A model generated the notes under the pieces. That model did no database searches. It saw only the letters and a program-made list of their open reading frames with translations, and was not told the DNA's origin. This document shows positions 1-39,977 of a DNA stretch of 39,977 nt, piece after piece. This DNA comes from an uncultured virus (IMG/VR IMGVR_UViG_3300011871_000003) (lineage: Duplodnaviria > Heunggongvirae > Uroviricota > Caudoviricetes). Every line of letters starts with the position of its first letter. The first letter of the stretch is position 1. The translations under genes and the position numbers were made by a program. The DNA lies in IMG/VR virus record IMGVR_UViG_3300011871_000003; one strand, given 5' to 3'.

Positions 1-126
1 AATGACGGATGAAAGGCAAGCAATAAAGACAATAAAATATTAGAAAAAAGAGTGGAAATGAAGTAAGGTTTTAGCTATAATGTATTCATTGAAGCGTTAT
101 CTTTTAAATCATAAAAGGAAAAAACA

Positions 127-615
127 ATGAGCGTAACTTTTCAGGCAGATATTGATTACTCTAAAATTGAGAAAGTAAAAGTATATATGACTGATAAATA
201 TCCTAATATGAGCGAAGAAGATTTTGCTTATGATCCTTTTGTCCAAAAGGATGCTGAAACAGGTCGTTGTTTCGAAATGGAGGATAAAATTGATTTCAAT
301 CATGAAATCCAAATGAGTAACAACAATTTTTGTCTGATTCTTAAGCTGGTTGATAGTAATCGTGCTATCTTATCAGAACAAGATGGCAATGTTGGTTCTA
401 TTGCTTATGAAGATTTAACTGATTTTCAGCGTAAGATTATGATGGCACTGAATAAATCAGATGAAAAAATGTCTGGTTATGAACGTCCTAACTATTCAGA
501 AGGGAATTTCCACCACTTTGGACTTTCTACGGATGGTATTAAAGAAAAGCTTGAAGGTATGCTTGAAGTAATTAAAAACGCGCGAGAGCGTCATTTAGGT
601 GTATTTTGGGCATAA
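127..615 (+). CDS. hypothetical protein
   Basis: 162-aa ORF, AAGGA RBS, followed by terminator hairpin. Confidence 0.8.
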   Translation: MSVTFQADIDYSKIEKVKVYMTDKYPNMSEEDFAYDPFVQKDAETGRCFEMEDKIDFNHEIQMSNNNFCLILKLVDSNRAILSEQDGNVGSIAYEDLTDFQRKIMMALNKSDEKMSGYERPNYSEGNFHHFGLSTDGIKEKLEGMLEVIKNARERHLGVFWA

Positions 616-622
616 ATTTTAG

Positions 623-646
623 GCCACCTTCCATAGGTGGCTTTTT
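623..646 (+). terminator. intrinsic terminator
   Basis: GCCACCT-tccat-AGGTGGC followed by T-tract. Confidence 0.75.
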
Positions 647-665
647 AATATTTTCAGGAGAAATA

Positions 666-1280
666 ATGTCAGATATAAAAAAAGAATATGAGCAAAGAAT
701 AGTTAAAGAACTAAAAGAAAAAGAAGTATTAAAGGTATTATTTCAACGTTATTTAGATTTGTTGAAAGAGAGAGTATTTCCAGTAATAATTCAGACACTC
801 CCTGAAAAATGCCAAAAACAACATCTAATAAAACTCCTTAGCGAAGCAACAGAAAACATTCATCAATATCCCCATGATAAATTAAATCGTTGGCTTGGTT
901 TTTCTCGTTCTATTGTTGATGTTATGCAATTAGATACAAGAAATAGACCAACTAGTTATATTGTTGCTTATGACACAACTAAATCTGTGTTAGAAGAGGC
1001 TTTTTTATTTGAGAAAGCTGTTATAGAAAAATATTCAGATGAAAGATTTGAAAATAATCATTGGCCTCTTTCAATAAATAAGGATAACGTTTTCCATTTA
1101 ATCGATAGTATTATAAATGATGATATAATCGATATTTATCCAAACGAAGTTCTACAGCAATATTTAGGATATATACAAGGAGTATTATGTATCGCTGAAA
1201 TAATCAATGTAGATGAAGAGAGAGAGTTTACAAGACCTCTTTTGCATTCATATCATACAGAAAAACCAAAAAGTTTTTAA
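666..1280 (+). CDS. hypothetical protein with internally duplicated helical motif
   Basis: Start moved to ATG 666 (AGGAG RBS); YPHDKLNRWLGF vs YPNEVLQQYLGY. Confidence 0.75.
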   Translation: MSDIKKEYEQRIVKELKEKEVLKVLFQRYLDLLKERVFPVIIQTLPEKCQKQHLIKLLSEATENIHQYPHDKLNRWLGFSRSIVDVMQLDTRNRPTSYIVAYDTTKSVLEEAFLFEKAVIEKYSDERFENNHWPLSINKDNVFHLIDSIINDDIIDIYPNEVLQQYLGYIQGVLCIAEIINVDEEREFTRPLLHSYHTEKPKSF

Positions 1281-1289
1281 AGGTAAAAA

Positions 1290-2162
1290 ATGAAAATAAT
1301 TATAGGTAAAAGCATTCTTGAAAACAAAGAATTAAAATTTGGTAATGAAAAAATAATATTAAGAAACGATAATGATTTCTCAAGTATAGTATTAAACACA
1401 TCGTCAAGAATCGTTGAAGAGCTAAGTATAAAAATAGATCCTTTAAAAAAATCAGTAAGAAACGATGAAAAAGATAGTAATGTTGTTCATGTGTATGATG
1501 GTAAAGCATCAGAAGACTATATTTCAGCTTATTTAGAGTACGTCCAAAATAAATCAGAAAAAAGCTTTAGAGTAATTGTTGGATGTCTATTATTACTCTA
1601 TAAATATGAATTTCCTCAATATACTGGAGAAAATTATAAAAAATTAGAGTTATCCGAAGCTATGCAAATAGCCGAATATCTGATTGTTAATAGTCCATCA
1701 GGATTATTATCAGAAAATGAAGTAGCTGATTACCAATCTAAAATGTCATTATGGAATAATAATAGACTTTATAATTTTTATAAAGGCTTAGACAATCCTT
1801 TACCAGAAATGAAAAGTAATAAAAATCAAGATCAAACTATGATTGTATTTGAAAATGAATCTACTCTTGAAAATGCTTTATATTACATAGATAGCGATCT
1901 AATGTTTAATGAAACGGAAGTATATATAGAAGTTTTAAATCACTATATAAAATATAACCTAAAAAAATCAGAGCTATTGGATTTAATAAAAGATAATGTT
2001 GAACGCCATCAGCAAATTCATTATAATGGTGATTATTACAGACTAAGTAATATATTATATTATTCAGGTCAAAAAAGAAACTCTCGGAAAGAGATGACTA
2101 CAATGAGAATATTTGCAGGTGGAAGGAGATATCCAATGCTAAACATAAGGGAAATTATATGA
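1290..2162 (+). CDS. hypothetical protein
   Basis: 290-aa ORF with AAGGT RBS. Confidence 0.75.
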   Translation: MKIIIGKSILENKELKFGNEKIILRNDNDFSSIVLNTSSRIVEELSIKIDPLKKSVRNDEKDSNVVHVYDGKASEDYISAYLEYVQNKSEKSFRVIVGCLLLLYKYEFPQYTGENYKKLELSEAMQIAEYLIVNSPSGLLSENEVADYQSKMSLWNNNRLYNFYKGLDNPLPEMKSNKNQDQTMIVFENESTLENALYYIDSDLMFNETEVYIEVLNHYIKYNLKKSELLDLIKDNVERHQQIHYNGDYYRLSNILYYSGQKRNSRKEMTTMRIFAGGRRYPMLNIREII

Positions 2163-2626
2163 AAACTAGATTATTAACTGAAACACATATTGAATTATCT
2201 AAAAAGCTTACTAATCACGAAAAAGGATTAGAGCTTATAAAGTTTTTTTATGAAATTTTCCCTTTTGAAAAAGAGATGTTAAATGAATCTCTTTATTATA
2301 TAAGTGATCGTGGTGATTTTGGTGAAGGACCAGAAGTAATTAATGTCTATTTCTTAAATACAAAGAAAGACATTCCTGATGTTTTTCATATTTGTGATTT
2401 TAGAAAAAAACATCTACCTAAATATGATAAGGATATTTATTTATCAGAAAATAGTGCAGCGTATTGGGAAGAACCATCTCAAAGCGTAGATAATATTTTT
2501 GATATTGAATTTTCGTACTTTGATGAAACAAAAACAACAGATGTCATAGAGTTAACGAAAGATACTGATTATTTTGACTTTAAAGCTTTTGTTTATCAGA
2601 ACATTAAGGATGATTATAAAGTATAA
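2159..2626 (+). CDS. hypothetical protein
   Basis: 155-aa ORF, ATGA overlap with previous stop. Confidence 0.75.
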   Translation: MKTRLLTETHIELSKKLTNHEKGLELIKFFYEIFPFEKEMLNESLYYISDRGDFGEGPEVINVYFLNTKKDIPDVFHICDFRKKHLPKYDKDIYLSENSAAYWEEPSQSVDNIFDIEFSYFDETKTTDVIELTKDTDYFDFKAFVYQNIKDDYKV

Positions 2627-2852
2627 AGATTTTATTAATATCCAATATTTTGATAAAAGAAGCTATACTATTGAAGGTAAAGAAGTTATCAGAAATCAAA
2701 ATATAGAGTTATGGATTGGTGAAGAAAAAATCAAAGTAATGATGTTAATAGAGTCATTATTTCCTAATGAAGATACTGGATATTACAAAAGAATTATAGA
2801 AGAAAAAGATGTGTATAATGAAAATCGTGTAAAAGATTATCTAACTAACTAA
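2610..2852 (+). CDS. hypothetical protein
   Basis: ATG at 2610 near AAGG; in operon. Confidence 0.6.
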   Translation: MIIKYKDFINIQYFDKRSYTIEGKEVIRNQNIELWIGEEKIKVMMLIESLFPNEDTGYYKRIIEEKDVYNENRVKDYLTN

Positions 2853-2854
2853 AA

Positions 2855-3118
2855 ATGAGGTCGTTTATGTGTAATAATGTTAAAGATAAAAAAGAGTTAA
2901 CAGGTATGGATAAAATCGTTCATAACGCAATGCTTTACTCATTCAGAGTAAAGTTTGGCCCATTCCAAAAATGTCCAGAATGTTATGGATTGTTGAAAAG
3001 CTGTCCATTGTGTCAAGGTCGTGAAAAAGTGAGTGTAGCAGAAGTGGAATCCTACAATAATCCTATTTCCAAAATAATGAGAAAAAACAGTAGTAACAAA
3101 GAAAGAATAGCGATATAA
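2855..3118 (+). CDS. small zinc-finger-like protein
   Basis: CPECYG...CPLCQG (two CxxC motifs). Confidence 0.65.
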   Translation: MRSFMCNNVKDKKELTGMDKIVHNAMLYSFRVKFGPFQKCPECYGLLKSCPLCQGREKVSVAEVESYNNPISKIMRKNSSNKERIAI

Positions 3119-3152
3119 TGACATCACTAAATAAAATATCGGAGATGCGTTA

Positions 3153-3455
3153 ATGACTACTAAAATTGATCCTATTTTTCTTATCAAACAAAAAGATACG
3201 AACCTTTTTCTTTATTCATTTCTTGATGAGAATACAGACGAAGAAGTAGGGGAGTTTCGTGAACTTGAAATCAACGCTAGGATTACTAGTGTTATGGGAT
3301 TAACTGATGATGTATTTAATGATGAATATGACGCTCATCTCCTTTCTTTCAGTAATGAAGAAGCTGCAAGATCTCATTTTAAATATGTAAAAGTGAGTCC
3401 TCGCACAGTGGAAATTGTAAAACTTAATATGTCTGTTAGTTTTGAGGTTGCTTAA
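3153..3455 (+). CDS. hypothetical protein (distant paralog of 16514..16813)
   Basis: GGAG RBS; shared motifs FLIK/YLIK, LLSFSNEE/LVTFNSED, EIVKL/EVVKI. Confidence 0.75.
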   Translation: MTTKIDPIFLIKQKDTNLFLYSFLDENTDEEVGEFRELEINARITSVMGLTDDVFNDEYDAHLLSFSNEEAARSHFKYVKVSPRTVEIVKLNMSVSFEVA

Positions 3456-3457
3456 AT

Positions 3458-3931
3458 ATGAGTATGATACTTGTAAAAGATGTTATGCATATTATGGAAG
3501 GATTTGAGAAAATCAGGCTATTAAAAGATAAAGAAAGAGAGCTTTATGGTGATTATCCATCAATGTTTCTAAAAACAAGAAAAATGATGAATGATTTCAT
3601 AGCAACTTGTGAATCTAATAAAGAGAATTTTGCTTCTGAATTAACCATTTTCGAAAATACAATGGATATTTTAGAAAGTAGATTTAATGATTTTAGTAAA
3701 AAAAGTATCAAGCAAGACGAGTTAACTCAAGATTTTATAAACAATTTTAATAAAAATTATAAAGATGAAGAGTTTATTTCGCCAGAAGATTCTGTGATTA
3801 TAGGTGAAAAAGCAGAGGAAATGCTGAGAAACAATAAAGTGTTAGAATCAGAGTTAAAAGAAATAACTGCATTAAATGATACTTTACCATCAAAGATAAT
3901 GGATATTTTTAAAAAAGCAAAAGAAGTCTAA
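3458..3931 (+). CDS. hypothetical helical/coiled-coil protein
   Basis: 157-aa ORF, GAGG RBS, terminator follows. Confidence 0.75.
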   Translation: MSMILVKDVMHIMEGFEKIRLLKDKERELYGDYPSMFLKTRKMMNDFIATCESNKENFASELTIFENTMDILESRFNDFSKKSIKQDELTQDFINNFNKNYKDEEFISPEDSVIIGEKAEEMLRNNKVLESELKEITALNDTLPSKIMDIFKKAKEV

Positions 3932-3952
3932 TTTTAAATATAAAGAAAAAAT

Positions 3953-3979
3953 AAAACACAGCTCAGGCTGTGTTTTTTT
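3953..3979 (+). terminator. intrinsic terminator
   Basis: AAAACACAGC-tcag-GCTGTGTTTT plus T-tract. Confidence 0.8.
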
Positions 3980-4085
3980 ATTTAAAAGAATTAATAATAC
4001 ATTTTAAATAAGATATAAGATATAACATCTTTATTTTGAATATTTTTTAACTGCATATTATAATATTTTCATAAGAGAGGTGATC

Positions 4086-4241
4086 ATGTTAAATACATAC
4101 AAACTTGATAAAGAAATGTTAAGTGCTGTAAAAACAAAAAATAAAGCAAGACAAGTAGATATTTTAAATAAGTATATTCAACGTGGATTAAGCACTAATT
4201 CTGTTGCAATAATGTGTTCTAAATATAAAAGAGGAATTTAA
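4086..4241 (+). CDS. small hypothetical protein (51 aa, not in ORF track)
   Basis: GAGGTGA RBS, MLNTYKLDKEML...KRGI*. Confidence 0.6.
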   Translation: MLNTYKLDKEMLSAVKTKNKARQVDILNKYIQRGLSTNSVAIMCSKYKRGI

Positions 4242-4242
4242 T

Positions 4243-4485
4243 ATGAGTAATAGTTTAAGAGAGCTTCTTGATAAAGATGAAATGTGGTATCTTGTATTAA
4301 CGTCTAAAAAAGAAAGCAAAGATTATGGTTATATTAAAACGAATAAGGAACTTGATAAATATATAGCATCGTTTGCAATAGAAGCAGAAACAAAAGAGGT
4401 TTTAGTTTCTTTTGGTAGAAATATTATGGATGATGACGGTCCAACACAAGTATTTAATGTTGATATAAAAATTAACTCCCAATAA
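4243..4485 (+). CDS. hypothetical protein
   Basis: 80-aa ORF, GAGGA RBS. Confidence 0.7.
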   Translation: MSNSLRELLDKDEMWYLVLTSKKESKDYGYIKTNKELDKYIASFAIEAETKEVLVSFGRNIMDDDGPTQVFNVDIKINSQ

Positions 4486-4519
4486 TATAAATAGCACCAC
4501 AAGGTGCTATTATTTTAAA

Positions 4520-5020
4520 CTATACTTCTTCTATTTTAATATAAATATCATCACAATCTGGAGCAACATTTACTTGTTCATATGATAACTTATATCTTCT
4601 ATCATTATAAAAAACTTCATTCCTTGTATCTTCAAATTGAATGCTGTCTTCTTTAAATACAAATATCTCCTCAGTATTACAATAGCAATATAATATTTTA
4701 AGCATCAATGGTGTTATTTTATGATATAGCTTGATTGATTGTATATTAGTGAAGTTTTTATCCTCCATTAAATAAGTTGCTGACTTACCTAAGCGTCTTT
4801 GTAAATATAAATAAGCTATTTTTCCAGAATCTGGTTTATTAAGTAAAAATCTATGATTATAAATACCTGTAAATAAAATATCATTAGCAAGTTCTTCATT
4901 ATTAATAAAAGAACTAAAATAGTTATTTTTAGATTTTTTATTTGTTTCATCAAATTCCTTTTTTATCGCTTTAAAAAGTGATAGGTCTAAAAATTTTAAA
5001 TCTTTAATATTATTATTCAT
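4520..5020 (-). CDS. hypothetical protein
   Basis: 166-aa ORF converging on hairpin at about 4491-4510. Confidence 0.65.
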   Translation of the reverse strand: MNNNIKDLKFLDLSLFKAIKKEFDETNKKSKNNYFSSFINNEELANDILFTGIYNHRFLLNKPDSGKIAYLYLQRRLGKSATYLMEDKNFTNIQSIKLYHKITPLMLKILYCYCNTEEIFVFKEDSIQFEDTRNEVFYNDRRYKLSYEQVNVAPDCDDIYIKIEEV

Positions 5021-5121
5021 TATATTTTCTCTTTTTATTATTAGTGTCGAAAATAATATATAAAAAGAGAAAGTGCAAATAAAAAACCGCCCGGAGGCGG
5101 TGGTATAAAATAAAAATTATT

Positions 5122-5898
5122 TCAGGATATTTCATTTTCAACAACAAAAACAAAGTTTAAACGTTTCTCATATTTGATATTAGAGATAATATAAGAAATC
5201 ATTTCGTTCCATTTTTCACGATCAGATGTAAAGAATTGACGTTCTTCATAGCCACCAGAATATTTAACGACTTCTGAAATAACCTGACCAATCTTTTCAC
5301 CATCAAAATAAACAGAGGCATATTCATTACTGTAATGACCACGGAATTCTGTTTTAATATCAATACGTGGCAGTTTTAAGTCATAAAGAGATGTATTAAA
5401 ACGGATTAATTCATGTTGTTGGTTAGTAACTCCCATTTCTTCTAAAATAGCTTGTGTAAGAACACTTAAAGTTCGTTCACCAGAATAAGGTTCTGCGCTA
5501 TGAAACAGTTTATTCTCCTGAGTTTCTTTAACGATAGAACAATCACGTTGATAATCACTAATAAAACTCAAAAGATAGTTTAAAGCGTAGTTCCATTTTT
5601 CTTCATTATATACAACAGCGGATGTTACCATTTGCATCTTTTGTTCAGTAGTACAAAGATGAGCAATAATATCATTATCAAAGGTAATAATGACTTTTTG
5701 TTCTGTTCCCAAACCTTTAACAAAAGCTTTAACGCGAGGGGCTTTCAATTTATCAAAAAAGCTAAACCAAGAAATACCTTCATAACTTTTAATATGTAGG
5801 GACATGAAGAATCCCATAACTGAAAGATCATTAAGTTGTTCAAGGCCATCAATACTATTTTCAACAGCTTTGTTTTTTTGATTCATATCGGTAAACAT
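5122..5898 (-). CDS. hypothetical protein with internal repeat
   Basis: EEKWNYALNYLLS vs REKWNEMISYIIS. Confidence 0.75.
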   Translation of the reverse strand: MFTDMNQKNKAVENSIDGLEQLNDLSVMGFFMSLHIKSYEGISWFSFFDKLKAPRVKAFVKGLGTEQKVIITFDNDIIAHLCTTEQKMQMVTSAVVYNEEKWNYALNYLLSFISDYQRDCSIVKETQENKLFHSAEPYSGERTLSVLTQAILEEMGVTNQQHELIRFNTSLYDLKLPRIDIKTEFRGHYSNEYASVYFDGEKIGQVISEVVKYSGGYEERQFFTSDREKWNEMISYIISNIKYEKRLNFVFVVENEIS

Positions 5899-5913
5899 AA
5901 ATAAGATCCTATT

Positions 5914-6411
5914 TTAAGAAATGATAGTTTCACGAGTGATAAAGACTTCAAGATCGTCTTTACAAGTAATAATGTAAGGGTTTGCCCTATTGGGATAAAT
6001 CTTTCCTTCACCATAAAAATCTTTATACATAGAAGAACTATGATGGGCATAATCCTTCTTTAAAGCCTTAATATAGCCTTCTACAGTGACTTTATACCAA
6101 GAGCCTTTTTGAGCAATAATATCAGCCTGACGAGCTGGTTTAAGGTGTGTCCAGAGATAACCATCAATAGCTCTAAACTTCTTATACGTACCTTCTTTTA
6201 CTTCTTTAGTTTTTGTCGAGCCAACAAGAAACATCTCAACAAAAGAGTAAGGAAAAGCATAGAAACCATGACGTTCAGGAGCACTATGGAACGTGTCATT
6301 CCCATAGTTTCCTCTTTGCTTAACAATGTTTAGGCCACCATAACGGCAAAGTGAAATTCCCCTACCTTTAGAAACAGCCTTTCCCATTTTGGGTTTAATC
6401 ATTTGTTTCAT
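5914..6411 (-). CDS. hypothetical protein
   Basis: 165-aa ORF with RBS. Confidence 0.75.
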   Translation of the reverse strand: MKQMIKPKMGKAVSKGRGISLCRYGGLNIVKQRGNYGNDTFHSAPERHGFYAFPYSFVEMFLVGSTKTKEVKEGTYKKFRAIDGYLWTHLKPARQADIIAQKGSWYKVTVEGYIKALKKDYAHHSSSMYKDFYGEGKIYPNRANPYIITCKDDLEVFITRETIIS

Positions 6412-6497
6412 ATTATATTCTTTACCTGTTGAATATTGTCATTATAGCGATTCCTTTTATGGGATGCAATGAGTAAATCAACATAATGCTATTTTAA

Positions 6498-6986
6498 TCA
6501 AATAATAGATTCTTTTTTATGTTTACCATTAAAGAAATATTCCAACTTTCCTTTCTGATAAACATCACTAACAACATCATCCAAACTCCATCTGAAATGG
6601 TTAATAAAGATTTTTGAATAGATATGAAATAAATCCTCTGATACAGAACAGTGTGGATAGTCATCATCAAGTTCTTCAATAATACGATTAATGAGTTTTA
6701 ATGCATATCCTCTACCACGAAAATCTGGTAGAACCATCAGGCAACAAAGCTTGGATTCTTTTTCTGTTTTCTTTCCAATGGAAAAACCAATAGTTTCACC
6801 ATTTTCTGATTTTGCTACAATAACAATGTCTTCACCAAGCATGACACGAGGAATGACTTTATTGTTGTACCAATGAGAAATATCAGGATAAATATGAGAT
6901 AAAGACGAAATTGTTGAAGATAGTTCAGTTAAGAGAAAAAGGTTACTAATTTTTTCAATTCTCATTTTAAGTTTTCCTGTTTTCAT
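6498..6986 (-). CDS. GNAT family N-acetyltransferase
   Basis: Motif A: LMVLPDFRGRGYALKL. Confidence 0.85.
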   Translation of the reverse strand: MKTGKLKMRIEKISNLFLLTELSSTISSLSHIYPDISHWYNNKVIPRVMLGEDIVIVAKSENGETIGFSIGKKTEKESKLCCLMVLPDFRGRGYALKLINRIIEELDDDYPHCSVSEDLFHIYSKIFINHFRWSLDDVVSDVYQKGKLEYFFNGKHKKESII

Positions 6987-7124
6987 ATGAAAGTAAAATA
7001 TAACAAAAAACCTTATTTAATGCAATTGAAAAAGCCACTCGGAAGTGACTTTTTTGATTTTTTATTAAGCTAAGCCATCGGTAATATAAAAAACCACCCG
7101 AAGGTGGTTTTAGATAAAGTTGCT

Positions 7125-7334
7125 TTATTTAGTAAGAGCAACAATACCAAGAGTAAGACCAGCTACTGCTGCTGCACCAGTGGCTATAGCGCCAGCGGTT
7201 GTCCAGCGGTCAGCATTTACAGCTTCTGCTGATGGATGGTAAACACCCTGCTCATCATAATAACCTTTTTCTGGACCGGAAGCACAACCAGCCAATGTCA
7301 TCGCAATAAGACTTGCTGCTATTATCTTTTTCAT
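7125..7334 (-). CDS. small lipoprotein with C-terminal hydrophobic helix
   Basis: Lipobox LAG/C after a signal peptide; GGAGGAG RBS. Confidence 0.8.
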   Translation of the reverse strand: MKKIIAASLIAMTLAGCASGPEKGYYDEQGVYHPSAEAVNADRWTTAGAIATGAAAVAGLTLGIVALTK

Positions 7335-7518
7335 ATTAACTCCTCCCTTTTAAAATATTCATATTTACGTTTATATTCATGTTTAACTCTATATTCATAC
7401 TACAAACATATTTAACACTTTTTGGAAATATTTCAACCCTTATGCTTAAATATTTGTATTGTAACGATTTAATTAATATGATATGATTAATATTCCTTAA
7501 TATAGAGAGTGTTTTTTT

Positions 7519-7965
7519 ATGAAAGTTGAGAAAATTAATAAAAATAATGAAAAAATTCACGTAACTGTTGCTGCTATGTTCTTTAAGGATGATAAAGTAT
7601 TAATCATTCAAAAAGCAGATCCAGCTTATAAGAAAAAATACAGTATTGTAGCAGGTCATGTAGAGGAAGGTGAATCAATAGAAGATGCCTTATTAAGAGA
7701 GGTAGCAGAAGAAACTGGATTGAATATCTCAGAATATACTTTAATGGAAAGCTTTAAAGAACTTAAAGATAGTTGCCGTTATGGTGTGAATTTACATGAT
7801 TGGCATGTTTACAGAATAGAACATGAAATCGATATCGATAAAATAGATTTTGATAAAGAAGAAATTATAGCGCTACATTGGGTTTCTTTATCTGAACTAC
7901 CATCCATGAAAGAATATTTTACATCAGGATCTAAATCAATGTTCACTGCACTTGGTTTATTCTAA
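7519..7965 (+). CDS. NUDIX hydrolase
   Basis: Nudix box GHVEEGESIEDALLREVAEETGL. Confidence 0.92.
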   Translation: MKVEKINKNNEKIHVTVAAMFFKDDKVLIIQKADPAYKKKYSIVAGHVEEGESIEDALLREVAEETGLNISEYTLMESFKELKDSCRYGVNLHDWHVYRIEHEIDIDKIDFDKEEIIALHWVSLSELPSMKEYFTSGSKSMFTALGLF

Positions 7966-7995
7966 GCGATAGAATATAAAGAGGTTTAAATAAAA

Positions 7996-8589
7996 ATGAA
8001 TAATAATATATTTACTCTGGAAAATGGCTCTTATATAGGTTTTGGAATATTAAAAGATATAGATAGCTATATATTAGAAGATGGTGAAAACCTCAAGATT
8101 AAATATAATATACATATCCAAAATGAAGATAATGAAATAATATCTTTTTATCATAAGGGTGGAAAGCCTGATGCATCTATTTATGAAAATATAGGTAAAA
8201 AAATGTTTTTTATAGTGGATAAAAGCGGAAGTATAAAATACCTATCAGATATTTTAACTAATACAAAAATGAAAAGTATAACGAAAGAAAGTTTAAAAGA
8301 TGATGAGTTTGATTATGATATACCTAAATTCACTTTAATAATGACTATGTTTCTTATATTGTTAATGTCTGATGTTCTATTTATTGGAAAAACTTTTTCT
8401 GAACTTGTAATAAATTCAACGATAACCGCAATGATCTTTTGCTCTTATCTACTTGTAAAAAGATCTGAAAATAAAGTAAAAAAAGCAAAAATAAAAGAAC
8501 ATGAAATAGCTATAGAAGAACTAAAAAAATGGTCTGATAATATAAGTATTAAAGAAATAAGCTATGAGCCTGAAATTATAATAAACTAA
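7996..8589 (+). CDS. putative membrane protein
   Basis: Two hydrophobic segments in the C-terminal half; GAGG RBS. Confidence 0.7.
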   Translation: MNNNIFTLENGSYIGFGILKDIDSYILEDGENLKIKYNIHIQNEDNEIISFYHKGGKPDASIYENIGKKMFFIVDKSGSIKYLSDILTNTKMKSITKESLKDDEFDYDIPKFTLIMTMFLILLMSDVLFIGKTFSELVINSTITAMIFCSYLLVKRSENKVKKAKIKEHEIAIEELKKWSDNISIKEISYEPEIIIN

Positions 8590-8682
8590 TAAAAAGAGGT
8601 TGAAATGGCTGAGAAACGTTTTGATTTAAATAATGGTTATTTTAAAATTTAAAGTAAAAGGGAGCAATGCTCCCTTTATTGT

Positions 8683-9759
8683 TTAACGATTATCGGTTAA
8701 TCGTTTAATAGTGCTTCCAGTTGGTAAAGATAAAATACCCTCATCAAGCTCATTACTGTTTGTCGCTGTGCTTCCAAAAAGTTCTGAAAGTTCTGCATGA
8801 ATTTCATGAATACGCTGCTTAACTCTTTTAACAATTTCAAGCTGCTGTTCACTATAAGCCGTGACAAGTAATGTTTGGTTTTCAGACTCATTAAATCCAA
8901 ATAACCCTGCTCCTAATTGTTTATCATTAGCAACGATAGCATTAAAAACTTCAATTTTGTTACTAACTTTCTGAATTTCGTCTTTTTTAAGGAAGAAAGC
9001 AGATTTTCGAATAATCAGACCATCTTCATCAACAAGATAGTAACGATCTTTAAAACGAACAGCTACAGCAAATTCAAAATCAAAGCTGGTGCTAAAAATA
9101 GATTTACCTAAATATTCAGATAAATTGTAATTTCCACGATTAAAAATAGAAAGTTTATCATTATCCAAAGTTTCAGTTCTTACAATAATGACTTTTTCGC
9201 CCTGCTGTAATGTCATTTTATAGTTAATATAAGCTTCTTTTAAAGCATCGAATGTTGCATTACTCTTAGTTGTTTCAGCAATAGTATCGTAGGTAATACC
9301 AATATAAGTAATGGATCGATCTTTTTTATCGTTATACATGACAAGGCCATCAATATTGCCAAGTTCAGAAATAACAATATCACGACAAAAGCGATAATCC
9401 ATAAGAACAACAAACTTCTCTTTTTTAGGATCAAAGAATACAGGGGTATTTTGATAATACTCAAGATTGTCTTCTTCCAACTCATATCGTTGAACTAAAG
9501 ACATAGGATAAAGAGTTCCTAATTTTTTCTTTTTAATTTCTGTAAAACCATTAACATCTACATCACGAGCTTTAGGAAAATGTAAAACATTATTGGAGGC
9601 ACGAAGAGAAGATTCTACACTAAAGTCTCCATAGATTCCGTTTCCACCATGAGAGCGTCCTTTAGGATCTTGATACATATGGATTTCTACATCCTTAACT
9701 GGATTATTGGAATATTTTTCAACATAAGTATCATTATCATTCTTATCGTATGGTTTCAT
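8683..9759 (-). CDS. hypothetical protein
   Basis: 358-aa ORF ending at hairpin near 8657-8677. Confidence 0.8.
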   Translation of the reverse strand: MKPYDKNDNDTYVEKYSNNPVKDVEIHMYQDPKGRSHGGNGIYGDFSVESSLRASNNVLHFPKARDVDVNGFTEIKKKKLGTLYPMSLVQRYELEEDNLEYYQNTPVFFDPKKEKFVVLMDYRFCRDIVISELGNIDGLVMYNDKKDRSITYIGITYDTIAETTKSNATFDALKEAYINYKMTLQQGEKVIIVRTETLDNDKLSIFNRGNYNLSEYLGKSIFSTSFDFEFAVAVRFKDRYYLVDEDGLIIRKSAFFLKKDEIQKVSNKIEVFNAIVANDKQLGAGLFGFNESENQTLLVTAYSEQQLEIVKRVKQRIHEIHAELSELFGSTATNSNELDEGILSLPTGSTIKRLTDNR

Positions 9760-9851
9760 TATATTTTCACTCTCAATGGTTTAAATGTTATGTTAATAAT
9801 ACTAAAAAATGGTATGAAAGACAACAACAATCTATCTTAAAAAATTAACAT

Positions 9852-10256
9852 TTAATGTTGTTTGTAAAAATCCTTTATAGTTTGATTAACATCAATTATT
9901 ACATCATCTATATGGCTGATATCAGTACGCTCATACATTGTTTTTAAAACAAGTGTAGATGGTCTTAAATTAGCTATGACTATCAAGCTTTCATCTTTAA
10001 AGTATATATTTTTAACTCCACAATGCTCATAATAAATAACTTCACAAAGCTTGTGCTTAACAATTTTACTAATTATTTTGGAAATATCTTTTGCAGGAAT
10101 GCTCCTATCATAAAACCTATTGATGAAATGCCTATCAAAAAGAATATTATAAGAAAAATCAGAAGGGATATAGCGAGTTCTTAAATCATTAATGAATGTT
10201 TTAAGCTTGTACTCAGTCATGTAAATTGATTTTAAGTTCATGCAAACTCCATTCAT
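9852..10256 (-). CDS. hypothetical protein, possible small RNase-like fold
   Basis: HFINRFYDRSI resembles an HxxxRxxxR motif; fold assignment is weak. Confidence 0.55.
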   Translation of the reverse strand: MNGVCMNLKSIYMTEYKLKTFINDLRTRYIPSDFSYNILFDRHFINRFYDRSIPAKDISKIISKIVKHKLCEVIYYEHCGVKNIYFKDESLIVIANLRPSTLVLKTMYERTDISHIDDVIIDVNQTIKDFYKQH

Positions 10257-10309
10257 TCTCAGATTATAGGTGAGTATAACAAACTATCTGGTGTTTTAAA
10301 AGAAAAAGC

Positions 10310-10338
10310 TTGTGCATAAGTAGCATTAATGATAGAAT
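10310..10338 (+). promoter_or_regulatory. TTGTGCA-class sigma70 promoter (1 of 8)
   Basis: TTGTGC(ataag)-17 bp-TAGAAT. Confidence 0.75.
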
Positions 10339-10372
10339 AGCTGTATTGTAAAATCACTTAAAAAGGTGCTAT

Positions 10373-10666
10373 ATGAGCGAAGAAAAAATGCTTCTTTCTA
10401 AATATGTTATGGTTTTTCGTCTGTGGGCTGAAGCATATGAAAAGAATATTAAAGAACATGGGTTTACTATCGGCTATAACCATAAAACATATAAAAACCT
10501 GAAAGATTTTCATGAAGATACAGAGAAACAGCTTAAAGATTATTGGGATAAAGATGTTCTTGTAAAAGATATCCCTTTTGAAGATGCTGTCGCGGTACTT
10601 TGTGGTAAAAAAACTATATTTGACCTAAAATCTTTTGAAAAAATTCTAAAGAAAAAAGTAGCCTAA
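10373..10666 (+). CDS. hypothetical protein
   Basis: 97-aa ORF, AAGGTG RBS. Confidence 0.75.
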   Translation: MSEEKMLLSKYVMVFRLWAEAYEKNIKEHGFTIGYNHKTYKNLKDFHEDTEKQLKDYWDKDVLVKDIPFEDAVAVLCGKKTIFDLKSFEKILKKKVA

Positions 10667-10739
10667 AAACATCTTAAGACAAAAAGCGTGAGCCTCTCTC
10701 GCTTTTTGTTATAATACTCTTCCATAATAGGAGAAATAA

Positions 10740-11285
10740 ATGACTATTGACATTAAAGAACTTGTAAAATCACATGTATCAGTAAGTAAAGATAAATCAG
10801 ATGTTCAAGTTTCTCTTAATCAAGTGAAAGAAGGTGAATGGGAATTAGCTCGTAAAAGTGAATTTAAACGAGATGTATATGCAATTCCTAACGAAAATAA
10901 TCTGTTTTTAGAAGTTAAACTTAGTAGAGCAGGTGAATATCATAGTGATTATACTTATGGTAAACCAACGTTCGAGTTGGTTGAGAAGAAAACGGAACAT
11001 GTTGTCTCATATCCAGCTATTGCTAATTTTGATAAAGAAAAAATTAAAGAACTAAAAGAAAAATATTTTGATAATAACGATGAAACTAAATTGGTTCCTA
11101 TTTATGATTCAGGAGCTTGGAAATACGCTCATAAAGCCCATTATTGGGAGAGTGTTTTTGATATTGATGGTGTTTTGCTTAAACAAACATTAATTGGAAA
11201 TTGCGATTGGACAGAATTTGTAGAATATGAAATTGTTCAAAAGAAAGAGGAAGATATTGTAAGTTTTATCAAAGTAAAAGAATAA
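10740..11285 (+). CDS. hypothetical protein with two tandem similar domains
   Basis: VKEGEW...LVEKKTEHVVSY vs YDSGAW...IVQKKEEDIVSF; AGGAG RBS. Confidence 0.8.
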   Translation: MTIDIKELVKSHVSVSKDKSDVQVSLNQVKEGEWELARKSEFKRDVYAIPNENNLFLEVKLSRAGEYHSDYTYGKPTFELVEKKTEHVVSYPAIANFDKEKIKELKEKYFDNNDETKLVPIYDSGAWKYAHKAHYWESVFDIDGVLLKQTLIGNCDWTEFVEYEIVQKKEEDIVSFIKVKE

Positions 11286-11310
11286 AAACCAAAATAGAAC
11301 TTAAAACAAA

Positions 11311-11333
11311 AACCTTCCCCGGAAGGTTTTTTT
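11311..11333 (+). terminator. intrinsic terminator
   Basis: AACCTTC-cccg-GAAGGTT plus T-tract. Confidence 0.8.
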
Positions 11334-11447
11334 ATGTACTAATCCCCCGTTCATCCCTTCTAATAGTATAAAATACTCCCAAAATTTTGATTTAGATCAC
11401 AAAATATATAGTATGAAAGGACATAAAAATGTTTTAAAGAGGTAAAT

Positions 11448-12086
11448 ATGGAAAGAAAAAGGAAAGGATTCAGCTTATNNNNNNNNNNNNNNNNNNNNNN
11501 NNNNNNNNNNNNNNNNNNNNNNNNNNNNNNNNNNNNNNNCGCTTCCATTGTTAAAAAGCTAAAATTTTTACAAAAACCTAAAAATAGTACCAGAGTCGAT
11601 CTTAGAGTAAAAATAGAATCCAATAATATTAGTTCTTTAAAAGCTGAAGTTTCAGCATTATATGCTTCAGTAGCAAGTGACTTACCAAAAGACGCTAACT
11701 TAAACAGTATAATGATTCAAGCAAAAGTAATTCCTGCGAGTATGAGATATAATTCTTTACGTTTAAGGAATGTATGGGGTGGCGATGTATATGTGGGAAC
11801 TTATAATATAGCCAATGCAGTATCTTTTGCTATACAATATAATCATGTTCCTCGTGATGAATGTGCCAAGCTTGTTATGCAAACAGCAACTGGATTTGAA
11901 CAGGTAGTAGTAGGGAGTGAGCTTCCGGGTGATACAGGCGGAATTATAAAAGATGGAACAGGTCGTGGAGTAGTGTTTGGAATGGGTAGAACAAAGAATG
12001 ACGATGAAGTTGCTTTAGATGTGCCAACAGTTATAGAAGCATGTAATAAAGGTGATAATGCCTTTATACTTTATAAATTTTTCTAA
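11448..12086 (+). CDS. type IVb major pilin (PilS-like), N-terminal helix hidden by N-gap
   Basis: Basic leader KRKG/FSL prepilin cleavage site; NVWGGDV, YNHVPRDECAKL, C-terminal AC cysteine. Confidence 0.75.
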   Translation: MERKRKGFSLXXXXXXXXXXXXXXXXXXXXXASIVKKLKFLQKPKNSTRVDLRVKIESNNISSLKAEVSALYASVASDLPKDANLNSIMIQAKVIPASMRYNSLRLRNVWGGDVYVGTYNIANAVSFAIQYNHVPRDECAKLVMQTATGFEQVVVGSELPGDTGGIIKDGTGRGVVFGMGRTKNDDEVALDVPTVIEACNKGDNAFILYKFF

Positions 12087-12130
12087 ATAAAAGGTAATAA
12101 TTGGGATTATTACCTTTATTATACTGAAAT

Positions 12131-12427
12131 TTAATTACTGATTAAATAGTCACCAGACTCAATAAAGCCATCATAACAAAGTGTTCTGAGAATGAGATTA
12201 ATGCCTGATTTTTCGCAATAACCTTGCTCCATAATATCATCCATATCATTTAACTCATTTTTATCTAAACCTTTATCATTAATGTCTGTAGAAATATAAG
12301 AGTTATCCTCATCAATGCCTAAAACTTCAAAGCATTCCAAATTATAATGAGAAATAAAAAAGTTACACAAATCAAGGAGATCAACAGTTATAAAATTAGA
12401 CTTAGAAAAAATAGTATTCATTATCAA
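12131..12427 (-). CDS. hypothetical protein
   Basis: 98-aa acidic ORF. Confidence 0.7.
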   Translation of the reverse strand: MIMNTIFSKSNFITVDLLDLCNFFISHYNLECFEVLGIDEDNSYISTDINDKGLDKNELNDMDDIMEQGYCEKSGINLILRTLCYDGFIESGDYLISN

Positions 12428-12553
12428 TACCCTATAATATAGTAGAGGATACTATTATACCTAAAAACAGAATATTTTAAAAGAGCTTTTTTAAATATTA
12501 TTTTTGATTTCAATCAAAAAGACTACTAATATAGTTATTCAAAAGGAGAGAAA

Positions 12554-12961
12554 ATGAAAACCGTAAAAATTTTTAGAAAAGAACATTTGATTGCTAATTA
12601 TACAGATGTTAAAGGCATTATAGCAGGTGATGATTATTCTATATTAACGCTGATAAAAAAAGATCAAGAAATTTCAATAAAACAAGGTGTAGATGTAATT
12701 ATGGTCTATAACCAAGTAGAAAATAATGCTTTTAATATTATCAAGAGAAATAATAAAGAAAATGTGATGGATCTGTTTATGAATATAAAAAACTCTACGG
12801 AGGATTTTAATTTTACAGATGTAAAAATATTTAATTATGAAGAAGTGCCAAATAAAAGTGTGAGTTTTTATACAGAAGATGGAATGAAGATAGATTTTAT
12901 GTTCATGTCAAAAGAAGCTTGCGATAGTGTTTATATTGCTTTAAAAACATCAAATATTTAA
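12554..12961 (+). CDS. hypothetical protein
   Basis: AAGGAG RBS. Confidence 0.75.
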   Translation: MKTVKIFRKEHLIANYTDVKGIIAGDDYSILTLIKKDQEISIKQGVDVIMVYNQVENNAFNIIKRNNKENVMDLFMNIKNSTEDFNFTDVKIFNYEEVPNKSVSFYTEDGMKIDFMFMSKEACDSVYIALKTSNI

Positions 12962-12975
12962 CAAAAGAGGTTGTT

Positions 12976-13491
12976 ATGTTTAAAATAGCGAATTTATTTA
13001 AAGACAAAGGACTTGTTTTTATATCTGATGAAAAAATTTTATCAAAACTTGAGAAATATCTTTGTTTTAAAGAAGTTAAGTTAGACAACTTTTGCTTAAA
13101 AGCGAACGGTACCAAAGAAAGTATTTTTAGTGATATAAATAATTTTACCACTCAGGGAAAATCTGATTATGAAGGTGATCTAGTTCAAGATCTTGGATTA
13201 GTTAGGCAAGAAGGTTTTAAATATATAAAATTTTCTAATGGCTCATTTCTCTTTTTCAACATGCAGTATAATCATTCTGATTTCATTTCTTGTGACTTTT
13301 TCGATGTAAAAGACATAGAATCAGCGGGTTTTGTTGCTGTTATTATCAATAAAAGTAATGAAGTGGATATGATACAATATAACAAATCTACATCATTGAG
13401 TAAACTTTTCAACACTGAAATAGAAGCTAAAAAAGGTGACGGTAAGTACATTGAGAACTATTTAACTAATCATAGATTTTTACTTGTGTAG
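12976..13491 (+). CDS. hypothetical protein
   Basis: GAGGT RBS, 171 aa. Confidence 0.75.
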   Translation: MFKIANLFKDKGLVFISDEKILSKLEKYLCFKEVKLDNFCLKANGTKESIFSDINNFTTQGKSDYEGDLVQDLGLVRQEGFKYIKFSNGSFLFFNMQYNHSDFISCDFFDVKDIESAGFVAVIINKSNEVDMIQYNKSTSLSKLFNTEIEAKKGDGKYIENYLTNHRFLLV

Positions 13492-13503
13492 GAAAGAAAA
13501 AGC

Positions 13504-13532
13504 TTGTGCATAAACTGGTAAGATGGTAGAAT
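13504..13532 (+). promoter_or_regulatory. TTGTGCA-class promoter (2 of 8)
   Basis: TTGTGC(ataaa)-17 bp-TAGAAT with TGn extension. Confidence 0.78.
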
Positions 13533-13569
13533 ATCTTTATTAGTTAAGCAATCATCTAGAGGCTGAAAA

Positions 13570-14175
13570 ATGGGTACAACTTATTACAGCAAAGGTTTTA
13601 GTAAAAGCTTTAAAAATGCTAAGGAATTTTTTGTTAATCATTTAGCTGCTGCTCTCTTTACAGATAAAGAAGGAAAAAGCACTCTATTAAAACATAGTGT
13701 TGTAGGAAATATCGCTTATACACTAAGTGAACATCCTGTATCAGGAGAGGAAGGTAAAACCTTTAAAATCATTAGCGTAATTAAAATCGTTAAAGATGAA
13801 GGTGAGTTTGGTTACAAAGATATGGATGAAAGCATGGGGCCTTTTTACTATGACTGCCCTAAAAGTATCCTGAAAGAATCAACGATTCAAACAGAAACAG
13901 CAGTTAAATGGAGAAATGATTGTACTGAACACGCAAAAAACAAGAAAAAACAGGTTGAAAAAATTAAAGGCTTAAAATCAGCTATGAAAGCTGGTGATAA
14001 GTATGATATGGGTCGTTTTGGTGAAGTAACATTCTTGTATCATTATAATAAAGTTTCATTTGCTGGCAAAGATAGTGATGGTAAAATTTATGCTTACAAG
14101 TATAAAAATGTAGTAGAAAAGACACCAAAAGAAAACGAAGTTATCCTAGCTAAAGCATCTGAATTATTCTTCTAA
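13570..14175 (+). CDS. DUF6927-like protein
   Basis: FGYKDMDESMGPFYYDCPKSIL...AVKWRNDC signature. Confidence 0.75.
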   Translation: MGTTYYSKGFSKSFKNAKEFFVNHLAAALFTDKEGKSTLLKHSVVGNIAYTLSEHPVSGEEGKTFKIISVIKIVKDEGEFGYKDMDESMGPFYYDCPKSILKESTIQTETAVKWRNDCTEHAKNKKKQVEKIKGLKSAMKAGDKYDMGRFGEVTFLYHYNKVSFAGKDSDGKIYAYKYKNVVEKTPKENEVILAKASELFF

Positions 14176-14181
14176 AAAAGC

Positions 14182-14210
14182 TTGTGCATAGATAAGAGTA
14201 TTGGTATAAT
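14182..14210 (+). promoter_or_regulatory. TTGTGCA-class promoter (3 of 8)
   Basis: TTGTGC(atag)-17 bp-TATAAT with TGn; inverted copy CTATGCACAA at 14217-14226. Confidence 0.8.
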
Positions 14211-14259
14211 GAACTCCTATGCACAACATTCCTTTTACACTAATCTTGAGAGATATTTT

Positions 14260-14766
14260 ATGAAACAACGCATTATGTTGACGATTGCTGCTATGACTGT
14301 AGAAATTTCACATGTTAAAAACCAACTTGAAAAAATGAAGGGTGATACTTCTCATTCTGTTTTTGATTGGTCAACTGTTCTTGGTCTTGCTGAAGAAGTT
14401 GCTGATAAATCAAAAATCATTTTCGTTAATGGTTCATCAATGAGTATTAAAGACGTTCTTAATCAAGTAGCTGAAAAAAGGAAAGTATTCCATTATACAG
14501 CAGCTTGTTTTTCATGGAATATGGTTAACGCTTTAGTTGATGTAGTTGAAAATCAATATACTTTTGGTCAGCATTACTTCTTTACTAATGAGAATGGTGT
14601 AACACAAGTTCAAAAGAGCAAAACCGTAAGCAACGGTGATTGGGTAGCCATTAAAGAAAATAACGTGTTTTCTATTTTTAAAGTAGAAGGAGCGGAAAAA
14701 GTTCTGATTGATAAAGCTGAAAATTTTGAAGATGTTTTAGATTGTGTTTTTGAAGTTGCTGCCTAA
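14260..14766 (+). CDS. hypothetical protein
   Basis: Start moved to ATG 14260, downstream of the promoter (GAGA RBS). Confidence 0.75.
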   Translation: MKQRIMLTIAAMTVEISHVKNQLEKMKGDTSHSVFDWSTVLGLAEEVADKSKIIFVNGSSMSIKDVLNQVAEKRKVFHYTAACFSWNMVNALVDVVENQYTFGQHYFFTNENGVTQVQKSKTVSNGDWVAIKENNVFSIFKVEGAEKVLIDKAENFEDVLDCVFEVAA

Positions 14767-14876
14767 ATAAAGTAAAATATGTATAATTAAAAAGCGCTTT
14801 TACAAGCACTTTTTTTTGTTTTTATGATAAGTAAAATGATATACTTTACCTCATAATAACAAAATGAGGAAAAAAT

Positions 14877-15638
14877 ATGAGCATGTATATTCCAATTATT
14901 TCAGATGAAACAACAAACCTGTCTCAAAATAGTTTAAAAGAAATTGATGCTTTTATTAGCGATAATAAAACATCCAACTATGTAGTTTCTGGTATTTGTG
15001 GTAGCAAAAAAGCATTATTCACTCATATGCTGGCAAAACATCTTTATGAAAAACATAAAAAAGCAATTGCTATGGTAGAACATGGAGAAATTTTACTAAG
15101 AAATTACGATTTATCTTACAAAGATAATATAGTAAAGATTAAACAAGGTGATAAAAGAGATGTTATAAATAAAGCCTCGTCAATGGTTAAAAACTCTGTA
15201 ATTAATTTCAGCATACTTGAAAATGAAGATGATTATGAAGCTTATTTTTCTGCGGCTAAAGTAGGTGTAAGTGCTATAGGAGCACATACAATTCCATCGT
15301 CTAAAAGAGATACATGTGTAAACATAGAAGATACATTAATAGATTTATATTCGTCATATAAGTGTGAAGAGTTTGAAAAAAATGTTATACCTAATCTAAA
15401 ACTAGTTTCTTTCTTGAATAATATTTCAGCTATATTTATAACGGATTTCAATAGTGATCTTATGGGTATGGTCTGTATTAAAGAATACTTATTATTAGAT
15501 AAAGAGAAAGTAAATAAAGCATTAGAGGTATTCATTGGTGATAATGGGGTTAAGATTGATGAAAAACAAGTATTTAAATATATCTCTCAAGAATATGCTA
15601 TGAAAGTAGAAAACGAGTTAGAAATTCCCTTACTGTAA
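14877..15638 (+). CDS. degenerate TraJ/DotB (PilT/VirB11-like) ATPase domain protein
   Basis: VVSGICGSKKA (decayed Walker A), AMVEHGE (Asp box), AAKVG..GAHT (His box), VCIKEYLLLD. Confidence 0.55.
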   Translation: MSMYIPIISDETTNLSQNSLKEIDAFISDNKTSNYVVSGICGSKKALFTHMLAKHLYEKHKKAIAMVEHGEILLRNYDLSYKDNIVKIKQGDKRDVINKASSMVKNSVINFSILENEDDYEAYFSAAKVGVSAIGAHTIPSSKRDTCVNIEDTLIDLYSSYKCEEFEKNVIPNLKLVSFLNNISAIFITDFNSDLMGMVCIKEYLLLDKEKVNKALEVFIGDNGVKIDEKQVFKYISQEYAMKVENELEIPLL

Positions 15639-15649
15639 AGGAAATTAAC

Positions 15650-15859
15650 ATGACTAATGCTTCTAAAATTGAAATAGGTAATAATATTGCTACAAAATAC
15701 AATGGTAGAGTAGTTAAAGGAGTTATAACATCTATTAGCGGAGAAAATCTCCAGATATTATTAAAAAATAACGGCTTTAAAGTCATAGAAAGGCATAAAT
15801 CCAAAGTTTTAACATCCTTTCTTGATAATCAGCATTATTTAAGTTTTTTATTAAAATAA
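15650..15859 (+). CDS. small SH3/KOW-like hypothetical protein
   Basis: IGNNI..YNGRVVKGVITSI beta-strand pattern; AAGGA RBS. Confidence 0.6.
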   Translation: MTNASKIEIGNNIATKYNGRVVKGVITSISGENLQILLKNNGFKVIERHKSKVLTSFLDNQHYLSFLLK

Positions 15860-15928
15860 ATGCTGTACATGAAAAAAAGCTTATGCTAGTATTATTACAT
15901 TAAAGCAAAAAAGTAATAAGGAATAGTT

Positions 15929-16438
15929 ATGAGTAAGTACAAGCGTTTACTGGTAAACAAAACAACAGCAGGTTTTTCGGATGCTGGTTTTATTTGTTTG
16001 GCTGATGTATCTAATATGTCAGAATCTACCATTAAAGAAAAACTATTGAATATTTTTCATTGTAAAAATTTTAATACAAATGAAGAACTGGATGAAGCTT
16101 TTGAAACGTTTAACAGTGATGAAGCTCAAGAAGAAAATGAAGAATTTAGTAATGTAGGTATTGTTGATCGTGAGGCATTCGATAACATTATTGAAAGAAG
16201 TATCAAAATTTCTAATATTCTTGGTCTAACACATGTAGAGTCAGATGATTCTTTCATTGATAAGTTCTTGATGGATGAATCAGAAATGTCATCCTTTAAC
16301 AGTATTTTAAAAAGTCTGTTTACAGAAGAAGAACAGGAAGAAGGGCTTGATGAATGGGAAGTTTGGGATAAATTTGATAGTCAGGTTTATTCTGAAAAAA
16401 CAACTCTAAGAATCGACCTGCGTTTCTCTGATACTTAA
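15929..16438 (+). CDS. acidic hypothetical protein
   Basis: 169 aa, very D/E rich; AAGGA RBS. Confidence 0.75.
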   Translation: MSKYKRLLVNKTTAGFSDAGFICLADVSNMSESTIKEKLLNIFHCKNFNTNEELDEAFETFNSDEAQEENEEFSNVGIVDREAFDNIIERSIKISNILGLTHVESDDSFIDKFLMDESEMSSFNSILKSLFTEEEQEEGLDEWEVWDKFDSQVYSEKTTLRIDLRFSDT

Positions 16439-16513
16439 AATAAATAAGGTCGCACGAGCGGCCTTATTCAATTGTACATAGTAAGTTAAATCAAATAAGA
16501 AAGTGGAGAAAAA

Positions 16514-16813
16514 ATGAAAGATTTTAAAGTGGTATATTTGATTAAGAAAGTTGGAACTGAACAATATCTTTGCAGCACTGAATGGAAAGGCGAAAAATTT
16601 ATTGCGATCAAACCAGAAGTTTTTGAAAGAGAATTGTTAAGAGCTATTATCTCTGATTGTGATCTTGATGGAGATATTTTAGTAACATTTAATAGTGAGG
16701 ATTCATTAAAAAACTCATTAGTCGATTTCAATATCCTTGGTCATGAATGCGAAGTTGTTAAAATCGATTTAAAATATACTATGGATATTAAACACGAATC
16801 ATACTATATTTAA
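16514..16813 (+). CDS. hypothetical protein (paralog of 3153..3455)
   Basis: GGAG RBS; shared motifs. Confidence 0.7.
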   Translation: MKDFKVVYLIKKVGTEQYLCSTEWKGEKFIAIKPEVFERELLRAIISDCDLDGDILVTFNSEDSLKNSLVDFNILGHECEVVKIDLKYTMDIKHESYYI

Positions 16814-16814
16814 T

Positions 16815-16843
16815 TTGACTTTCATAAAATAAAATGTCATTAT
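16815..16843 (+). promoter_or_regulatory. sigma70 promoter for Y-RNA-like gene 1
   Basis: TTGACT-17 bp-CATTAT. Confidence 0.65.
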
Positions 16844-16848
16844 ATATA

Positions 16849-16923
16849 TGTTGGCAGTGAGGCAAAGGGTTACTTCTCAAACTTTAATTGAAACCAATAC
16901 ACTCTTACCATTATTCTCCAATA
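16849..16923 (+). ncRNA. Y-RNA-like ncRNA 1 (about 75 nt)
   Basis: Ends pair (TTGG/CCAA); CAGTGA, second stem, GTTACTTC and TATTCT motifs shared with RNA 2; own promoter and terminator; upstream of Ro60. Confidence 0.7.
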
Positions 16924-16930
16924 AAAAATG

Positions 16931-16953
16931 AAACCAGCCAGTCTGGTTTTTTT
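16931..16953 (+). terminator. terminator after Y-RNA-like gene 1
   Basis: AAACCAG-ccagt-CTGGTTT plus T-tract. Confidence 0.75.
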
Positions 16954-16977
16954 ATTGCAAAAAATCTAAAAATAAAT

Positions 16978-17006
16978 TTGACTTTATAATTTTATTAACG
17001 CATAAT
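16978..17006 (+). promoter_or_regulatory. sigma70 promoter for Y-RNA-like gene 2 and Ro60
   Basis: TTGACT-17 bp-CATAAT. Confidence 0.75.
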
Positions 17007-17011
17007 GAGAT

Positions 17012-17129
17012 ATTACACTTTAGACAGTGATTATTCAGTTACTTCATATGATAAAGAGCAAGGAGTATCATGCCCAGACGGGTTATGAAACTTCTTTTAT
17101 ACTGACTAAAGTATTCTTCTAAGTGTAAT
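17012..17129 (+). ncRNA. Y-RNA-like ncRNA 2 (about 118 nt)
   Basis: ATTACACT/AGTGTAAT and TAGA/TCTA stems; CAGTGA; TTATTCAGT/ACTGACTAA; GTTACTTC; internal hairpin closed by GCCC-agac-GGGT; TATTCT. Confidence 0.72.
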
Positions 17130-17225
17130 CATTTCAAATAAGCTAATGAGCTTTATCTCAAGACCTTGAGGTTTGTTCCATAAGAGATGGTAATAAATAA
17201 TTTAACGAACATAAAAGGTGATATA

Positions 17226-18881
17226 ATGAAAATCAATAAAAAAGCAATGTCTACTAATTCTCATACTGAAATTCAGAAAAAAGAAGGTCATGTTAATCAT
17301 ATGGCAGGTGTGTCTTATGATATCAATGATCCAATTAAACAGTTAAGAATTATAGCAAGTTCAAGCTTTTTTGGAGAGCCTAACTATTACCATGAAGATA
17401 TTAAAAAAGGTGAAAAAAGAGCTGATGATCATTCTGTTGTAAAGGCTAAAAAATTAAATAAAACTCAAGAAAAATACTTAGAGCAAACACTTGGTCAGGT
17501 AATTTCAATTCCTGAGTATCACTCCTATTCTACAACTAAGATTATGGAAATGGCTATTGACGAAGCTATTGCTTTTGATGCTGAAGCTGCTTTGAAAGAG
17601 GCTGTACGTCTTCGTAATGAAGAAAATATTCGTACAACTCCACAAGTAATTATGGTAAGAGCTGCTAATAGTGACAAAGTTCGCGGAACAGGATTGATCC
17701 GTAAATATGCTTTAGAAATCATGAAAAGAACTGATGAAGCTGCCGTACAGCTTGCTTATCAATTACAAGTTTATGGTCGCCCAATCCCTAATGCTTTGAA
17801 AAAAGCATGGAAAGCATTTTTAGAATCAAGAAATGAATATCAAGTTGCTAAGTATCGTATGGAAACAAGAGCATATAAAACATTAGACGTAGTGAACTTG
17901 GTTCACGCAAAAAGTGATGTTATTGATAAGTTGATGAAAGGCGAGTTGAAGCTTCAAGAAAACACTTGGGAATCTTTCATTTCAGCTAATGGTTCGACTA
18001 AAGAGAATTGGGTTAAAGCAATAGATCTTATGGGTCATATGGCATTATTGAGAAATATCGTTAACTTCATTAAAAATGGAGTTGATTATAAACTCTATTT
18101 ACCAAAACTGAAAGCAACAGCAAAAGATGGAAAACAATTGCCATTCCGTTATTATTCTGCCTATAACATGGCAAAATCAAGCGGAGCAAACGGTGTTATT
18201 CTTGATGCTATCGAAGAATGTCTTGAGTTATCTCTTGGTAATCTCCCACATTTTGAAGGTAAGACAATGAGTTTGTGTGATAACTCTGGTTCTGCTCAGG
18301 GAGCATTTACTTCATCTGCTGGAACAATGTCAGTAGCAAACATTGCTAACTTAACGGCTGTAGTAACAGCTAAAGTATCTGATGAAGGGTATATTGGAGT
18401 ATTTGGAGATCGTCTTGAAGTAGAGCCTATTCGTAAGAAAGACTCTGTATTTACACAAGCTGAACAAGCGAATAAAAAAGGTTCAACCGTTGGTGGTTCT
18501 ACAGAAAACNNNNNNNNNNNNNNNNNNNNNNNNNNNNNNNNNNNNNGAATTTGGTTATTCTTTGATAGGGCTATTAAAAACAAAGAACATTGGGATAACA
18601 TATTTGTATATTCAGATATGCAAGCAGGTCATGGTGGTTTATATGGAACAAACCCATCTGAATATTCCAAATACAAATGGAGCAATAGCCATTACATTGA
18701 TGTAGCGAAATTGATTAAGGATTATCGTAAAACAGTAAATCCAAATGTAAATGTTTTCTTAGTTCAAGTAGCTGGTTATAAGGATACTCTTGTTCCAGAG
18801 TTCTATGAAAAAACATATATTCTTGGTGGTTGGGGTGATGGATTACTTCGTTTTGCTAAAGAGATGTCAAAAGAAATTTAA
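17226..18881 (+). CDS. rsr: Ro60/TROVE-vWA RNA-binding protein (Rsr-like)
   Basis: TROVE motifs SFFGEPNYY, IRTTP, AKY, TWE, MALLRN, QLPFRYYSAY; vWA MIDAS-like DNSGS, GGSTEN, YSDMQ; start at ATG 17226 (AAGGTGA RBS). Confidence 0.92.
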   Translation: MKINKKAMSTNSHTEIQKKEGHVNHMAGVSYDINDPIKQLRIIASSSFFGEPNYYHEDIKKGEKRADDHSVVKAKKLNKTQEKYLEQTLGQVISIPEYHSYSTTKIMEMAIDEAIAFDAEAALKEAVRLRNEENIRTTPQVIMVRAANSDKVRGTGLIRKYALEIMKRTDEAAVQLAYQLQVYGRPIPNALKKAWKAFLESRNEYQVAKYRMETRAYKTLDVVNLVHAKSDVIDKLMKGELKLQENTWESFISANGSTKENWVKAIDLMGHMALLRNIVNFIKNGVDYKLYLPKLKATAKDGKQLPFRYYSAYNMAKSSGANGVILDAIEECLELSLGNLPHFEGKTMSLCDNSGSAQGAFTSSAGTMSVANIANLTAVVTAKVSDEGYIGVFGDRLEVEPIRKKDSVFTQAEQANKKGSTVGGSTENXXXXXXXXXXXXXIWLFFDRAIKNKEHWDNIFVYSDMQAGHGGLYGTNPSEYSKYKWSNSHYIDVAKLIKDYRKTVNPNVNVFLVQVAGYKDTLVPEFYEKTYILGGWGDGLLRFAKEMSKEI

Positions 18882-18883
18882 AT

Positions 18884-18906
18884 AAAGCTCCTCCGGGAGC
18901 TTTTTT
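18884..18906 (+). terminator. intrinsic terminator after Ro60
   Basis: AAAGCTCC-tccg-GGAGCTTT plus T-tract. Confidence 0.8.
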
Positions 18907-18940
18907 CTCTAGAGTCATAGTTAAAAATAAAAGGAACTTT

Positions 18941-19273
18941 ATGAAAATTAATAAATTAAATAAAAAAGAAATCGATTATCTTATAAAAATAGATGTCGCA
19001 AGCCACTGGTCAAATCAGGCTGCTTGTAATCCTAATCTTGCTGAAATGGAATTTAAATTTGTTGCTGATGAAATTGTTAAAAATAATCCAAAAATAAAAC
19101 ATTCTGATATTTTTATTGATTATCATGAAGTCGTTTCTGAATACTGTATTTATATAAAGGGTGAATGGTCAGGATATCTATATCCACATCAAATTGATGG
19201 TTACTCTTCTGGTGATGAATATTATGGTTTTGAAAATATAGATGATTATCCTATCATACGTGGGAAATATTAA
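18941..19273 (+). CDS. hypothetical protein (paralog of 24598..24885)
   Basis: EYCIYIKGEWSGY vs EYCIYINNKWSGY. Confidence 0.75.
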   Translation: MKINKLNKKEIDYLIKIDVASHWSNQAACNPNLAEMEFKFVADEIVKNNPKIKHSDIFIDYHEVVSEYCIYIKGEWSGYLYPHQIDGYSSGDEYYGFENIDDYPIIRGKY

Positions 19274-19382
19274 TATAAAAGGAAAACATCTCCTTTTTTA
19301 CAGTGAGTAAAAGAGATTTGTTGACTTTTACTTGACCAGATCATAAAATAGCATTCACTAATAAACAAATAAAAGAGGTTTT

Positions 19383-20069
19383 ATGAAAAATAACGATTTG
19401 ATTTTGTCTGCGATTATTCAACTACTTACATTTGAAAAAATTAAAAAAAATAGTTTGAATATGGTAGAAGGATTTAAGGACGAAAAGATTATATTCGGTG
19501 CTACAGATTTGGATGATAAAGATGGATTTTTTGCTGGTATTCTTTCTCGTTTTGTTATTCATAGTGAAGCATCTATTGATGATTTAATTAAAGCAAATAT
19601 CATAGAACCTTCTGGAACATATTATTTTTTCGACGAAAATGACGATCAAGTAAAAGTGGATGTAGAAATTGAAAATGGTAAAAAATTATTCTTTGCTAAT
19701 GGTTATGAAGTTGAAGATGAAGATATTTTACCTAAATATAAAATCCATAAAAATACTATAAAAGAAGCGATTAAAATATTTGATACAGTTAAAGATTTTG
19801 TTGAAAAATCACGTTTTACTTTTATTGATAGATCTGTAAGATATGTCATCCCATTATATGTAGCTATTATATTTAAAGCATTAAGAGCAATAAAAAATGA
19901 GAAAAATACGGATATTTCTGAAGTATTAACCGAAATGCTGCATGAGGATAAATTAGTGAACGAAATTAAAAAGACAGAAGTTAGTGAGTTAAATAGTTTT
20001 GCTATAGAAGCTAAAACTCTTGATACTGGAGATTGGAAAGATACTGTAAGTATCCATTACAACTCTTAA
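19383..20069 (+). CDS. hypothetical protein
   Basis: 228 aa, GAGGT RBS, terminator follows. Confidence 0.75.
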   Translation: MKNNDLILSAIIQLLTFEKIKKNSLNMVEGFKDEKIIFGATDLDDKDGFFAGILSRFVIHSEASIDDLIKANIIEPSGTYYFFDENDDQVKVDVEIENGKKLFFANGYEVEDEDILPKYKIHKNTIKEAIKIFDTVKDFVEKSRFTFIDRSVRYVIPLYVAIIFKALRAIKNEKNTDISEVLTEMLHEDKLVNEIKKTEVSELNSFAIEAKTLDTGDWKDTVSIHYNS

Positions 20070-20104
20070 AAACGTTAAGCCTCTCTCCGAGAGGCTTTTT
20101 TTTA

Positions 20105-20133
20105 TTGTGCATAGTCCTAAATTCTGTTATAAT
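20105..20133 (+). promoter_or_regulatory. TTGTGCA-class promoter (4 of 8)
   Basis: TTGTGC(atag)-17 bp-TATAAT with TGn. Confidence 0.8.
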
Positions 20134-20163
20134 GTTCATCTATTAAATAACAGGACTATAGAA

Positions 20164-20622
20164 ATGACAAATATTATCAACTTCCCTCAAAAGAAAAAGC
20201 CTAAAAATGAAGATTATAAACATCTTGTAGATCGGGCAAATTATTTTAAAGAGCTTATTAATCGTTTTAAGCAGGAAAACGAAAGCAGCACTGATTCTTT
20301 ATTCAGTGGCATGTCTAATATGCTTCATAGTAAGCATCCAAAAGAAGTAAGAGATTGTTTTCTTTCATTCTATAACTCTCCAAGTGCTAAAACGTGGTCT
20401 CTTATTCGAGATAAATTGATTGATTACAATACAACATCTTGGCAGGTTTGGACTGCTTATGATTATAACGCGCCACGTTCATTAAGTTGTAAAAGAGACG
20501 AAGAAAAGTATCCGAATCCCGAAGACTTTATTGATTATTATAAACGATATAAAAAGGACCGTATCGAAGATTACACTAATCGTTTAATGGAAGTTGAAGA
20601 GAAGCTAAAAGAATATCAATAA
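20164..20622 (+). CDS. hypothetical protein
   Basis: Start moved to ATG 20164 (AGGA RBS), downstream of the promoter. Confidence 0.75.
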   Translation: MTNIINFPQKKKPKNEDYKHLVDRANYFKELINRFKQENESSTDSLFSGMSNMLHSKHPKEVRDCFLSFYNSPSAKTWSLIRDKLIDYNTTSWQVWTAYDYNAPRSLSCKRDEEKYPNPEDFIDYYKRYKKDRIEDYTNRLMEVEEKLKEYQ

Positions 20623-20635
20623 TAGTAAAAAAAGC

Positions 20636-20664
20636 TTGTATTAAATCAGCATTTCTACTATACT
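20636..20664 (+). promoter_or_regulatory. sigma70 promoter for structured ncRNA
   Basis: TTGTAT-17 bp-TATACT. Confidence 0.7.
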
Positions 20665-20670
20665 TGTTTT

Positions 20671-20876
20671 AAGGAGAAGACTGGTGATGTATTTCCGCCA
20701 GCGCCATAGGCTCTACGGGTAGTGGAACTCTCCTTTTCGATGAAGGTAAAAGATATAGGCATACGCGCAAGAAACAATAGAGGAACATAGCCATCATTGC
20801 GATGGAACTAGCCACGCTTCCCATGTGGACTGAAAAGATAGACTCTATGGCCCCATGATCTCTTTTGCCTTCACCA
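20671..20876 (+). ncRNA. unclassified structured ncRNA (two domains, or two RNAs)
   Basis: GC-elevated island; stems AAGGAGA/TCTCCTT and TGAAGGTAAAAGA/TCTTTTGCCTTCA followed by CCA; flanked by promoter and terminator. Confidence 0.6.
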
Positions 20877-20910
20877 TATTTTATTTCTTGCAGCAAGTAA
20901 GAAAAAGCCA

Positions 20911-20935
20911 AGCTGGAAGAACTCCGGCTTTTTTT
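20911..20935 (+). terminator. intrinsic terminator after ncRNA
   Basis: AGCTGGA-agaac-TCCGGCT plus T-tract. Confidence 0.7.
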
Positions 20936-20953
20936 ATTGCATGAGGTTTATAT

Positions 20954-21127
20954 ATGACCAAAGATCGTTTAAATGATATTGAACAACAATTATTCAAACT
21001 TCAAGTAGAACTTCAAGGTTATATTAGTGGCTTAGGCTCTAATACAGTTTTGCAAGATAGGGCAATAGCTTATATTAGTGAAGCCAGAAAAAATATTGAA
21101 TCACTTTCTAAAGTTATAAAGGATTAA
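20954..21127 (+). CDS. small helical protein (57 aa, not in ORF track)
   Basis: GAGGT RBS; MTKDRLNDIEQQLFKLQ...VIKD*. Confidence 0.65.
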   Translation: MTKDRLNDIEQQLFKLQVELQGYISGLGSNTVLQDRAIAYISEARKNIESLSKVIKD

Positions 21128-21134
21128 TTTTATT

Positions 21135-21626
21135 ATGGGATATCAGGCCGATAGTATTGCGAATTACTTTATTGATAAATCAAATGAAGGTTTAATGTTT
21201 GATTTAAATCCAATGAAGCTACAACGCTTATTATTTATATCGGAGGCTTGGCATAGGGAGATTTATAAAGAAAGTTTAATACAAGATATATTTTCTATGT
21301 GGCCTCATGGTCCCGTTATTCCAAGTTTATATCATAAGTTAAAATATAATCGAGACAAAGTGATAACAAAATATGTAGCTTCATTTATGGAAGGTCGGTA
21401 TATAGTAAGCTCGCATGTAAATAAAGAAGATAACCAAACAAAAGCATTATTAGATAAGATTACAGAAACTCATAATGAATATAGAAGTAACCAATTAGCT
21501 ACAATTATTCTTCAAAATATTCCGAAAATAAAAGAATCTGATCCAATTCTACCTTATGTATTCTCTTGCTATATAGATAAAAGTCTTGGTAGAAATAACG
21601 TAATAGAAATGAATAAATTTCGATAA
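21135..21626 (+). CDS. Panacea/SocA/GepA (DUF4065) antitoxin-like protein
   Basis: IANYFI...LNPMKLQRLLF...FSMWPHGPVIPSLY. Confidence 0.85.
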   Translation: MGYQADSIANYFIDKSNEGLMFDLNPMKLQRLLFISEAWHREIYKESLIQDIFSMWPHGPVIPSLYHKLKYNRDKVITKYVASFMEGRYIVSSHVNKEDNQTKALLDKITETHNEYRSNQLATIILQNIPKIKESDPILPYVFSCYIDKSLGRNNVIEMNKFR

Positions 21627-21637
21627 AGAGGTATAAT

Positions 21638-22150
21638 ATGCATTCATCTATAGCTGTAGCAAATGAGCTTTATAAAATCCATAGAAGAAAAAGAATTGGC
21701 TTGCTTCCTTTAAGAAGGATTTTAAAGTATATTCATATCTGTGATGTAATGTGTTATGCCTTTTATGAAAGAAAACTTGTAGAAGAACTCACAATGTATT
21801 GCCAATTTGGACCTATGTATGAAGGTTTAATGAGAGAAATGGAAGGATTCGGTAATCGCGATCTGAGTTGTGAACTGACTTTACCTAGATATAATATAGA
21901 TGGAGAATTTGTTGGTCGCTTCATACCATCAATCAAAGAAAAACTATTTTTAGAATTAATTGAAAATGTTTATGATATTTTTAGCCAGAAAACAGATAAA
22001 GAGCTTATGGATTTTGTATTACTTGCCTCAATGCCTGTTGGATTGGCAAAAAAAGAAAAAGCAATGTATGTAACGATGAAACACATAAAAAAATCTTCAT
22101 CTCTCTTAAAAGAAGAAACTGAAAAAAATAAGATTTTATTAGTGAAATAA
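21638..22150 (+). CDS. divergent Panacea/DUF4065-like protein
   Basis: SIAVANEL...ILKYIHI...QFGPM...LIENVYDIFS follows the DUF4065 pattern. Confidence 0.6.
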   Translation: MHSSIAVANELYKIHRRKRIGLLPLRRILKYIHICDVMCYAFYERKLVEELTMYCQFGPMYEGLMREMEGFGNRDLSCELTLPRYNIDGEFVGRFIPSIKEKLFLELIENVYDIFSQKTDKELMDFVLLASMPVGLAKKEKAMYVTMKHIKKSSSLLKEETEKNKILLVK

Positions 22151-22153
22151 TAG

Positions 22154-22182
22154 TTGTGCAGGAAAGTTCAATGTAGTATACT
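22154..22182 (+). promoter_or_regulatory. TTGTGCA-class promoter (5 of 8)
   Basis: TTGTGC(agga)-17 bp-TATACT. Confidence 0.7.
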
Positions 22183-22219
22183 TCTTTTGTTGATTTTTCA
22201 CTTACTAAGAGATTAAAAA

Positions 22220-22510
22220 ATGACAGAAACCATTTCTCCTGAACTGAAAAAAGTAATTAAAGAAACTATTTCTGAAAATACACGAGCGATTAATGAAAAC
22301 AACTTTCAGCGTTGTTCAACTGAACAAGTAGTACGTAATAAAAAAACAGGGGCTGTTTTTTCAGTGATTTTCGATCATGGTATGGGTCAATATAAGTTTA
22401 CACCAATGACGCGAAGTACTCGTGGTGTTCATTATCGAAACAACCTCGATGGAATGGAGCTTGCCGGAACAGGTAAAGCCCAAAAAGAATATACGTCAGC
22501 AGTAATCTAA
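22220..22510 (+). CDS. hypothetical protein
   Basis: 96 aa between promoter and terminator. Confidence 0.75.
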   Translation: MTETISPELKKVIKETISENTRAINENNFQRCSTEQVVRNKKTGAVFSVIFDHGMGQYKFTPMTRSTRGVHYRNNLDGMELAGTGKAQKEYTSAVI

Positions 22511-22511
22511 T

Positions 22512-22534
22512 AAAAAGGGCTTAGGCCCTTTTTT
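22512..22534 (+). terminator. intrinsic terminator
   Basis: AAAAAGGGC-ttag-GCCCTTTTTT. Confidence 0.8.
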
Positions 22535-22554
22535 AACATAAAAAAGGAAATAAA

Positions 22555-23421
22555 ATGATTTCAGAATTAACCGTTAATATTGATCTTGTTAAGAACACGC
22601 CTGATTATAAATATATTGCTGAACTGCCTCTGTTAAAAGATGATGGTAAAATTGCTTTTAAAGAAGGTTTAAATGTTATTTTTGCTCCAAATGGTAGTGG
22701 TAAAACAACTATCCTTGAAATGCTTGCAAAAGCTACTCATAGTCGTGAATGGGGCTATTCTCGTCCTACCAAGAAATCAATGCTTGATGAAAAGTTGTTA
22801 AGAAAGATTTCTAAAGAAGAAATGGATGCGCGTGATTTGTCTTTTTATAGCCTCTTTGCTGTAGAGCCATTTTTTGAAGTTAAACATGATGCTCAAACAG
22901 TTTTATTCTGTGATCCTAAATTTATTGTAGGTGGTTTTGGTGCAGATGATACGTTAAATTTTGGCTATGAATATATGTCTGCCCATAAAGAAGAGCATAT
23001 TAATGTTAAAGGTTCTACAGGTAATAAAAACAAACATAGAATGTCATTGGTTAATGATGTTCTCGATGGTATTAAAAAAGTTGATTCAAAAATCGATGAT
23101 AAATATACATCAAAAATGAGTTTATCCTCTATTGATAGATTTAAAGCTGAAAAGTTTAATTTAGATTATCTGCAACCTTCTATTGAAAAAGGCCAGACAA
23201 CAATTCTTATTGATGAGCCTGAAACAGCTTTAGATTTAAGAGAAAAGATTAAATGGTTTAAAAGCCTTGAAGAAAAAGTAAAAAAACAGAATCTTCAAGT
23301 AATTTTAATTACGCATTCTGAGCTTGCTTTAACATTTAAAGATGCTAATTTTATTACATCTGATAATGCTTATATCGAAGAAGCAAGAAACGAATTTCTA
23401 TCTCTTATTAATATTGTTTAA
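22555..23421 (+). CDS. soluble ABC/AAA-family ATPase
   Basis: Walker A APNGSGKTT, STG signature, Walker B ILIDEPE, H-loop ITHS. Confidence 0.88.
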   Translation: MISELTVNIDLVKNTPDYKYIAELPLLKDDGKIAFKEGLNVIFAPNGSGKTTILEMLAKATHSREWGYSRPTKKSMLDEKLLRKISKEEMDARDLSFYSLFAVEPFFEVKHDAQTVLFCDPKFIVGGFGADDTLNFGYEYMSAHKEEHINVKGSTGNKNKHRMSLVNDVLDGIKKVDSKIDDKYTSKMSLSSIDRFKAEKFNLDYLQPSIEKGQTTILIDEPETALDLREKIKWFKSLEEKVKKQNLQVILITHSELALTFKDANFITSDNAYIEEARNEFLSLINIV

Positions 23422-23438
23422 TAAAAAACGAGGTAACC

Positions 23439-23849
23439 ATGATAATATTACAAAATGACTATAGACCTCCTCCCGGAGGTGTTCATAAAGTAGATCATAA
23501 TCTCATAGTATTAGCAGCAAAAAAAGCAAGATACAGAGATAATATGTCTCAAAAAGTCAATTATCGTTTAAAAACAACATTCAGAGAAACAAAATGGTTA
23601 ATATTTAAATTTAAAGTTTCTCAGTTAGAAATAATATGCGACAAATTAGGGCATTTTACGAGTAATTATTCTCAGTTATGGAATATTGCTTATGATTGTG
23701 GATTTATATCAGAGCATGAACGAGATGTTTTAAATTTAAAAGCTCTAGATTCTTCAAAAGTTGAAGCAATGTTGTTATCCAAGGAAAACTATTTGTCTAC
23801 CGCCGAAATGGTAAAGTTAACAGAAACATTAAAAATTAATGAAATATAA
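23439..23849 (+). CDS. hypothetical protein
   Basis: GAGGT RBS, 136 aa. Confidence 0.7.
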   Translation: MIILQNDYRPPPGGVHKVDHNLIVLAAKKARYRDNMSQKVNYRLKTTFRETKWLIFKFKVSQLEIICDKLGHFTSNYSQLWNIAYDCGFISEHERDVLNLKALDSSKVEAMLLSKENYLSTAEMVKLTETLKINEI

Positions 23850-23871
23850 AAAAGCCCCTGATGGGGCTTTT

Positions 23872-24045
23872 TTATTTAAATAATAAAAAGAAAATAAAAA
23901 ATATAGCGATAATATATAAAATAACCTCTATTTTAAACCTATTGAAAACATTTGATATGTTTTGATTATGTTTTTCAAAAATATTATCAATCCTTTTATT
24001 ACTTTCATCAAATATTTGTTCAAGTGTTTTATTTTGTTTTTTCAT
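23872..24045 (-). CDS. small protein with C-terminal TM helix (57 aa, not in ORF track)
   Basis: GAGG RBS; ends VILYIIAIFFIFFLLFK*. Confidence 0.55.
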   Translation of the reverse strand: MKKQNKTLEQIFDESNKRIDNIFEKHNQNISNVFNRFKIEVILYIIAIFFIFFLLFK

Positions 24046-24051
24046 AAGCCC

Positions 24052-24423
24052 TCAATTTTGAGATAAAATCAATATTGGATATTCTGCTGGAATAAAAACC
24101 TCAAATCCAAAACTTTCGTACCATTTTTGAAGATTAAAGAGGTTTTCTTCTGCTGTATCACATTCCAAAAAAATGTAGTCACATTCATCACATTCAGACA
24201 GAAAAGATTCAATTAAAAATGTTCCTTCACCATTTGAGCGGTTATCTTCATCAACATGCATAGTATTTAGAAAAGCAATTGTTACAGGCGTATTATAGGT
24301 AGGTGCTTCAAAACCTCTTTCAGCAAACCAATTCTGAAGTTGCTCAGCTGTAGATGAAATTTTGTAACCTTCAAGGGAACCGTTATTACTGTCAACATAA
24401 ATCATTTGTGGTTTACTATACAT
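24052..24423 (-). CDS. GNAT family N-acetyltransferase
   Basis: TMHVDEDNRSNGEGTFL (motif A); LQKWYESFGF (motif B). Confidence 0.8.
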   Translation of the reverse strand: MYSKPQMIYVDSNNGSLEGYKISSTAEQLQNWFAERGFEAPTYNTPVTIAFLNTMHVDEDNRSNGEGTFLIESFLSECDECDYIFLECDTAEENLFNLQKWYESFGFEVFIPAEYPILILSQN

Positions 24424-24597
24424 TTGAATATCCTCATTATGTTTGAAGGTATATTATAACATGTTTGAGTATGCTAAACAATTGTTATTGATAAATAGAA
24501 GTAATATGTTATTGTAAAACGTTAGGATTAAAAAGAGGTGAAAATGAGAATAATAAATACATCATAATTATTTCCTTCATAAACCAAGGAGAAAGTT

Positions 24598-24885
24598 ATG
24601 GCAAAATTAACATTAAAAGAAATAGAAAATAGTTTTTATAATATATATGAAGAACATGAATATATTAAAAATGTAGATTTAAAAGCTACAGGAATGGAAT
24701 ATATCATACCACTTATTGTTAAAGAAAATTTAGAAATAAATAAAAAGGATATAAGAATAAGTTGGGAAGGAGTGATTGGAGAATATTGTATATATATAAA
24801 TAACAAATGGTCAGGTTATATTGAATGGCATCATTTTGAAGGGTTATCAGAAAATGAATATTATCAATATAACAATCTTGATTAG
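24598..24885 (+). CDS. hypothetical protein (paralog of 18941..19273)
   Basis: AAGGAG RBS; shared EYCIYI..WSGY. Confidence 0.75.
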   Translation: MAKLTLKEIENSFYNIYEEHEYIKNVDLKATGMEYIIPLIVKENLEINKKDIRISWEGVIGEYCIYINNKWSGYIEWHHFEGLSENEYYQYNNLD

Positions 24886-24927
24886 GTTGTTGTTTTTATA
24901 AATAGAAAAATAAAAAAGGAAAATAAA

Positions 24928-25779
24928 ATGACGGCACCATGTAAAATTGTAGCAAGGCTTAAAAACGATAAAATAATAAGTACTTATTCGGAACTTCCAG
25001 ATCTTTTTGCTCTTTGTTTTGAAGAGGAAGATTTTTTAGAAATGATGAATGAACACGAAAAAATAATGAATGAAAAGAATTTTGATATTATAAATCATAT
25101 ACCCGATTCTTTAGAACCTTGTGGAGAAGGTATTATTTTTTATGACTATAAAAATAAATATGCATTCTCATGCCAAGATTATTGTAATATTTTGGATTTC
25201 CATGTACGTAGCATTACTAATGAAAGTCTTTTCGAGCTTTTTATTTATGGTAAAGAAAGTTTAAAAGATTTATTTATAGATATTAATGAATACATGTTTG
25301 GAGAAAAGACTAAAAAACTTGAAGAAAAAATAATAAAAGTATTGCAAGAAAAATTATTATTTACAGATATATTTAGTGAAGATTCCCTTAATTTTAAAGA
25401 TACTTATAATTGTTTAAATAATTTTTTATATGAAAGGGAAAATACACACATAAAGTATAAAGTATTTAACAAAGTTAAAAATGAAGGTTGTTTTAAAAAG
25501 AAATTAAACAATGAAGAACTAAAAATAAAAGATTTAAATGTTTTTGATGCTTTATACTCATTTTATATTATAGATGAAAAATTTGGAAAAAGAGTAGATC
25601 CTTATTTAGCTATTTTAAATATAGAGTACCTTAATTGGAAACTTATTTTTAATAGCAAAGATAATACTGAAAATTTAAAATCTTTGAGAAACTACATGGA
25701 ACAAGAAAGTCTTTTAAGCGAAGATGATAAATCAAAATGGAATGAGTTTATATCTTATCAAGAAAATAGAAATTGTTAA
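24928..25779 (+). CDS. hypothetical protein
   Basis: 283 aa, AAGGA RBS. Confidence 0.7.
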   Translation: MTAPCKIVARLKNDKIISTYSELPDLFALCFEEEDFLEMMNEHEKIMNEKNFDIINHIPDSLEPCGEGIIFYDYKNKYAFSCQDYCNILDFHVRSITNESLFELFIYGKESLKDLFIDINEYMFGEKTKKLEEKIIKVLQEKLLFTDIFSEDSLNFKDTYNCLNNFLYERENTHIKYKVFNKVKNEGCFKKKLNNEELKIKDLNVFDALYSFYIIDEKFGKRVDPYLAILNIEYLNWKLIFNSKDNTENLKSLRNYMEQESLLSEDDKSKWNEFISYQENRNC

Positions 25780-25885
25780 TAAAATTTTAACATGATAAAA
25801 AGGACCTCCGAGGTCCTTTTTATTTTGCAGTTGATGATCATTTTATGCTATTATAATATATACAAAATAATATGAGGAAATAAAA

Positions 25886-26161
25886 ATGAAAAAAGACATC
25901 GGTTATATTGCATCAGTCACTGAATGGGAAGGTTCATGGGATCGTCCAGATGGTTATGTTTTGGCAGATTCAATGGAGGCAGGGCTTGCTAAGAAGAAAT
26001 GGATTCATTCACGAGGAACAAAAGAAGAATATTCAATTGTAGAAGATTTTCGAATTATTGAACTGACAGAAGAAGGGGTTAAACTATTGAATGATTCTCC
26101 TGAAAAAGCTGAATGGATCTTCAAAGATATTACTAAATATGCTATTTTTCCTAATGAATAA
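25886..26161 (+). CDS. hypothetical protein
   Basis: GAGGA RBS; EWEGSWDRPDG. Confidence 0.75.
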   Translation: MKKDIGYIASVTEWEGSWDRPDGYVLADSMEAGLAKKKWIHSRGTKEEYSIVEDFRIIELTEEGVKLLNDSPEKAEWIFKDITKYAIFPNE

Positions 26162-26582
26162 GATAGATAAAAGCCTATTTTGTTTTGAAGAAAAAAAACA
26201 AAATAAAACAGCTATAAAAATATGTAATACATTTAACAAGAAATATACGCTTCTTGATAGTGGAAGAAACCGGTTGGTATTTAAACTAAAAAGTGGGAAT
26301 TATGTATTAAAGTTCCCACTGAACGAAGATGGTGTATCAGATAACGATTGGGAAGCCTCTACATGCTCAAATAAGAATGATGGAGATAGAGATGAGGTTC
26401 AATGGCCTAAAACCCGTTATATTGAGATTGAAGGCTTTATTTGCTGTATAATGGAATATATTGAGCCAATAACATCGTTTGAAGATAAAAAATTACCGGA
26501 TTGGATAAACTCTGTTGATGGTGGACAAGTAGGTTATAATAAAAAAGGATTATTGTTGGCATATGACTATGGTTTACGCTAA
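26154..26582 (+). CDS. minimal protein-kinase-like fold protein
   Basis: DSGRNRLVF (Gly loop), YVLK, WE, IMEY, VDGGQVG, DYG (DFG-like). Confidence 0.6.
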   Translation: MNKIDKSLFCFEEKKQNKTAIKICNTFNKKYTLLDSGRNRLVFKLKSGNYVLKFPLNEDGVSDNDWEASTCSNKNDGDRDEVQWPKTRYIEIEGFICCIMEYIEPITSFEDKKLPDWINSVDGGQVGYNKKGLLLAYDYGLR

Positions 26583-26680
26583 ATGGTCAAGTAGGACAGA
26601 AGCCATATCCGGTAATTAAGTAGTAAAGTAAAAAATAAATGAGTCTATTCTATAAAAAAAGACACTCCCTGTGTCTTTTT

Positions 26681-27142
26681 TTAATTAGTTAATTTGAACA
26701 ATTTCTGTAACCATTCCTGATGGCTTAAAATTAGAAACAGTAAATCGAGNNNNNNNNNNNNNNNNNNNNNNNNNNNNNNNNNNNNNNNNNNNNNNNNNNN
26801 NNAATTTGAAACTTTTCTTATCCATTTAACTGAAATTGTCTTTAATCCATTCTCCACTATAGCCTGATAAATTTTGGCAGATTCTAAAAGCACTTGATCT
26901 CCCGGATATACTTCAATATTAAAATTTGGAGCATCGTTAGAAATTTTAAAAGTGATGTTATCACATGTTTTGACAATAAAGGTATTTTCATTTTTTTCTA
27001 ATACAGTAGCTAATAAGTGGACTCCATGTTTAATCCTTGAATTACGCATAAAAATAAGATCTTGGATATTTTGGTTAATCCTTCTAATTTTTCTTTTCAT
27101 ACGGCCTTTAGATTTTTTAATATCACTTTTATTTTTTTTCAT
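26681..27142 (-). CDS. hypothetical basic protein (C-terminus uncertain across N-gap)
   Basis: GGAG RBS; frame after the gap is ambiguous (alternative stop at 26685). Confidence 0.6.
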   Translation of the reverse strand: MKKNKSDIKKSKGRMKRKIRRINQNIQDLIFMRNSRIKHGVHLLATVLEKNENTFIVKTCDNITFKISNDAPNFNIEVYPGDQVLLESAKIYQAIVENGLKTISVKWIRKVSNXXXXXXXXXXXXXXXXXXLDLLFLILSHQEWLQKLFKLTN

Positions 27143-27273
27143 TTTTTCTCCAATTATGTAATGATGAAGTATGATTATAAATCAAAGTTAAATAGAAATA
27201 AATGATTATTTTTGATCTTTTTGTGATGAAATAGTAAAGTAAAAAATGAGTAAAAAATAAATTAGGAGTCCTT

Positions 27274-27483
27274 ATGTCAAAAAAAGTAAATGTTGTTATT
27301 TCAACGGATCTAGAAACTTTAAAAATACTGGAAAGTCTTGAAATAGATGCTGGAGATCTTTTAGCTGAAGCTGCTAGGATAAAGTTAAAAGTATGGCAAG
27401 AAAAATGGAAAGAAGACAATAAAGAGGCTATGAAAGAGATGAATAGATTTACTGAAAAACATGGTCATTTTAGAGCCGAATAA
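27274..27483 (+). CDS. ccdA: CcdA-like antitoxin (orphan)
   Basis: RHH-like N-terminus KVNVVISTD; EKWKEDNKEAMKEMNRFTEKHG matches CcdA ERWKAENQEGMAEVARFIEMNG. Confidence 0.8.
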   Translation: MSKKVNVVISTDLETLKILESLEIDAGDLLAEAARIKLKVWQEKWKEDNKEAMKEMNRFTEKHGHFRAE

Positions 27484-27491
27484 TGAATATA

Positions 27492-27519
27492 AAGGGACCT
27501 CGGAGGTCCCTTATTTTTT
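27492..27519. terminator. terminator between ccdA-like gene and convergent ORF
   Basis: AAGGGACCT-cgg-AGGTCCCTT plus T-tract. Confidence 0.8.
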
Positions 27520-27721
27520 AATAGTGATATTGGAAATTAAAAGTTTTTTGAGGATTACCATCTTTATCTTTACCTTCTGAAATACGGTAAACGTTATGTG
27601 CAAGTGGATAGCCAATACCAACCTGATCACCACCTTTTACATGTGGAAGGGCCTCTTCTTGTGAAAAATAAACAGGATGTTGTGGGATCGCTTTTACTTT
27701 TTGACAACGACAAGTACTCAT
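27518..27721 (-). CDS. small hypothetical protein
   Basis: 67 aa, GAGAG RBS, converges on terminator. Confidence 0.6.
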   Translation of the reverse strand: MSTCRCQKVKAIPQHPVYFSQEEALPHVKGGDQVGIGYPLAHNVYRISEGKDKDGNPQKTFNFQYHY

Positions 27722-27913
27722 ATTTTCTCTCTTTGTTAAGTGTGATTTATATGGGTAGTGTACTAAAAATTCATATTAAAAACAACAAAAAATTAAAGTT
27801 TTTGTTTGATTTATCCGATAAGGTTGAGGAATAGAAAAACATACGATTAATTTAACTTTATGTTTTTAAAGGTTTATATTTGTAATATTTTTCTAAAAAT
27901 ATCTATTTTTTAC

Positions 27914-27942
27914 TTGTGCATAACAACGATGTTTGCTATACT
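27914..27942 (+). promoter_or_regulatory. TTGTGCA-class promoter (6 of 8)
   Basis: TTGTGC(ataac)-17 bp-TATACT with TGn. Confidence 0.8.
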
Positions 27943-27972
27943 ATTTTCATGTTGAGGGAGGAGAGATAAAAG

Positions 27973-28401
27973 ATGAATAGTTTGAAGGTAACAGCTATAG
28001 AAAATTTTAACTCGAATTATTTTGCTATGCGTCAGGTTCCTATAATGAATCTGCATAAACATAGTAAAAATGCCCCTTCTTTCAAAGAAGATATTGAAGA
28101 TAAAGAAAGAGTGATTTTCTTGCCTATTAAGAGTCATAATGTAGAGAGTATAGGTTTCATTCTTCGGAATGAAGGTGAGAAAAATGAGGACGCATCGGCA
28201 TTTGTTGTAGAGTTATCTGATTTCATGTATTCTTTTGATGGAAAAGTTAATGCTGGAAGAAAAGAGAAAAAGTTATCAAAAACTTATTCTTTAATTGATT
28301 TTAATAGTAAATTTGTATTTTTTAACGAAGAAATCACGGATTACCAAATGAATCAAGAAAAGGTAATCAGTATATTTAAAAATGTATTCGAAATCCAATA
28401 G
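27973..28401 (+). CDS. hypothetical protein
   Basis: 142 aa, GGAG RBS. Confidence 0.75.
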   Translation: MNSLKVTAIENFNSNYFAMRQVPIMNLHKHSKNAPSFKEDIEDKERVIFLPIKSHNVESIGFILRNEGEKNEDASAFVVELSDFMYSFDGKVNAGRKEKKLSKTYSLIDFNSKFVFFNEEITDYQMNQEKVISIFKNVFEIQ

Positions 28402-28411
28402 GAGTTAATAT

Positions 28412-28678
28412 ATGTCATATTTTTTCTGTAAAGCTCAAAAACGTACTGGTGAATGTGAAACCACTTTTAAATATATGATTCAGTCTGAATCTATGGAACA
28501 AGCCAAAGTTGACGCTTGGGAATATCTGAAAGATTATTTTGGCGATGTAACAGAAGTCAATGAAGAAGAAAGACAGGTAGAGCTGGATTACGGTACCAGT
28601 CTTGTTACTTTCAAAGACGATATCACGCAAGTTAGTGATGCTGTCGGTGAGGAACTTAGTTCTAAAAATCTCATGTAA
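28412..28678 (+). CDS. hypothetical protein
   Basis: AGGAG RBS. Confidence 0.75.
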   Translation: MSYFFCKAQKRTGECETTFKYMIQSESMEQAKVDAWEYLKDYFGDVTEVNEEERQVELDYGTSLVTFKDDITQVSDAVGEELSSKNLM

Positions 28679-28799
28679 AATAAAACTTTATTACACATAA
28701 AAGGTCACGGTTGTGGCCTTTTTTATTGCGAAGAAAAGCTTGAATATGATAATGGTTGTCAATATAATAGTCTTATAAATAAACAGTGAGGATATAGCA

Positions 28800-28997
28800 A
28801 TGGTATTTTATGGTCTTGCTTTGCCATCAAGTGTTGCAGAGTTTTGTTTGATAGTTTGTATTGTAATTCTAACAATGCCGCTTTGGTTTAATATGATCTT
28901 AGTAGGTTTTTCTTTTTTAGGAGCTAAAATCGAACCAAAACATTTTATGAGTTATAAAGAGTTTGGTAAAAGTATTTTAAACAAGATGAATGATTAA
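28800..28997 (+). CDS. small membrane protein
   Basis: GAGGA RBS; hydrophobic N-terminal half. Confidence 0.65.
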   Translation: MVFYGLALPSSVAEFCLIVCIVILTMPLWFNMILVGFSFLGAKIEPKHFMSYKEFGKSILNKMND

Positions 28998-29014
28998 AGT
29001 ATAAATGAGGATAT

Positions 29015-29341
29015 ATGAAAATTAAAACTGTATTAGTTATGTTAGCTGTTTTTATGTTATCAGGCTGTTTTTTTAGTGAAGATCTTACGCCAGAAGAACA
29101 AGCTGAAAAAGTGAAACAATCTGATATTAGAACAGCAAAAATTGTAGGTAATATTGAATGTATCAAAGGTCAATATGTCTATTTTAATGATCAGGTATTA
29201 AGCTTTAGTCAATGGAATACAACTGTGAAATTTATAGATAAGGAAGGAACTTTACATATAGATTCTATTAGTAATTGTGCTTTTAAAGGAAATAAAGGAG
29301 AAGCAACAAATAGACTTGAAAACTCTTTATTATTTAAATAA
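29015..29341 (+). CDS. putative lipoprotein
   Basis: Signal peptide with lipobox LSG/C. Confidence 0.75.
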   Translation: MKIKTVLVMLAVFMLSGCFFSEDLTPEEQAEKVKQSDIRTAKIVGNIECIKGQYVYFNDQVLSFSQWNTTVKFIDKEGTLHIDSISNCAFKGNKGEATNRLENSLLFK

Positions 29342-29363
29342 ATTTTTATCAGGAAAAAATAAT

Positions 29364-29597
29364 ATGCGATATATAAAAAGTAACTCTGGATTAGGTCATC
29401 GTGAATATGTTTATTTAATGCCATTGAAAACCGAAGGCCAACATAAACATCTTGTGCTTAACTCTATAGGCATGTATACAGCAGGAGAAGTGGTTGAAAT
29501 TGAGCCATATGAAAGTGATGGAATGGTAAGCAAGGAAGAAGCATTATTATTCTGTAGCCTTCATCCTGATTTGATTGAATTGCTTGAAAAAATGTGA
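29364..29597 (+). CDS. hypothetical protein
   Basis: Start moved to ATG 29364 (AGGA RBS). Confidence 0.65.
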   Translation: MRYIKSNSGLGHREYVYLMPLKTEGQHKHLVLNSIGMYTAGEVVEIEPYESDGMVSKEEALLFCSLHPDLIELLEKM

Positions 29598-29637
29598 AAA
29601 AAGGGGGCTTGAGCCTCCTTTTTTATTGATAAAATGC

Positions 29638-29666
29638 TTGTGCATAACAGGCATTTTAGATAAAAT
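29638..29666 (+). promoter_or_regulatory. TTGTGCA-class promoter (7 of 8)
   Basis: TTGTGC(ataac)-17 bp-TAAAAT, upstream of the antirestriction gene. Confidence 0.78.
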
Positions 29667-29696
29667 ACTCATAACTTAAAAATGAGGCTATAAATC

Positions 29697-30104
29697 ATGA
29701 CAACTGAAAAAGTACAACCTAAATTTAAAAAAACTCGTTCTTCTAAACTTTTAGTGAGTGTTTTTGGTGTATTTTTTGAAAACAAAATTTATGGTATGGC
29801 TGATAAGTATTTAAAAGGTTATACAGGTGGTGGATGGAGCTTTGCTAAAAGCGATAATGGTATTCCATTTATGATCCCTAAATGCGAAGCTACCGTTGAA
29901 ATGATTAATCCTAATAATCACTTTTCAGATACTATGAAAGTAGAATCTGCTGGTTATGCTCTGACTGTTATGGCAGTATCTCATTTAATGTGGCAACATC
30001 CAGAAAATAAAAATATTATTAAAAATTTCCAGTTTATGATGGACAACGTTTACAATCTTTTTTCAAAAGAAGAAGCAGCTAAGATTGTAAGTTTCCTCGA
30101 TTAA
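29697..30104 (+). CDS. ArdB/KlcA family antirestriction protein
   Basis: YTGGGWSF...NGIPFMIP...NPNNHFSDTMKVESAG...I..FLD signature. Confidence 0.85.
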   Translation: MTTEKVQPKFKKTRSSKLLVSVFGVFFENKIYGMADKYLKGYTGGGWSFAKSDNGIPFMIPKCEATVEMINPNNHFSDTMKVESAGYALTVMAVSHLMWQHPENKNIIKNFQFMMDNVYNLFSKEEAAKIVSFLD

Positions 30105-30302
30105 TGAAAAATGTATTTTTACTAATAAAATCTGTATAAAATTAAGGATGTTTAATGTCACTAAAAAATTTAGGTTTTAAGATTTCTATTTCAAAAATGG
30201 TAGAAAGTCATCGTGAAATATTTTGGCTGATTGTTTCTCATCCTGATTATGTTGGAAAAGGAACGTTAGGAAAAGAAGCTGGAACAATGACACCTTACAT
30301 GA

Positions 30303-30600
30303 GTCAGTAACCCCGCCCTGTCGGACGAGGCTTGTAACTGAAAACAGCCTTATCGTTTTCCTAAACAAGTCTCCGACTTGGATTAACTGACCAGCCTTAG
30401 TCTGTGAAACGCTGAGTTTTACAGACTACGTTAAAAAACAGATGACACCGTAGAATGCTTCTCCAGTTCTATGCAATGTCGTAATACATTAAACATTTCT
30501 TTGGGGTAAGGAAAAGTGTGTGCTACATGAAATGTTTTTTAACTTTGGCGAGGAGATATTACTTTATGAAAAACGCCGTTTTTCATAAAAGATAAAAGGT
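30303..30600 (+). ncRNA. IscB omega-RNA scaffold (3' end approximate)
   Basis: Structured leader between left end and iscB with TGACCAGCCT, CTACGTT, ATGCTTCTCCAGT and TTGGCGAGGAGA elements typical of omega-RNAs. Confidence 0.8.
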
Positions 30601-30630
30601 AACTTATTAAAAAATCATAAAAGGATAGTA

Positions 30631-31926
30631 ATGAACAGAGTTTTTATATTAGGTAAAACAGGTAAAACGTTGATGCCCTGCCATCCGGCAAGGGCAAGAC
30701 AGCTATTGCATAGCAAAAAAGCAAGAGTTAAACGTCTTTATCCTTTTACTATACAGTTAACTCAGCGTTCAAACGGATATATACAGCCTGTTGAACTCAA
30801 GTTCGATCCGGGTTCAAAACAAACAGGTGTAGGGCTGGTTTTACATGGGAAAAACAGGCTGTCTGCCATATATGGCGCAGTGTTAACGCATCGGGGACAG
30901 GAAATAAAAAGCAATTTAGATAGTCGGCGTATAATAAGAAGGGCCAGAAGAAACCGCAAAACCAGATACAGGCAAACACGGTTCCTTAATCGTGTAAGAA
31001 GTAAGCATAAAGGATGGTTGGCTCCATCCGTCCAGAGCCGTGTAGATAATATAGTGGAATGGTCTAAGCGTTTCATACGATTGTCTCCTGTTGGTTTTAT
31101 CACAGTTGAATCAGTTAAGTTCGATATGCAGAAGATGGAAAACGCTGCAGTTGAAGGACTTGAGTACCAGCGTGGCACGCTGTTTGATTACGAAGTAAAA
31201 GAATATTTGCTTGAGAAATATAATTATAGCTGCGTCTATTGTGGAGTAAAAAACGTGCCGTTTGAAAAAGAACATGTTATTCCACGTAGCCGTGGAGGAA
31301 GTAACAGAATAAGTAATCTTGTGTTATCCTGTCATGATTGTAACCAGAAAAAAGACAACTTGCCAATTGAGGTGTTTTTGAAGGACAACCCTGTGTTATT
31401 GAAAAAGATAAAAGCACAGTTAAAAAGTCCATTAAAAGATGCGGCAGCAGTCAATATAACCCGAAAACAAATCGTAAAAGAACTGTCTGATTTAAATGTG
31501 CCTGTTCTGACGGGAACGGGAGCAGAAACGAAGTATAACAGAGAAAGCCAAAAATATCCTAAAGAACATTATATAGATGCGTTGTGCGCAGGCACAACGG
31601 GAGCGAAGGTGTATATACCGTATAAGTTAAAGCCATTGTTGATAAAAAAGGAAAGAAGAAATAACAGGCAGATGTGTCTTGTAGATAAATATGGTTTCCC
31701 GCGAGGAAAAGCGAAAGGACCTAAGATAGTACATGGATTTAAAACAGGCGATATAGTGAAAGCTATAGTATTGAAGGGAAAGAAAAAAGGAATATATAAA
31801 GGTAAAGTAGCAGTAAGGTCAAGTGGAAGCTTCAATATAAAAGTAAAACAGGGCGTAGTAGAAGGAATAGGCTGGAAGAACTGCGTAATGCTGCATAGGT
31901 TCGATGGGTATAGCTATACTTATTAG
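30631..31926 (+). CDS. iscB: RNA-guided endonuclease IscB
   Basis: TLMP (PLMP), RuvC-I FDPGSK, Arg-rich bridge helix, RuvC-II VE, HNH EHVIPRSRGGSN..N...C..CN, RuvC-III HYIDA; catalytic residues intact. Confidence 0.95.
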   Translation: MNRVFILGKTGKTLMPCHPARARQLLHSKKARVKRLYPFTIQLTQRSNGYIQPVELKFDPGSKQTGVGLVLHGKNRLSAIYGAVLTHRGQEIKSNLDSRRIIRRARRNRKTRYRQTRFLNRVRSKHKGWLAPSVQSRVDNIVEWSKRFIRLSPVGFITVESVKFDMQKMENAAVEGLEYQRGTLFDYEVKEYLLEKYNYSCVYCGVKNVPFEKEHVIPRSRGGSNRISNLVLSCHDCNQKKDNLPIEVFLKDNPVLLKKIKAQLKSPLKDAAAVNITRKQIVKELSDLNVPVLTGTGAETKYNRESQKYPKEHYIDALCAGTTGAKVYIPYKLKPLLIKKERRNNRQMCLVDKYGFPRGKAKGPKIVHGFKTGDIVKAIVLKGKKKGIYKGKVAVRSSGSFNIKVKQGVVEGIGWKNCVMLHRFDGYSYTY

Positions 31927-32003
31927 TTAATAGGCATAGACCCCGCCCCAAGGGGCGAGGCTTCAGTTTTTTGGTGAAAAATCGATCAGGTTAGGCATTT
32001 CGC

Positions 32004-32288
32004 TCATGAATATGCTGTTTTATTTGGAATGTCATATGACGATGTTGATGAGTATCCAGAAGCTGAAAGGTAAAAAAGATTTCGTCTATTTTCAATTGAA
32101 AAAGAGTTACCAAATAAAAAATAAAAAATGAAATAGAGAAAGATACCGGAAATTAATAACCCCACAATAACGTCAAGCTGGCTTACGTTTTTAAAGAGAT
32201 CAAACCGATTGCCGCCTGCCATTGCATTTGGATTAAAAAACATCCCGATAGAGATGAAAAAGTATGTTTTATAGATTATAAGTAAGGT
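32004..32288 (-). CDS. possible small membrane protein, start hidden in N-gap
   Basis: Frame open from the gap to stop 32004; hydrophobic segments; overlaps the pseudogene tail. Confidence 0.35.
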   Translation of the reverse strand, partial: TLLIIYKTYFFISIGMFFNPNAMAGGNRFDLFKNVSQLDVIVGLLISGIFLYFIFYFLFGNSFSIENRRNLFYLSASGYSSTSSYDIPNKTAYS

Positions 32289-32349
32289 NNNNNNNNNNGC
32301 TATAAACCCTTTTATTCGTTATACTACAATCTGTTAAGAGATTAAAAAC

Positions 32350-32484
32350 ATGAATATGTTAAAATTATTGGCGCTGGCTCTTTCTGGTTCTTCTTCTAAA
32401 ATGTGGTCATTGAAAGAAGATAAGATTGGTAAAAGCAAAAAACATCGTAAGAAACACAATAAATCATATGGGAAAAACAAATAA
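32350..32484 (+). CDS. small basic protein (44 aa, not in ORF track)
   Basis: MNMLKLLALALSG...KKHRKKHNKSYGKNK*, TAATG coupling to next gene. Confidence 0.5.
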   Translation: MNMLKLLALALSGSSSKMWSLKEDKIGKSKKHRKKHNKSYGKNK

Positions 32485-32792
32485 TGACATTGCGTAATCT
32501 GAATTTTCAAATCTCTATTGCTAAAATGAAAGAGAGCCATCGTGAAACATTTTGGTTGGTTGTTTCCCATCCTGATTATAAATCATCAGGTAAGTTTGGT
32601 AGCGAGAAAGGGACAATGACTCCATTTATGGATGAAGATATTGATAAAGTTAGATATTTTGCTCAAGATTATGCTATGTTGTTTGGTATGACTTATGATC
32701 AGGTGATTGATCCATATGTAGAAGAATATCCAGAATCTCCTGAAAATAAAGAGATGCGAGAAGAAGAGTTTGAAATGCTTAATGAAGAATAA
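32484..32792 (+). CDS. hypothetical protein (intact paralog of IscB-disrupted gene)
   Basis: 102 aa; aligns to 30155..32073. Confidence 0.8.
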   Translation: MTLRNLNFQISIAKMKESHRETFWLVVSHPDYKSSGKFGSEKGTMTPFMDEDIDKVRYFAQDYAMLFGMTYDQVIDPYVEEYPESPENKEMREEEFEMLNEE

Positions 32793-32802
32793 GTGAGGTT
32801 AT

Positions 32803-32976
32803 ATGTATATTCGTGCGGATGAACTAAAAGTTGGCGATCTTGTTTCAGGTGGTGAAGTTATTGAAATTCGTAGTGTTGGAAAATATAGTTTAGATGTAAC
32901 AATTCAAAGTGATACAGATGATTCAGAACATACTGTAAGAATGGTAGAAACTGAAATCATCTTTGTTAAAGATTAG
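32803..32976 (+). CDS. small hypothetical protein (57 aa, not in ORF track)
   Basis: GAGGT RBS; MYIRADELKVGDLV. Confidence 0.65.
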   Translation: MYIRADELKVGDLVSGGEVIEIRSVGKYSLDVTIQSDTDDSEHTVRMVETEIIFVKD

Positions 32977-32996
32977 TTAGTCTTTAAGGATGATAT

Positions 32997-33299
32997 ATGT
33001 TTAGGAAAATAATAGAAAAAAGAGAGCAAAGAAAAAAAGATAAATTTTATAAAAAAGGCTTCAAAGAAGGAAGTAATGATATACTAATTTTCTTAACTGA
33101 TGGACCGATTACTCCGTTTAATAACACTATTGAAGTTATGGATAGAATGACTGAATACATGATTTCATATAAAGATGCTGAGTTAAAGTGTGATTCTGGA
33201 AATCCAGAAATGATAAAGGCATTTATGAGTGGTTATAATAATGCTGCTGTAAAAATGGGAATCGTAATTAAACAAAATATGTCTGAAAAAAAGGAATAA
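32997..33299 (+). CDS. hypothetical protein
   Basis: AAGGA RBS, 100 aa. Confidence 0.7.
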   Translation: MFRKIIEKREQRKKDKFYKKGFKEGSNDILIFLTDGPITPFNNTIEVMDRMTEYMISYKDAELKCDSGNPEMIKAFMSGYNNAAVKMGIVIKQNMSEKKE

Positions 33300-33304
33300 A
33301 AAGC

Positions 33305-33333
33305 TTGTAAGACATAAACAGAATAGTTATAAT
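33305..33333 (+). promoter_or_regulatory. sigma70 promoter for ncRNA cluster
   Basis: TTGTAA-17 bp-TATAAT. Confidence 0.75.
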
Positions 33334-33359
33334 GAAATCCTAGACGTTAGTAAAGAGAA

Positions 33360-33502
33360 AGTCTCGACGTATAATATAAAGGTGTGGCTGGTGTCCAGTT
33401 TCTTTCGCGGAGAAACAAGCAGATCGTCCCTGAAATCCTCTTATACGATGCAATGGTAAGGTGTTAGCGGCGGCTAATGGCAGGTTCGAATCCTGAGAGA
33501 CT
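33360..33502 (+). ncRNA. tRNA-like ncRNA A (about 143 nt)
   Basis: AGTCTC/GAGACT closing stem next to T-arm CAGG-TTCGAAT-CCTG; extra arms CGTATAA/TTATACG and TTAGC-ggcg-GCTAA. Confidence 0.55.
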
Positions 33503-33503
33503 G

Positions 33504-33605
33504 ATTTTTAATGAGGTATTAAGAAGCGTAAGTTGTTTTCAGATGATGCATGATTTATCATGGTGGCTCTGATGAAGGTTTACCAGTTGATACCTCATTA
33601 AAAAT
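33504..33605 (+). ncRNA. rod-like hairpin RNA B (about 102 nt)
   Basis: 19-bp terminal stem (one G-U) ATTTTTAATGAGGTATTAA/TTGATACCTCATTAAAAAT; inner TCAGA/TCTGA and CATGA-ttta-TCATG. Confidence 0.55.
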
Positions 33606-33608
33606 AAT

Positions 33609-33731
33609 GGCGTGAGCGAAGTGGTGTATTTTCTTTTTGTGGAGAGGTATATTGCTTGGTTGCTTTAACGGGAGTAAAAAGGCACAAAACTTTTTATTTC
33701 TAGTGGGGTTCGAATCCCTGCCACGCTTCCA
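33609..33731 (+). ncRNA. tRNA-like ncRNA C with encoded CCA (123 nt)
   Basis: Acceptor GGCGTGA/CCACGCT, discriminator T, CCA; T-arm TGGGG-TTCGAAT-CCCTG; no canonical D or anticodon arm. Confidence 0.65.
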
Positions 33732-33735
33732 ATAT

Positions 33736-33762
33736 AACCATATTCTCGAATATGGTTTTTTT
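33736..33762 (+). terminator. terminator closing ncRNA cluster
   Basis: AACCATATT-ctcg-AATATGGTT plus T-tract. Confidence 0.8.
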
Positions 33763-33778
33763 ATTTCAGGAGAATAAA

Positions 33779-34024
33779 ATGGATATAGGTTCAGAAATAA
33801 GCATAAGAACAAATCTTGGTCAGAATAAAGGTATTATTTCAGATGTTGTAGATTATGAAGGGGGCATTATTTATAGTGGATATATCGATGGTCGTCATGG
33901 ATTCGAGATAATCTATGTAAAGAATGATGATAGATATAGTGGAGATGTATCTTGGGATCAACAATATTCTAAAAAACTTGGATATAACGCATCATTTATT
34001 GAAGAATTTTCAGAAGTTAAATAA
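33779..34024 (+). CDS. hypothetical protein
   Basis: Start moved to ATG 33779 (AGGAG RBS). Confidence 0.7.
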   Translation: MDIGSEISIRTNLGQNKGIISDVVDYEGGIIYSGYIDGRHGFEIIYVKNDDRYSGDVSWDQQYSKKLGYNASFIEEFSEVK

Positions 34025-34043
34025 ATATTTTATAGGGATAAAA

Positions 34044-34298
34044 ATGAAAAAATGGATGCTACTAACAGGATTAATTATGTTTTCATTAACAGTAAATGCT
34101 AAAATAAATAAAATTCCTGTAGTTAAAAAAGGAGATGTTATAGATATTATTTGTTTTGATGAAAAAGATAAGCCTCTTTTACAATATGAGAATATATCTT
34201 CTTTATCAGAAAAAGAAGAAATCATAACTTTTAAAGATAGATATGGAAATCCTCATGTTTTAACAAAAGAAGGAATCTGTAATTTCACAAAAAAATAG
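34044..34298 (+). CDS. putative exported protein
   Basis: Start 34044; signal peptide MKKWMLLTGLIMFSLTVNA. Confidence 0.7.
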   Translation: MKKWMLLTGLIMFSLTVNAKINKIPVVKKGDVIDIICFDEKDKPLLQYENISSLSEKEEIITFKDRYGNPHVLTKEGICNFTKK

Positions 34299-34352
34299 AA
34301 ATAAATAATAGAATAAGGTATACTTATTAAACTTCAACTAAAGGTTAATAAA

Positions 34353-34775
34353 ATGAAAAAATATCTAATTATATTATCTCTATTTTTATTTTCATCATTA
34401 TGTTCAGCGAATGATGATCTCCCCAAATATTTTCATGTTAAAAATTTAAATGAAAAAATAGCTCTATCTTTATCAATAATTGATTACGAACTTCCGGGTC
34501 CAATGCAATTTATTGATGTCAAAGATAAGAATAAATGCAGGTATTTAGGCGAATTTACGAAGCAGGGATACATTCATATTTCAAAGAAAGTATGCTCATA
34601 TGAAGGTATTGATAAAATATCAGATGTTGATTTATTTGCCTTTGAAAAAACATTACCTCGAAGCCCTAGTGAATATAGATTTAATGCGGGTTCTGAATTC
34701 TTTATTGTTAAACCCGAAAATATTATTCCAAGAAAGCCAAACTTCTTTGAAAAGGTATTAGATAATGGAAAATAA
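34353..34775 (+). CDS. putative exported protein
   Basis: Signal peptide MKKYLIILSLFLFSSLCSA. Confidence 0.75.
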   Translation: MKKYLIILSLFLFSSLCSANDDLPKYFHVKNLNEKIALSLSIIDYELPGPMQFIDVKDKNKCRYLGEFTKQGYIHISKKVCSYEGIDKISDVDLFAFEKTLPRSPSEYRFNAGSEFFIVKPENIIPRKPNFFEKVLDNGK

Positions 34776-35373
34776 GCAAACATTAGATGATTGGTTATAT
34801 CAAGAAGGATATCTTCCTGATTTTTTAAAAGTAGAAGAAAATAAACAGTTATTGACAGAAATAATATTGAAAAAAATGGATATTCCCCAAGAATATGTCA
34901 GAAAATATTTTTCTGTACAGTTTAGAGATTATTCTTTTTCTATGTTACGTTTTGCCGCTATGTGTGGATATTCATTAAAGAAAAGTCATCATCGAAATGA
35001 TTTCATAAATTTCGAAGATGAAGTTGCTGAATTTGAAAATTTGATAGATACATCAACACCTATTGCCCCATCAGCTAATTTAAGAAAATGGCTAATTAGA
35101 GATGTAGATAATCCTTTTTATCTTCCTGCTTTTATGAAAGACTTCCATGATGCAAAGGATTTTTTCAGGCTTTATGAAAGAGAAACAGGGGACGTAACTT
35201 TAGATAAACAAACAGGTCATGTTTATTGTTCTGACTTCTTTTTATTCTTTTTAGCCCGTTTTGGATATTTTTTACGCCGTAGTAATAAGAAATTAGATTT
35301 TAGTAATTTAGATTTTTTATTGGCTCAAAATAAACAAAAAGAAGTTGATGTGTTTTTAAAAATGTTAAGGTAA
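34765..35373 (+). CDS. hypothetical protein with two tandem similar domains
   Basis: YLPDFLK...CGYSLKKS..DF vs YLPAFMK...FGYFLRRS..DF. Confidence 0.75.
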   Translation: MENKQTLDDWLYQEGYLPDFLKVEENKQLLTEIILKKMDIPQEYVRKYFSVQFRDYSFSMLRFAAMCGYSLKKSHHRNDFINFEDEVAEFENLIDTSTPIAPSANLRKWLIRDVDNPFYLPAFMKDFHDAKDFFRLYERETGDVTLDKQTGHVYCSDFFLFFLARFGYFLRRSNKKLDFSNLDFLLAQNKQKEVDVFLKMLR

Positions 35374-35531
35374 ACAATATAAAAACAAATTGATATCATT
35401 CAAGGCTTTCATTTTGACGATGAGAGCTTTTTTATGGTTAAGTTAAAAATTTTTGTAAAATGTCTATGCAGGATCGACATTTTGCGTTATACTTAAACCT
35501 AAGAAAAACATGATATGGAGCAGCAAAAGGA

Positions 35532-35795
35532 ATGGTGTCACATCACGAACTTAATAATAAATGGTATATTAGCTGGGATGATAAATCTAACCGCTATAAG
35601 GCTATTTATGATAAAGAAAATGATTTATGTCTTAATGGCGATTTCCGTTATTGGGATGATGCTTATCATGCTTTAGTTAAATATAATGTTTTAAGTAAGT
35701 TTAATGCTTTAAAACATAAAAAAATGCCCGTTGTTCGTAAAGCTAAGCTTTATTGCTACTATTCTATTCTTTTAGTGAGAAATGCGTTTATCTAA
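35532..35795 (+). CDS. hypothetical protein
   Basis: 87-aa ORF with upstream GGAG. Confidence 0.6.
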   Translation: MVSHHELNNKWYISWDDKSNRYKAIYDKENDLCLNGDFRYWDDAYHALVKYNVLSKFNALKHKKMPVVRKAKLYCYYSILLVRNAFI

Positions 35796-35820
35796 AATGT
35801 CATCTTAAATCTATTAAAAA

Positions 35821-35866
35821 TAAGTCTACATGAAGTCTACATTAAAGTGTCTTTTCTGTAGACTTA
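35821..35866. repeat. short direct plus inverted repeat AAGTCTACA
   Basis: AAGTCTACAT at 35822 and 35833; inverted TGTAGACTTA at 35857. Confidence 0.55.
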
Positions 35867-35890
35867 AAACTGAAAAACCTAAAAAAGTAG

Positions 35891-35919
35891 TTGTGCATAA
35901 GTTCAATATTTGCTATACT
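35891..35919 (+). promoter_or_regulatory. TTGTGCA-class promoter (8 of 8)
   Basis: TTGTGC(ataag)-17 bp-TATACT with TGn. Confidence 0.8.
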
Positions 35920-35950
35920 AAATCCAGTTAACCAACATAGGGCTTAAAAA

Positions 35951-36778
35951 ATGAATCCGATTTTTGTTAAACTGCAAGCTAAAGTAGAAGAACTGAACGA
36001 GAACTATAAAAAGTATACTGCTCGTTTGGAAGCTGCTTACCGCGAATCCAACAACGGTCTTGCTCCTAATGAAGATAAAAAAGGTCGTCTTCATGCTCCT
36101 TGTGATGGTTATATGATGCCTAATGCCGATAAATGGGATTATGGTCATAAAGATTATTCTGATGTTCTCTTTGGTAAAGGTGAGTTCCTGCCATTTCTTG
36201 ATGATCCATTTACTGATAAAGTAGGTGCAAACGTAAAAGATTTTTCATCTAAATTTAAAGTTAAAGTAAATAACGCTGTAAAAGATATGATTTTGGAATG
36301 TAAAGAAGCGTTCTGTGTTGATGTATCTTTTGGTAAAGAATGGACTTCATATGGTGAAACATTCCGTTATGCTTGGATTGTTGGTGGAACAGTAGAAAAA
36401 CATTTTGCTAACTTTATTGAAGAAGAAATGGTAGTCCAAGCAGAAAAGAAAAAAGCAGAAGAAGTTAAAGTTATTAAGGGTGTCGCGCCAGAAGGCAAGG
36501 TTCGTGTTCGTGGTAAAATTTTAAGAACATCTGTTCGTCAGACATATCAAGTTTATAATTCTTCTATCTATGCTGATAAAGTTATGATTGAGCTTGATAA
36601 TAAAGCTACAGTATACGGAACATTACCTGCTGGACTTGCTCGAATGGATAAAGAAGATCTTATTGGGATGGTTATTGAGTTCAATGCTAATTTTAGTCAT
36701 GCTAAAGATGATAATACTCATGCCTTCTTCAAAAATCCTACAAAGGTAGAAGTCTTAGAGGAAGTTGAAAAGGCTTAA
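35951..36778 (+). CDS. hypothetical protein, possible C-terminal OB-fold
   Basis: GRLHAPCDGY motif; GKVRVRGKI...KVMIELDNKATVYGTLP beta-strand pattern. Confidence 0.75.
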   Translation: MNPIFVKLQAKVEELNENYKKYTARLEAAYRESNNGLAPNEDKKGRLHAPCDGYMMPNADKWDYGHKDYSDVLFGKGEFLPFLDDPFTDKVGANVKDFSSKFKVKVNNAVKDMILECKEAFCVDVSFGKEWTSYGETFRYAWIVGGTVEKHFANFIEEEMVVQAEKKKAEEVKVIKGVAPEGKVRVRGKILRTSVRQTYQVYNSSIYADKVMIELDNKATVYGTLPAGLARMDKEDLIGMVIEFNANFSHAKDDNTHAFFKNPTKVEVLEEVEKA

Positions 36779-36826
36779 TAAATATTATATAATTGCCCTC
36801 CGGGGCATTTTTTTTTAGGAGCAAAA

Positions 36827-36991
36827 ATGAAAGAACTAAGAGATATTATTTTAATCATATTCGTTTGTTTGGTGCCTATTTCTTGTTTCGTTAGTAGCGC
36901 ATTTTTAGCTTATCATAACAAAGAAGGGTGGGGGTGGCTTATTTTTGCGGGTCTTTTGATAATGTCAGGAATATCATTTAAATTTGATTAA
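36827..36991 (+). CDS. small two-TM membrane protein (54 aa, not in ORF track)
   Basis: AGGAG RBS; two hydrophobic segments around EGWGW. Confidence 0.65.
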   Translation: MKELRDIILIIFVCLVPISCFVSSAFLAYHNKEGWGWLIFAGLLIMSGISFKFD

Positions 36992-37006
36992 TAAGGTATG
37001 TATAAA

Positions 37007-37201
37007 ATGACTAAAAATATAGCAAAAGTAATAAATGCTCCTGAAAGCGAAACAGGATTATCATTACAATTTAATGAAGATGTTTTTGATAAACTTGGAT
37101 AGCAAGTTGATGATGATATAAAATGAGTAATGTTAGTTAATAAATCTAAAGAGTTAAGAGAAGGAAAAAAGCTCAATGAATTTAATCATATCTTTTCATA
37201 A
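37007..37201 (+). pseudogene. AbrB/MazE-like small DNA-binding gene with two in-frame stops
   Basis: LSLQFNEDVFDKLG*QVDDDIK* fits an LGWxxxDxIxW pattern; TAG at 37100, TGA at 37124. Confidence 0.55.
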
Positions 37202-37646
37202 AATAATGGGAGACCCCTCATTAGATAATGGTTTATTTTATCAAGATATTCCAACATCCTCTTATTCTTGTGAAGTAAAAAATATTATTCAATGTAGAAT
37301 AGCATTTCTTAATTCAGTAGAAATATTGAAAAAATCTAATGCTGAAAATGGTAAATATTTCGCCATAGTAAAAAATGAAGGTAGAAAAGTTCATTCCTAT
37401 AATAAATGGAGTGAATCTCTTGAAATTATCCACATAAATAGTAAATCAAAACAATACGCTATTGGTGATACTATTTATTTTCCCCAAAATGCAAGTTGTA
37501 GTAGAGCGGGACAATTAGCAACTATTGAGATTGTAGATGATTCAGGATTAGGTTTAGATTTTATTTATGATATTTCAGGAAAGAAAAAAGATTCTAGTCA
37601 AGAATTTTGGGATTGGAGCGAACTTGAAGAAATGGGAGTAATATAA
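37176..37646 (+). CDS. hypothetical protein
   Basis: AAGGA RBS, 156 aa. Confidence 0.7.
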   Translation: MNLIISFHKIMGDPSLDNGLFYQDIPTSSYSCEVKNIIQCRIAFLNSVEILKKSNAENGKYFAIVKNEGRKVHSYNKWSESLEIIHINSKSKQYAIGDTIYFPQNASCSRAGQLATIEIVDDSGLGLDFIYDISGKKKDSSQEFWDWSELEEMGVI

Positions 37647-37649
37647 AAC

Positions 37650-38602
37650 ATGATCATATCAGCAAGTAGAAGAACTGACATCCCTGCATTTTATTCTGAT
37701 TGGTTTATGAACCAAATAGAAAATGGAAAGATATACAGGAAAAATCCTTATAATAATGAGTTATATTCTAACGATATTTCTCCAGATAATGTAGATGTTA
37801 TTNNNNNNNNNNTATTGTTTTTTGGACCAGAAACGCTCATAATATGATTAGAAAAGGTCATATACAACGACTTCAAGATCTTGGCTATAACTTTTATTTT
37901 CAATATACTATAACAGGTCATGTTATTAAATCACCTTCGGGTAAGAATCTTGATGGTAATACTCCTCACCCACTGAAAGCCATTGAAACCTTTAATCAAC
38001 TATCTAATATTATAGGAGAAGAAAAAGTAATCTTACGTTTCGATCCTATAGTAGTATGCGACCAAATCTCTGTTGAAAAAGTTATAAAAAATTACAATGA
38101 GATAAATAAAAGAATAAACAGTGGCTCTCGTGTTGTTATAAGTTTTTTAGATATTTATAATCACGTAGGATCATATTTGAATAAAGCCGGGTTCACTGGT
38201 ATGAAGGATTTAGTTAAACCAGAAAATGAAAGTGACTTAACAAAGTTGCTTGAAGGTTTAACAAAAGTAAACAAAGACTATGGAAAAGAGATGTTTTCCT
38301 GTGCTGAGAGTATCGATCTTGAAAAATATGGAATTCAACATTCAAAGTGTATAGACGATCAATACATTCAAAAAGTATTTGGTATAAAAGTAAGTAAACA
38401 AAAAGATAAAGGTCAAAGAGAAGCTTGTGGTTGCGTTAAAAGTTTGGATATAGGTCAATATGATACTTGCACTCATGGATGTGTGTATTGTTATGCTACA
38501 CCAAATCATGAAGCTGCAATAAAAAATTTATCAAAACATAGTAAAAATAATGGTCTAATAATTCCTGATGAAAGAACATGGTTAAATCAAAGAATAATAT
38601 AG
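37650..38602 (+). CDS. DUF1848 family protein (radical-SAM-like), single gene across spurious gap
   Basis: MIISASRRTDIPAFYSDWF, VFWTRN, LRFDPI, DIGQYDTCTHGCVYCYA; TATT duplicated on both sides of the gap. Confidence 0.9.
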
Positions 38603-38644
38603 ATAAATATTGAAATTGATATAAAAATAACGTAATATGTTTAA

Positions 38645-38764
38645 AGGATGTAGCAGACTATGTAAATAGACATCCAACTACCTAAAAAAGTCGAGGCCAA
38701 GCCCGGTAAAGGTTTTCTGAATACCAGAGTAGCTCTGGCGAAGCCCTCTTGAGAGGGCTTTGTT
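38645..38764 (+). ncRNA. possible structured sRNA or attenuator leader
   Basis: Promoter TTGAAA-17 bp-TAATAT (38610-38638); stems GGATGT/ACATCC, CCAGAG/CTCTGG, AAGCCCTC/GAGGGCTT. Confidence 0.45.
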
Positions 38765-38792
38765 AATTCTATAATCTATAGGAGACTTAAAT

Positions 38793-39263
38793 ATGAATGC
38801 TAAGCATATTTCTGATTATTATTGGGACGCTCTTCTACCTGTAAGAACTGATAAAATTGCTGCCCAATTAGGATTTATAGTTCAACCTATAGATACAACT
38901 AAAAACCCACAAGCTCATCTCATAGTATCTCTTGAAAACGATAAGCCTACTATCTATTATAACAAAAATGATAAAACTTCAGATATTAGAAAAATCATTG
39001 CTATTGGCATAGCAAAAATTGTAAGTCTTCATATATCGTTAAAAGAAACTGTAATATATGGTAAAGATGTTTTTGTTAAAAAAGATAGTCTTACTCATAT
39101 GCTGGATGTAGAAATGGCAAATAAAATTGTTGTTCCTTATGAAGCTCTTAATGTTCTAATTACAAAATCAAAATGTTATGAAATATCTGAACTTGCTAAA
39201 GCTTTTGATGTAAGCGAACATGAAATTTATAAAAGATTAAAAGAGACAAAGTTTCTTCCATAA
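38793..39263 (+). CDS. ImmA/IrrE (DUF955)-like protein lacking HExxH
   Basis: LPVRTDKIAAQLG, IYYNKND, ANKIVVP, ELAKAFDVS...RL; AIGIAK in place of AHELGH. Confidence 0.65.
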   Translation: MNAKHISDYYWDALLPVRTDKIAAQLGFIVQPIDTTKNPQAHLIVSLENDKPTIYYNKNDKTSDIRKIIAIGIAKIVSLHISLKETVIYGKDVFVKKDSLTHMLDVEMANKIVVPYEALNVLITKSKCYEISELAKAFDVSEHEIYKRLKETKFLP

Positions 39264-39306
39264 GTTTGTTAAATAAACCATAGTATCGTATACTTTATTG
39301 TAAACG

Positions 39307-39744
39307 ATGGAGGAAAATATGGTAGAACTTGATAAATATATTGAAATAATTCACGAAAGCCTTTCTAAGGATTTATTAAAAAAGCAATATCAGGCAGATT
39401 ACGATAATCTACACTTTACAACCGGGCATTGTTATATCGCATCAGAAGCTATATACCATGCGTTTGGTGGTAAAGAAAAATGGTCAGCCTACGCTGGAAG
39501 AGATCATAACAATGGTACGCACTGGTGGTTAAAAAATAAAGATACAGGAGAGATTGTTGATCCTACAAAAGAACAATATACATCTCTTGGAATTGAGCCT
39601 CCTTACGATAAAGGTAGACCATGTGCTTTTTTAACACGAGAACCAAGTCAAAGAGCACAAAAACTGATTGCTAGAGTCAATGAAAAAATCATACAATATG
39701 AATCCGAAAATACAGTAAAAACCACTAAACGTTTTAGACCATAA
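39307..39744 (+). CDS. hypothetical protein, possible Cys-His-Asp (papain/transglutaminase-like) enzyme
   Basis: GHCYIASE...THWWL...IVDPT..Q. Confidence 0.6.
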   Translation: MEENMVELDKYIEIIHESLSKDLLKKQYQADYDNLHFTTGHCYIASEAIYHAFGGKEKWSAYAGRDHNNGTHWWLKNKDTGEIVDPTKEQYTSLGIEPPYDKGRPCAFLTREPSQRAQKLIARVNEKIIQYESENTVKTTKRFRP

Positions 39745-39756
39745 TAGGAATAAAAA

Positions 39757-39977
39757 ATGAATATTGAAGCATTAAATAATGATATTAAAACTTTTGACAA
39801 GAAATTTTGGATGTCAGAAGATAATAGAAACCTGCTAGGCTTGTTAAAAGATGGAAGAATGAAACTCATTCCCGCGACAATTTATGCTTTAGATCAAGAT
39901 GGATTTAATTATTTAGAAATCATTAGTCTTTCTGAATGTGCAGGAAAAGTAATCCACCAATTGCCATCAGGAGATAT
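39757..39977 (+). CDS. hypothetical protein (partial, runs off window)
   Basis: AGGA RBS; open frame to the end. Confidence 0.6.
   Translation, partial: MNIEALNNDIKTFDKKFWMSEDNRNLLGLLKDGRMKLIPATIYALDQDGFNYLEIISLSECAGKVIHQLPSGD

Follow-up and report, generated by a model that had tools for sequence, protein, structure and literature searches.

A CCA-ended tRNA-like RNA of probable rnaC type in a giant phage-like element

The RNAC of bacteriophage T4 has been known since the 1970s. T4 rnaC (RNAC, 'species 1 RNA') occupies positions 70908-71046 of AF158101 and carries the annotation of a small stable RNA; blastn recovers its copies in T4-like phages from 748 GenBank phage records, and rnaC matches no Rfam family. 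A consensus built from seven sequences shows compensatory changes at 22 of its 44 pairs. In the available parts of the literature its role is still described as unknown (PMC3014915, PMC9697503, PMC12685909), and our literature search found no description of rnaC function or of a loop-loop contact; because of this, an analogy with rnaC gives no mechanism. Another tRNA-like RNA, YrlA, has a permuted topology according to the available sections of its description, ending in a Ro-binding stem and carrying an acceptor-like stem capped by a loop (Chen et al. 2014, PMC4201824). The same sections place nearly all YrlA genes at most 4 kb from a Ro60 gene and list M. smegmatis YrlA as a substrate of RNase P and CCA addition (PMC4201824).

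We analysed a 39,977-nucleotide stretch of DNA from an uncultured virus (IMG/VR record IMGVR_UViG_3300011871_000003), hereafter the window, whose plus strand encodes a 123-nt CCA-ended tRNA-like RNA at 33609-33731, delimited by sequence, fold and variants. An earlier note had read this RNA, from the letters alone, as a non-decoding tRNA mimic. Its acceptor 5' strand, GGCGTGA (33609-33615), is preceded by T at position -1 and faces a 3' strand, CCACGCT (33721-33727), that is followed by a discriminator T (33728) and an encoded CCA (33729-33731). Six of the seven acceptor positions are paired, with a single A7xC66 mismatch. The T arm, TGGGG-TTCGAAT-CCCTG with a 5-bp stem (33704-33720), directly adjoins the acceptor 3' strand, as in tRNA. 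Sequence and fold thus confirm what the note had claimed for this half of the molecule, namely a 6/7 acceptor stem, discriminator, encoded CCA and TTCGAAT T arm in exact tRNA register. We defined a composite motif as a T stem of 5 bp with a TTCRANN loop, then 7 nt, any nucleotide (N) and CCA, plus a 5' strand within 25-199 nt that pairs at no fewer than 6 of the 7 positions. The window contains this motif once, and 5 of 300 first-order Markov simulations contained it; the composite at 33609-33731 is far beyond chance. The word GGTTCGAATCC has two occurrences in the window, where 0.25 would be expected.

The lower half departs from any tRNA. In the D-arm position the predicted fold places hairpin 1 (33619-33657), carried by a 3-bp helix (33615-33617 with 33659-33661). 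Six of its 13 basal pairs are G-U, which bears out the long G-U-rich hairpin described previously, and its apex (33632-33644) contains the segment UUUUGUG (33635-33641). A single-stranded 8-nt linker, GCUUUAAC (33662-33669), aligns to the rnaC linker UUUAA(A) and leads into hairpin 2 (33670-33701), whose 12-bp stem is formed by GGGAGTAAAAAG and CTTTTTATTTCT and closed by the 8-nt loop GCACAAAA (33682-33689). Here the earlier reading does not hold: instead of a TGCTTT/AAGGCA arm with a 12-nt loop, this 12-bp hairpin is the favoured fold. Hairpin 2 ends 2 nt 5' of the T stem and sits where class II tRNAs (Ser, Leu) carry their long variable arm. Unlike class II tRNAs or tRNA-Cys, the RNA has no D loop and no 5-bp, 7-nt anticodon arm, and it is missed by tRNA finders. 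The predicted minimum free energy of 33609-33731 is -42.6 kcal/mol (z -3.54), and none of 200 shuffles was equally stable.

ARAGORN was expected to fail on such an RNA, and at default settings it indeed reported no tRNA or tmRNA anywhere in the window. Only a relaxed threshold yielded a poor 79-nt 'tRNA-Leu(caa)' at 33653-33731. No Rfam family was called at 33609-33731, the Rfam tRNA model giving no match there at E values up to 10, and the canonical features of a tRNA, a GG-containing D loop and a 5-bp anticodon arm with a 7-nt loop, are absent from these coordinates. A tRNA interrupted by an intron was considered and rejected, since ARAGORN in intron mode found nothing at the locus (33609-33731). 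With the acceptor/T half intact and conserved, both a D loop and a 7-nt anticodon loop missing, and an architecture like that of rnaC, the idea of a non-decoding mimic is supported. On the evidence of sequence, fold and variants, we consider that 33609-33731 probably encodes an expressed RNA of the rnaC type that mimics the top half of tRNA.

Of the known RNAs, T4 rnaC comes closest. Both RNAs combine a 7-position acceptor stem with a UUCGAAU T arm in tRNA register, replace the D arm by a long irregular hairpin on a 3-bp helix, and continue with an A/U-rich linker of 8-10 nt and a second hairpin of 10-12 bp that ends 1-2 nt before the T arm. The two hairpins are the only ones between acceptor and T arm, the modules follow in the same order, and both RNAs end in a discriminator U and an NCA tail. 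In contrast, apart from the T arm, their primary sequences lack significant similarity; the first hairpin measures 39 nt in the candidate and about 60-65 nt in the T4-like phages; and the acceptor stem bears two U-U mismatches in T4 rnaC as opposed to one A-C mismatch here. The tail is ACA or UCA in all seven rnaC family members but CCA in all four copies of the candidate described below. Furthermore, rnaC lies within the tRNA clusters of Straboviridae, whereas the candidate belongs to a unit of three modules with no tRNA in 40 kb; in G001, another sequence that carries it, the copy is located at 13.9 kb and the nearest tRNAs at 85 kb or beyond.

Both RNAs also have complementary apical loops, over 6 nt in the T4-likes and 7 nt in the candidate, a family feature derived in this analysis and not from the literature. 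In rnaC the pairs are UUGACG/CGUCAA (T4) and UUGAUG/CAUCAA (phage TG1); the helix is paired in 7/7 sequences, TG1 showing the one compensatory change, U-A in place of C-G, and the loops are complementary in all 10 further IMG/VR copies. In the candidate, CACAAAA (33683-33689) of the hairpin 2 loop is complementary to the UUUUGUG segment of the hairpin 1 apex, its proposed kissing partner. This Watson-Crick run has a duplex energy of -6.1 kcal/mol, and a run of 7 nt is attained by 1.6% of shuffled loops and by 0.2% of segments drawn at random from the window; it opposes a U-run to an A-run in an AT-rich genome, and its pairing requires four weak apex pairs of the minimum free energy fold to be opened. 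Across 12 RNAs compared, a loop-loop run longer than 4 nt was confined to the candidate (7 nt) and two rnaC (6 nt each), the other nine reaching at most 4.

Covariance models were built for rnaC (R1) and for the candidate (R2). Searched against the whole T4 genome, R2 gave a single match, which is rnaC (27.3 bits, E 6.4e-4). It ranked the rnaC copy first in all seven T4-like loci, although by a margin over the best true tRNA of at most 1.4 bits in two of them, and phage TG1 rnaC aligns to it over its full length, helix by helix. Conversely, the best match of R1 in the window is 33652-33731 (14.4 bits, E 0.078), and in G001 the candidate comes second, behind a tRNA-Arg (E 1.1). Genuine tRNAs are also recognized by R2: tRNA-Cys of GAP32, its best true-tRNA match, scores 25.3 bits, tRNA-Glu of phage G 21.7 and tRNA-Ser 19.6 and 17.4. 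These profile scores therefore do not prove homology, as a true tRNA-Cys scores nearly as high as rnaC. Under stricter filters, R1 and R2 found no rnaC-like RNA in eight further genomes (RB49, RB43, KVP40, Aeh1, RaK2, GAP32, T5 and LR745206). E values of 1 or less were obtained there by R2 in two of the eight, with the GAP32 tRNA-Cys and a 14.5-bit match in Aeh1, and by R1 in one, with a 77-nt match in KVP40 (17.2 bits). One alignment, in which an internal rnaC segment was placed as the acceptor 5' strand, was left out.

Four copies of the candidate are available (the window, G001, L093 and L109), amounting to three distinct RNA sequences. A metagenome scan contributed two true homologues among the 80 loci listed, and the other homologue searches returned G001 again and nothing further. 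None of the three other copies folds as a normal cloverleaf, an outcome the earlier note had opposed to its own reading; all keep the non-cloverleaf fold. The same note had proposed homologues and covariation as a check: the three additional copies retain all 46 proposed pairs, including 12/12 in hairpin 2 across the three distinct natural variants, but double compensatory changes are absent within the candidate's own lineage (three distinct sequences). The RNA has four variable sites, three of which are G-U/A-U switches inside stems, and every substitution at a paired site preserves pairing; in L109, for example, G1 is replaced by A and G1-U72 becomes A-U. The acceptor 3' strand, discriminator and CCA (33721-33731) are identical in 4/4 copies. 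L109, the most distant copy, departs from the window at 4 of 123 RNA positions (3.3%); its flanks have diverged by 32-61%, with 14 of 44 positions changed in the tail and 11 of 18 in the leader. A 1-nt insertion in the L109 tail disrupts an overlapping minus-strand ORF (33558-33812). The RNA sequence is essentially invariant over public runs of 12 studies besides the possible source. Contigs from RNA libraries include flanking sequence along with the RNA and are therefore uninformative on transcription, ends and levels. In run X18 contig coverage is interrupted between 33601 and 33755, so that the candidate is not represented; we draw no inference from this gap.

The candidate is the last of three structured modules, all on the plus strand, lying between a promoter-like site and a terminator-like hairpin. 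The site, TTGTAA-17-TATAAT (33305-33333), matches the consensus at 10 of 12 positions, with a likely start point near 33340, in a region whose total of promoter-like sites does not exceed that of shuffles; judged by this motif, it is likely the start of a primary transcript of roughly 430 nt. Module A (33358-33504), drawn by RNAalifold on the four copies, is tRNA-like without a CCA. It is closed by AGUCUC (33359-33364) with GAGACU (33497-33502) and contains a hairpin, GUUAGC-GGCG-GCUAAU, and a T-arm-like CAGG-TTCGAAT-CCTG (33481-33495). Its closing pair A33359-U33502 becomes G-C in L109, and one pair of a small hairpin (33398-33416) is U-G, C-G and G-C across the three variants. Because the closing stem, which starts at 33359, covaries, the transcript would begin upstream of 33358. 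Module B (33504-33606) is an imperfect hairpin of about 100 nt in the predicted fold and by RNAalifold, with TTTTTAATGAGGTAT and ATACCTCATTAAAAA at its base, and the 123-nt RNA is module C. Downstream, AACCATATT and AATATGGTT form a hairpin with the loop CTCG followed by a T run (33736-33762); it was not called by the terminator scan because its G-C pairs are too few, and in L109 its stem is kept while its loop is changed. L109 differs from the window at 4/123 positions in module C, 6/104 in module B and 11/147 in module A, making module C the best conserved of the three.

Two known classes were compared and rejected as identities. Like the tRNA-like domain of tmRNA, the candidate has an acceptor, a T arm and a CCA, lacks an anticodon arm and uses long helices for the lower half of the L. 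Unlike tmRNA, it has C3-G70 instead of G3-U70, neither a tag frame nor a pseudoknot ring, and a length of 123 nt; the genuine tmRNA of phage G is quite different. Even at relaxed settings the ARAGORN search for tmRNA was negative, and the Rfam tmRNA models gave no match. The segment GGTGTGG (33381-33387) pairs 7/7 with the 3' strand of the RNA, but a tmRNA-like RNA of 350 nt was discarded: its forced fold reaches -86.9 against -104.7 kcal/mol (17.8 worse), a G-to-A change at 33382 in L109 breaks a G-C pair, G3-U70 is missing and ARAGORN finds no tmRNA. YrlA (RF02553) is likewise a tRNA-like non-coding RNA with a canonical T arm, and the window similarly encodes a Ro60/TROVE protein. However, the candidate has free acceptor ends and no D arm, while YrlA, in the available parts of its description, keeps the D arm. 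A YrlA or Y RNA identity was rejected on topology, on the 14.7 kb between the RNA and the TROVE gene and on the lack of an RF02553 match, nothing scoring above the cut-off in the region or in G001.

The RNA might still be a partner or substrate of the TROVE (Ro60-like) protein, as a Y-RNA-like tether or an RNA handled by Ro60, and the earlier note had named a Ro60 substrate among its options. From the sequence features at hand we regard this as quite unlikely. The TROVE-domain ORF (17187-18881) does lie on the same strand in the window (Pfam E 3.9e-6, 26.7 bits with the cut-off at 23; phrog_850; 41.6% identity to gp540 of phage G), and bacterial Y RNAs carry tRNA-like domains, M. smegmatis YrlA being listed in the sections available as a substrate of RNase P and CCA addition (PMC4201824). 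Against this stand the distance, far above that of nearly all YrlA in the same source, and the free acceptor ends in place of a permuted molecule; the exact GNCGAAN0-1G motif is absent from the candidate, GAGCGAAG being one base off, and a separate long-stem hairpin sits directly upstream of the TROVE gene. We give as little weight to a role in processing or stability, by which modules A and C would provide 'punctuation' for RNase P and protect the 3' end of the transcript, for instance to release or stabilise module B, the 123-nt RNA being a by-product. Three structured modules head to tail behind one promoter-like site and before one terminator would suit such a role, as would the tRNA-like character of module A, and in T4-like phages 4-6 nt separate rnaC from neighbouring tRNAs, in polycistronic clusters requiring RNase P cuts. 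Nevertheless, it is module C that is best conserved in L109, and punctuation requires neither two long hairpins with complementary loops nor a CCA kept in 4/4 copies.

It is distinctly unlikely that the locus is a decayed or rearranged tRNA gene, derived for example from tRNA-Cys or a class II tRNA and without present function. The element is rich in duplicated and non-canonical tRNA-like sequences, the best genuine tRNA for R2 is a tRNA-Cys, and relaxed ARAGORN draws a poor cloverleaf, all of which would fit decay. Decay accords poorly with the low divergence of the RNA in L109 next to that of its immediate flanks and with the preserved pairing, with a fold that is unusually stable, with a loop complementarity common only to rnaC, and with the near-invariance of the sequence in the public runs. 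An unconventional decoding tRNA, in which the 8-nt loop of hairpin 2 would serve, in the manner of frameshift suppressors, as an enlarged anticodon loop, is extremely unlikely. That loop does contain GCA, and the acceptor stem and U73 resemble those of tRNA-Cys by what we take to be the identity rules of that tRNA, which counts in favour of decoding. Nonetheless the stem counts 12 bp where 5 would be expected, a U33-like position, a D arm and G18G19 are all missing, hairpin 2 occupies the variable-arm and not the anticodon position, and both ARAGORN and the Rfam tRNA model reject the RNA.

If the RNA is an rnaC-type mimic, the three modules would be co-transcribed from the promoter-like site at 33305-33333, with transcription ending at the hairpin and T run of 33736-33762. 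Host RNase P would then cut the 5' end at G33609, reading the stack of acceptor and T arm and the NCCA end, and the 3' end would be trimmed, or repaired, to CCA. The loop-loop contact may join the two hairpins into a compact body, and the mature RNA would accumulate and act via its tRNA-like half, not as a ribosomal decoder. Finally, it could act as competitor or decoy towards a host factor recognizing a free CCA end or the acceptor-T minihelix, for example a synthetase, an enzyme of tRNA repair or processing, or a defence toxin directed at tRNA ends. We advance this specific decoy mechanism, a step beyond the structural assignment, as tentative and rather doubtful.

A layout of the rnaC type in an unrelated, AT-rich giant element would supply a second, distant example for study. 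Different sequences sharing the same module order and loop complementarity offer a comparative argument that shape is selected, not sequence, and the loops provide a concrete candidate tertiary contact. With CCA encoded in this variant, the question whether rnaC-type RNAs act via their 3' end becomes more pointed. The class escapes Rfam and the standard tRNA finders and is therefore probably under-annotated in phage genomes. In a broader scenario, which we hold to be unlikely as a whole, rnaC-type RNAs would form an old viral family, widely spread far beyond the T4-likes, whose 'kissing-loop' members imitate the top half of tRNA. Here the tRNA-Cys-like acceptor, U73 and CCA would allow the RNA to be recognized, and perhaps charged or chemically modified, at its 3' end, and the RNA would then absorb a host defence activity directed against tRNA acceptors or 3' ends. 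If true, such a host-defence sink would answer the 50-year-old puzzle of T4 RNAC.

The element itself is AT-rich (about 30% G+C), giant and phage-like, and searches of its DNA against GenBank phages and complete E. coli genomes gave no match. The G001 ORFs scanned (45 of the 90 of at least 250 aa with PHROGs; 150 of at least 170 aa with Pfam, which may overlap the first set) showed no terminase, portal or capsid gene, and the name 'phage' therefore rests on the IMG/VR label. The window also encodes an antirestriction gene and a SocA/Panacea-domain gene, and G001 encodes an RNA ligase similar to T4 Rnl1.

The candidate RNA, a 123-nt CCA-ended tRNA-like element at 33609-33731 on the plus strand, reads from 5' to 3' GGCGTGA, two hairpins, a T arm (TGGGG-TTCGAAT-CCCTG), CCACGCT, T and CCA. 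The spacing is in exact tRNA register: the 5-bp T stem stands directly on the 7-nt acceptor strand, and the discriminator and CCA come next. The acceptor stem (6 of 7 positions paired), discriminator, CCA and TTCGAAT T-loop can be read directly in the sequence, as the earlier note had described. Folded alone, the 123-mer reaches -42.6 kcal/mol (z -3.54; none of 200 shuffles equally stable) and is predicted to form a four-way junction with the acceptor stem at its ends. Hairpin 1 (33619-33657), at the D-arm position, is mounted on a 3-bp helix and has G-U at 6 of 13 basal pairs. An 8-nt linker leads to hairpin 2 (33670-33701), a 12-bp stem with loop GCACAAAA, 3' of which lies the T arm; the fold prefers this hairpin to the TGCTTT/AAGGCA arm proposed earlier. 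Rfam searches of the whole window returned two matches, both elsewhere: a HEARO RNA and a borderline sroH-like one. Searches around the candidate locus gave no relevant match at E up to 10.

The closest architectural counterpart is rnaC of phage T4, annotated as 'small, stable RNA; species 1 RNA' and adjoining rnaD and tRNA-Arg. Its fold (-50.2 kcal/mol, z -4.40) arranges its parts in the candidate's order: acceptor stem, 3-bp helix with a long hairpin, and A-rich linker. The second hairpin, 12 bp in the candidate, has 10 bp in rnaC and stands 1 nt ahead of the T arm CCGGG-UUCGAAU-CCCGG; after the acceptor strand and discriminator U, which both RNAs share, rnaC ends in ACA whereas the candidate has CCA. 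rnaC is absent from Rfam; 748 GenBank phage records contain it, and the consensus of seven divergent copies comprises 44 pairs, 22 of which show compensatory changes. An internal segment, CGGAACG, of T4 rnaC (itself at 2909-3047, minus strand, of T4 locus L023) pairs with the 3' acceptor strand at 7 of 7 positions, better than the true 5' end. According to PMC3014915, PMC9697503 and PMC12685909, the role of rnaC has yet to be established; the last of these describes a mutation in the adjacent rnaD that arose convergently in the course of adaptation to a host.

Both RNAs also have complementary hairpin loops, with unrelated sequence letters. In T4 rnaC, hairpin 1 carries UUGACG at its apex, the exact complement of CGUCAA in the loop of hairpin 2, and in phage TG1 both loops are altered together to UUGAUG and CAUCAA. 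Scored as a pseudoknot, this helix is paired in all seven sequences, with one compensatory pair; the loops likewise matched in all ten other copies of T4 type from the 23 IMG/VR loci fetched, giving T4 rnaC and 16 further T4-type copies altogether. No description of this contact was found in the literature searched. In the candidate, UUUUGUG (33635-33641) and CACAAAA (33683-33689) form seven Watson-Crick pairs (-6.1 kcal/mol), a complementarity that 1.6% of loop shuffles attain, as do 0.2% of random window segments. Among 12 RNAs compared, a loop-loop run longer than 4 nt occurred only in the candidate and two rnaC sequences, the nine others being module A (a tRNA-like stretch upstream), six elongated tRNA-like elements of the related IMG/VR record G001, T4 rnaD and a class II tRNA-Ser.

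Covariance models were searched in both directions. The rnaC model (R1), built from seven sequences, found its best match in the whole window at 33652-33731, albeit weakly (14.4 bits, E 0.078), and in G001 ranked the candidate copy second after a tRNA-Arg (E 1.1). The candidate model (R2) gave a single match on the entire T4 genome, within rnaC (27.3 bits, E 6.4e-4), and on T4-like loci placed the rnaC copy first in seven of seven, above every true tRNA present (bits for rnaC/best true tRNA: 27.3/13.8, 26.4/14.2, 23.6/17.4, 19.9/15.8, 18.8/17.4, 15.8/15.7 and 15.0/13.1). Genuine tRNAs also score high with R2 (phage GAP32 tRNA-Cys, 25.3 bits; phage G tRNA-Glu, 21.7, and tRNA-Ser, 19.6); therefore, much of the score reflects the shared tRNA top half. 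We regard architectural equivalence of the candidate and rnaC as shown, and their homology as unproven. The tRNA-Ser matches indicate that hairpin 2 occupies the class II variable-arm position.

Constrained folds divide 33340-33731 into three independent modules, downstream of a promoter-like site, TTGTAA-17-TATAAT (33305-33333). Module A (33358-33504) is tRNA-like without CCA and carries a second TTCGAAT T arm (33481-33495) and the hairpin GUUAGC-GGCG-GCUAAU. Its closing stem AGUCUC/GAGACU covaries, A-U becoming G-C in the metagenome relative L109, and one pair of its internal hairpin reads U-G, C-G or G-C across variants. Module B, about 100 nt long, folds as a hairpin, and module C is the candidate, after which the sequence has a 9-bp hairpin and T run (33736-33762). 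With U directly before G33609 and UCCA at its 3' end, the candidate would be expected to suit bacterial RNase P on both counts.

A metagenome scan gave at least 80 loci, and R2 separated two true homologs among the matches listed: L093, identical across the RNA, and the more distant L109. Together with G001 these provide three distinct sequences, in which no double compensatory change was seen. Four sites vary, three in stems, each a G-U/A-U switch (1:72, 18:42, 65:90), and one in a bulge; the 46 proposed pairs, loop-loop helix included, stay standard in every variant. L109 differs from the window at 4/123 positions in the RNA, 6/104 in module B, 11/147 in module A, 11/18 in the leader and 14/44 in the tail, where a 1-nt insertion breaks an overlapping minus-strand ORF. 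Four RNA-library assemblies contained no variants at 33358-33745. By chance, 0.25 copies of GGTTCGAATCC would be expected in the window, which has two (33483, 33707). The full composite motif, in which the T arm, 7 nt, N and CCA are joined by a 5' strand that pairs at 6/7 or more within 25-199 nt, is found once in the window; 5 of 300 Markov-simulated windows contained it.

On this sequence evidence, the candidate is a real, selected tRNA-like RNA gene, a new form of the known but unexplained T4 RNAC kind that has an encoded CCA and resides in an unrelated element. A dead tRNA gene was considered but is disfavoured by the conservation, the complementary loops and the retention of CCA. An odd decoding tRNA was also considered; ARAGORN called no tRNA or tmRNA in the window, and the candidate cannot decode because D loop and anticodon arm are missing, which bears out the non-decoding character claimed earlier. 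What the predicted fold presents is an acceptor/T-arm minihelix with a free CCA end. Such a structure is read by RNase P, the CCA-adding enzyme, T-loop modification enzymes, EF-Tu and several synthetases, and tRNA 3' ends are also recognised by toxins attacking them. We therefore favour a processed, stable top-half mimic that would compete for one of these factors. We infer that the two hairpins, joined by the putative kissing contact, would make up a compact body resistant to nucleases.

We also considered a punctuation or stability element of the three-module transcript, and a Ro60 partner; a Ro60 substrate had been proposed earlier. A TROVE/Ro60-like protein is encoded at 17187-18881 (best phage relative, Bacillus phage G gp540, 41.6% identity), but topology, distance and RF02553 speak against a YrlA-type Y RNA. 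Directly upstream of the TROVE gene, the ends of a stretch of about 130 nt (17005-17135) pair into a long stem around internal hairpins (-36.9 kcal/mol, z -3.85), a predicted Y-RNA-like shape without an Rfam family match.

The window is AT-rich (G+C 0.24-0.39 per kb) and crowded with short ORFs, predominantly on the plus strand; no convincing ORF was found at 33300-33778. No DNA match to it was detected among complete E. coli genomes or GenBank phages. The nearest record, G001 (341,648 bp, labelled provirus in IMG/VR), is 97% identical at the candidate locus. No capsid, portal or terminase was seen among the G001 ORFs scanned, so the 'phage' label of the element rests on the database label; G001 is of uncertain viral status or may cover just part of some larger genome. 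The stretch is present in public runs of 12 studies beyond the possible source, from wastewater, food, groundwater, soil and plant samples. Other window products include an antirestriction protein, a SocA/Panacea-domain protein and a PilS-like pilin; G001 also encodes a T4 Rnl1-like ligase. The TROVE, antirestriction and Panacea-domain genes, with this ligase, are compatible with an RNA-level arms race, without proving one. G001 further encodes a MutS-like protein (837 aa), an SSB, a DNA methylase, an M49 peptidase and at least six PilS-like pilin paralogs.

The HEARO RNA (30303-30562, 136.3 bits) adjoins a gene for a 431-aa RRXRR+HNH protein (30631-31926), and this pair is an IscB-like RNA-guided nuclease module; a second RRXRR+HNH-type ORF lies at 88391-89686 of G001. 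The sroH match (38623-38761) scores 84 bits versus a gathering score of 80, in an element without E. coli DNA similarity. G001 contains 34 ARAGORN tRNAs, all distant from the candidate locus, and numerous non-canonical tRNA-like pieces. Its regions at 84-90, 170-190 and 298-300 kb (L009, L013-L014, L019) hold repeated tRNA-Met, tRNA-Leu(taa) and tRNA-Arg(tct) arrays and two cta-anticodon tRNAs, and ARAGORN in intron mode calls a tta tRNA there. Several elongated CCA-ended tRNA-like elements of these regions go uncalled as tRNAs: one of 149 nt ends near 186.1 kb, one of 188 nt lies near 181.1 kb and one of 101 nt lies near 84.4 kb. Loop-loop complementarity is absent from all the elongated elements there. 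Further elongated tRNA-like genes occur in unrelated IMG/VR viral contigs (L073, L066/L071), the one in L073 having a normal D arm and acceptor stem, extra hairpins inserted ahead of the T arm, and a CCA end.
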